The position numbers and the translations under genes were made by a program. A stretch of DNA of 64,000 bases from Cenococcum geophilum (lineage: Eukaryota). The stretch is taken from contig CP158635.1 of NCBI GenBank assembly GCA_050273025.1, positions 16,244,001 through 16,308,000 of the forward strand. The letters run 5' to 3'. This document shows, piece after piece, positions 1-64,000 of this stretch. Numbering within the stretch: the first letter of the stretch is position 1; each line of letters begins with the position of its first letter. The notes under the pieces were generated by a model. It did no database searches. It was not told the origin of the DNA and saw only the letters and a program-made list of their open reading frames with translations.

Positions 1-34
1 AGTTTAAAAATAGGAGTGTTTTCCATACAATCTA

Positions 35-727
35 GGAAGCCCGCCCACCTTACTTTCCTTTCCGTATCCTTCCTCCATAACACAATCGCGCTATAGCTCT
101 ACACCACCCTGGCGCATCCGGTTGAAAGCGCGTGTTGATCACGCTAATCAAAATGCGTAAATTTATACCTAAACAAAGGTAAAAACATGTTGAAGGCCGT
201 GCGTATTACTTCCGACCGGAGATGACCCATGACTGTAGCTAGGGTGCCTATAGCATGCTAGCCCAGGCGGGAGCGCCCAAAGCGCCCAATACGTAAAGCC
301 CGTTCTGCCACACAAAGGGATAGGGAAAATTATAAAAAGTGTTGCATTTCTTAATAAATGTTGGAAAACTGCCTCAGACGTGGTTAGCTTGCTGATCGAA
401 AATCCGCTCACGGAATCACGTCTGAGATTGCTTGAGGTAACGTTGTAGGAGTTAATCGCTACTCGTGTTAGTGTGCAATTCGTCGTGGTATCTTTGCCAT
501 TTAATCGATCGTTAAAAGTTAACGGAGGGACACCGTACGTGCGCGCAGCTTTACTGCCGAATTCGAATTTGCCAGCTCTGAAATCGGCGATAACTAGTTG
601 CAAGTTCTGCTCCTTTTAGTTATGTAAAAAATGGGGGGGACAAATCGGCGGTTTTATTTTGATTTGGTAGCGGGTTCAGTGGGTAGCCAGGTTCTAGGGG
701 TCCGAGCTTAAGGGATGAGCCGCCGCC
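35..727 (-). mobile_element. Degenerate pogo/Fot1-like (Tc1/mariner superfamily) transposon remnant
   Basis: ORF 169..603(-) begins with an HTH_psq-like segment (KAARTYGVPPLTFNDRLNG) typical of Fot1/pogo transposase N-termini, then loses frame. Weak imperfect terminal inverted repeats (ggaagcccgcccacctt / aagggatgagccgccgcc) are each flanked by TA. Confidence 0.5.
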
Positions 728-1192
728 TAAGAGAGAAGACCTACAAATAGACAAATCCTGTGTACTAGGTTAATAATTGATAAAACTGCTGATTAAATAT
801 GTTCTTTTAAGCAGATGGTCAGAGATTATGCAATCCCTCGCGTACTGTCGTGGCAGAATATAAGAGGCACTTATCTTATGACATGCCGGGTGCGTGCCAG
901 CGAGCAGCGCCAAAAAAAAGGCGGGGTAACGTCCGCGCAGCTTCTATAAACATGATTGGCTCCAGCTAGCGGTGCGAGTGCACATGCCTCGCCCCAGCGA
1001 TTGCGACCGTTAGCTATTTATGACGCTAAAGTGAAAGACGTGCAGCTATTACTCATGCCTGCGAACGTCTCTGAAATCTCCACATATCCACTACTCAAGC
1101 TTTTCTTCGCTCTTTGATACTAGCGGTAGATACCCTCAATCCATTAGGCGACCTGAGTGCTACCTGTTCTGTTATGTTAATGTCGTATTGCA

Positions 1193-4100
1193 ATGCCGGG
1201 TAAAAAAACCGCTGGTCGAAGCAGTAAGCTCCGGACTTTGTTTAGCAAAGTGCTGACTGGGAAAGAAAACATCACATCAAGTAATTCGAAGCAGTTCCTT
1301 GAGGCAATATGTGACCAGCCAGAGCCCGCTATATGTATCCAGCGGCTTGTCGGAAGCTGCCACGGCTGCCCCGCTCTGCAATCTTCATTGAGTTCTAATA
1401 CGCTACCAGCCTTTTTGAACGGTCCCACATCTGCTTTCATTAACTACCTCCAGGCCCATGAACTGAAGACGATCTGTGGCGGTGAAGTCCTGCGTCAGAT
1501 AATATTAAAAGTTGTTGATACACCACTTACATGGGACGCTTTTCTCGAAGCCGCGAGGTCTCAGAAGCTCACAGAGCATGGAGCCGAAGCCTTTTCGTGG
1601 CTTTTACTAGAGTTGCTCTCTTTACCAATGGAAAAAGCAATCACCTATGCTGCCGTCGCGCAGGATCCAAGCATACATAAACAGCTTTTACAGGGCCCCT
1701 CAGTTGAAGTCCGGCTGCGAGCACAACGAATCGTACATATAACTAGCAACCTCACAGCTAAGCACAAAAATGATGCCGGCGGTCCCGGTGGACGGCATGA
1801 TAACGACTTTGCCGACATACGACAGATATCTATTCTTCCAACTCCGGACGAACTCGCATCGAAGGACCCATATCTGCCTCGAGCTAATGAGATGGATAAT
1901 TCTCATAACAGCCGTGAAGGCCTTGCATTCCACATCGATGCTCAATTCAGATTGTTACGCGAGGACATGCTGCGTGATCTACGCGAAGAAATACAGATCG
2001 CCCTCATGGTGAAGAAGGGACGCCGTAAGGGGATGTGCATCGAAAATTTAAGTATGACGGGAGTTAGGTGTGACGAGCGGCAGCCGTGGTCGTTACAATT
2101 GCAATGCGTGGAGGATCTCCCCCAATTGCAGGCCAAGACAGGAGCTGCCCGAAGAAAGTTTCTACAAGAGAATACAAAGTTTCTGAAGAATGACTCTGTT
2201 GCCTGCTTAGTGGTGGATGACGAAGTTATTACTTTGGGTACCTTGATTAGGGATGACAACCTCCTGGAGCGAAACCCCCCAGTGTTATGCTTTCAGATTC
2301 CAAAACCGGTGATAGAAAAAGCCTTGCTACGGATTAAGACCGCGAATAACGTCAAACTGGTCCAGCTAAGCACCGCTTTATTTGCCTATGAATCCGTTTT
2401 AAAGCAGCTGAAAGAAATCAAGGAGCTGTCGATGGAGGAAGAAATACTTCGTTGGGAGCAAGGCAAATGCCTGCCTCTTCCTAACTATCACCCGAGTACT
2501 GATATGGTCAAACTCATGGAAGACCTCGAAACAGATCATGCATTTGATTTGAAAGATGCATTGAAGCTACCTTCTCAAACGAAACTTGATGGATCTCAAA
2601 CAAAATGCTTTTTGGCAGGGCTTCGACAACGGATAAGCTTAATCCAAGGTCCTCCAGGAACCGGGAAATCGTTTATCGGATCTCTTATCGCCAAAGCTAT
2701 CAATGACTATTCCAAGGAAAAGATTCTTGTGGTATGCTACACTCATCATGCCCTCGATCAGTTCCTTAAAGATCTATTAAATTTGGGTATATTAGAATCA
2801 GACATTGTCCGGCTTGGATCGATCAAAAAGGCAACGGCAAGGTCTCAGGCCATTTCACTTACCCAAATGCGATCCAGCGTGAGGCTGACTCGTGAACAAC
2901 GTGAGATGTTGAATTTGATGAAACTAAAAGTCTCGGAGGCTAGCCATACGTTGCACGAGGCTTTCGCGGGCTTTCAGCAGGCAGAATTTTCAAAATCTGA
3001 TATTTTGGAGCATCTAGAGTTCCGGTCCGAGGGTCCACCGTTTTTCGGTGCTTTCGAAATACCTGGAGATCGTGATGATATGATGCGAGTCGGTAGAAAA
3101 GGGAAGGTGGCTAATCGCTTCTACTTGCTTGACAGATGGTGCCGTGGAAAAGACGCAGGAGTATTCCAGAGGGAGCATGGAAAGGAGTTTCAGATTGTCT
3201 GGAGGATGCCAGCCAAGAGTCGTATAGAAGCTCTGAAGGAATGGAAGGAAGAAATGTTGAAAGAGCGCTTGGACAGCATTCACGATGCGGGAATTGCCTA
3301 CGATGCATCGCTTGAGAAAATTAATGCGATACACATGGAGAAAGATCTTAGAGTTATCCGTCAAAAGCGCATCATCGGATGTACTACTACGGCGGCAGCT
3401 AAATATGTGCAGGCTATACAATCGATTGCTCCAGGCATCCTACTTGTTGAGGAGGCAGGAGAAATCCTCGAGAGCCATATACTTACTGCACTTAGTCCAG
3501 ACACGAAGCAGCTAATCTTGATTGGCGACCACAAACAGCTTCGCCCTAGAGTGCACTACGACCTTAGCGTTGAGAAAGGTTGCGGCTACGACCTGAATCG
3601 ATCCCTATTCGAAAGGCTCATCCTTCGGAACTATCCTCATCAAGTATTATCTCAGCAACATCGAATGCGCCCGGAGCTGTCGGCGCTGGTGAGGCAGTTG
3701 ACGTATCCAGATCTAATCGATGACCCAAGGACGCAAAGAAGACCTGATCTGCGCGGCTTCAGGGACAATCTGATATTTGTCAACCACAAGGAAAACGAAA
3801 TAGAGATGGAAGACGTGCCTGATTGGAAGGATACGACTTCACCTTCATCGAAGAAGAATTTATTCGAAGCAAAGATGGCTCTAAAGTGTGTGCGTTATCT
3901 TGGCCAGCAGGGCTACAGGACTGATAACATTACCGTGTTGACGCCGTACCTCGGTCAACTACGTCTCTTACTAGATGAGCTGGGGAAAGACAATGATCCT
4001 GTGCTGAATGATTTGGATTCCCACGATTTAGTCCGTGCTGGATTGATGCCTGCGGCGTCTGCTGACTTGGGAAAGCCCCGTATCAAGATTTCTACAATTG

Positions 4101-7100
4101 GTAGGTTTTGCCGCCTTTTTTACTGTAAAACTGGAACTATTCGCTGTGCTTCGCAATTTTTTCACGGTCCGAATGAAGGCTGAACTAGCACAGATAATTT
4201 TCAGGGTGACGAGAGCGATATTATCGTTATTTCTTTAACGCGGAGTAACCTTCATAGAGACATTGGTTTCATGACTTCTCATGAGCGTCTGAACGTTCTA
4301 CTTTCGCGGGCTCGGGATGCGCTTATCCTTATTGGTGATGCGGAGACATTCATAGGTTCTCGGAAAGGTGGAGGGTTGTGGCAACGCTTCATGGGGATGC
4401 TTAAGGATGGAAACCATATATACGATGGCTTTCCCGTAAAGTGTGAGCGCCACACGGACCGCATCGCCCTTTTGCGAAGCCCGGAAGAATTCGATAAAGT
4501 TTGCCCAGACGGAGGATGCACAGAACCATGGTTAGTATTAGCTCCTATTATCAAGCATATGCTAATGAAGAGTATACAGTGGCGCGATGCTAAGTTGTGG
4601 CCTACACCCGTGTCCCCAGCATTGCCACCAGCTGTTCGACCACTCAAAAATGGCCTGTGAAAGAGTGGTAGAGTTTAAGTGCTCTAAGAACCATATGGAA
4701 CGGCGTAAATGCCACCACTCTCAGTTATCGACCTGCCGCGAATGCAACCTTGATGACGAGCGCAAACAAAAGCAGCTAGAACTGGACCTTGAATTACAAA
4801 ATAAGCGCGACCAAGCCCAAACATCACATGCAGTTGAGATGGCAGCGCTCGATCGTCAAATACAGAAGGTTAGGGAAGAGGCAGCCGAGAAAAGAACAGC
4901 CATTGAACGAACGCAAGCGCTAGAGCAGAAGAGACGAGATTTAAAGGTGGCCCAGCTGCGTGTCGAAACACCTCGGCCGAGAGATACAGCAGACGTTACC
5001 CTTTGTGCTTTAGACAATGAAGCTTCACCTGCTTCAACGGCGACAAAGAAGGCTGAGGTGCTCAAGCCCAATCGAACTGATGATAGAGAATCAATTGACT
5101 GCAAGATAATTACGGATGCATATAGTAAATCCGAAGCGGAGTGGGAACGACAGAAACGAGTTGATGGCGCGTCAAATGAAGCCATAGATAGTCTAATGGG
5201 ACTTACTGGCCTGGAGGACGTCAAGTCCAAGATCCTGAGCATCAAGGCTAAAATAGAGACCGCTGGAAGACAAGGAAGCGATATGAAAAAAGAGAGGCTC
5301 GGGATGTTGATGCTCGGGAATCCTGGAACTGGTGAGGGCAGCCCACCAAGAGTTTTCATGTCAAATTTAACAACCATTTAGGCAAGACAACTGTTGCTCG
5401 CCTTTATGCCAAATTTCTTGCTTCTGTTGGTGCGGTACCGGGGACAGAATTCGTAGAGGTAACTGGATCCACCCTTGCGCATGAAGGAGTCACAGGAGTA
5501 AAGAATAAAATTGAAACGATTATCAATGCCGGAGGAGGTACATTCTTCTTGGATGAAGCTTATCAACTTGCCTCAGGTAACAGTTATGGAGGGAAAGCAG
5601 TCTTGGATTTCCTGCTTGCAGAGATCGAAGAAAGGGTGGGAAAAGTTGTCTTCATATTGGCCGGTTATAGAAAAGAGATGGAGAAGTTTTTCGAACATAA
5701 CCCAGGCTTCGACAGCCGCATGCCTTTTCGACTTACTTTTGCTGATTATACGGACAAAGAACTTACGGCAATGCTTAGTCGTCTCGTAGAAAAGAAGTAC
5801 GGTGGGCGTGCTAAAATTGAAGACGGTTTGAATGGTCTTTTCATTCGAATACTTGTTCGACGACTGGGTAGGGGTCGAGGTATTGAAGGATATGGCAATG
5901 CACGTGCCTTGGAGAACGCCTGGGCTAAAGTTACCGAGCGACAAGCTAGTCGTCTACACCACGAGCGTATTACTGGTGGCACCCCTGACGATTTTGGCTT
6001 TATGAAGGAAGATTTAATAGGGCCTGAGCCCTTAGGTGCAATCCAGCACAGCAAGGCTTGGAAAGAACTTCAAACTTTGATCGGCTTAAATGTTGTCAAG
6101 CAATCCGTCAAAGCGCTTGTTGATCGTATCCAGCTGAATTACCGTCGAGAGCTCTGTGAGAAACCTCCGATTGAGGTAAGCCTCAATCGAGTCTTTCTTG
6201 GATCACCTGGCACAGGCAAGACGACAGTTGGAGAGCTCTATGCGTCGATTTTGGCTGATCTAGGACTGCTTTCAAAGGGAGAAGGTTAGACCCACACCTC
6301 TATCTAAGTTAACCTCCAGAAATTGCAGCCCATGGTGCTGTGTGAAAAATTACTTGCTTTTGAGGAATTTAAGATTTCCTCTAACCCAATGCTAACGAAG
6401 CATATAATAGTTGTAACCAAAGTTCCGGCAGATTTTGTCGGCAGTGCCCTCGGAGAGTCTGAGAGAAATACGAAAGCAATTTTAACAGCAACCGAAGGTA
6501 AAGCCCTCCTTATAGATGAAGCGTACGGACTCTATCCCGGCGGTAAAACAGTTGGAAATACCGTAGATCCGTATAAAACCGCCGTAATCGACACACTCGT
6601 GGCCGAAGTCCAAAGCAAGCCAGGTGAAGATAGATGCGTACTACTCTTAGGGTACAAGGAACAAGTGACGGAGATGTTAGAGAATTCGAATCCAGGTCTT
6701 GCAAGACGTTTCCCTATTAATGAGGCATTTTATTTTGAGGATTTCAACGATAGGGAACTTAAAGAGATTCTCGACTTAAGGCTCCAGAAGCAAGGCCTGG
6801 AGGCGACGGAAGAGGCGAAGAACGTTGCCCTTGAACTTCTTCGCAGAGCCCGGGATCTACCAAATTTCGGAAACGCAGGAGATATTGAGAACCTGATCTC
6901 CCATGCGAAGGAAAGCGAGCAAACGCGTTGTTCATTCGTGGATCCAGAGACGCGCGGATCGGACATCTTGTTCCTGCCTCAGGACTTTGATGAGAATTTT
7001 AATCGGGCTACAAAATCCGCTGACAGCTGTCGAAAGCTCTTTGCGGATATTGTGGGTTGTGAGGAGCTTATAGGACAACTAGAAAAATATCAGCGAATCG

Positions 7101-8558
7101 TTGCCAACACAAGAGCTCGGAAGAGGGATCCACGAGAACATATTCCTTTCAACTTTATTTTCAAGGGCCCGCCAGGTAGGTTGCCATGGCTAACTATCCG
7201 ACTTGACCACATCTAATATTGTGTCAGGCACCGGAAAGACTACAGTTGCCCGAAAAATGGCAGAATTTTTTTATGAAATGGGCATATTATCGACTAAAGA
7301 CTACTTAGAATGTTCTGCATCCGATCTTATAGCCCAATTTGTCGGCCAAAGCGCACCAAGAACTAGAGATACCTTAAGAAAAGGACTGGGCAAAGTACTC
7401 TTTATAGATGAAGCCTATCGCTTGTGCGACGGAGAGTTCGGACGGGAAGCAGTTAACGAATTGGTTGATTGTTTAACGAAACCACTTTTTGTGGGCAAGA
7501 TCGTCATTATACTCGCTGGTTATACCGAAGATATAAACCGCCTTCTCAAGGTAAATCCTGGGCTGTGTAGTCGGTTTCCAGAGGAAGTCGTCTTCGGGAA
7601 CATGCAACCAGAAGAGTGTCTGACGCTTTTACATCGGCAACTGCAGCAGAATGGGATAGACATTGGATCGGAGTTCCAGGAGACCAGATCCGAAAGCTAT
7701 CTTGAGCTGATTGCTATTCTAAAAGAGCTCTCCAGCCTTTCATCCTGGGGTAACGGTCGTGATATCAAGACAATCTCCAAATCACTCACGGCTGCGGCTT
7801 ATGAAGGTGCTGGCCAGAGCTCTCCCTCTCTCACCGTGACGATGGTAGACATTTTTCAAGCTCTAAAATCAATGTTGAAGAGTCAGAGGGCAAGGTGCAC
7901 AGACGAAACACAATTGGGTGATTCGTCTGGTGGTGTCGCGAGCAAATCTCTCAACCAACGCCCTGAAGCAAGCCCGCCAATGCCGTTTAATATTGCTACT
8001 TCGATAAGTTGTGCTACAGGCTCGACTGACCCAAACCCAGTTATGGAGAAAGAGAAGGTAGGGGACGGTTCACAGCTAATTAATTCGTCGCCACGAGACT
8101 TAGGTGTCTCTGATGAAATCTGGCAACAGCTTCAGGCCAATATTGCAGCTAATGAAGCTTCGGCCAAATCCCTACAGGAATCCATTGCTGTTCAAGAGCG
8201 AAACATTGAAAACTTCAAGGAAAAGGAAATTAGAGGCGAGCACACTCTAGGCAAGTTGCAGGAGATTATAATGGAAACGAGCCATGCGTCAAAAGATGAG
8301 ATCAATGATCTCAAACACAAGCATGAGGAAGAAAGGCTTCATAATCTAACTGTGAAGCGTGCTAAAGAAGCAGCAGAAGAAAGTTTGAAAAAGGTTCGAG
8401 AAGAAGAGGCGAGGAGACGGCAGGGGGAAGCCAGGGTACAGGAAAAACTGAGGGAAATGGGCGTATGTCCGGCGGGTTTTCGTTGGGTAAAAGAGCGATC
8501 CGGATATAGGTGTGCAGGAGGGGCACATTTCGTTCCCAATGACCAGCTAGGTCTGTAG
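1193..8558 (+). CDS. ZNFX1/SAD-3/Hrr1-like SF1 RNA helicase fused to a Cys/His finger, a coiled coil and three CbbX/SpoVK-type AAA+ ATPase domains (~2331 aa, 6 exons)
   Basis: Exons 1193-4100, 4194-4530, 4580-5331, 5382-6284, 6411-7175 and 7228-8558 total 6996 nt in one frame. All introns are GT-AG, and splicing restores motifs across the junctions (STI|DNFQG, GNPGT|GKT, GPP|GTGKT). Helicase motifs: RHDND..I.ILPT, QFRLLRED, QGPPGTGKS, VEEAGE, LIGDHKQL, QHRM, DNFQGDE, LNVLLSRA. AAA Walker A/B pairs: GNPGTGKT/FFLDEAY, GSPGTGKT/LLIDEAY, GPPGTGKT/LFIDEAY, each followed by NPG..(S/R)R. Confidence 0.93.
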
Positions 8559-8729
8559 TGGCACTGTATATCGCGTGTGATGATGTTAGGATTCTTTCAT
8601 AATGACTTAGAATGATTGTAGCTGTTAATGGACTTCTTCATGTTATTGCTGGGTGCTTATTTGATACGTGGCCATTGCTAAGAGATTCAAGCCCTGTTCC
8701 TTGACGGATCTATGGGTATCTACGCCCAT

Positions 8730-10337
8730 CAGGGTTGCAAATCAATCAACTCAACTCAACTGAGGCCTTGAATTGGTTGAATTGATTGACTCAATATTGA
8801 GATCTTGGCAACTATTTCAACCGAATTCAACTGGTGTAGGTGTCAGCAACTATCGCGAGTCTTGGCATGATGTTGATGTAGGAGGACCTACTTGGCGACG
8901 CTCCCATCGTTTCCTATCGTCCTTTCTGTCGCCCAGCTTTCAATATAAGCCTACTGCGAGTCTTGGCATGGTATTAACTTACCATCCTGCCGTATCTATA
9001 CCTTTCCTTCCTTCTGCGGCTGCTTCAGCTGCCAACTACCATATTGATTATGCCTTCCTTATCCCATGATCCTACCACCATTAAAGCTCCAATTATATCA
9101 GATTATAGTCGTGCGCAATTGGCAGTAAGGAGTAAGCCCGTAAGGCTGAATATGCGTTTGGGGTCTAACGATATTGGTTAGAATTTGCTAGTAGATGCGT
9201 CGGCATTACTGTTTAAGCTGTGATCTAAGGCGCGCTAGAGGTCGGTAGGTATAGTAGGATTAGAGCGAGCTGTAGAAAGGCTTAAGGTAGTCGTTTGGCC
9301 ATTCTCTAATGCGTTAGAAGCCATAGTAGTAAAGCTCTTCTTACCTACTAATGCTGGGGTAAACCTTTTTTGTAAGGGAGACTAAGGGTATGTTCGGTTG
9401 CAACTCCAGAATCAATCTGGAGGCTCCAGAATCAAACTGATCTGGAGGTCAAATCTGAATCTGACGCGATCGTTCGGTGATTCTGACGACTTTTCAATCT
9501 GGAGCTCCTCCAGATCGGCAGTCGCGTTAAATTTGCACGCTTTACCGTATAAGGTAGTTGTTCTGGAGCTCTTGGCACCAGAATATTCTGGAGGCGTTAA
9601 CCTCTATCTCCAGATTCAGAATCAATCTGGAGCTCTACGCGACGACGACTTTGTCAAATATGGCGACTCCACCTGCATACACGATCCTCACATAGCACCT
9701 GTACGTTATATATGATGTCCTTCTTACTCTCGTAATTAGAGTCTTCCTGCGCATGCGCGGCGAGCCGGGCGTGATACGGGTGACGGGGTAGAGGGCCTCA
9801 ATCGACTTGATTGACGATTGGCACGAGTGGGAGACTCCATTGTATTACGACACTAAGGGAGGAAGCCGCGATAGAGGCCTGAGGGCAGAGGTGAGCGCAA
9901 AGGTGGGCGCAAAGGTGGGCTCAAAGGCGGGTTTAAAAATTGATTAATGATTTGGAGCCTCTTCTGGAGCCCCCTCTGGAGCCTTACCGAACAATTGACT
10001 CAATTACAGATCAAACGAAGCCATCAAATTAGACGCCACTAGTACCTTACTAATTGACGCCGGAGGATGCACGGATCAAGACAATTCTGATCTGGAGGCA
10101 ATTTGCAACCGAACATACCCTAAGAAAAATAAGGTTTAGGGCATGACGACTTGTTAACTCTAGTAATATATCTATATAGTATCAAAAGTTTTAATATTAT
10201 TAACCAATTCAATTCAATCAGGGCCTTTAGATTGATTGAGTTGCTAAGCTAGCGAACTCTCAGTTGGTTGAATTGATTGAGTCTTGGCAATCAATTTAAT
10301 TCAATATTGAAACCTCGTTGATTGATTTGCAACCCTG
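8730..10337. mobile_element. Non-autonomous hAT-type DNA transposon
   Basis: 21-bp TIR cagggttgcaaatcaatcaac / gttgattgatttgcaaccctg. 8-bp TSD acgcccat (8722-8729) / acgcccac (10338-10345). Subterminal tcaa/ttga-rich repeats at both ends. Confidence 0.88.
9386..10120. mobile_element. PIF/Harbinger (Tourist-like) MITE nested in the hAT element
   Basis: Perfect 18-bp TIR gggtatgttcggttgcaa / ttgcaaccgaacataccc. TAA TSD at 9383-9385 and 10121-10123. Many internal ctccaga/tctggag motifs. Confidence 0.88.
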
Positions 10338-10751
10338 ACGCCCACGGTAGTCTATACATTAAGGCCCCAGTTTTTTAAACTTCTGTGGGTTATTCTAAGC
10401 CCCCACACAGATCTTACCATACTAAAGTAAGTCGAACGTACAAGCCGGAAATAAGTGATCTATGACGATTATGGCCGTCTATGTGAGCCTATGAGGCCTA
10501 TACGGCTACGTATGCGCTTCAGGGAACAGGGGCTCAAATAGCCTAACAGAACACACTTAGGGTCGACTAATAATCCTCTTTAATTGTATCACTTTTCCTT
10601 GAAAATACAAGCTAATGAGAATTCAGGAAATCTAAGAGCGATTACGGACTTTTCTGATCACCAGTTGTAGAAAGACTAAGACACTTAATGTATATTTGAA
10701 TACTTTTCTTCTTCTTATACCATGCGCTTATTGGGTTTCAAATTGGTCCAT

Positions 10752-13700
10752 CTAAATATAGAACATCTTATCACGTACTCTTTCATGAATCCGCACACGG
10801 CCCGGATCCACTTCTTGCCCTGGCGGCCCTCCTGTCACACTTGCGGTAGGGCTTGCTGTCGGTGTTGGATCAAATAGTCCGCTTAGATAGCACCGAGCCC
10901 TTTCACAAACAAGATCAGCGTAATACGCTGGGGGACAAATGCTAACTGCCTTAGTAGCCCTTCCAAATAGATAGCATAGATTATGGGTTAGATCCTCCAC
11001 TATATCTGCTGCACTCTGGAAGGGCTGCTGCACCATTCTGCGACGGAATATCTCGTCGTAAATCGTATAGTAATGGGCAGGGCGAGCCGTTCCTTGAATT
11101 GCAGTATGAGCTTGCAAGAAGAAATCCCAGTTTCGAGCTTCTGTAACCCCGCGGTCGACAACGGTACCATTCTGCGGGTTAGAGGACCGGTCAACGTCCT
11201 CTTTCTTGGTAGGGTAGAACCGTGTGTTATGGCGTTTTCCGACAATGATTATTGTTATGTACGGGATGCCTTGCTTGGTAAAGATAGCCGGGTAGAGTTC
11301 TTCGCACGCTTTACGGAGTGCCGGAAGTTCTTGATCAAGAACTTGGTGGTATTCGCCTTCCGATACCCCATCTCTATACACAAGGATATTCTCTGGATAA
11401 CTATCATTCCGTTTCATCCATAGGTGGAGGCGAGATTTGAACAAGCTGTCAAGACCTGAAACCAATTCCTGTTGGGCAGTTTGGATCTGTAAGTCTGCCG
11501 GCCACTGTGCAAGCCATCGATCAACAGAAGCAACAATGCTTGCCACACTGGGCGCATTCGAAGAAGACCCAGGAGAAGGGTGGGTAACATCGATCCCTAC
11601 AACCATAGTCTTGCCCTCCGCCAATATGCCAAGCTTGGAATTGTCCAGAAACTGATTTCGCCCGCCAAGTTTGAGGTTTACCTTCAATGCCACATTTGCA
11701 AAGTATTGGCTGTTAGCACGAGCAAACTTTTCTGCAACCACGCAAACATTGAGAAGTCCCTCTTTGACGTCGCAAGCGTACTTGACGCTGTTATAGATAG
11801 TCGTGTCAGCAGAGGGCATAATCACTAAGAGCAACCTCGGCGGAGGCTTTGTGGGATTGCTCGTGAATCGGTGTATTGCTTGTGCAATTTCAGCTTCGGC
11901 ATTCCCAGCAGTAACGCTCATGTGCAACCCAGGAACGCAATCATTCGCGTTTATTCCAACCTGTCTGAGCGTAGACGTGAAGGCGTTCAAAGACGTATTC
12001 AAACTTGCATCGTCTCTCCACGGATCGAATGAACCCTGAAACGATATCCAAAGGTATGTCCAGTAAGTCAAGTCTGACTTAGTAGCAACTTCGAAAGACT
12101 GCATATTCCAACTACCAAATCTGGGATTAGCAATTTTGCTCCTGCCATACTTCACGTCTGGGCTGTTTAGGACACGTCCTGGAACAACTATCAAATTTGG
12201 CGTCACGTTGATTCCAAAATTACCCTTCTGAGATTAGTAATATCCAGAGTGTAGGCGGAGAGAAATGTACTTACAAGGGTGGAATTAGTAGGATCGAACC
12301 CCAACATTTGAGTTCCTGAAGTAGCGATTGATTGCGCATTTTGAGCTGGTTTGCGTACCGCAAATCTTATCATTTGCTGCGTCTGAGAAGAGCTCAGTTT
12401 CGTATTCGAGGTTTGCCCGGGCAGTACCTCGCACACTTCGGGGGGTAAGTATGACGGGTTTTGCCGACTGCCAACATTGATGACAGGTAGGGTTGGATCT
12501 TTGATTGTAATGTCGTGAGCTATGACAAAGTGAGCACGATTACATTTGGGGATGTTCTTCTGCCTTGATATGAGAAGACTAACTTTGCCTAAAGAAATCA
12601 TACACGCTAATATATTGACCCTGTGAAGGAGGCTCAGGGCCAAGTTTTGCGGCCTTCCTCCCCCTATTTCCGTTTGTCACACTTGTCACCTGCGGTTTCC
12701 CGGCAGGCCCTTGTCCACGGTCTCCCAGAAAGAACTTGACATCTTTGGGTCCACTGCCAAATTCAAGGACAATGGGCGGGTTTTGCTGACCACGCCCATC
12801 GTCGCGTGTTGCTAAGCCCAGTACTACCTTTATCCTCGGGATCGTGGAACCAGATCTATTCTTCTTCACGATATGGGTGACTTTGATAGAAAGCTTTTTA
12901 AGGAAATTTCCCAGCTTTACCGTACTTGGGCCATTGGTTCTGATATATGTAAGCATCAACTTATCGAGAGGACCGTCATCATAGAACGCCGCGTGTTTGA
13001 CCTGAACGTTGACGAGAATGCGGGCAGTAGCTGCGCGGACGCTCACAAAAAATCCTCGAAGAGCCAAAAGCCCTGCTCCTAAATCAAACCTTTCGGAGGT
13101 AGCCGCGGCTAGGTGAAAGTGCTTATTCGCGCCGACAGAGGCTGTGTACGAAACTGCCTTGGGATGATTGCCTACAACTATATTAAGGGCCTGGATTATC
13201 TCATCCTTAGATCCGAATAAAGCTCCGGAATGAGATGAAGTAAGATAATCTATGAGCTCGGATACGGTGAGCGCGCCGGTGGGCTGGAGACGGACTCGGT
13301 ATATTCTTGCATTCGGAGCGGGGTCGTCTTCATCCTCGGCCTTATAGTGTATTGCGTAATCATCTTCATCTAGATCAAGCTCAGTCTTGCTAATGAGATT
13401 GGATTTGAAATCGGTGGCGATGTCGTGCCCATATTGAACCAGGTGCTCTTCAAGCAGGAGCTGAACTATCCTCTTAACCTTCTTACCCATTGGTGTTCTG
13501 CCGCGCTGATCCGGCAATATTTCAATACTGTAACGGAAGAGCAGCAAATCTCCAAACGCCATCAAATCCAAATAGTTTGCCCACAGCAACACCTCCCTCC
13601 CTCGGGTACCAAATCCGGGCCGTAGAGGCAGCCTCGGGTCGGATGCTGGCTTTCCCATTGGGGATTTCGCCCGGACAAAATTGGCTGCAGTCTCAGTCTC

Positions 13701-14061
13701 CCTTTCGATACGAGTGACACGCATGTCTGGCTTGGCTAGATGGCCGCCATTAGGACTGGAAAACACTCAGAGATTAGTCTCCAAGATGTAGTAGAACGAA
13801 ATTGCAAAGATCTCACTTGAAGATTTGTGCATCAATGGGGCCGCCTCGGCCCCTGCCAAATCCACCGCGATCGCCTCTGCCTCGACCTCTTGCACCGCCT
13901 CGCTGGTCTTGACGATATGTGGAGAATCCCTGTGGGGCTGGAGCCCCTCGTCCTCTTCCGCTTGCATGGAACGGAAGAGAGGAGTCGCCATGGGCACGGC
14001 CATGGGCACGACCACGGCCGCGATCGCGACCGCGACCACTGTCTGATGGGTTGCCAGACAT
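10752..14061 (-). CDS. ago: Argonaute (QDE-2-like; RG-rich N-terminus, N, PAZ, MID, PIWI), ~1045 aa, 4 exons
   Basis: Exons 14061-13817, 13755-12584, 12519-12275 and 12227(or 12224)-10752, with GT-AG introns keeping frame. Motifs: LRPGFGT.G..V.LWANY, YISVYDFF, LPVINVG...PSYLPPEVC, NVALKVNLKLGG, GIDVTH, YRDGVSEG, KRHNTRF, QGTARPAHY, PAYYADLVC, and C-terminal MFYI. Confidence 0.96.
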
Positions 14062-15163
14062 TGGGAATGGTGAGTAATACCTCTTTACAAAGATTCAAGA
14101 TTCAACTAATTTGAGGAGCGTAAGGATTTATTATACTGCAGCTACCCCGCCTTCTGCCCGGTTAGTGACGAATCAATTGAAGTTCAAGGGTGAATGACGT
14201 GGAATTCCTTTGAACAACGATGGCTTTGGGCCTAAGGCCATGTTTTACGCACGTACGCATTTTAAGTCACGGAGGTCCGTGCAGAGCGAGAAAAGGCTAG
14301 AGTTGTAACCTTATATAGAAGTTAACTATTAACTTCTTAAAACTATTAGTATTAAAGTTATTAGAATAATAGCTAGGCTAGTATAGAATACATAAAAGAG
14401 GCTCTATAAGAAGATATATACAAGTTGACTTAGCATGTGTATATTAGGTAAAAAAGATTTTAGTCTTAAATTAACCCTTTTATATTTTTATACCAAAGGC
14501 CCTTAAAATAGCAACTAAGATAGCAGTGTTAACTAACCCTAATTTAATCTTGGTTGCCGGCTGAGTCGCTTACTAAGATAATTTAGGGGTAATTGAGTTC
14601 TAAGGGTATGAGCTTAAAGGTCAAGAGCCTTATAAACGTATTAAGACTTATAGACAGCTATACACATCCTTCGGAGCGAGCGGGAAAATATATTGGGGTA
14701 ATTCTATTAAATCTGTTGCCATATATAACGTGGGCATAGATTCCTATTAATCCTTTAGGGAACAGGGCCTTAATCGCTGTACCTGGCCGTTCTTCTGCAC
14801 CAAACTATCTATAATATGGCTGGGTTCCGTCCATCCCGTAACTTTCCACTCTCCGCTTTACTTCATCCGTTGTAATCTAATAAATATATATAGTGAGCCA
14901 AAAATAAACCAGGCCAGGTTTCTCCTTGTATACTTTGGTTAAGATTAGGCTCTACGTAAGTTCGTCTAAAGCGACGATTCCGAGATATTAAAGCTAAAAT
15001 TAGGTACGGGTATTACGAGCCTATTTATTTCATTCTATTTGAAAACAAAGACATGTCAATAAATATTTCAGTACCGTATACTTCTTTGGGATAAAAGGAA
15101 ATCGTAGTCTTATCTGGGGGTCTATTCTTTACCAGCTCTAAATTAACCTGAATTCTCCGTCGC

Positions 15164-18100
15164 TTAAATTCTAAGTCCAACAACAGCAACGCAGGTAGCA
15201 GAAAGAACGAACAACACCGCACTGACAAAGAAAGGCAAACCAACCAAGGCGTCCACATTTGCATCAAGCCCAATAGCTAAAACCTTTGAAAACAAGACAG
15301 ACGCAATCACCTTGCCACTAATACTAGCTATAGACAGAGTCGCCATTACGCGCGCGACCTGCGCCCTATCAATCAAGCTAATAATATACGCTTGCGTTGC
15401 CGTCGGCAAGCCTTCGCCGAAAAGGTACAAAATGACAGCAACGATAAAGGTACCCGATGTAGAGCTGAAGCCAATTAGAACTGAGCCGACAGTGAGGATA
15501 AAACTACTGCCAGCCATGACCGCAAAATGAGCACGGCCTGAGGATCCAAGGTAGAATGACGCAACGCGACTAACGGTTGGAAGGAGTAGGCTGAAGTGGA
15601 CCAGCATGAGAATTCCTTCTAATGTAACGATATAGGAGGCCTGTGGAAATGTCCAATGCAATTTTATGACCGGGTACTGAATGAGGCCGAACCAGTCGAT
15701 TGTTTTGATGCCGGTGGCTGCGAAGAAGATTGAGAGGGCCAGGAGAAGAATGTTGAAGACGCCGACGCCGGAGACGCTCTCTTGGAACGCATGATTTAGC
15801 TTTTTCCATCGACAATATAACCACTTCTTAGATTTGGTCTCGCAGATATTGGTCATTGGATCGGGATCCTGAGGCTCCTCTCCATTTTCAGATGCCGGGG
15901 CATCAGCCACTGCTGTCCGATTACTCTCGCTAATGGTCTCGGGAAATACAAAGAGAGTAATAGCAGCAGTGACAGTGGCGAGTGACAAACTGACTGCTAA
16001 ATTGACCTGTGGAGTCCCACCTTTGCCATCAAGGTTCATGAGCAAGGCCCCAATACTAGGGCAGAAAGTCTGTGCAAGATATTGCATCGAAGTCGTCAAG
16101 AAAAACAATGACGCTCTTTCCATTGCAACAGGCATGACATCTGTGTAGGAGGCAAATAGCATCGCAAGGCCAACGTCGTAATTCCCACCTATCAGCCCAG
16201 GTAGACCGCTTAGATACAGCGCCCATATAGGCACCTTTGGAAAATAAAGATCTTTGGGCATGTGTCAGATAACTCATATAGAGCTATTCATTGATAAAAT
16301 GGGTTGATTGATTGATGATCTTGATTATGTCTTAACCTAGGGCCCCTGGGCTTAGATGAAGGTATCGGAGGTCCAGGTTAGGCTTAGCATAACCTTAGGT
16401 TACGCACGACCCCCTAAGGTCCGCAACATATCATCTAAATATCTGTCAATCGGTAGTCCGTGCACCGATTGTAAGAAAAGAAGGACTCGTGTGTAGATTA
16501 ATCTATAAAGAAAAAGAGGCTATATATATATAAGGTAGTACCCCCCACAGGGGTCCCTAGAGAATGGTAAAACTAGATTAAAACTAGGTCGAGACAAATC
16601 TGAAGCTTATATCTAACAGTACCCGTCACGGTTAATACACCCTCCTAGCTTTAAGCTCTCTAAGATTGAAGCTATATTACCAGTCCTAGCGCAGTACTAA
16701 GTTTCTCGTTAAGGCCAGTCGTCTATAATCTTTGGTAAGGCCATATATAGGCCTACTTGTCGATAAGGCCGCAGGTCGGTAGCTACTTTGTTATTCTTTA
16801 TCCGGTTAACACTAGCTATACTAGTATTTAGATCCTCCTATACTATCTAGCAATCGTCCATCTATGCCTAGATCCTCCCATATACTCTGGTAATCGTCTA
16901 TCTATACCTAGATCCTCCTATACTGTCCAATAATCGTCTATCTAGTATCTAGCTACGCCGTAGTAGCACGGTTATTATCTTGTCCTTAGCAGTACGGTGC
17001 TAGCGTCGATATAACATAGCAGTAAGGTGCCAGCTCTGGGGTAACGTAGCAGTAAGGTGCTAGCTTTAGGTAAAAGCGGTAATGTGCCAGCTCTAGGGTA
17101 AAGTGGCAATGCGCTAGCTTTACGATAACGTAGTAGTAAGGTACTAGCTCCTGTCCTTCCACTAGCTTATTGCCCCAATAAACCCAAACTTTTAGGCCGC
17201 CTTGTCTCTGGCTCCTGCCTCGTATCTAGCACTAAGTACCTGCCTTAACTCGGCCTGCCTTAATCTAGCACCTTAGTACCTGCCTTATATCTAGCTCCTA
17301 CCTTATCTCTAGCGTATAGTGGGCATTGTTAGTTATAATATTGGTGGAAGGATATAAAAGTAATTACGAGTATATTAATAACTAAGGTACCCAGACACGA
17401 GCCTATAGGAATAGCTGATTAAAAGAATAACTGGTGTATAGGAAACAACTCCGGGCTTATAACTATTAATTGGTAGTTTATACACCGATTATAAGAAAAG
17501 AAGGACTTGTGTATAGATTGATCTATAAAGAAAAAGAGGCTATATATATATGAGGTAGTACCCCCTATAGGGGTCCCTAGAGAATGGTAAAACTAGATTA
17601 AAACCAGGTCGAGACAAATCTAAAGCTTATATCTAATAGTACCCATTACGGTTAACAATATCACCCCCCCCCTTTAGTGGTGGCCCCTACTTTTTAAACG
17701 CGTTTTTAAGGCCTAGGTTAGTACTAAGTTAGTATAGAGGGCCTTAGCGTGCCTTTAACCTTACTATTGCCTTAACAATCTATTTTCCAACCCTCTTCTG
17801 TCCTTATGCCCGCGCTAGCTTACGCGGGGCTTCTAATTTTATATAGAAAGGCTTACTATAATTATAATTATATAATATAAAGCCCTCTTCTCCTTCTTCT
17901 CCTTTAATATTTACGCGTTTAGTGGCTTTATTTACCTACGCCGCGCTTATGCGTCTCCCCCTTACCTCTTGCGGATATAGAGTCTTTTAAGAATCTCCTT
18001 ACCCTATGGTCCACTTTACGGTCGACGGAAGCCCCCTTAGCCTCCTCCCCCTATAGCCTCTAGAGCGAATTCAAGGCCTAAACAGTACGGCTATATAATA

Positions 18101-21100
18101 TTTATAAGGCCTAGCGCTTAAAGAATACTATAAAGGCGTATAAGCTAAAGTAGAAAGAGTAGGAAGACTAGTACGCGAGATTAGAAGGTAATATAAACGG
18201 CGCCTAGGTAATAGAAGATAAGCTTTACCTATTTTTAGAGTAGTAAGTTATTAACTAAGAATTATAGGCTGCTAGCTATTAAAAACAGAAGTTAAAATAG
18301 AAAGAGATATAGAAAGATAGTAAGCGGGTAAAGAAGAGGTAGAAGATAGTTAAGTGGGTAGGGTAGCTAGGGGGGAAGGTAGCTATAGGGGTAGCTATAG
18401 GGGCAGCTATAAGCATAGGGGAGGAAGCTATAAAGGAGGAAGGGGAGATATAGGACGAGGAGGCCCTAGACGCCCTATTTAACAAGATAGTCTAATACTT
18501 AGTTATAAATAGCTACGTCTCTACTATTACTAAGCTTTACATATAGCAGTTAAAAGGTAAAACCTCGTAGCTACTACAGGGGGCAAAGCTCTTGGTAGTA
18601 CTAGATAGCGTCCACCGTAATAAGGACTAGATTTAACGCGTTAACTTTATTAATTAAGGCCTATTTATAATTATTAGCGGCTATAATGTTAAAGGGCTTA
18701 AAAAGGCAATTACTTAGTGCTAGGAGACGGGCTCTAAGATACTAGGTTTAGTTAAGTCTTACCTTTAAACTATAGCTAAGCATTTATTAGGTTTATATAT
18801 ACCCTATCTAGTCTATATAGCTGCCGTTTTCTAACTTATTCCTTAGGCTATACTACCGTTACCTATAGTAAAAGTAGATAAAATATTTAGCTTATTAACC
18901 TTATCTTTATTAAACTAGAGAATAAAGGGCCTAAACTAAATAAGTTAGCGCCGTATATAATTATATTAATAATATAAAGAAAGCAGAATTAGCATAGTAA
19001 GGTTAAGTATATAGGCTATATACGGAACGCTAACCCTATCCTTTACCCCCTCTCTATAGTAGCCTTTTACTTCTTTAACTACTAGGGTAAAGATAGCGCT
19101 AAGAGCTTCCTATCCTTTTGGCAGCTAAAGGATTACTATAACCTATATATCTTCCCTAGTAGTATTAAAGTACTATAACGGCCGCTAAGCTATTATACGC
19201 AGTTTAAATAGAATAAAAAGATATTCTAGGGGGTAGGAATTTACTTAAAGAAGAAGACTTATAGCGCCTATAAGTAGAGCATCTAATATGCTAAGCTTAG
19301 CGGCGTTAAGGAGACCTAAATTAGATAGGCTGGATGCTGGAATATAGATGCGATAATAGGAGCCTACCTTAGCTACCTACCCCGTGCGTTTATATAGTTA
19401 ATTACCAGCTTCCTAAAGGAAAGAAAGGGCTATTTTCTTCCCCGTATACGGGAGGTGCTAAAGGAGGCCCTTTATTTAAAGATATGGCCCAAAACTAATG
19501 TCTGGCTAAAATGTATAGAGGCCTACTACCTAGGTAGGGCTAATAATAAGGTTATATAGCTTAACCTTGCGGGATTAGGATTTTTACGCCTCCTTTATAT
19601 ACTTAGGGTAATCCTATTATAGGACTTAGTAATCCTATGCAAGTAGTTCCCACTCTACCCCCTATAAAAGGACCCCCTTTTTAGCTGTGAGGAATACTAG
19701 AGGTTCACTACGCGGGTAGAAAGTTCGCTAGCTGATATAGTTACGCTAGATAAGCTAATAATGCGAAAATACTAGCCCGCCTATAAGGCCATAGCTAAGC
19801 TAAAATATAAGGCCGCGATCTCCAAGGTAAAGGGGGTTTAATTACACGTATAGACGATCTTAGAACGCCTTAGCGAAATAAAAAGGTTATTAGTATTATT
19901 CGCACCTATATAGATCTAGTAAGGGAAGATAGGTATTTAGATAGGGCCTATAGAGTCCGTACGTCCACCTTTAGGTAAGCCTACGCTATCTACTATAACG
20001 TTTATTATATCCGCGCCGCCTACTTAGCTATCTATAATATCTATACTGCCTACTTAGCCGCTGTCTATAATATCCGCACTGTCTACTTAGCCATCTATAA
20101 TATCTATACCATCCACTTAGCCGTCTATAATATCCGCACTGCCTACTTAGCTATCTACTATATCCGCATCGCCTCTACTAGCGTAGGTATAAGCTAATAC
20201 TTAACTATCTCTCCTATTTATTCTTAACCTATAGGCGCTGCTAAGGAAATATAAAATGCTTTAAGGCAATAATTTGGTTTTTTAGCTTTAGACTAAGTGG
20301 ACTTTAGGGCTAGCGGGTAGGCCGTTAATTAAAGCTCTTAATTACTATTGGGGGGCATACTAATAGGTTAATGGCGAGGCTATATTTTATAGCTGTCGCT
20401 ATAGGATTATTAAGGATATAAGACGGCGCGTAGAAGACGGTATAGTAAGAGATAAAAAATAGGCTATTAACCAGCTAGAACAGCTACGAGGCCGGTATTC
20501 TTTAAATTAGCTTTATAAGAATATCTAGGGCAAGGGAGGCTCCCTCTTAAGTAGTAGATAATACCTATTTTACTATAGTAACTGAGACGCCTTAATATAG
20601 GACTATATTAGTAACTGAGACGTCTTAATATAGGACTATACTGTAGTAACTAAGACGCCTTAATATATAACTGTACTACAGTAACTAAGACGCCTTAATA
20701 TAAAACTGCACTATAGTAACCAAAACGCCTTAATATATAACTGCACTATATTAACTAAGACGCCTTAATATAGGAATAGAGCCCGTTTAGGTGTTGTAAA
20801 TTCAGAGTAATATTACATAACTGTCTAGAAGTACTAATCTAATATAAATTATGTACCTTTTTGCCTAAAATCGCGTGCGAAAGTACTTGGGGGTGGTTAC
20901 TACGCGACCTTATACGGGGTTTAGGCGCGTTATTAGTAGGGGTAGCCTTAACCTCGTATTAACCCAGGTCATAACCACGCCAAATCAGCCCCCCTAATAT
21001 GTAATAGATATCGGAGGTCCAGGTTAGGCTTAGCATAACCTTAGGTTACGTATAACCCCCTAAGGTCCGCAACATATCGTCTAAATATCTATTAATCAGT

Positions 21101-24100
21101 AGTCTGTATACTAATTATAAGAAAAAAAGGACTTATATATAGATTAATCTATAAAGAAAAAGAGGCTATATATATATAAGGTAGTACCCCCCACAGGGGT
21201 CCCTAGAGAACGGTAAAACTAAATTAAAACTAGGTCGAGACAAATCTAAAGCTTATATCTAATAGTACCCGTTACGGTCAACATATCCTCCTAGCTTTAA
21301 GCTCTCTAAGATTAAAGCTATATTACCAGTCCTAGCGTAGTGCTAAGTTTCTTATTAAGGCCAGTCGTCTATAATCTTTAGTAAGGCTATATATAGGCCC
21401 ACTTATCAATAAGGCCACAGGTTGGCAGCCACTTTATCATTCTTTATCCGGTTAACACTAGCTATACTAGTGTTTAGATCCTCCTATACTATCCAGCAAT
21501 CGTCCATCTATGCCTAAATCCTCCTATATACTCTAGTAATCGTCTATTTATACTTAGATCCTCCTATGCTATCTAATAATCGTCCATCTAGTATCTAGCT
21601 ACGCTATAGTAGCATAGTTGTTATCTTATCCTTAGCAGTACGGTGCTAGCGTCGATATAATATAGTAGTAAGGTGCTAGCTCTAGGGTAATATAGCAGTA
21701 AAGTACTAGCTCTGGGTAAAAGCGGTAATATACTAGCTCTAGGGTAAAGTAGCAATGCGCTAGCTTTACAATAATATAGCAATAAGGTGCTAGCTCCTGT
21801 CCTTTTACTAGCTTATTACCCCAATAAACCCAAACTCTTAGGCTACCTTATCTCTGGCTCCTGCCTTATATTTAGCACTAAGTACCTACCTTAACTCGGC
21901 CTGCCTTAATCCGGCACCTTAGTACCTACCTTATATTTAGCTCCTACCTCGTCTCTAGCGTACAGTAGGCATTATTAGTTATAACATTGGTAGAAGGATA
22001 TAAAAGTAATTACGAGTATATTAATAACTAAGGTACCCAGATATAAGCCTATAGGAACAGCTAATTAAAAGAATAACTGGTGTATAGGAAATAACTCCGG
22101 GCTTATAACTGTCAATTAGTAGTCTATGCACCAATTATAAGAAAAGAAGGACTTATATGTAGATTAATCTATAAAGAAAAAGAGGCTATATATATATAAG
22201 GTAGTACCCCCCACAGGGGTCCCTAGAGAATGGTAAAACTAAATTAAAACTAGGTTAAGACAAATCTAAAGCTTATATCTGACAGTACCCGTTACGGTCG
22301 ACAATATTACCCCCCCCCTTTAGTGGTGGCCCCTACTTTTTAGACGCGTTTTTAAGGCCTAGGTTAGTACTAAGTTAGTATAGAGGGCCTTAGCGCGCCT
22401 TTAACCTTACCATTACCTTAACAATCTATTTTCTAACCCTCTTCTGTCCTTATGCCCGCGCTAGCTTACGCAGGGCTTCTAATTTTATATAGAAAGGCCT
22501 ACTATAATTATAATTATATAATATAAAGCCCTCTTCTCCTTCTTCTCCTTTAATATTTACGCGTTTAGTGGCTTTATTTACCTACGCCGCGCTTATGTGT
22601 CTCCCCCTTACCTCTTACGGATATAGAGTCTTTTAAGAATCTCCTTACCCTATAGTCCACTTTACGGTTAACGGAAGCCCCCTTAGCCTCCTCCCCCTAT
22701 AGCCTCTAGAGCGAATTCAAGGCCTAGACAGCACGGCTATATAATATTTATAAGGCCTAGCACTTAAAGAATACTATAAAGGCGTATAAGCTAAAGTAGA
22801 AAGAGTAGGAAGACTAGTACGCGAGACTAGAAGGTAATATGAATGGCGCCTAGGTAACAGAAGATAAGCTTTACCTATTTTTAGAGTAGTAAGTTATTAA
22901 CTAAGAATTATAGGCTGCTAGCTATTAAAAATAGAAGTTAAAATAGAAAGAGATATAGAAAGATAGTAAGCGGATAAAGAAGAGGTAGAAGATAATTAAG
23001 CGGGTAGGGTAGCTAGGGGGGAAGGTAGCTATAGGGGTAGCTATAGGGGCAGCCGTAAGTATAGGGGAGGAAGCTATAAAGGAGGAAGGGGAGATATAGG
23101 ACGAGAAGGCCCTAGACGCCCTATTTAACGAGATAGTCTAATACTTAGTTATAAATAGCTACGTCTCCACTATTACTAAGCTTTACGTATAGTAGTTAAA
23201 AGGTAAAACCTCGTAGCTACTATAGGGGGCAAAGCTCTTAGTAGTACTAGATAGCGTCCACCGTAATAAGGACTAGATTTAACGCGTTAACTTTATTAAT
23301 TAAGGCCTATTTATAATTACTAGCGGCTATAACGTTAAAGGGCTTAAAAAGGCAATTACTTAGTGCTAGGAGACGGGCTCTAAGATACTAGGTTTAGTTA
23401 AGTCTTACCTTTAAACTGTAGCTAAGCATTTATTAGGTTTATATATACCCTATCTAGTCTATATAGCTACCGTTTTCTAACCCATTCCTTAGGCCATACT
23501 ACCGTTACCTATAGTAAAAGTAGATAAAACATTTAGCTTACTAACCTTATCTTTATTAAACTAGAGAATAAAGGGCCTAAACTAAATAAGTTAGCGCCGT
23601 ATATAATTATATTAATAATATAAAGAAAGCAGAATTAGTATGGTAAGGTTAAGTATATAGGCTATATACGGAACGCTAACCCTATCCTTTACCCCCTCTC
23701 TATAGTAGCCTTTTACTTCTTTAACTACTAGGGTAAAGATAGCGCTAAGAGCTTCCTATCCTTTTGGCAGCTAAAGGATTACTATAACCTATACGTCTTC
23801 CCTAGTAGTATTAAAGTACTATAACGGCCGCTAAGCTATTATACGCAGTTTAAATAGAATAAAAAGATATTCTAGGGGGTAGGAATTTACTTAAAGAAGA
23901 AGACTTATAGCGCCTATAAGTAGAGCGTTTAATATGCCGAGCTTAGCGGCGTTAAGGAGACTTAAATTAGATAGGCTGAATGCTGGAATACAGATACAAT
24001 AATAGGAGCCTACCTTAGCTACCTACCCTGTGCGTTTATACAGTCAATTACCAGCTTCCTAAAGGAAAGAAAGGGCTACTTTCTCCCCCGCACACGGGAG

Positions 24101-26356
24101 GTGCTAAAGGAGGCCCTTTATTTAAAGATATGGCCTAAAACTAACGTCTGGCTAAAACGTATAGAGGCCTACTACCTAGGTAGGGCCAATAATAAGGTTA
24201 TATAGCTTAACCTTGCGGGCTTAGGATTTCTACGCCTCCTTTATATACTTAGGGTAATCCTATTATAGGACTTAGTAATCCTACGCAAGCAGTTCCCACT
24301 CTACCCCCTATAAAAGGACCCCCTCTTTAGCTGCAAGGAATACCAGAGGTTCGCTACACAGGTAGAAAGTTCGCTAGCTGACGTAGTTACGCTAGATAAG
24401 CTAATAATGCGAAAATACTAGCCCGCCTATAAGGCTATAGCTAAGCTAAAATATAAGGCCGCGATCTCTAAGGTAAAGGGGGTTTAATTACGCGTACAGA
24501 CGATCTTAGAACGCCTTAGCGAAATAAAAAGGTTATTAGTATTATTCGCACCTATATAGATCTAGTAAGGGAAGACAGGTATCTAGATAGGGCCTATAGA
24601 GTCCGTACGTCTACCTTTAGGTAAGCCCGCGCTATCTACTATAACGTTTATTATATTCGCGCCGCCTACTTAGCTATCTATAATATCTATACTGCCCACT
24701 TAGCCGCCGTCTATAATATCCGCACCGTCTACTTAGCCGTCTATAATATCCACACTATCTACTTAGCCGTCTATAATATCCGCACCGCCCGCTTAGCTAT
24801 CTACTATATCCGTATCGCCCCTACTAGCGTAGGCACAAGCTAATACTTAACTATCTCTCCTATTTATTCTTAACCTATAGGCGCCGCTAAGGAAATATAA
24901 AATGCTTTAAGGCAATAATTTGGTTTTCTAGCTTTAGACTAAGTGGACTTTAGGGCTAGCAGGTAGGCCGTTAATTAAAGCTCTTAATTACTACTGGGGG
25001 GCACACTAATAGGTTAACGGCGAGGCTATATTCTATAGCCGTCGCCGTAGGATTATTAAGGATATAAGACGGCGCGTAGAAGACGGTATAGCAAGAGATA
25101 AAAAATAGGCTATTAACTAGCTAGAACAGCTACGAGGCCGGTATTCTTTAAATTAGCTTTATAAGAATATCTAGGGCAAGGGAGGCTCCCTCTTAAGTAG
25201 TAGATAATACCTATTTTACTATAGTAACCAAGACGCCTTAATATAGGACTATACTAGTAACCGAGACGTCTTAATATAGGACTACACTGTAGTAACTAAG
25301 ACGCCTTAATATATAACTGCACTGCAGTAACCAAGACGCCTTAATGTAAAACTGCACTATAGTAACCAAAACGCCTTAATATACGACTGCACTATATTAA
25401 CTAAGACGCCTTAATATAGGACTATACTATAGTAACTAAGACGTCTTAATATAGGACTGTATTACAGCAACTAAGACGCCTTAATGTAGGAATAGAGCCC
25501 GTTTAGGTGTTGTAAATTCAGAGCAACATTACACGACCGTCTAGAAGTACCAATCTAACATAAATTATGTACCTTTTCGCCCAAAATCGCGTGCGAAAGT
25601 ACTCGGGGGCGGTCGCTGCGCGACCTCATGCGGGGTTCGGGCGCGTTATCAGCAGGGGTGGCCCTAACCTCGTATTAACCCGGGTCGTAACCGCGCCAAA
25701 TCAGCCCCCCCAATATGTGATAGATATTTACAAAGCACGGGCCCCGTGCACGTGACTCGTGCACGTCCTACGCCACAGAGAATACAGATTATCTGACAGC
25801 ATGTCAATATATATTGTTTTCTGGAAGGTGAAAAAAGTGAAAATCCCTCACAGAGAATAAGCCAGGAGACGCAAGTGATCGTTACGTTGACTTTATATAA
25901 CACCAGCACGACCTTCCTCCCGTACCGATCGGCCAGCCATCCCAATGGTATCGCTCCGATCATGGCACATAACATACGAATAAACATGATCAAGCCGGCC
26001 GATCTGGCTACTTTCTTCTGGATGCTGCCATCCTTGCACAGACGTTCGGGGATATGCTTTCCCATTTCCACCAGAGGAGACCCCATAGCCATGTAATGCT
26101 TGTAGCAATACATAGCTTCAAGTGCGCGCATTGTGGCAACTTGCTTAACGAAATACTCGGCCTCATTGATAAAGACAATGCAGCAGCCTAGATATGGCAC
26201 CCAACGGTAACGGGGTGAGATGGTTGTGAATGTCGGCCATCTACCGCGATTGGGCGGCGTCGGCAGTGGGGAGAGAGAACCGGAGGGCTTGCGGTGACTC
26301 GGGGGTGAGCGCCTGAGCAGCGGCTCTTGCTCTGGGTCTTGAACTTTAGTTGACAT
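15164..26356 (-). CDS. Major facilitator superfamily transporter (~530 aa) with a transposon-expanded ~9.6-kb intron
   Basis: Exon 26356-25852 carries MFS motif A (GWLADRYGRK) and ends at a GTGAG donor. It joins in frame (T|AT = Tyr) to exon 16251-15164, which follows a CTGAC branch point and AAG acceptor. There are many hydrophobic helices and no stops in either exon. A 21-nt in-frame micro-exon at 25792-25772 is possible. Confidence 0.82.
16444..17657 (-). mobile_element. Small non-autonomous Copia-derived LTR element (TRIM-like)
   Basis: 194-bp LTRs at 16444-16637 and 17464-17657 (TG..CA, partly RIPed) with ATATC TSD. On the minus strand, gttataagcccgg (Copia-type gttatgagccc PBS) follows the 5' LTR and a purine tract ggagggtg precedes the 3' LTR. 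The ~0.8-kb interior has short repeats and no pol. Confidence 0.82.
20005..20175. repeat. ~30-nt tandem repeat (about 5 units); also at ~24651-24821
   Basis: Repeated tatccgcaccgcctacttagccgtctataa-like unit. Confidence 0.8.
20575..20775. repeat. 35-nt minisatellite, 6 units
   Basis: gtaacYRagacgccttaatataggact... cores at 20578, 20611, 20646, 20681, 20716 and 20751. Confidence 0.9.
21090..22303 (-). mobile_element. Second copy of the TRIM-like element (duplicated with its host)
   Basis: Same position in the tandem unit and same TSD (atatc/atatt). LTRs at 21090-21283 and 22110-22303. Confidence 0.82.
25221..25491. repeat. 35-nt minisatellite, 8 units
   Basis: Cores at 25224, 25257, 25292, 25327, 25362, 25397, 25432 and 25467. 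Confidence 0.9.
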
Positions 26357-26993
26357 AGTGATAGACTAATACAAGCCTTGGGGATTTACAGTTTTACTCA
26401 GTCTCATCCGCAATTGCTGCAGCGAAAGACTTTTTGCCGCTAATGAATCATAAGAACAAACCGAGTTCGGAGAGCGCTATGCAGATCCTGCACCATACCA
26501 CGACAGGAAAGCCCGTGCATAGCTACATAAGTTATTTTAAGTTTCAAGCGTTGAAATCTAAAGACTATAATTCTGTTCTTTCAAGCGCGTAAAATCCAAA
26601 CTTTTGTTCAGCGGCCGTTTGGTTTCCATTCTTAAACCCCCCTTTTAATATACCGAAGCAAGAATCTTCGGTACCGGGAGTGCTAATCGCCGATCCATGC
26701 CGCCATCATTTACCCCAGTGCGGATCCATGGCCGGCACGTGTTCCTTTAGCAAAACTAGATAAAGGGGATTTGCCGATCAAGGATGGAACTCTACGGAGG
26801 ACGGAGCGAAAAGAGACTTCCCTTCCTATTTGGGAGAAGCGTGGTTTGGTGCCAAGACCACACCAAAATTTTAACTTCGAGCTTGTAAAAAGCAACTCTA
26901 TACCAACTTTTTGATAGAATCTACTTATTTAATTGCTTGTAATGTCCTCTGCATACCTTCTACTATTCTCCCCTACTATTCTTTAAGCCTAAA

Positions 26994-27845
26994 ATGCCTT
27001 ACTACAGCCTTGCAATGAGGGCGCAGGCCGTAGTAATAAAGGCTTTAGATATACCCCTAAAACCAATTACTTAAGCTACCGGGATTAGCGGCAAGCACAT
27101 TAGTAACTTATTAAAAAAGGCAGTAGAGAATGGCTAGCATGTAGATTAGGTTCTCTTTAATAACTATATTAAGGATAAGCCCCGCGTAAGGCGTATTAAA
27201 AAGATTACCCCTAATATTAAGTAGAGAGTTATTAACGCCATTATATATAATTATAACGGACATTAAAAAAGTATAGTAAAATCTCCTTAATACGATATGG
27301 GGTATATAACGATAACCTCTACATTACGATCTACACCCCTTAATCAAGCCGTTTTTGGTGTAATATTACAATAATCTGACTTTTGGCAATATTGTTAAGC
27401 GCCTACTACCAATATCGGTATAACCAGTAGAGAATTTGTATGGGAGAGGGCCCTATTTATCCCGCGAGGTAGACATCCTAAGCATTTTTAGGTATTAAGC
27501 TCCTCTTTTTCCTACGTATTCACCTAACACGTGACTCTTAATATAACAATACCATTGGTATTACGATACGCTCGGCCGAACAAACAGTATCGTACTAAAG
27601 AGATTTTACTATAGCTAAAAAATCGCTTAAGAAAATAGGAATCTTATAGCGTCTATTTAAATTATACTTAAAAAGTACGGCGTTTATAAAATAAAGCTAA
27701 TAAGGAAGCCTAGATTAACTATAGCTATAAAGAATAAATAGTATAGATTTGCAATGGCCTACCCCTACTAGATTTTAGAAGATTAAAAGGCTATAATTTA
27801 GTTAAATAAGATAAGTATTATTTTAGGCCACTCTTAAGGGGGTTA
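26994..27845 (+). pseudogene. RIP-inactivated Tc1-type transposase (N-terminal part), interrupted by a MITE
   Basis: ATG at 26994 (MPYYSLAMRAQA..). Later segments read RKPRLT..K....FA and D*KAII*LNKISIILGH, the RIPed form of the Tc1 motif EDWK.VIWSDETS..LG. Many TAA/TAG stops. Confidence 0.75.
27274..27611. mobile_element. Tc1/mariner-type MITE
   Basis: ~24-bp imperfect TIR tagtaaaatctccttaatacgata / tatcgtactaaagagattttacta with TA on both sides. The transposase sequence resumes after it. Confidence 0.82.
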
Positions 27846-28228
27846 TTATAAGGGGACTTTATAGACAGGGGGCTATCCCTTAACACGCTTGCGTCCTAAT
27901 ATTAAGTGGTCCGTGCAGAATACCCGAATTAAAACAACGTGGATAGCCTTATTTAATAATTTAATTGGCTAATTCTTATCGATAACAGTAGGACGTAAAC
28001 TAGTGTGTTAAGGGATAAGGGCACGATTATAGAATAGAATAGATTGGTAAGAAAGACAAATCCTTAAGGAGGTAAGGCCTCTAGAATTGTGGAGACTATA
28101 TACTATAAGCATATACTTCTAGTATATAACCGGCGACTATCTAAGGGGCGTTTAGGGGTTACCTTAAGGGCAACTTAAGGTAGCAATAATATCCCTTATC
28201 TTACTCTCCTCTTCTTATAGTTAGCCCC

Positions 28229-31200
28229 TGTTAGACTTATAAGGGGATATTACGTAGCTACGGTTCGTAGATAGTATAATGATTATTGTTTTTCTATTCT
28301 TAAAGAAAGGGGTAAGGAACTTAAGGTTCCTTACCACGCTAGTGCCGCGGCGGCACATAATGGCAACTTGCTATACGTGACGGTAATATACCTTATATAG
28401 TGACCATTTGCCTTTATTCCCAACACTAGCAACTCTTCTTTTATAGTTGCCATCTATATATATATACCGCTTAACTAGCGGAACAAAAATTAATCCTCCT
28501 TACTTACTATTGCTATTGTAATATAAGTCTCGCTATCCTAAAATTTGCCTTTTAGCATGTGGTGCTTTCTTGCTTATAAGTTATAGGTAAGTATCTTATT
28601 AGTAGGGCCGCTAAGGCGCTAGCGGTAAGCGAGCCAATAGCGATTTTCTATCCTAGGGATGGAAAATCCTAATTGGCTGGTTTAAGTTAGGGTCTATAGA
28701 ATCTAACCAATTAGACAACTTTAACCGCCGGTTAAAGTTCCTAGACATCTTAAGACCTTACGTAACTAAGAAATTTCTAGGGACTCCCTTTTAACCTAAC
28801 CTTTAACTTATATATATAGAGTATTTATATTAACAAACGTCTCTAGTGCCTTATTTAGGTTCGCCTTCATTATTATATCTACTAGGTTATCTTAGCTATT
28901 AATTTATTAAATCTTAAAGAGTTTTTAACGCTTATAGGATTACCAAAGTGCTATAATATTAATTATAAGGCGCTTCTCCTTTATGGTACTAAGCTTAACT
29001 AAACACTTATAGAGGGAAAATAAATTAGTACATACGATTATAAAAATAACGGGAAGTTTGAGTTAATCTATAATTATCTTTAGGGTAGTTCCAATTGCAA
29101 TTACTATATTAACTCCGCCAACCATTCTATATATCTCTAACGCTAAAACACTTCGGGTAACGCGCTTACTCTTAGTTAAGCTCTAATAGATAAGATTACT
29201 ATAGATTATAAAGTTATTCTCTCTAGTAAATTTATTCGCGATAATAATTTTATATCCTAACTAGGAGCTAAAATCTTTATTATTTACAAACGATCTATTA
29301 ATAAATATAAAGAGCTTAGCGGTAGGAAGATTAATAGGTACGTAGAATAGTCCCCAATTGAGATAGTTTATTTACTAGAAAAGACATTTATTTAGGGTAA
29401 GAACGTCGTCCTTAGTTAGTTTCTAATATTAGGCGGCAACGGAGAGATTAAATAAAGCCTTAGGTTAATAGATAGAAGTAATATAAGCTCCATAAGCGTA
29501 TTACTCTATATATCCTTACTTTAGGGAATTAACGTTAATAACATCAATTTTCTTACCTTAACCCTTCTAGCGTAAAGTAATGGAATCCTCGTTTAGGGAG
29601 AGGATGCATCCATTAAAGAGTAATAGTGTTATTAAGTTAAGCTTTTCCTTTGGCTTTACTATAAGATTTGCCTTTACTAGCTTATCTTCTTTAAGAGCTA
29701 AGAATTAGTCGTCTCCTAAGATAATTATATTATTAGTTTATATACCGACAATTCCAAATAGGGTTCCCGTGGTTATAATAAGGAAGTAGGGATTGAATAT
29801 AGAAGTAGTTATTAAAAGCTTCTCTTTATAGTGCTTGCTGTAGGTAGCCTACTAATAAGTTCCTACCTCTGCAATTCTATATAATGGCTTAAGCATAACT
29901 ATAATTATGTCTTTAGGATACTAGTGGCGAATTTGCTCCGGAAGGTATGCTAATATTAAGCGCTAAAGGTGCGTCTCTAATTGGGTGTAGGCTTAAGTGA
30001 TATCTTATAAATAAACTACCATTCTATTCTTTATTAAGGAGGGAGCTAATGTAATAATGACTCGCTGACTAGCTCGTTAAATCATAGGAGATTATATAAG
30101 AATTATCTCTTTGCTATTATTGTTGTAACCTTAAATAATAAGCCTTAATTTCTTAAATGGGGCGTTAGTAGCTTTACCCTTAATCTTATTAACTATTCTT
30201 AACTTAAAGATGCGAACTCTATCAAACTTAGTAGGGTTATATTTCTTAAATTTAAAGACTCCTCTTGCGATAAGACCGTTAATCTCCTGCTTATTAGATG
30301 CTTGGAAAGGAGCTCCTAGGGTTATAATACGACCTTCCTTTTAGAGCTGTTTTGCGAGCTTAAAATCAGCCTTCTCTTTAGCTGTTATAAAGGCTATTAA
30401 TAACTTGACTCTACTCTCTATAGTAGTAATAAATTGCTCTTCGAAATTAATAAGATGTTGGCGATTTCGTAATCCCTTTAGGCGACCTCTACCGCGTCAT
30501 AGTTGCGGCACGTCTACTATAATTGTATTAGGATTACAGTCGCCTTTTAGGGCACATTGATCGTGGTTCTCCTTTAGGGCATCTTCTAGGGTATCTTCTA
30601 GGGTATCCTATAAAGGCTTAGAACTGTTATCTTTATAATAGGGCCTAATAACAGTTAAACGGAATTAAGTAGGTCTATAGGGCATCTAAAGAGTATAAGT
30701 TTAACTATTAATTGTAATAAGTTTATATAGGCCTAACTATCCTCCCTTTTTACGCCATACCTATACTTTAGATTGGAGTGGCAGATTAAGTGTAGTTGAG
30801 GTATTTAGGCTATTTCTTATTCCTAGTGCGTTATTAACCTAGCGCGTAGCATATAGATATCATACCTCCTTTATTGCTTTGCGAATAGCCTTAGCTTATT
30901 ATATAATAGAGGGAGATAGTAGAGAATTGTTAGTTATTTAAGGGTAGGCGCTAAAGACTAATAATATAGGTACGAGTCCATCCAGGCTAGCGGAATCGTT
31001 AATAGCTTTAATAGCCATTTATAAGGTAAGTTCTTCGCTAGCGTCCTTTAGTTCTAAAGAGATAATCTTATATACGCGGCGTAATGGCGCGTAATATCGC
31101 TCTATTTTTTTAATACTATTATATACCTTAATAGGGACTTCCTTAACCTTAATTGCCATTGCCTTTGTTTATTATCAGAACTCTATAGATAAGAAGTTCT

Positions 31201-34200
31201 TTCCTGCGTTATAGATGATTTAATTAGGGGGTCCTAGGTAGATATTAATTTAGTATAACTAAAGGGTATCCTATACGTTCCTAGTTAATATATCCTTTAA
31301 GAATCATGCGGCTTAGAAGGAGGTTAAGAAGTTAATAACTTGGAGTACTAGCTTGCCGCTAAGGTATATAACGTCGACGATAATACAGAAGTTAAAGTCG
31401 TAGTTATCTTTAAGGGTAAACTTAAATCGGCTAGGGGACCTCTAGTTTATTTAGTAGTAGTAGCAGTATTTTATAAGATGCTTAATTGCCTTAACCTTGA
31501 CTTTATGGCCTGCTTGCTAAAGAACCCTAAGTAATTAGTAAACTAATAGGTGACTAAAATGATGGTGTAGTTGGCGTAACTCTGACTTAGTTAAATGGCT
31601 TTAAGCAACACTCTTTTCTAGTTATTAAAGGAGCAGCTAAGGGTAACCCCACTTACGTACAATAGGTACCCAATTATCTCCCTACACAAGTATATTCTTA
31701 AGGTTATTAAGCTTAACGCCTAGTTTATCTATATCTCTAATGCAAAATAGAAACGGGGTGTTTATAGGAACAACGTAAAAAGTAATGTACCCTAAGGGGG
31801 TTTAAACCCTAATTGTACCGAAAGAGATCGCAGTACCTTTGCTAAAACGAATCATATATTAGCCTGCCGTTAAATAGTTAATTTAAATAGAGCTATTAAG
31901 CTGCTAAAGGGCTCAAACTTAAGGTTCTCCTGCTATAGATACTCCTACAGCTCTAGTATCCGGTATAATACTATAGAAGACGTTTACTAAGTATCTGTTG
32001 TTAAAGGAAAACGCGGAGCTCTTCTTTGGCTTATTAAAGATATCTAACTTCGTAATAAAATGGAGCGTAGATTAGTTATTAAGAACAGCAACGGTTTATA
32101 TACCATTTACCTCACTATACTTAGTAAAGTATTAGTTAGGTAAGTAGTCCTCAATTTTTATATCCATAAGGAGCTATTCGGTCTTATTAACCTCACCCTT
32201 AAGGTCTTTTACGCCTTCATATTAAACTAGGAAGCTTTAGAAGTAGGCCATAGTAACCTTATAATTTCTAACGTTTTTTATACTTTAACGGAACTTATTA
32301 TATGCCTCTTTTCGCTTATTAAGGGAGTGTCTAGTTAACTAGCAATTTAGCTTCTTATAAACGTAGCACTTCTTCTAGTAATTACTTCAAAATAAACCTC
32401 CATAAGGACCTCTATAATTACCTTATAGTTAACATTAATTATACCCTTTGCTATATTCCCTACCACGGCCGCTATATATTTAATTAGTCTAGTTGTAATC
32501 ATATTGGTTAGGAACGCTTAGTTAGGTAGGGCTTTTGGTATAGAGCTATTAAGATTCTTATATTTATATTATAGTACCTATAGCAGAGCGTAGCTCGGCA
32601 TATACTCCTTTAAATATATCCACAGGTTTATATAGCGCTAAGTTACACTTAGAAACGCTATGGCATACTAAAATAACCTAGTCCCTTAGGCTATTCTTGT
32701 TTTGGTAAGTTTTAATAAGTCCATATTAGATTTTTTAGAGTTTATTAAAGAGTAGTTAAAGACACTCTAGGTAAGTTGTTATTAGGTTAGAAGTGATAAC
32801 TCTTTGGAATATAGTCTCCCGCTATTTAGATATATAGAGTTAGCAATTCTTATTAGTTTTAAAGTAGGCTCTAGTAAGCTAAAGCATTATATTAAAGCTA
32901 TAGTTTTTACCTGCGATATAGTCATAATAGAACATTACCGCCTGTCCCTTTAATATAATAGAGAAAGCATAATAGAACTAGTGGCGTTAAATTCCGACCT
33001 TATTATAGTAGTTATAAAAGACCTATAGTTTTACTCTAAGCATATCGTATAATTCTCCTCTAAACTTCTTCTCTTCGTCCAAATATACCTTTATTAGATT
33101 TATAACTTCTTAAAATAAAGGCTTATTGGTTAGCTAGGATAGAGGAGTTAGAAATAGTAAAGGTAAAGAAAAAGCACCTCTAGGTAGTAGAGCACCTCTA
33201 GGTAGGAAAGTAGCGTTCTAGGGGTTTTATTCCGAATTAAAGTTGCCTTTTAAAGAATATAGGTTGGTTTTAGGTTTCCGTAGTTAATATATAATCTTAG
33301 CTTCCGTCTATACTAGTTCTTCTATACTAGTAAAAACGGCGTAAATATTACTAGTAATTAGGTTACCGTCCTTAGCAATATATACCCTATTCCTTTAAAG
33401 GGAGTCTTAAAAATCCTAAATAATATTAACATTACTAAGTGCCTAGGTATCGGCGGTCTATCCTATAAAATCCTCCCTAAAGTATTCCCATAACTATAAA
33501 TCGGCGTAGTAGCTATCTTAGTAGAATAGAATATGGTATAGGAGAAAGCCGTTAACTTGTTTTGTGGTATAGGTTATTATATTAAAGGTAAATACATCCT
33601 AATCTTTATCGATGAGTTTCGCGTATATAGCTACCCCTAGTAGTAAGGAGTCTCTCTAGTCGTTTAAAGTGGCTATAGTTATGTCTTTAAAGGAAGGGAA
33701 TATTAGTAGTGTAGGGATTGTTGTTTAGTACGCGTTTATAACATATATTTGCGATTATAGGGCTTAGGACCAGTTCTAGCCTTAAATCGCGAAGACTTAT
33801 AAAGCGTGTTATTCTACGTAATAAACGCAAGAATCCGTAATCTTAGAAAGGCTTAGGACTAGTTCTGGCCTTTAGATTCTTAGATTTGTGGAAGAGTTCT
33901 ATTTAAAGTTTAGGACCAGTTCTAACCTTAAAAAATAGCTTCCTCTAGCACGAGTAGCACTAGTATAGTGGCTCGTCTTTTCTTAGTGAAAACCTAGCTG
34001 TTCTATAGTATAACTATAAAGTTAACCACTAATCAGTGTTGGACTTATAAGGGGATATCACGTAGCTATGGTTCGTAGATAGTATAATAATTATTATTTT
34101 TCTATTCTTAAAGAAAGGGGTAAGGAACTTAAGGTTCCTCACCACGCTAGTGCCGCGGCGGCACGTGATGGCAACTTGCTATATGTAACGGCAATATGCC

Positions 34201-34233
34201 TTATATGGTGACCATTTACCTTTATTCCTAACA
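28229..34233 (-). mobile_element. Full-length Ty1/Copia LTR retrotransposon, RIP-inactivated
   Basis: 197-bp LTRs at 28229-28425 and 34037-34233 (TGTT..AACA) with GCCCC TSD. The pol region is the reverse complement of that in 38073-44333. Confidence 0.92.
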
Positions 34234-34585
34234 GCCCCTAATTACTATTATTTTATAGTAGAGGGAGATTATAAGGGCTTGTTCTAAAAGGGTTTAGAGA
34301 GATATTAGTATACTACTATATATTATTATTTATCTAACCCCTACTTTAAACTTCTAAAAAACCTTAATAAGGAAAAAACGTAACTGGAGAAAAGATATAA
34401 GGATTACTAGGAAACCTATTAAAAGCCTACTAGAAGCCTACTAGTAACCGCTTAGGCTAATCTATAGATTTTTATATAACTTTATATTTAAGCCTTTATA
34501 CCAGTCTATAATTAATTATAAGTATTATAGGTAATTTAGTGTTCCTAATATAGTTCTATAGAACTATTTAGTATATAGCTTAATA

Positions 34586-34670
34586 GCCCGCGAAGCCCTA
34601 CTGCACGCGTCCACGTCGCCGCGGGTGGAAACATCATCAGGAAATCGTTCCTCATAATGGCCAAGTGCAG
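34586..34670 (+). ncRNA. HDV-like self-cleaving ribozyme at the LINE 5' end
   Basis: P1 GCCCGCG (34586-92) / CGCGGGT (34620-26) with a G1-U wobble. P2 CTGCAC (34601-06) / GTGCAG (34665-70). P3 GCG/CGC around L3 TCCACGT. P1.1 CC (34611-12) / GG (34627-28). P4 hairpin AGGAA-ATCG-TTCCT. J4/2 GCCAA with the candidate catalytic C at 34661. Confidence 0.9.
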
Positions 34671-37600
34671 AGGCGATGGTAGGGAGCCGTCGCAGCGCGT
34701 GCAGCGCGCTGTCGTTGCGGCTCTGTGGTGTTAAGCCCGCGACGCGTACGATGCATCGCCCTCAACAACACCAGGAGCCCTACTGCCCCCGCTGAGGCTC
34801 CTGTCCTACCATCTAGGGGGGCAATCAATCAAGGGAAACTGGGATACGAAAACCACCCGACGTACGACTACCTAGCTCGTAGCTAGGGCCGAAACTGGCC
34901 TTATCAAGCCAGCGGATGCGGACGCGTCCTAGGCGTACGACAGGACACCCTTGGGCTTGCACTAGCTCTGAGACCGAGAGGATACGGCGAGGGCGTAGGG
35001 AACCTCTTTTTATAAGAACTTGTTAAGGTTAACGCGTCGCAGATACTTCGTACGAAACTTGTTAAGGCCCCAAGGCCACCGCGAAGAACTTGTTAAGGCC
35101 CTGCCTAGAGAACTCATTAAGGCCCCTCCAAGGGCCTATCTGGTATCCGGTACACCCAGGTAACTCAGAAGAGGGTCTTAATAGGCGTGGTGCGCGCGAC
35201 CTGGTCGACAGCGACGCGACGGCGACGCGACGGCGACCAGACGGCTCAACGAGGTGGAAACACGGGCAAAGCTCTAGGCAGCGGAAACACAGGCCAGCTT
35301 CGACGGCCCCATGGCGTCAAAAGGTGACTCATAGGAGGGTCTTAATAGGCGTGGTGCACGCAACCTAATGCATATGTATAAGGCGACTCACAGGAGGGTC
35401 TCAATAGGCGTGGTGCACGCAACCTAATGCATACATATGGGGGAGGCTGCAGGGGAAACACAGGCCAGTCGGACGAGGACTCAACAGTTAGAGACACAGG
35501 CCAGCTTATAGGAAGGGGGGACACAAGCTTAGTTAGTAGGAGAGGGGGGAGCAGGTTGCCTGGCACGGGACCTGGCGTCTCTACGGCCCCCTCCTGCAAG
35601 ACACGGTCGGCCTGTCATAAGGAGACTCCTACAGGCAACGCGAAACGGGAACTAGCAGTAGTATAGGGTGTTGCGCCCCTACACTACTACTAGTCTCCTA
35701 CGGGGCGTAGTACGTAGCAGCCACTGCTGGCTCCAAGGACCTCACCCCTTAGCTGGGCTCTGACCCTTAGTGCACCTAGTAGGCAGGCAGGATCACGTCC
35801 TGGCCGGAGAGACTGCTACGTGGCTCGAGAGAATAGATACGCGTGTCGGTATATCAACAGACGGGACCGTTCGCCTCTAGGGCGGTACGCCGGTGAGATA
35901 TGCTTAAGGAGCAAACAGGAGTTACTCAGGCGGGAGAGGTTTTGGCCCAGCCTTGACCGTAGAAGGTGGTGACGCCTAAGGGTAGGAATAAGCCACTGGA
36001 AAACTGGGGTAGAGGCCTGGATAAGCAGGTATGTCGAACTCTACTGTATTATAGCTAATACATAACTACCTGCCCCCTGAGATGCATGCATCGCAGGGGA
36101 GACACACGTCGAACGACGGTGGTTCGCACTCGCGCGCGCCCACCAGAACCACGCCCAGCAATGGCCCTCCACAACAAGAACGGGCGAATACCACACCACA
36201 AAACGGAAAGACCTCTATTAAGAAGGCATCTGACAAAATACAAAGCCTATTAGACGCGTCTAGTATCCGCAGTTATAGGGGAGCGACCGTCAGCTATAAC
36301 GAACTAATACAGCTAATAGAATGGCTCCGCTAATCTAGCGTACCTTAGGCGCCCCTCTAGCAAACCCTTAACTAAATCCTCTAACAGCTAAGCAAAATTA
36401 AAAATAAATAAAACCCCTCTTTACCGGCAAACCGCACCTAGGCTACCGTAGCTGCGCCTCTATAGTATAGGGAGCCTATCCCCCTAAAGATAATATCCGG
36501 ATATATAATTACAATATAACTAAATATAGAGAAAGTAAAGGGGCTTAGGGGATAATTAGAAATAGAAGTCCTTACAGAAATTTATAAAGAAGTCTACAAT
36601 ACCGTTATAGTCTAATACCTTAGGAGTAGAGATATTAGAGTTACCTTAAGGGACTAATAGGTAAAGGAACGAGCTATAAGGGTAGGGGATAGGCTAGGAG
36701 AACGTATTAGCATAAAAGTGCTCCGTAAAGATTACCTAGTTGAAGTCCTAGCGGTTTCCCTAAGCCTTAGGGTAGAAAAGGGACGCCAGGCGGATAATAC
36801 GGCAACTATATATAAGATAGTAAAATAAATGGAACGCCTTATACTAGGACTTAAGATTACCTAAATCTAATAGCTTTAATAGGAAAATGTAAACTAAGCA
36901 TATAATAAGAATAATAAAAGAATATAAGGGTCGCTAGAGACTCGCTAGGGAGACACTAGTTAAACGTATAGCTCCCTTATTATTAGTATATATACACTAG
37001 GAATGCAAAAACTTCTTATCTAAAAAGGTATTATTATAAATGGCCTTATATATAACGCAAGGCTCTATAACTATAAACTCCGCCTAGAATAATGCTACTG
37101 CTGTGTATAATGGGGATATACCTAATCTATATACGCAGTATAGGTGTGCTGCGGCTACTATATAGGCCCCTACAATATAAGAAACTGCTTAAATTAAGAC
37201 TAAATAAAATGCGTAAACTGCCACTAAAGCATACATAAGGCGTGGGAGAAAGGAGACTGTATTAAATATAGGAGACGGAAGGTAAGGGCTTAATAGCTGC
37301 GGGAATAACTGCACGCTAGGTTATACGAATAGAAATAATAGGCGATAAGCTAAGGGGGCGCAGGTGCCTTTTTAGCATTTCCTACCTTTAATACTAGGGG
37401 GCTAGGCTAGCTATCCCAAGCCTTAACGGGCCAGAAGCGTCGCCGCGCGATATTACTAAACCGTATAGGGATATAAGGGTCATAGGGGACATAAGGGAGA
37501 GGACGCCCTGTAGGAAGACTATTATGGACAGCTATAGTAAGCTTAAGACCAGGATAATTAAGAATTAGACTTAACGCGGCAAATATAATATTTATAGCCA

Positions 37601-38072
37601 ACTCTTAAAGGGTATATAGCTAACTAGTAAGAATAGGGGAGGAACTGGAGATAATAATAGATTTAGATATAGAAGCGCTACTAGGAATATAAGACACGGG
37701 AATAGAAAGCTCTATATAAAATAAGTAGTAACTAGGATGCAGATATAAGAGATAGAAGCTCTAAATATTCTAGAGAAAGTGGAAATAGAGGAAGTAAGGA
37801 ACGAAGGAGAGGCGAAGGACCCCCGCTGGGGGTCCGCCACCTATCCATTATATAGTATAACTGCGGTAATATAAACCACCGTCTTACAAGGCCCTTGCTA
37901 GATAGCTTAGACCTAGAGAAATACTATATCCTTGCTATATAAGAGCCGTATTATAATACCTATATATAATTAATATACTGCCCCTAAGGATTCCAGCTCC
38001 TATATAAACCAAAAGCAGCCATACGCGTATACTTTATGATTAGTAAGGCTATTAGCCTATCCTTATAGTTAT

Positions 38073-41000
38073 TGTCGGGAATGAGGTAAGTTGCCGTCGC
38101 ATGAAGCATATTGCCGTCACGTGTCGACGTAGCCCTAGCGTGGTAAGGAACCTTAAGTTCCTTACCCCTTTCCTTATTCCTATTAATAAGAATTAACTAA
38201 TATTACTATAACCCTACTTAAGTAGTTGTTATTAGTGAGTTACCCTATGTTTCCAACACTAATTAGTGGTTAAATATATAGTTAACTATAGAGCAGCTAG
38301 GTTTTTGAATAGAAGAGATAGTCTTGTATAGGGGTGCTATATACGCTTATATGGAATAGATCCTGGCGATACTATGCTACCTTAGACTTGCGGAAAACTA
38401 GTAATAGAAGTGTTACTAAGTACTAGGAGATACTAAGTTATATCTATCATGTAGAACAACCACGTTTACGAAGATTTGGTTAAGTACTTTAGGTTAGAAG
38501 TGTTACTAAACCTATGGTCCTAAAATTAACGTCTAAAACGCGTTAAACAACTACGCATATAAAGATTTAGTTAAGTACTTTAGGTTAGAAGTGTCACTAA
38601 ACCTACGGTCCTAAAGTTAATGTCCGAAACGCGTCAACAACATCTTAATTGCCTACCTTTTAATAGCAAACCTACGAGATTCTATAAAGCTAAAAACCCT
38701 ACCTACCTTCGACGTACGACACCCCGTCGATTTTATACCTACTATGGCGTTAACCTACCTAAAGAAGTACGAGAAAAGCATTAACCTGGAGATATAGGAT
38801 ACAGATATTGACCCTATAAACGCTAAGGAATAGGACCTAAACAGATTCTTAGTATACTATATAGTATACTATATAGATAGCGAATACAACGATACCGAGC
38901 TATAGTATTGTATAAAGGAGGACTTTATTAGATAGATAAAGGAAATATAGGCTCTTATAAAGAAGGACGTTGTATAAGACTTCTATAACTTCCTTTGGGA
39001 GAATAGAGTATTTATCCCTATGGATAGGGGTGCTATTAAAGATAATATCTAGGAGTAAGTTATTAACGTAAAAGAAGAGCACGAATGGACTCTATAAGAG
39101 GTTAAGCACTAACTATATACTAAGAGGAAGCTTAACTTACGATAGAATCTAAATAATACGCTAATAGAGACGCGCTCTAATTCCATTACTCTAGGTATAA
39201 GTTCTTATGTTCCGTATCTATTGCTTCTACCTCTATCTCTAGCTTCCTAGGATCTACTAATTTAACTAGTAATGTTAACTACTACCCCTTAAGAGTAAGC
39301 GTAAGATCCCCTTGCTTCGCGATTTAATAACCTTTAAACTCTATTATAGGAAGATTAGGTACCACGCCGTGTTCTACTAAGCCCTATATCTTTACTACAG
39401 CCTATAAAGCAATCCCTACCTTAATCTTTAATGTAATTTTAATGTGGTCTAATACTACTTAGAGGTACTTTAAAAATGCTTATAGAGCTTATAAAGCTCT
39501 ATATGAACTAGGAGAAGAAGTTTAGCGGGGAACTGTATAATATCCTTAATTCGAAGCTATATATCTTCTATAACTATTACTAGAAGGTTAAACTAGAACC
39601 TAACTAATATCACAACGCCTATTCCGTTATGCTTAAGGGCCGCGCTAGTACCTTCTATTATAATTATTTGGCAGGAAAAGGATATAATTTTAACCGAATA
39701 ATATATAAGATAAGATGCCACTTTAAAACAGAAGAGAATAAGCAGCAATATATATTGGAGTAGAGAGAGACTACCTTTCTAAGAATCATTGCTACGAACC
39801 CAGGTATCTCTTGGCTTAATTATCTTTAAAAGCTCTTTAATTAACTTTAAACAATTTAGTATAGTTTATCTAAATTATATTAAGAGGACCTTAGCCTACG
39901 TAATTAAGTTATTAGCGTATGCCGAGGTATTAAAGAATATAATTTTACTTTCTTTAGCCCTATAAGTACTTATGAAGGAGTATATACTTAATTAAGATCC
40001 TCTATTAGCACCGCTCTACGCTTTTAAAAAGTATAGCAATTTAACGCCTAACTCTAACCTACCTTAATTAACCTAGCTAATTAACATAATTATAACTAGA
40101 CTGATTGAATATATAGTAGACATAGTAGGGGATATAGTAAAGGGTATAATTAACGTCAACTATGAGGCAATTATGGAGGTCCTTATAGAGGTTCACTTTG
40201 GAGTAATTATTAGAAGAAGTGCTACGTTTATAAGAAGCCAAATTACTAGTTAACTAGACACCCTCTTAATAGACGAAAGGAGGTATATAATAGGTTTCGC
40301 TAGAGCGCACGAAACGTCGGAAACTAAGAGGTTACTATAGCCTACTTCCAAAACTTCCTAGTTTAATATAAAGGCGAAGAAGATCTTAAGGGTAAGGTTA
40401 ACGAGGCCAAATAGCTCCTTATAGATATGGAAATTAAGGACTACTCTCCCAACCAATACTTCACCAAGTATGGTAAGGTAAATAGCACACAAACTGTTGC
40501 TATCCTTAATAACCAATCTACGCTCTATTCTATCACAAAGTTAGATATCTTTAACGAGCTAAAGGAAAGTTCTGCGTTCTCCTTTAACAATAGATACTCG
40601 GCGAACGTCTTCTATAGCATTATGCCAGATACTAGAGCCGCAGGAGTATCTATAGCAGGAGAGCCTCAAGTTTAAGCTCTTTAGTAGCTTAATAGCTCTA
40701 TTTAAATTAACTAATTAATAGCAGGCTAATATATAATTCGCTTTAGCAAGGGTACTATAATCTCTCTTAGCACAATTAAGGTCCAAACCCCGTTAGGATA
40801 TATTACTTTCTATATTATCCCCGCGAACACCCTGTTCCTATTCTATATCTAAGATATAAATAAATTAGGTATTAAGCTTAACAACCTTAAGAATATACTT
40901 ATCCAGGGAGATAATTGGGTGCCCGTTATACGCAAGTGGGGTTACCCTTAGTTGCTCCTTTAATAGCTAGAAAGGAGCATTGCTTAGAGCTACCTAACTA

Positions 41001-44000
41001 AGTTAGAGTTACGTTAACTACACCGTCGTTTTAGCCACCTATCTGTTTACTAATTACTTAGGGTCCTTTAGCGAGTAGGTTATAAAGTTAAGGTTAAGGT
41101 AATTAAATATCTTATAAAGTACTACTACCACTACTAAATAAACTAGAAGTCCCCTAGCCGATTTAAGTTTACTCTTAAAGATAACTACAACTTTAACTTC
41201 TGCATTATTATAGATGTTATATATCTTAGCGGCAAGCTAGTACTTTAAGTTATTAACTTCTTAACCTCCTTCTAAGCCGTACGCTTTTTAAAAGATATAT
41301 CAGCTAGGAACGTATAAGATACTCTTTAATTATACTAGATTAATGTCTACCTAGGACCCCCTAATTAAATCGTTCACGATGCAGAAAAGAACTTCTTATC
41401 TATGGAGTTTTAATAATAGGTAAAGGCAATAACAATTAAGGTTAAGGAAGTCCCCGTTAAGGCATATAATAATATCAGAAAAGTAGAATAATATTATACG
41501 CTATTATGCCGCGTATATAAGATTATTTCTTCGGAACTAGAAGGTGCTAGCGAAGAGCTTATCCTACAGATAGCTGTTAAGGCTGTTAACGATACCGCTG
41601 GCCTAGATAGGCTCGTACCTACATTACTAGTCTTTAGCGCCTACCCTCGAATAACTAATGATTTTCTACTATCTCCCTCTATTGTGTAATAAGCTAAGGC
41701 TATTCGCAAGGCAATAAAGGAGGTACGATATCTCTACGCTACGCGCCAGGTTAATAATGTACTAGGAATAAGAAATGGCCTAAATACCTTAACTACGCTT
41801 AATCTGCCACTCTAATTAAAGGTACGCGTATGGCGTAAAAAGGGAGGATAGTTAGGCCTATATAAACTTATTATAATTAATAGTTAAACTTACACTCTTT
41901 AGATGCCCTATAGACTTACTTAATTCCACTTAACCGTTATTAAGCCCTACTATAGGGATAATAGCTCTAAGCCTTTATAGGATACCCTAGAGGATACCCC
42001 GGAGGAGAACCACGATTAATGTGCTCTAGAAGGCGAAGGCGATTCTAATATAATTATAGTAGACGTACCGCAACTACGACGCGGTAGAGGTTGCCTAAAG
42101 GGATCACGAAATTGCTAACATCTTATTAATTTTAAAGAGTAATTTGTTACCGCTATTAAGAATAGAGATAAACTATTAATGGCCTTTATAACAGCTAAAG
42201 AGAAGGCTGACTTTAAACTTGTAAAATAGCTCTAAAAGGAAGGCCGTATTATAACTTTAGGAGCTCCTTTTTAAGTATCTAATAAGCAGGAGATTAATGG
42301 TCTTATTATAAGAGAAGTCTTTAAATTTAAGAAATACGACCCTATTAAGTTCGATAAAGTCTGTATATTTAAGTTAAGAATAGTTAATAAGATTAAAGGT
42401 AAAGCTACCAATACCCCATTTAAGAAGTTAAGGCTAGTCATTTAAGGTTATAACGATAATGGTAAGGAAGTAATCCTTACGTAATCCCCTATAATTTAAC
42501 GAGCTAGTTAATAAGTTATTATTACGCTAGCTCCCTCCTTAATAAAGAATAGGATAGCGGTTTACCTATAAAACATTACTTAGGCCTATACCTAATTAGA
42601 GACGCGCCTTTAGCGCTTAATACTAGCATACCTTCTAAAGCAAATTCGCCACTAATATCCCGAGGATACGATTATGGTCGTACTTAAGCCATTATATGGA
42701 ATCGTAGAGGCAGGAACTTATTAGTGGGCTACCTACAGCAAGCACCATAAGGAGAAGCTTTTAATAACTACTTCCATATTTAATCCCTGCTTCCTTATTA
42801 TAACTATAGGAACTCTATTTAGAATTATCGGCATATAAACGGACGATATAATCATCTTAGGAGATAACTAATTCTTAGCTCTTAAAGAAGATAAGCTAGT
42901 AAAGGTAAACCTTATAGCAAAGCTAAAGGAAAGACTTAACTTAGTAACACTATTACTCTTTAATAGATGTATCCTCTCCCTAAATAAGGGCTCTATTACT
43001 CTACGCCAGAAGGGTTAAGGTAAGAAAATTAATATTATTAACGTTAATTCTCTAAAGTAAGGATATATAGAGTAACGCGCTTATGGAGCTTATATAGCTT
43101 CTATTTATTAACCTGAGGCTTCCTTTAATCTCTCTATTGCCGCTTAACACCAGGAATTAACTAAGGATAACGTTCTTGCCCTAAATAAGCGTCTTTTCTA
43201 GTAAATAAACCATCTTAATAGGGGACTACTCTACGTACCTATTAACCTTCCTACCGCTAAGCTCTTTATATTTATTAATAGATCGTTTGTAAATAATAAA
43301 GATTTTAGTTCCTAACTAGGATATAAGATTATTATCGCGAACGAATCTACTGGAGAGAATAACTTTATAATTTATGGCAACTTTATCTATTAGAGCTTAA
43401 CTAAAAGCAAGCGCGTCACTTAAAGCGTTTTAGCGTTAGAGATATATAGAATGGTTAGCAGAGTTAATATAGCAATTGCAATTAGAACTACCCTTAAAAT
43501 AATTATAAACCGGCTTAAACTTTCTACTATCCCTATAATCGTATACACCGACTTATATTCCCTTTATAAGTATTTAGTTAAGCTTAGTACTATAAAGGAG
43601 AAGCGTCTTATAATTAATATTATGGCACTTCAGCAGTCCTATAAGCGTTAAGAACTCTTTAAAATCCGATAAATTAATAGCCAAGATAACCTAGTAGATA
43701 TAATAACAAAGGTAAACCCAAATAAGGCACTAGAGACGTTTGTTAATATAAATACTCTATATATACGAGTTAAAGGTTAGGTTAAGAGGGAAATTTAGAG
43801 AAGTTAAAATCTTATAGAACTTCAACCACTGGTTAAAGTTATCTAATTAGTTAGATTTTTGCTAAGAGCGCCACGCCTAATTAATTTAGGTGGCGGTGTG
43901 GACTTCTGCCAACTAATTAGGATTTTCTATGCCCGGTATGGAAAATCGCCATTAGCTCGCTTACTACTAGCGTCTTAGCGGCCCACCCGTCTTCACGTTA

Positions 44001-44333
44001 TTTACCAAATTCTGCCAACTGCCGTATTATCGTATATCGTCTGGTTTTATTGCATATTGTCTGGTTTTATTGTATATTATCTAGTATTGTTATATACTGT
44101 CTATTTATATATATATATATAGCAACTATAAAAAGAAGAGTTGCCAGTGTTAGGAATAAGGCAAGTTGCCGTCGCATGAAGCATATTGCCGTCACGTGTT
44201 AACGTGGCCCTAGCGTGGTAAGGAACCTTAAGTTCCTTACCCCTTTCCTCATTCCTATTAATAAGAATCAACTAATATCACTGTAACCCTACTCGAGTAG
44301 TCGTTATTGGTGAGTCACCCTGTGTTTCCAATA
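38073..44333 (+). mobile_element. Full-length Ty1/Copia LTR retrotransposon inserted in the LINE ORF2 endonuclease region, RIP-inactivated
   Basis: 186-bp LTRs at 38073-38258 and 44148-44333 with GTTAT TSD. Domain order is gag, protease (IMPDTRAAG), LHRRF.H, integrase, RT (K.RLVI*G, *TDD), RNase H (EKRLIINIMAL..SY), which is the Copia order. Confidence 0.93.
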
Positions 44334-47300
44334 GTTATAGTAGGCAGTTAACCTAGATATTATAATTATAATAATCCAGATATATAGGGGACCGGTTTAA
44401 ATTATTAATGTGTATAACCCTAGGGTTAAAGGGGTCCTATAAATAGAGAATATTATATTAGTAATAAGCTTACTAGAAACTGAAGATATAGAGTTTATCC
44501 TATTAGGAGACATAAACCTCCACCACCCGCGGTAGGGGGGTATCTATATTGCTGCCGAATAATAGGTAAAGTGCCTACTAAAAGCTATAGATACCTAGGA
44601 CCTTAAGCTAGCTACCCCCCTAGGAGCAATTATATGGTAATAAGGCACCGCTAAAAGCATAATTGACCTTATATTTATAGACGAAGGCCTATACTAGAGA
44701 CTTAAAAGGTATAACCCCAAAGAAGAATAGGTACTCGCTTTAGACCATATCCCTATCTAAATATAGCTAGATCTAGATATTAAGGTATAATTAAATAGTA
44801 AAAGATACGCAATAAGAAAGCTTAAGATAGATAGCTTCTTTAACACAGTTAAATAATAACTTTAAGACCTAGAAGAAATCCACCTAATACTAAATAAGCA
44901 AGGCTTAGTAGCTATCCCTAAGGAAATTAACCAAAGACTAGAAAGGATCTAGGCAGTAATTAAAAATAGGTTAGAAGAGCACTGCCCGGTCTTAAAAGTA
45001 GGCCCCTATACGCGACACGTATAGTCCGCATAATGCGCGGTTCTTATCGCCAGCTAATAACGAGTAAGAAGAAAATATATAAGCAGCCACGATTCTAAAG
45101 ACAAGAGATATTATAAAGACATAAGAAACCAGCTAAAGAATACCCTAAAAAAAGAAGTAAGGAATAGCTGGAGACGGTTTATAAATAAGTATACTACTAA
45201 CCCGAGCCTCCCCCATAATAAAGGTCTTTAGAGGATAGCAAAATAGGCAAAAAGAAAGGCAGGATGTCTAGTAGAAGACCCACACCTTCCGCCCCTGCGA
45301 AGACTAGATAAATTACTGGCCATAAGCGATAATAATAAGAAGGTAAAAATCCTTATAGAAAGATTTTTCCCCTAACTAGCTTTAGTAGACCTTAGCGATA
45401 TTACAGGCGAAGCACCGGTAACTCGCCTAAGGGTTAACAGTAATATAATAACCAAAGAAATGGCCAGAACTATTAGCCGCCTTTTAAATAATATAGCACT
45501 AGGACTAGATAGGATCCTAAATAAAGCCCTAAAGACCTGCGGACCACTAATAGCACCTTAGCTTACAGATGTAGCTAGAGTATGCTTTATAATAGGCTAC
45601 TGCCTAAGACTCGGAAGAGCTATAATAACGTTTATCTTATGTAAAGAAGGTAAAGCAGACTACTTATTTCTAGGGAGCTACTACCCTATTGCCTTAGAGA
45701 ATACCCTTAGCAAGATCTTAGAAAGGGTAATAGCGGACTATATAGCAGACATAGCAGAGGAACACGCCCTACTACTATAAAGCTAAATAGGGGTAAAAAA
45801 GAACCGCTTAACACTATTAGCACTTATGCTACTCGCTGCCACCATTAAATTAGTATAGGCGATGCGAAGGGACTTTGTAGTATTAATGCTTAGCCTAAAT
45901 ATTAGTGGCGCCTACGATAATATACCCCATAAGCGTCTCCTATACATCCTTAAAGTAAAAGGCTTCCTAAAATGGATTATATAATTTATTTAAGGGTTTA
46001 TAGGCTAAAAAGAAACATTACTGGTCTTTAGCGGATACTAAAGCCCCCCTATTATAGTTGCAACAGGAATACCATAAGGATTACCCCTCTCGCCTATACT
46101 TTTCCTTTTCTTTATAAGCAACCTACTTAACTCCTTTAAGGAAGGGGCAACCTAGGGGATAGGCTTCGTCGATAATACAAACCTAATTATATACGGGCTA
46201 ATAGCCGCAGAGAATTGCAGAACGCTAGAGAAAGCTTATAATACCTATATAGAATAGGCAAGACGATATAAAGTCTAATTCTTACTAAAGAAGTACCAGC
46301 TAATCTATTTTATAAGAAAACGCAACTAATCTGCAGATCTTTAGCATATAATTCGCATCTAAGGCTTTAGGGGTTAGCTAGTTTAGGGCCTAAGAGTATT
46401 AGGAGTATGGGTAGATAGTAAGCTCTAGTGGAGCGTATATGCGGCCTAAGCGGCCTATAAGGGCTAAGTATAGTATATCGCATTATCTAGGATCGTTAAT
46501 TTTATATAGGGCCCATGCTTCTAGAGGTCACGCCTACTATATATAGCAGTTGTCCGGCCAACCATGACGTATAGGTCTAGTATTTGGGCCATTAGAGAAT
46601 CTAAGAAAGGCCCCCCTAAATCGCTCCTTAAACCACTCCAAAAGGTCTAAATAGCCTACCTTTAGAGTATAATAGGCGGATATAAGCAAACGGCTACAGC
46701 ACTGCTTAAGAAGGAAGCTAATATTCCCCCCCTATAACTATATATTAAAGCCGCTGCAATATAAAGGGCGTAAAAGGAACGTAACTCTAATATTATAAAG
46801 TATATTAAGACACGCCTAAATAAACTATAGAGGGACCTTAGGGCGCCTTATAGAAGAACAAACTAATAACCCTAAAGTAGGGAAGATATATTAGAGAAAC
46901 AGGTGAAGAAAGTAAAAGAAGAATGGTACTACTTTAAGGCCCAGGCCTATATAGAGGAGGAAGGAAAACGCGTAAGAGGCCAGCAAGGATAATAGTAAGA
47001 GAGAGAAAAGAGCTAAAGTAAAGTATAAAAGAATACTAAGAAACCAACTTCTGTAATATAATACTGGCTAGACTAACGCTAGAGAGGCGTATGGGAGTTA
47101 AAGGTATAGAGGTTAACTAAGGCAAGAAGAACCTAAGCCGTAGTATAGTTAACGCCATAGGGGGTAAACACTTTAGGGCTCCGAGAAGGCCTAATAAAGG
47201 TAGAAAATATAATAGTAATACTCTTAAGAACAGGAGTAATAGGACTAAAAGACTGGCTCTACTAGGTGGGTATCCTAGTAGGTAGCCCAAGATGCGAATA

Positions 47301-49860
47301 TGGCTGGCTAAGACAGACACTAAAGCACGTAATACTGCTATACCCCTTACGTACCAACCAAGAAGCAATACTCTTAGTAGCTGGTATAAAGAACTATAAG
47401 ATACTACTCTTAATATAAAAAGGCCTTAAGGCAGTTACCTAGTGGCTTATTAGCTAAAATATACTAAACTAGTTCTAGGTTATAAAGGAAATAGTAATAG
47501 AAGGCAGGGGGGTAAGCAACGGGTGCCCCCTAATGACTCTATAGCAGTAGAGTAAAGTTTACAATACTAGCGCGTCCGTAGGCTTGTTACGGCAGCAGTG
47601 GTTCCTAAGGAGGTCAAAAAGTAAGGTAGTAGGAGCACCACAGGTGACTCGCAGGCGCCTCGCAGGCGCCCCGCAGGCGAGTCCTAAAAGGCGGGGAGAT
47701 GGATTACGGGGTTTTCTTAAATAGAGTTTTCTCCCTATATATATATAAGGAGTAGTCCGCGTGGGCCTAATAGGGATCCGAATCGGACGTTAAGCAATGA
47801 ATTATTATTATATAGCTTAATATATAGGGCCTTAGCTTACTGTTGTCTTTAACTATTAAAATATAATCTATAATCTATAATCTATAATCTTTTTTTATAA
47901 TCCTCTATATTACTAACGCATTATTCTTATATTTACCCTTAGGCTATTAAATACGGTTAAGGTATTAACTAGTTAAGTAAGGAGATTTATCTCCTAAGAT
48001 TTAGTATATATACTTTTAAATTTAGTAGCCCTGTACTATATATTTAGCGTAGCTCTACTACCTAGTAAATAGGAGGGATACTTTATAATAGCACCTATAG
48101 CTATTATACGATTATTAAGAACGCCTATAACGTTATTCCTTAATATTATAATATTGTTTAGGTATAATTTAACCTATATATATCTTTAATTAATATCTTA
48201 ATTACCTCCCTTGGCTGCGTAATTAGTTTTTATAAGGAAGTAATAGCCTAATAACCTATACGCGCATTTCCTTTCTTTTAAATTACGCTATTATTACGGT
48301 GTTATATTGGTAAGGTTACGGCTATACTCTAAAAAGGTATTAGAAGGTAAAGTATAAAGACACTTTACTTATTAAGCTTAATTCTTTTTCTTAATACCTT
48401 ACTTCCCATTATTAACCTTCGTCTAATTTAGATATATTTTTAATATAATAATAATAAAAATTCTTTTCTATTATTAATTTAATATACCTTTTTAATTTCC
48501 TACTAACTACTCTTTTAAGCTAATTCTATAGCGTATCCTAGCCCTACCTTTATAAATAAAACCCTAACCTCTACTAACCTGTAATTAGTGCTAGTTTTAC
48601 CTAAATAATTTTATTTATATATCTTTAAAAGACTAGAAATCTAACAAAAGGATTTAAAAGGCTTATAATAAGACCTACTATATAAGGTCTAATACCTTTA
48701 GTCCTTATAATTAATATATATATATACTAAGAGCGGTAGTTACGTTAAGGTAAGTTTTTCTATCCTTAATAGGTTTCTATTACTAACTTTAAGCTTTAAT
48801 AGCCTAGGCCTAAGCAGCGACGTTCCTTTAATATCCTTAACTACTATATTACCTAGGCTCTCTCTTATTCTAGCGCAAGTACTAAATAACTTAGTTAAAT
48901 TTAAAACGATCCTACGGCTATTTATACTACCTATAATTCCTACTTAGCTAGCTAGTAACGCCTAATATAAAAGTAAGGCTAGTATATTAAGGGTAGGGTA
49001 AAAGATAAGAGTAATAAGAAGAAGGTCGCCGTCTACTATAGATAGAAGTTTGCGTATACGCGTAAAGTTTTAAAAGAGTATAATATAATATAGTATTAGG
49101 TAGGTTACCCTTTGGGTACCTAGCGGATAAATAACTAATAGTTGCCGTAATAAGATTTTAGTAGTTTTAGACTATACTAGCTAGCTAATATATCTATTTA
49201 TTTTAAGCTTAAGTATATCTTTATTGACTATAAGCTAACGCCCTAAGAGCTTTATTAGTATTAGTTTAGACCTAATATTAGTATTAAGCGTTTAAGAATC
49301 TCTAATTCTACTACACCTTATTATCCTACCCCTATTTCTATGCCTACTTATATACCTATAAAGGGATCTTATTCCTATTAGCCGTCCCTTAAAGGGCCAA
49401 TAGATACTAATCCTAATCCTAAGGATAAGGCATAGTAACTTTTTAGATTAAATATTTGGGATTTATTCTTATATATAGTAGCAATTAAGAACCGTAAGTA
49501 GGTGCTTAAAAAGGCCTTAAAAGGCTTTTAGAAAGGGCCTAAGAGCCTTAAAAATAATATTTCTAATATAGATTAATAAATAGAAATGCAATTTTAGCAA
49601 AATGCCCTATTAACTCTATACTATATACGTAAAAAGGCTAAGGACCTATTTTGCCATAGGCTATAGCCCTAATTTTTACAGTTTTTAGAGCTTATTTATT
49701 CTATATCTCATTTAATATATTTAATCTTTAGGGCCTTTTACAGCCTACTATAAGCTTTCTTTATAGGTCGCGGTAATACTATAGTATTAAAGCGCTTTCT
49801 GCAATTTATAAATTATAGATCTTAATCTTAACATTCTTTTAAAATATTTTTATAATAATT

Positions 49861-49977
49861 AAGGTAATCCTTTAGTTTCTATATAGAGTTCTTAGCGGGC
49901 TAGCCTAGCCATTTAACTTTATATTAAAGCTTGTTTTTAATAGATTTATAGTATAATATAGCTTTAACCTTATACTG
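49861..49977 (-). pseudogene. RIPed chromodomain, probably the 3' end of another chromoviral Gypsy integrase
   Basis: The minus strand reads QYKVKAILYYKSIKNKL*YKVKWLG*PAKNSI*KLKDYL, a RIP version of YEVEAIL...Y.VKW.GW...STWEP..L. Confidence 0.7.
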
Positions 49978-52900
49978 CTCGCCTACTACCTTAAGGTATT
50001 TAATTAGGCCTAGACAGAAGTTCTTTTCTAGTAGTAGTCTATACTTGTAACGGAATCCCCCAAGAGGTACATATCCAATAAGACGGTAGGAGGTTTTATC
50101 TATATCCCATCTATATTCCAGAAGACACAGTTAGATAAGTTAAGGGCGAAAGGTTTTACTAGCGTCTTAGAAGAAATATATAGGAAGCTGGTTCCCCTCT
50201 AAAGAAGAACTAGCGATTAGTCTCTAAATAGAAGTGGTTAGAAGCATTTGTCCTTTAATACGTGAAACTTATTCTACCTTTAACTTACCTTCTATTTACC
50301 TTTAACTTACCTTCTACTTACCAGTAATACTATTAATTAGATAATTATACGTTCCGGTTAAGCTGGCCTCTTATAATTCTAATCGCTTATAATCCGTTAG
50401 GAACGTACGGCTATTAATTAATAATAACGAACTATACTCCTGTATCCTATAAAGCAACGCCCTCACCGTAAGAGGCTTAAAGAGTCTCCCCAGAGGAGCG
50501 CATTCCCTCTTCCTATAAAGAAGCCACGGCTAGTCCATCTAACCTTACAAGACCCTTAGAAACAATTACTACTGGGGAGTTATTAAAGCGGTCGCTACAC
50601 GAGACCCTACAAAAAATAAAAAAGTTAGAGATATAATTAAGATAAGTATATTAAGACTACTAAGAACAATTACAAGGACAATTAGGGGAAGTATAGACAC
50701 CCCAGACATAAAGCGGACTTAAAGGGGTAACGCTACACTACGCTATAACGTTAGAAAAACCTAAATTTTGTATAAAGGAACCTAATAAGTACTATAGTAA
50801 TAGTCTCCAGAACTACAATCGTTTTATCCGTTAATGTAAAACTAAGTTTTGGCTAGATCTGAAACGTTACTCTAACAAGTATAATTAGATACTAATTGCT
50901 TCTACCTTCCTATATAGCACCGTTAAGAGTTTATAAACACGCTATAAGAAGAAACTTACTATACCCCTTAAATTTAGCGAACTTAAGTCCTGGTTAGTTA
51001 ATTAAGTCTAAAACCCTACTAATTAAGGGATAGATTATAACCAGTGATACCACAACGCCAAATAGCAAGAAGGCTAGAGTGTAGTCCAGTTTATAAACTA
51101 CTTAGAAGAACTAGAAGATAATATACCCTACTTAAATCTATAGAATAACGCTATATAACTTTACTAGCTACTCGCTAAGCTATAACCTAAGATTTAATAG
51201 GCCATATAAGAGAAGGGCGAAATTCCTACCTCTTAAGAAAAGCTTATCTCTAAAGCTACTTGGATTAAGAATACTAAAAAAGACTATTTAGGCAAGTGAA
51301 AGGAACGAGACGCTAATAATAAAGAGCGTAGGACTAGACCTAGCTTTAATAATAGGGGCAGATTCTAACCTAACCGCTCTACGGAGGGATAACGTAAGTA
51401 GGCCTCGCAGCCCTAGAGCAACGCTAGTTAACCCTAAAATAATAATAGGCAGAGACCTAATCTATAGAAGGGGAACTGGGAGACACGCACCTATTATAAC
51501 TGCGGCAAGAAGGGCTATATAAGCCGCTTCTGCCGGTAAAAGAAGTAAGAGTCGGCCTAATTAGGAAAAGAGACAGCCTAGTAGATCTTTACTCCCTTAC
51601 ACTAGGCCAGTAAGAGAAGGAGGGAGTAAACTACCGTATAGTTATTCCTGTCTCTATTTAAGTTAATAATAAATAGGTAACGCGAGACTGCCTTATAGAC
51701 AGCGGCGCGAGTATAGGGTTTATTTCTTAATTACTAGTGAAAGAATTAGATTTAGATCTTAGTGGCTTATAAGTGCGCACTATTTAAAGCATCGGAAGCC
51801 ACCAGATTCTATACTATAGGAAATAGGCTTTTTCCATGGCCAGCTAGGACCGTAATAATCTATAGGACACGTAGAAGATGCGCTTCTATGCCGTAGAAAT
51901 TAAGGGGTATAACCTTATTTTAGGATACCTATAGCTTCGCCAAGTCAATCCAGACATTAATTGGCCTTTAGCCTTATATTAATATCGGAAGTCTTAACCG
52001 CGCATTATAGTTGAAGATTAAGAGACTTTCTTAAACTATATATAAGAAGAAGGGTAGGTATATGCTATATATGCCACTCTTAACACTAAAAACGGGGATA
52101 TAGGATATTCATTTTCGGATATCCGGCTATACGCAGTCGAGGAACTAGAGATTCTACAAGAATATGCGGACTTAGAGGATATTTTTAGTAAAGAGGCTGC
52201 ACAAACCTTACCTAACCCTATATTGGTTAAGCATAAGATAAATATAGGGGACAAACAACCTCCTTTTAGACCACTATATAACCTATTAAAAAATAAGCTG
52301 GCGGTACTACGTTAATATATAGTAGACAATCTTTAAAGAGGATAGATTTGGCCCTCTATAAGCCTAGTAGGGGCACCAATTATATTTATACCTAAGAAGG
52401 ACGGGACCCTTTACCTTTATATTAACTATTAGGCGCTAAACAAGATTACTATAAAGAATTACTACCTGTTACCCTTAATAGGGGAGCTTATTAATAGGCT
52501 GTTAGGCATAAAGATATTTATAAAATTAGATCTAAAAGATATATACTATTAAATCCGGATTAAAGCCGGTAATAAGTAGAAAACGGCGTTCCGAATATAG
52601 TACGGCCACTTTAAGTACTTAGTGATGCTATTTAGGCTCACCAACGCACTAGTAATATTTCAGGCCTATATTAACAAGGCATTATCGGGCCTATTAGACA
52701 CGATATATATAGTCTACCTTAATAATATTATAGTTTACTTTAATAACTATAAAGCATATACGCACCACGTATAAATGGTATTAAAAAGACTACGGGAATA
52801 TAAGCTCTATATAAACCTAAAAAAGTACACATTCTATACTACTAGCATTAATTTTTTAGGCTTTATTGTTAGCGTTAATAAAATGTTAATAGAGAAAAGT

Positions 52901-55900
52901 CGGGTGGACGCCATTAGGGAATAGCCCTACCCTATAACATTTAGAGAAGTATAGGTTTTCTTAGGCACGGCGAACTTCTACTAAACGTTTATTATTTACT
53001 ACTTATAAATAATACTCCCAATTACTAATCTACTAAAAGGATTTAAGAATGGCAAGAAGTTAGGACCCTTTATATTTAGGGAAGCTACTAAGTAGGCTAT
53101 AGACCGGTTAAAGGATTTGTTTACGTCGGCGCCTATTTTAATACACTTCTACTAGGAGCTATATATATACCTTAAAATAGATACATCTAGCTTTGCCCTA
53201 GGGGCAATTATATCTTAATTAAAAGACGGAAAATAGCATCCTGTGGCGTTTTAGTTAAGGAAAATAACCCCTATAAAGTAGCGTTATATAACGCACGACT
53301 AGAAGCTACTTGCAATAATTGCAGTAATAAAGCACTAGCGACATTATTGTATAGGAAGTAATTATCCTATTAAAGTCCTTATAGACCACAACAACCTAGA
53401 ATACTTTATAACTATAAAGGTATTAAGCGGTCAATAAGCGAGATAGGTAGAGGCAATATCGCAATATAACTTTAAAATTATGTACCGCCTAGGGAAGATA
53501 AATCTTACTAATAGGTTATTAAGACGTCCGGATTACGAAATAGGGAGGATCTAGGATAGTATAGGGGAAATAATCCCCATATTGCAAAATTTACTTAAAA
53601 AGAAAGAAGACTCTTTCCCTAGAATTATAGAATTTCGTAGTAGGGCAGAGGTCCTAGTAATACAGCTATAAAGTAATATAATTATAGAGCCGTAGGATAT
53701 AGTTATAGATTAGGTTATAAACCAAGCAGACGTTACAAAGTTAGCGTACCTTAGAATTAGCAAGAATTCTATAGGATGTGCTAAAGGTGTCGCGGCACCT
53801 TTAACTTAACGGCGTATTAGCTATAAGTTTTCGGATTTAAGGGGGATAGGCGAAATACCTATCCGCAGCGTAGCACACTATATAACGGTAGAAGAATTTA
53901 CTAGCACTAATAGTTTAAAACGTCTTATACTATACCTTAAGTCTATAATAGCGGTAGGCGAAATAGAAGCAAGTGATCTATATAAAACCTTTCCGGATTT
54001 TCTTCTTTAAGCTTAATAAAGGGACGCCTTCGCCTCTAGGGAGAGGTAGAAAGATATAGTAGAGACTAACTTAGCCAGAGTTACTAAGAAGCTATAGTAG
54101 CAAGACCAAAAGGGTCTATTATATTTTAAGGGTGCTATATATATCCCAAAGGACCAAGCGATTTAAGACGAAATTCTAAAGGTCTTCTATAATAACCCTC
54201 TTAGGGGTCATTACGGTGCTAATAGAACCCTTAAGGCCGTTTAAAGGAAATACTTTTAGGACGGAATGTCTAAAGAGGTTAAGGACTATATATTAAGGTA
54301 TAATACGTGCCAAAGGATATAGATATCCAGGCATCGCCTATACGGCGAGTTATTAGTACTTCCTATTCCGTAGGGACCTATATTAGAATTAATAATAGAT
54401 TTTATTATAGGCTTACCCCCTACTAAGATAAGAACTAGAGAGGTTACTAACGCTATTCTAGTAATCGTTAACAGGTATACAAAGTTTTTAGGATACTTTG
54501 CTATTATAATAACAATCACAATAGTAGAACTAGCAGACCTATTTTTAAAACGGTAGCTCTTGTTTAGCATACTAAGGGGAATCGTATCTAATAGAGGTAC
54601 CGTATTTAACAGTGCATTTTAGTCTTTATTCTATCTCTTATTAAAAATACAGCAAAAAATAAGCACTACCTTCCACCCGTAAATAGATAGGTAAATAGAG
54701 CATCTAAATGCGTTGTTGGAATACTACCTCCGCTGCTATATTAATTATTAACAGGATAATTAGACATTGTAGTTAGCTCTAGCGCAGTATATATATAACA
54801 CAAGCATCTACAGTAGTATAAAAATGACCCCTTATAAAGTATTGTTTAGGGTAAAAGCAAATAACCCCTAGAACGTTAAGGACATTGTTCCTAAAAGAGA
54901 GGCACTAGCGGCGTCCAAAAGAATTAAGCAAATAAGAATTCGCAGAAAGGAACTTAAAAAGCACTTACTAGACGCCCAGGCCGTATAAAAAAGGTACTAT
55001 AACAAAAAACATATACCGAAAGAATTTAAGATAGGAGACGAAGTCTTACTATCTATAAAAAATATCCAAATAAAACGCATTAAGAAGAAGCTGGATTACT
55101 AATAGCTCGGACCCTTTAAGATAGTTAAGAAAACTAAAGGAAACTAAGCCTATAAATTAGAATTACTAAAATCTTATCTAATACATCCTATATTTTATAT
55201 TTTCTTACTAAAGCTATATTGGAGAAGAGATAGTGCGGAACCGCCCCTACCTAGCGAAATTAATAGGGAACTGGAATGGAATATAGAAGACATTCTAGAC
55301 TAAAGATAGCGCTAAAAGAAGCGCGAATTTTTAGTTTATTAGAAAGGATACTTTTAGGCGCATAATAGTTAGGAACCTAAGGAGTACCTTTAGCTAGGAT
55401 ATAATACCGTAATTAAAACCTTCCTAAGAACTAAAGGTAAAGACTTAGAAATAGTTTCGGATATACCATAGGTAAAGCAATAAGAAAGACCCTATAAATT
55501 AAAACCATAAGATTAAGCATAGGTATTAAGAACGGAAACGTTTTACTATTATAATAGGGATCCTAAAATCCTATAAGAGGAAGCCTATAAGAATCTATAG
55601 GAGAACTACTAGGGATACTGTTTAAAGAAGACGCTGTTTAAGAAGGAGTAGTAGTACTATAAGAAGTGGCCTTAGGGATTTAGAAAGATCCCCTAGGGAT
55701 AAAAGGAGAGTATCTAGCCTAGCACCGGAGATATATAGTAGAGTTAATAGTATAAAGAGAAGTAAAAGGACAGCCTATAAAGAATTAGAAATTTTAAGGA
55801 ATTATAAGGCACCTATAGGAATACTACCCGTTTATTACATATAGGGATTATAGTAGTGCACTGCGTTTATATAGATTGTTACTAAAGCTTAGAATAAAGG

Positions 55901-56448
55901 CATCCCTAAAGTATAAAGTTAATTCCTAATAATAGGGCATCCTGGAGGCACCTGAGAGGCACTATATAAAGCTATTCTATAAAAAAAAAAGAGCTAGGTA
56001 ATAACTTAAACACCAACAGCAATAATAGGAGCCTCCTCTTCCATCTTAATATTATTATTAACGGTATTATCAGCTCCTCCATCCCTAGAAGTATTAGCAC
56101 TTCTACCAATATTCTTCTTAGAATAATGGGTATTAAAAGGACCAGTACGGGCGGGAGACTAGTAAAGAGAACGTTTATCTTAACCTTTATTACTATCCTT
56201 AGTATCCCTAGGTTCTAAATCGGCGTCTAAGTAGGGATTAAAGAGATATTAGCTAAAGGAGTTAGTATAATTCCTAAGTAAGTTACTAGAGAAACTTACC
56301 TGGCTAAAGTAGCCCACGTAAGAGTACAAATATTATTATTAATAAAGACGAGCTATTCGTATATACGCTCCTAGACACTATATATATAAAAATATTGCGT
56401 CTCTATAGTAGTAGAAACCCTTATAAAATTAAAGAGTTTATAAGTAAG

Positions 56449-59400
56449 TATTAGTTACATAAGGGGATATTATATAGCTACGGTTCGTAGATAGTATAAT
56501 AATTATTATTTTATATTCCAAAAATAAGGGAGGGCGAGGAGCTTAAGGCTCCTCGCCACGCTAGTGCCGCGGCGACGCGTGACGGCAACTTACTGCACGT
56601 AACGGCAACTTGCTATATATAACGGCAATATGCCTTATATAGTAACTACTTACCTCTATTCCTAGCACTAGCAACTCTTCTTTTATAGTTGCCATCTATA
56701 TATATATACCGCTTAACTAGTAAAATAAATATTAATCCTCCTTACTTACTATTGCCATTATAACATAAGTCTCGCTATCCCAAAGTTTGCCTCTTAGTAT
56801 GTAGTACTTTCTTACTTAGAAGTCATAGGTAGATATCTTATCCGGAGGGCCGCTAAGGCGCTAGTAGTAAGTGAGCTAATAGCAATTTTCTATCCTGGGG
56901 ATAGAAAATCCTAATTAGCTAGGTTAAGTTAGGGTTTATAGAATCTAACTAATTAGATAACTTTAACCGCTGGTTAAAGTTCCTAGATATCTTAAGACCT
57001 TATATAACTAAGAAATTTCTAGGGGCTCCCTTTTAACCTAACCTTTAACTTATATATGTAGAGTATTCGTGTTAACAAACGTCTCTAGTGCCTTATTTAG
57101 GTTCGCCTTCGTTATTATATTTACTAGGTTATCTTAGCTATTAATCTATTAAATCTTAAAGAGTTCTTAACGCTCGTAGGATTACTAAAGTGCTATAATA
57201 TTAATTATAAGGCGCTTCTTCTTTATAGTACCAAGCTTAACTAAACACTTATAAAGGGAATATAAGTTAGTGCATATAATTATAGGGATAACGGGAAATT
57301 CGAGTTAATCTATAATTATCTTTAGGGTAGTTCCAATTACAATTGCTATATTAACTCCGCTAACCATTCTATATATCTCTAACGCTAAAACACTTTAGGT
57401 AACGCGCTTACTCTTAGTTAAGCTCTAATAAATAAGATTGCTATAGATTATAAAGTTATTCTCTCTAGTAAATTTGTTTGTGATAATAATCTTATATCCT
57501 AACTAGGAGCTAAAATCTTTATTATTTATAAACGATCTATTAATAAATATAAAGAGCTTAGCGGTAGGAAGATTAATAGGCACGTAGAGTAGTCCCCAAT
57601 TAAGATGGTTTATTTACTAAAAAAGACGTTTATTTAGGGCAAGAACGTCATCCTTAGTAGGTTCCTAGTATTAAGCCGCAATAGAGAGATTAAATAAAGC
57701 CTTAGGTTAATAAATAGAAGCAATATAAGCTCCGCAAGCACGTTACTCTATATATTCTTACTTTAGAGAATTAACGTTAATAACATTAATCTTCTTACCT
57801 TAACCCTTCTAGCGTAAAGCAATAGAATCCTTATTTAGGGAAAGGATACATCTATTAAAGAGTAATAGTGTTATTAAATTAAGCTTTTCTTTTAGCTTTG
57901 CTATTAGATTTACTTTTACTAGCTTATTTTCTTTAAAAGCTAAGAATTGGTCGTCTCCTAAGATAATTATATTATTAGTTTATATGCCGACAATTCCAAA
58001 CGGAGTTCCTATAGTTATAATAAGGAAGTAGGGATTAAATATAGATATAGTTATTAAAAGCTTCTCTTTATAGTGCTTGCTATAGGTAGCCCACCAATAG
58101 GTTCCTACCTCTGTAATTCTATATAATGGCTTAAGCATAACCATAATCATATCTTCTAGATATTAGTAGCGAATTTACTCTAGAAGGTGCGCTAATATTA
58201 AGCGTTAAAGGTGCGTCTCTAATTGGGTGTAGGCCTAAGTAATATCTTATAAATAAACCGCCATTCTATTCTTTATTAAGGAGGGAGCTAATATAATAAT
58301 AACTTACTAACTAGCTCGTTAAATTATGGGAGATTATATAAGAATTATCTCTTTACTATTATTATTATAACCTTAGATAACAAGCCTTAATTTCTTAAAT
58401 AGGGCGTTAGTAGCTTTACCCTTAATCTTATTAACCATTCTTAACTTAAAGATGCGGACTCTATTGAATTTAGTAGGGTTATACTTCTTAAATTTAAAGA
58501 CTCCTCTTATAATAAAACCGTTAATCTCCTACTTATTAGATGCTTAGAAAGGAACTCTAGAAGTTATAATATAACCTTCCTTTTAGAGCTATTTTACAAG
58601 CTTAAAGCCAGCCTTCTCCTTAGTTATTATAAAGGCCATTAATAACTCAATTCTATTCTCAATAGCGGTAATAAATTACTCTTTAAAATTAATAAGATAT
58701 TGGCAATTTCGTGATCCCTTCGGGCAACCTCTACCGCGTTATAATTGTGGCACCTCTACTACAATTATATTGGGATTATAGTCGCCTTCTAAAGCACGTT
58801 AATCGTAGTTCTCTTTTAGGGCATCTTCTAGGGCATCCTATAAAGGCTTAGAATTGTTATCTTTATAGTAAGGCTTAATAATAGTTAAACGGAATTAAGT
58901 GGGTCCGTAAGGCATCTAAATAGTATAGGTTTAACCATTAATTATAATAAGTTAGTGTAGGCCTAACTATCCTCCCTTTTTACGCTATACGCGTACTTTA
59001 GACTAGAGTGGCAGATTAAGCGTAGTTAAGATATTTAGGCCATTTCTTATTCCTAGTGCGTTATTAACCTAGCGTATAGCATAGAGATGTCGTACCTCCT
59101 TTATTACCTTGCGAATAGCCTTAGCTTATTATATAATAGAGGGAGATAGTAAAGAATTGTTAGTTATTTAAGGGTAGGCGCTAAAGACTAGTAATATAGG
59201 TATAAGTCTATCCGGGCTAGCGGAATTATTAATAGCTTTAATAGCTATTTATAAGATAAGTTCTTCGCTAGCATCCTTTAGTTTTAAAGAGATAATCTTA
59301 TATACGTGGCGTAATGGCGCGTAATATTGCTCTACTTTTTTAATACTATTATATGCCTTAACGGGGACTTCCTTAACCTTAATTGCTATTACCTTTATTT

Positions 59401-62400
59401 ATTATCGGAACTCTATAAATAAGAAGTTCTTTCCTATATTATAAATAATTTAATTAGGGGGTCCTAAATAAATATTAATCTAGCATAACTAAAGGGTATC
59501 CTATATATTTCTGGCTAATATATCTTTTAAGAAACGCGCGGCTTAGAAGGAAGTTAAGAAGTTAATAACTTAAAGCACTGGTTTACCGCTAAGATATATA
59601 ACGTTAATAATAATATAGAAGTTAAAGTCGTAGTTATCCTTAAGGGTAAACTTAAATCGGCTAAGGGACTTCTAGTTTATTTAGCAGTAATAGTAGTACT
59701 TTATAAGATACTTAATTGCCTTAACTTTAACTTTATAGCCCGCTTACTAAAGAACCCTAAGCAATTAATAAACAGATAGGTGGCTAAAACAACAGTGTAG
59801 TTAACGTAACTCTAACTTAGTTAAATAGCTTTAAGCAATACTCTTTTCTAGTTATTAAAGGAGCAGCTAAGGGTAACCCTACTTATATATAATAGGCACC
59901 CGATTATCTCCCTGCATAAGCATATTCTTAAGGTTATTAAGCTTAACGCCTAATTTGTCTATATCTTTAATACAGAATAGAAACGAAGTGTTCGCGGGAA
60001 TAACGTAAAAGGTAATATATCCTAAGGGGGTTTAGACCCTAATTATGCCGAGAGAGATTGCGGTACCCTTACCAAAACGTATTATATATTAGCCTACCGT
60101 TAATTAGTTAATCTAAATAAAAGTATTAAGTTGTTAAAGAGCTCGAACTTAAGGTTCTCCTACTATAGATACTCCTACGGCTCTAGTATCTAGCATAATA
60201 CCATAAAAGACATTTGCCGAGTATCTATCGTCGAAGGAGAACGCGGAGCTCTCCTTTAGCTTATTAAAGATATTTAACTTTATAATAGAATGGAGCGTAG
60301 ATTAGTTATTAAGAATAGTAACGGTTTGTGTACTATCTACCTTACCATACTTAGTAAAGTATTAGTTAGGTAAGTAGTCCTTAATTTCCATATCTATAAG
60401 GAGCTATTCGGTCTTATTAACCTTACCCTTAAGATCTTCTACGCCTTCGTATTAAACTAGGAAGCTTTAGAAGTAGGCTATAGTAACCTTATAATTTCTA
60501 ACATTTCTTACACTCTAACGAAACTTATTATATACCTCCTTTTACTTATTAAGGGAGTGTCTAGTTAACTAGCAATTTAGCTTCTTACAAACGTAGCACT
60601 TCTTCTAGTAATTACTTTAAAATGAACCTCTATAAGGACCTCTATAATTACCTTATAGTTAATATTAATTATACCCTCTTCTATATTCCCTACTACGGCC
60701 ACTATATATTTAATCAGTCTAGTTATAATCGTATTAGTCGGGAGTACTTAGTTAGGTAGGGTTTTCGGTATAGAGCTGTTAAGATTCTTATGTTTACATT
60801 ATAGTGTGGGAGGGTACGACCACTCTCAGATAGGAAAGTCACAGTGCTGTCTGTCTGTCGGTCGGTCGGTCGGTCGGTCGGTCGGTCGGTCGGTCAGTCA
60901 GTCGTAATCAATCAGTAGGAAAGCAGTCAGTAAGAAGAAAGGAAAGAATGTATTCCCGGTCGGTCGTGATCGTGAGAAGGAGAGAAGCCGAAGGCTCGAT
61001 ATATACAGGAAAATGCTAAGGCACTAAGTAGTGGCCCATTTTACCCCACCACAATAGTACCTACGGCGGAGCGTAGCTTAGTATATACTCCTTTAAATAT
61101 ATCCGTAGGTTTATATAGCGCCAAGTTATACTTAGGAACGCCACGGCATGCTAAGATAACCTAGTCCCTTAGGCTATTCTCATTTTAGTAAGTTTTAGTA
61201 AGGCTATATTAGATTTTCTAGAGTTTATTAAAGAGTAGTTAAAGGCACTCTAAACAAGTCTTTATTAGGTTAGAAGTAATAACTCTCTAGAATATAGTTT
61301 CCCGCCATTCAGATATATAAAGTTAGCGATTCTTATTAGTCTTAAAGTAAGCTCTAGTAAGCTAAAGTATTACATTAAAGCTATAGTTTTTACCCATAAT
61401 ATAGTCGTAATAGAATATTATTACCCATCCCTTTAACATAATAGAGAAAGCGTAGTAGTACTAGTAGCGTTAAATTCTAACCTTATTATAACAGTTATAA
61501 AAGACCTATAGTTTTACTCCAAGCATATTATATAATTCTCCTCTAAACTTCTTCTCTTCGTCCAAATATACCTTTATTAGATTTATAACTTCTTATAGTA
61601 GAGAAGTTAGAGGTAGTAAAGGTAGAGAAAGAGTACCTCTTAGTAGGAGAGCACCTCTAGGTAGGAGAGCACCTCTAGGTAGGAGAGCACCTCTAGGTAG
61701 GAGAGCACCTCTAGGTAGAAGAGTAGCGTTCTAGGGGTTTTATTCCAAATTAAAGTTACCTTTTAAAGAGTATGGGTTAGTTTTAGGTTTCCGTAATTAA
61801 CGTATAATCTCAGCTTCCGTCTATACTGGTTCTTCTATGCTAGTAATAATGGCCTAAATATTGCTAGTAATTAGGTTATTGTTCTTAGTAATATATACCC
61901 CATTCCTACGGAGGAAGTCTTAAAAATCCTAAACAATATTAACATTGCCAAGTGCCCAGGTGTTAGCGGTCCATCTTACAAAATCCTCTCTAAAATATTC
62001 CTACAGCTGTATATTAGCGTAGTATTTACTTTAGTAAAATATAATACGGTATAGAAGAAAGCCATTAACTTATTTTACGGTACAAGTTATTATATTAAAG
62101 GTAAATTCGTCCCAATTTTCATTAATAAGTTTCGCGTATAAAGCTACCCCTAGTAGTAAGGAGTCTTCCCAGTCGTTTAAAGTAGGTATAGCCATGTTTT
62201 TAGAGGGAGGGAAGTGTTATTAGTATAGGGATTATTATTTAGTACGCGTTCGTGATATATATTTGTCATTTAGTACATATTTATTATTTAGTACGCGTTT
62301 ATAACGTATATTTACGATTATAGGGCTTAGAACCAATTCTGGCCTTAAATCGCGAAGACTTATAAAGCGTGTTATTCTGCGTAATGGACGCAAGAATCCA

Positions 62401-62817
62401 TAATCTTAGAAAGGCTCAGGACTAGTTCTGGCCTTTAGATCCTTAAATTTATAGAAGAGTTCTATTTAAGGTTTAGGACCAGTTCTAACCTCAAAAGACA
62501 GCTTCCTTTAGCATAAGTAGCACTAGTACAGTAGCTCGTCTCTTCTTAGTAATACCTAGCTGTTCTATAGTATAACAGTAAAGTTAACCACTAATCAGTG
62601 TTGGTTACATAAGGGGATATCACGTAGCTACGGTTCGTAGATAGTATAATAATAATTATTCTATATTCCAAAAATGAGGGAGGGCGAGGAGCTTAAGGCT
62701 CCTCGCCACGCTAGTGCCGCGGCGACACATGACGGCAACTTGCCGCACGTAACGGCAACTTGCCACACGTGACGGCAATATGCCTTATATGGTGACCACT
62801 TACCTCTATTCCTAACA
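56449..62817 (-). mobile_element. Third Copia element of the same family, nested in the Gypsy 3' region
   Basis: 219-bp LTRs at 56449-56667 and 62599-62817 with GTAAG TSD. The interior is co-linear with 28426-34036. Confidence 0.92.
60805..61053. mobile_element. Solo LTR (249 bp) with an internal (GGTC)n microsatellite
   Basis: TGTGG...CCACA termini with a 4-bp ATAG TSD. The empty site (att atag taccta) is visible in the sister Copia at ~32571. Confidence 0.8.
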
Positions 62818-64000
62818 GTAAGAAAAGACACATTCTATCCCCGCCTATTACTATTAGGATATTAGCAGAAATCTTAAATAGCGCGTTAGAGCCTATAAGT
62901 CTTATACACATAAACAGCGGGGATTTAGTATAATTAGCGAAATCTAGAATAGGATAGAATGGGAAATACTAGGACGTAGGTCTTTCTCCTACTGCGATAA
63001 TAGGAGCACTTGGATTTATTTTCGCTAAAGCGAGGCATCTTATAGACATAGGAAGGATCCTATATAAGAGCATAAACGCAGCAACGATAGCATTTTAGGG
63101 AAACTGCTATAGGAGTAACAGACGCTATCTAGGGCGTCACCGGGAGATTAATAATACTGCCGCCGGTTTAGGGACGCGCAGAAGGACTATAAGCTATTAT
63201 AAGAGAATACTCTAAGAAGTTAGCATTATTATAAGAGATAAGGTAGAGATCCTATTGCTTATAAACGCGTTAAGAAAAGATAATAAGGTAGTAATAGAAG
63301 TACAGCTAAAGATACAGAAGCTAAAAGGCGAGATATAATGAAAACAGCCTATTTAAGAATAAGACGAATGGTATTATTAATAGAAGGACGAGGGAGAGAC
63401 GACAACTTATAAACAGAAAGAAATTAAAATAAAAAATATTATTATTAAGGCCTATTTAGGTAAATAGAAATAGTGGTTAGTTAATACATTACACCAGATA
63501 ACCTCTAGATCTATTTACAATAAATTCCCAAAATTAGAGAGGTAAATCCCACTAAATTTTTATTACTATTATTAAAATCCTATTATAAAAACACTATAAG
63601 GAGCTAGGGTAGGAGAAAAGCAAAGGAACGAAAGATAAAGTAAAGTTCCGCGCTAGTAAAGAGCTGGCAATAAGTCGCATTATAGAGTACCTTTCTATTA
63701 AGGGTTTCCCTAATAGTTTTAGCCGGAACTCTATAAAAGCTTAGTAGAGGCAAAGTCTTAAAGGACTAAGACCCTAAAAGGGGAGGCAATTATAACGGAA
63801 TCCCCTAAAAGGTACATATCCAATAAGACGGTAGGAGGTTTTATCTATATCCCATCTATATTCCAGAAGACACAGTTAGATAAGTTAAGGGCGAAAGGTT
63901 TTACTAGCGTCTTAAAAGAAATATATAGGAAGCTAGTTCCCCTCTAAAGAAGAACTAGCGATTAGTCTCTAAATAGAAGTGGTTAGAAGCATTTGTCCTT

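Follow-up and report, generated by a model that had tools for sequence, protein, structure and literature searches.

An Argonaute gene and a ZNFX1-type helicase-(AAA+)3 gene lie side by side in Cenococcum geophilum and probably form a co-inherited small-RNA-pathway module

The stretch of Cenococcum geophilum DNA that was analysed (64,000 nucleotides of contig CP158635.1, hereafter the window) carries a helicase-(AAA+)3 gene and an Argonaute gene, both with intact reading frames, which converge on a stop-to-stop distance of 2193 nt. The two genes and the DNA between them contain the following features (aa, residues of the helicase protein).

1193..8558, plus strand: helicase-(AAA+)3 gene, coding sequence with stop, from open reading frames and splice sites; product 2331 aa
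1193-4100, 4194-4530, 4580-5331, 5382-6284, 6411-7175 and 7228-8558, plus strand: the six helicase exons, with five GT-AG introns
1211..2365, plus strand: helicase N-terminal region; AlphaFold2 model of exon 1, mean pLDDT 83.2, pTM 0.78
1787-1807 (aa 199-205), plus strand: GGRHDND motif; G199, R201, H202, N204 and D205 invariant in 46 sequences
2585..4405 (aa 465-1040), plus strand: UPF1-like SF1 helicase core of the ZNFX1 type; Pfam AAA_11 E 2.8e-23, AAA_12 E 3.1e-16
2648-2671, plus strand: Walker A GPPGTGKS of the core, by motif reading
3446-3463, plus strand: motif II VEEAGE of the core, by motif reading
3524-3547, plus strand: GDHKQLRP motif of the core, by motif reading
Across intron 1, plus strand: DNFQGDE motif of the core, by motif reading
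4298-4315, plus strand: LLSRAR motif of the core, by motif reading
4502..4769 (aa 1073-1145, across intron 2), plus strand: Cys/His-rich cluster 3' of the core, NFX1-type zinc-finger-like, read from the sequence
5202..7892, plus strand: three tandem CbbX/SpoVK/EccA-type AAA+ modules; Pfam AAA and AAA_lid_6
8160..8555, plus strand: helicase C-terminus, a coiled-coil-like stretch and a Cys/His module, read from the sequence
8466-8528 (aa 2302-2322), plus strand: CPAGFRW...GYRCAGGAH module; C, G, W, G, Y, C, G and H columns at least 90% conserved in the helicase alignment (A2)
8729..10338, no strand: outer non-autonomous inverted-repeat element, with a 22-nt perfect inverted repeat
9382..10124, no strand: inner, nested inverted-repeat element, with a 22-nt repeat at 95%
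10752..14061, minus strand: Argonaute gene, coding sequence with stop, RNA-supported splicing; product 1045 aa
14061-13817, 13755-12584, 12519-12275 and 12227-10752, minus strand: the four Argonaute exons of the gene model
10911..11591, minus strand: codons of the Piwi catalytic tetrad, D767 (GIDVTH), E808 (QQELV), D840 (YRDGV) and D992 (YYADL)

All eight introns, five in the helicase gene and three in the Argonaute gene, were confirmed by RNA: metatranscriptome contigs from two runs (X7 and X9) matched the window without a single mismatch, and the junctions were spanned by stranded raw reads. The helicase contigs (7186 nt in X7 and 6995 nt in X9) had all 5 introns removed, as did the Argonaute contigs (3546 nt in X7 and 3290 nt in X9) for theirs. 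The junctions were covered in run X21 by 8, 21, 14, 1 and 16 reads for the helicase and by 21, 54 and 30 reads for the Argonaute, where the 54 reads belong to a variant joint (12508/12584). Word depths of helicase and Argonaute were similar within the same RNA runs (239.8 and 250.8 in X7; 23 and 54.6 in X9), a similarity that has only three runs behind it. Both genes are thus expressed and correctly spliced, and the gene models, the RNA splicing and the 2193-nt gap bear out the original prediction of two intact convergent genes 2.2 kb apart. Stranded reads of the two genes lay on opposite strands. The helicase mRNA spans 1099 to at least 8645, and the Argonaute mRNA has its 3' end at about 10319, within the right repeat of the outer element; RNA depth was 0.3-7.6 in the intergenic gap compared to 9-66 over the genes, and the transcripts do not now overlap in the window.

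The sequences flanking the outer element, ACGCCCAT and ACGCCCAC, match at 7 of 8 bases and are likely an 8-bp target duplication. Since DNA word depth was 360-990 at this element compared to 71-82 on the genes, the element is multi-copy. The inner element is an insertion polymorphism, because it is missing from the near-identical contig L001, which matches the window from 14337 to 10120 and then from 9351 to 9161. With the outer element removed, the stops would lie about 0.58 kb apart, which replaces the earlier estimate of about 0.35 kb, and the mRNA ends would nearly abut. GC content is 0.45-0.52 over the genes compared to 0.28-0.44 over most of the 14-64 kb region, and only 3 stop-to-stop open reading frames of at least 120 aa were found between 14000 and 64000. 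Upstream of the Argonaute gene, a 366-aa open reading frame (15167-16264, minus strand) has no Pfam family. As had been predicted, tblastn detected neither Dicer nor RNA-dependent RNA polymerase (RdRP) in the window at E<=1e-8, and no remnant of either was found upstream in L001 at the same threshold. The closest relatives of the window's Argonaute are in L001 (98.7% nucleotide identity) and L002 (95.4%); both contigs are uninformative on the helicase, as L001 stops 1.2 kb past the Argonaute within the repeat element and L002 diverges within the element and ends 2.7 kb on.

The Argonaute protein begins with an RG/RGG-rich tail (aa 1-80), followed by the Pfam domains ArgoN (4e-18), ArgoL1 (4.8e-14), PAZ (2.2e-10), ArgoL2 (1.2e-8) and Piwi (4.5e-74). 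The full D-E-D-D tetrad named in the original prediction was located at D767, E808, D840 and D992 (D213, E254, D286 and D438 in exon numbering), and in a 43-sequence Argonaute alignment its first three residues were invariant and the fourth at least 90% conserved. Judged from these features, this is a full-length Argonaute of the eukaryotic type that is predicted to be slicer-competent.

The helicase protein consists, by Pfam, of an SF1 helicase (AAA_11 and AAA_12) and then three AAA/AAA_lid_6 modules; no nuclease, TIR or Sir2 domain was found on any of its six exons, where only helicase and AAA families matched. Ahead of the core, the AlphaFold2 model has a helical-repeat domain (aa 7-187) and a beta-rich domain (aa 286-391). 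The core, which keeps intact ATPase motifs, has its Walker A at aa 486 and VEEAG as Walker B. The Cys/His columns of the cluster behind it are at least 90% conserved in A2 and have no Pfam zinc-finger match; likewise, no Pfam family was found for the C-terminal coiled-coil-like stretch or the CPAGFRW...GYRCAGGAH module. The three AAA+ modules carry Walker A motifs GNPGTGKT (aa 1328), GSPGTGKT (aa 1606) and GPPGTGKT (aa 1886), a Walker B with DEAY in each (FFLDEAY, LLIDEAY and LFIDEAY, in order) and NPG(F/L)xSR/RR motifs. They matched the NCBIfam models SpoVK, EccA and CbbX at E 4e-46 to 9e-16, and EccA1 (3.3e-24) and CbbX (4e-21) in the PDB. Because their scores of 57-157 bits are far below all the NCBIfam equivalog cut-offs for CbbX, SpoVK and EccA (423-467 bits), the modules are classed, on sequence, as relatives and not orthologues of these proteins. 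CbbX, the red-type Rubisco activase, SpoVK and EccA are each module's best families and share with it the Walker A, Walker B, NPGL..R motif and lid, but here three modules stand in one chain and are fused to a helicase.

The solved structure closest to the helicase is ZNFX1 (9q9z), at E 2e-61 by sequence in phmmer, where Aquarius reached about 1e-20 and UPF1 about 1e-18; 9q9z was also the top Foldseek match (E 6.9e-27, 24% identity). The helicase is therefore of the ZNFX1 type both by sequence and by fold, nearer to ZNFX1 than to UPF1, Aquarius or SETX, and the Pfam domains, the motifs and the 9q9z match together uphold its description as a ZNFX1-family helicase with three AAA+ modules. All of the 120 best matches (120/120), which span Ascomycota and Basidiomycota, have this architecture, and the family is strongly conserved, with a mean column identity of 57% in A2 and long invariant motifs.

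ZNFX-1, Hrr1, SAD-3 and RnhA have roles in small-RNA pathways with Argonautes and RdRPs. In Caenorhabditis elegans, ZNFX-1 acts with WAGO-4 and other Argonautes on target mRNAs and sustains small-RNA amplification; we know of no AAA+ array in this protein and of no report of Argonaute genes as its neighbours. The window's protein has a ZNFX1-like core in common with it, but adds three CbbX-type modules and N- and C-terminal modules of its own. Mammalian ZNFX1, the best match among solved structures, likewise has neither an AAA+ array nor a linked Argonaute. According to the accessible text of PMC5384783, RnhA of Mucor, SAD-3 of N. crassa and Hrr1 of the S. pombe RDRC are fungal helicases required for RNAi-type silencing with an RdRP and an Argonaute, and their lengths are 1231 aa, 1160 aa and 999 aa, respectively. 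Proteins of these published lengths are too short for AAA arrays, as the original prediction had held for the characterised relatives. The window's family is probably a separate, uncharacterised paralogue within the same helicase superfamily.

In phylogenetic trees, the window's Argonaute fell in a clade of 50 rows with support 100 (FastTree) or 35 rows with support 98 (IQ-TREE). Outside this clade were an Aspergillus clade (support 100), which includes A. nidulans AN1519, and a Fusarium 'QDE-2' clade; the comparison with Qde2/QDE-2 used sequences so named by their source, N. crassa QDE-2 itself being outside the tree set. Paecilomyces variotii has members in both the window-type and the Aspergillus-type clades. 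The window's Argonaute thus belongs to an accessory, patchily distributed clade outside the group of AN1519 and source-named Qde2, which agrees with the expectation that the linked Argonautes are distinct from the housekeeping QDE-2 type. The linked helicases form one subclade (support 100) of a family that is very common in Dikarya. The expected congruence of the two trees was also seen, as linked members branch in the same order in each: the window, then Fonsecaea, then Xylogone, Talaromyces proteolyticus and Xylariales. In both trees T. proteolyticus and Xylogone group with Xylariales, and approximately unbiased (AU) tests reject monophyly of Eurotiales for the Argonaute (lnL difference 375, p 2e-73) and T. 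proteolyticus plus Fonsecaea for the helicase (lnL difference 340.5, p 4.7e-8, LG+G4).

Annotated genomes of 10 species from three classes place the closest helicase and Argonaute relatives next to each other; six of these species are Xylariales, two are Fonsecaea, and the others are Talaromyces proteolyticus and Xylogone. Adjacency here means that accessions or locus tags follow each other in number within one contig, and the pairs, each given as helicase / Argonaute and identified by this numbering, are as follows.

Nemania abortiva: KAI1122113 / 114
Nemania sp. FL0031: KAI0107176 / 175
Xylaria sp. FL0933: KAI1273974 / 975
Xylaria sp. FL0043: KAI1355075 / 074
Xylaria sp. FL0064: KAI0812107 / 108
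X. longipes: CHU98_g4418 / g4419
Talaromyces proteolyticus: KAH8691554 / 555
Xylogone sp.: KAH8810584 / 585
Fonsecaea multimorphosa: Z520_05329 / 05328 and AYO22_05023 / 05022
F. nubica: AYO20_08207 / 08208

Of the 13 species seen to have an Argonaute together with a helicase from the subclade of the window, 10 are linked; as six of the ten are Xylariales and two are Fonsecaea, this leaves about four or five independent lineages in addition to the window. Two metagenome loci, L007 and L008, have a full-length helicase convergent to the Argonaute, with gaps of 378 and 214 nt, and the orientation in these two, as in the window, was read from DNA. Among metagenome loci with at least 8 kb of downstream sequence, a helicase-family sequence lay within 10 kb in 4/5 window-clade Argonaute groups compared to 1/13 other Argonaute groups (one-sided Fisher p 0.0077, with thresholds set after the data were seen), which goes in the predicted direction of a proximity above chance. 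Not every relative shows the linkage. In Geoglossum simile, whose helicase is the nearest to that of the window (67-72% identity), both listed Argonautes are on other contigs; Xylaria venustula and Scytalidium lignicola have helicase and Argonaute on different contigs; a second subclade helicase of Xylogone (KAH8812154) is 1569 accession numbers away from the listed Argonaute of the same contig (KAH8810585); L010 has Dicer and Argonaute with no helicase within 10 kb; and all that L006 retains of the helicase is a remnant of its 3' end. The helicase family occurs much more widely than the linked Argonaute clade, so most of its members must work without an Argonaute neighbour.

With tblastx, the window shares only these two genes with L007 or L008, and L007 shares only that block with L008; apart from Dicer-like 2 and RdRP, no shared flanking gene was found among the window, L007, L008 and L010. 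The idea that the pair is carried by a large mobile element together with other shared genes was rejected, because these loci share no flanking gene. The genes that do recur belong to RNAi. In L007 the order is Dicer (minus), Argonaute (plus), helicase (minus); in F. nubica, tags 08207-08209 are helicase, Argonaute and Dicer-like 2; and in L012 a helicase tail is followed by Dicer and Argonaute, with the helicase beyond Dicer. The lichen-type contig L016 has Argonaute, RdRP (PF05183, E 1.6e-103), a gene of no assigned function and helicase, in that order. An RdRP in the same locus was seen only in the lichen-type L016 and L019, plus a weaker one in L041. In the lichen-type loci the helicase is on the same strand as the Argonaute, and in two of these contigs (L016 and L025) the linked genes come from another helicase subclade and another Argonaute clade.

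Fungal RNAi genes are usually treated as scattered, and functionally related eukaryotic genes are rarely clustered outside metabolism. The premise that core fungal RNAi genes are generally unlinked needs revising, as relatives of the window have Dicer-like 2 in the cluster and, in one lineage, RdRP. Linkage of an Argonaute with a helicase(AAA), or of Dicer, Argonaute and helicase, in fungi was unreported in the literature searched, which included the accessible parts of PMC5148876, PMC7745021 and PMC5384783 and had most subscription journals outside its coverage.

The arrangement of these loci bears on whether the convergent layout is itself the function, with overlapping 3' ends yielding antisense dsRNA that would autoregulate both genes whether or not their proteins cooperate. 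The pair is convergent in 3/3 cases read at the DNA level (the window, L007 and L008), the 3' UTRs could overlap across gaps as short as the 214-378 nt of L007 and L008, and the mRNA ends of the window flank the inserted element. However, the window's transcripts do not overlap now and yet both genes stay expressed, and the helicase is on the same strand in the lichen-type loci and beyond Dicer in L012, so we regard this explanation as very doubtful. It is also unlikely that the linkage reflects co-mobility or residual synteny, in which the genes would be transferred or retained as one segment and serve unrelated processes. Such a history would suit the patchy Argonaute and helicase trees, which are at odds with taxonomy in the placement of Xylogone and T. 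proteolyticus and in the AU tests, as well as the AT-rich, ORF-poor DNA adjoining the window's pair and the many helicases without a linked Argonaute; it fits poorly with the recurrence around the pair of RNAi-related genes only, and the pairing of a different helicase subclade with a different Argonaute clade is hard to fit to a single hitch-hiking event. Moreover, the helicase comes from the one helicase family with established links to Argonaute pathways, namely those of worms, fission yeast, Neurospora and Mucor.

Because the two genes are again neighbours in 10 annotated species from three classes and in two convergent metagenome loci, we favor, at a probability of roughly 60%, the reading that they are a co-inherited small-RNA-pathway module in which an accessory-clade Argonaute, predicted to be slicer-competent, has a ZNFX1-family helicase-(AAA+)3 as its partner, as the original prediction of a co-inherited two-gene system proposed. 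A complex prediction with the MID-PIWI exon of the Argonaute (491 aa) and helicase residues 1-460 scored 0.00 against a mark of 0.34 and was run without controls, so it speaks neither for nor against binding. In such a module, the Argonaute with its small-RNA guide would mark a target transcript, and the helicase would engage the marked RNA, as ZNFX-1, Hrr1 and SAD-3 do elsewhere, and clear or hold the ribonucleoprotein so that RdRP and Dicer could make more small RNA. Speculatively, two helicase chains may dimerize so that their AAA+ modules make a ring of six, which would remodel proteins or RNPs and might, for example, reset Argonaute complexes. Expression of the two genes may also be coupled by their close convergent arrangement, with 214-378 nt between them in relatives and mRNA ends that abut here when the inserted element is left out. 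Compared to an RDRC-like set of helicase, RdRP and nucleotidyltransferase, the window's locus has no RdRP; in L016, an RdRP lies between Argonaute and helicase.

In prokaryotic Argonaute-effector operons, short pAgo proteins have TIR, Sir2 or nuclease partners. The fungal pair resembles them in that an Argonaute is kept beside its partner across lineages with a patchy, transfer-like distribution. In contrast, the window's Argonaute is eukaryotic, full-length and, by sequence, catalytically complete, the two genes are separate convergent transcription units, and the partner has no known effector domain. An immune module, in which the Argonaute would detect invader RNA and the helicase/AAA+ protein would give an output (signalling, growth arrest or RNP destruction), seems quite unlikely to us. 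A ZNFX1-like helicase, the patchy accessory Argonaute clade and the position of the pair beside putatively transposon-rich DNA (judged from GC and ORF content) would be in keeping with it, and the accessible text of PMC11574294 describes mammalian ZNFX1 as a dsRNA virus sensor in innate immunity. Yet Pfam shows helicase and AAA domains only, with no toxic or signalling effector; strong conservation across Ascomycota and Basidiomycota sets the family apart from immune effectors, which evolve fast; the Argonaute is of the predicted slicer-competent eukaryotic type; and the neighbours gained in relatives, Dicer and RdRP, are small-RNA biogenesis genes. No specific finding supports the analogy to prokaryotic operons with an immune output, given the lack of a nuclease, TIR or Sir2 domain in Pfam and the 57% mean column identity.

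Taken together, the conserved Argonaute-helicase pair makes small-RNA silencing a testable role for a fungal protein family that is large, highly conserved and uncharacterised, and it defines an accessory Argonaute lineage separate from the studied QDE-2/RsdA type. A broader and tentative proposal, which we hold to be possible and rather less than even, is that Pezizomycotina carry a compact, self-contained RNAi cassette (accessory Argonaute and ZNFX1-like helicase-(AAA+)3, often Dicer-like 2 and sometimes RdRP) that is held together by selection and moves between classes by horizontal transfer, a eukaryotic counterpart of the bacterial defence island. On this proposal, the pan-Dikarya helicase-(AAA+)3 family would be a core RNAi factor that has so far been missing, with an AAA+ ring that remodels Argonaute or RdRP complexes. 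The pair also suggests that fungi may exchange entire silencing modules, and it is a natural setting in which to study how an AAA+ motor contributes to a helicase of the ZNFX1 type, whose family is important for antiviral immunity in humans.

The two genes are arranged tail-to-tail in the window as follows:

1193-8558, + strand: helicase-(AAA+)3 gene, six exons, 2331 aa
14061-10752, - strand: Argonaute gene, four exons, 1045 aa

The five introns of the helicase gene (93, 49, 50, 126, and 52 nt) were all found to be of the GT-AG type. Among the 24 sequencing runs listed for window positions 4200-14100, 20 contained at least half of the words of this stretch, and seven of those 20 were recorded as RNA. 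In each of two metatranscriptome runs, the helicase mRNA was recovered on a single contig (1099-8645), as was the Argonaute mRNA (about 10319-14000), and in the contigs of these runs all eight predicted introns were spliced out with no mismatches. Stranded raw reads from a close relative (95-99% alike) covered the helicase gene solely with minus-strand first mates at bin depths of 9-66, and over the Argonaute gene the first mates were nearly all on the plus strand (depth 14-60, against no more than 1.5 for the opposite strand); read depth between the genes was 0.3-7.6, and every intron was backed by junction reads. Spliced contigs and stranded junction reads from three RNA runs therefore show both genes to be real and intact, with similar transcript levels in these runs.

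The gap between the two stop codons is 2193 nt and contains two nested inverted-repeat elements:

8729-10338: outer element, with a likely 8-bp target duplication at its flanks
9382-10124: inner element, nested in the outer one

The outer element is multi-copy, because its DNA word depth was 360-990 compared to 71-82 over the genes. The inner element is a polymorphic insertion that differs between close strains: a metagenome contig 98.7% identical to the window (L001) lacks it and carries about 68 unrelated bases there (L001 12108-12177), which points to possible recent activity of the element family. Outside the pair, the window is AT-rich and almost free of ORFs, the only sizeable ones being:

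15167-16264, - strand: 366-aa open frame, 1.1 kb upstream of the Argonaute gene and on the same strand, with no Pfam family matched
15168-15530, opposite strand: 120-aa frame overlapping the 366-aa frame
25667-26365, - strand: 233-aa fragment with weak MFS-transporter similarity

The Argonaute protein consists of an RG-rich tail followed by ArgoN, L1, PAZ, L2, and Piwi (Pfam), with the catalytic tetrad D767/E808/D840/D992. In the helicase protein, Pfam detected an SF1 helicase (AAA_11, 2.8e-23; AAA_12, 3.1e-16) and then three AAA/AAA_lid_6 modules; each of the four P-loops and its Walker B motif is intact (VEEAG for the helicase part, DEAY for every AAA module). A conserved Cys/His cluster lies after the helicase part, and the C-terminus is formed by the conserved module C..G..W.....GY.C.GG.H. 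Compared to solved proteins, helicase exon 1 matched ZNFX1 by far best (9q9z, 2e-61; Aquarius about 1e-20, UPF1 about 1e-18), and the top fold match of its AlphaFold2 model (pLDDT 83.2) was the ZNFX1 helicase core (E 6.9e-27). The AAA modules are closest to SpoVK, EccA, and CbbX, with scores far under the orthologue cut-offs of those families. A homologue search with the helicase returned 3640 of 7999 scored candidates at E<=1e-3, and each of the 120 best matches, about 2300 aa long and including many Ascomycota and Basidiomycota, carried both the helicase and the AAA Pfam families. Mean column identity was 57% across 46 family sequences, and by these comparisons the architecture is common and the family highly conserved. 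According to PMC5384783, the characterised fungal helicases of the superfamily are far shorter (SAD-3, 1160 aa; Hrr1, 999 aa; RnhA, 1231 aa), and N. crassa is said there to hold two more uncharacterised paralogues. The top-scoring match (P0001, 1057 bits) is a 4701-aa Candolleomyces protein of about twice the usual family length, which could have arisen by tandem duplication or by the merging of two family members in one gene model.

Linkage in annotated genomes was called by comparing the closest-helicase and closest-Argonaute lists and looking up the accessions; genes on one contig whose accessions or locus tags follow each other directly were counted as adjacent. By this numbering, helicase and Argonaute genes are adjacent in 10 of the 13 species that showed both an Argonaute and a helicase from the window's subclade, namely Nemania abortiva, Nemania sp. 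FL0031, Xylaria spp. FL0933, FL0043, and FL0064, X. longipes, Talaromyces proteolyticus, Xylogone sp. PMI_703, Fonsecaea multimorphosa (two assemblies), and F. nubica. The genes are on separate contigs in the remaining three, Geoglossum simile, Xylaria venustula, and Scytalidium lignicola. A second subclade helicase of Xylogone (KAH8812154) is not beside the listed Argonaute of the same contig, and in Dendryphion, Arachnomyces, Helicocarpus, and Lindgomyces (four species) the helicase falls outside the subclade and the Argonaute lies on another contig. Some lineages can clearly do without the linkage.

Scanning metagenomes with the Argonaute-clade alignment yielded 80 loci, which formed 48 groups at >=97% Piwi identity. 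In two loci, L007 and L008, a full-length helicase gene converges on the Argonaute (378 and 214 nt apart, respectively); the window shares only the two genes with them, and they share only that block with each other. Among groups whose downstream flank reached 8 kb or more, helicase-family sequence lay within 10 kb in four of the five that belong to the window's Argonaute clade (L007 and L008, full; L006, 3' remnant; L012, rearranged; L010, none) compared to one of 13 other Argonaute groups (the L016 group), giving a one-sided Fisher p of 0.0077 with clades and thresholds chosen after viewing the data. A locus with a short flank (L068) shows a convergent helicase C-terminus broken off at the contig end. 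The remnant at L006 12302-12790 (- strand; 33% identity to residues 2154-2306) is convergent to an intact Argonaute, with unrelated genes (PfkB, EST1) beyond it, and looks like a helicase lost from an ancestral pair. Two transcript contigs of an Argonaute with 73% identity lack introns and, right past the stop codon in the 3' UTR, contain a same-strand segment that matches helicase residues 228-290 at 65% identity (L003 2939-3133, L004 3189-3372); this segment could be what is left of a helicase neighbour that was rearranged or deleted.

The window's Argonaute groups with all linked Argonautes in a clade of 50 rows (FastTree, support 100) or 35 of 47 rows (IQ-TREE, support 98), apart from both the Aspergillus clade (AN1519 and 'Qde2'-named sequences) and the Fusarium 'QDE-2' clade; Paecilomyces variotii has members in the window's clade and in the Aspergillus clade. 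The window's helicase and all linked helicases likewise form a 28-row subclade (support 100), and the linked pairs are ordered alike in both trees: the window, then Fonsecaea, then Xylogone, T. proteolyticus, and Xylariales. Nested within the helicase subclade are sequences labelled Bemisia tabaci, a whitefly (P0022), and Lasiodiplodia mahajangana (P0015, within Nemania), which probably come from contaminated or mislabelled assemblies, or else reflect gene transfer. Both trees are at odds with taxonomy: for groups defined after viewing the trees, AU tests rejected Eurotiales monophyly within the Argonaute clade (lnL difference 375, p 2e-73) and a T. proteolyticus plus Fonsecaea grouping in the helicase tree (LG+G4, lnL difference 340.5, p 4.7e-8). 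Besides transfer, this conflict could also stem from ancient paralogy followed by loss.

Other RNAi genes were found around the pair. In L007, a Dicer (Helicase_C, Dicer_dimer, two RNase III domains) lies upstream of the Argonaute in divergent orientation; Dicer also adjoins the Argonaute in L010, L012, and L028, and Dicer fragments occur in five more lichen-type loci. The F. nubica genes AYO20_08207, 08208, and 08209 are helicase, Argonaute, and Dicer-like 2, and Argonaute/Dicer-like-2 pairs occur in F. erecta (two) and Cladophialophora immunda (one); the listed Dicer and Argonaute are on separate contigs in several Aspergillus, Capronia, and Geoglossum species. In L016, the order Argonaute, RdRP (PF05183, 1.6e-103), unknown gene, helicase was found within 13 kb:

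L016 486-13467: lichen-type Argonaute/RdRP/unknown gene/helicase-(AAA+)3 block
L025 2-12010: near-identical block without the RdRP
L016 7559-9194 and L025 2734-4369, - strand: unknown gene between Argonaute/RdRP and helicase, ORFs of 373 and 170 aa

RdRP presence may thus vary among close relatives, and in a clade-mate of the L016 type (L028 1358-9102) a Dicer lies upstream of the Argonaute. For the intervening gene, Pfam gave no match at E<=1e-4; the closest Atlas clusters (0.96-0.97) consist of Ascomycota proteins that carry the automatic name 'geranylgeranyl pyrophosphate synthetase' and share no Pfam family, and there is a weak lead (0.89) to RAI1-type decapping nucleases. A distant RdRP (L041 4872-6656, + strand; 30% identity to the L016 RdRP) lies about 1.8 kb upstream of an Argonaute that groups with those of Colletotrichum and Ilyonectria, outside the window's clade, and is a further RNAi gene pair of a different lineage. 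The helicase family therefore accompanies RNAi genes in two or more separate helicase/Argonaute clade combinations.

Pure hitch-hiking of the two genes is disfavoured, since no genes other than RNAi genes are repeatedly found beside the pair and the linked subclades differ from lineage to lineage. The original prediction had likened the pair to prokaryotic Argonaute-effector operons, with an immune output as one possibility, and this effector-type immune reading lacks specific support, because the helicase partner has no effector domain, its family is highly conserved, and the neighbours added in relatives are biogenesis genes. A full-text literature search, with few subscription journals in its scope, returned no account of this linkage. 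The most economical reading is that Argonaute and helicase form a co-inherited small-RNA module, in which the helicase would take the role played elsewhere by ZNFX-1, Hrr1, SAD-3, and RnhA, acting on RNA marked by the Argonaute so that amplification through RdRP and Dicer can proceed, with the three AAA+ modules contributing a putative remodelling activity.
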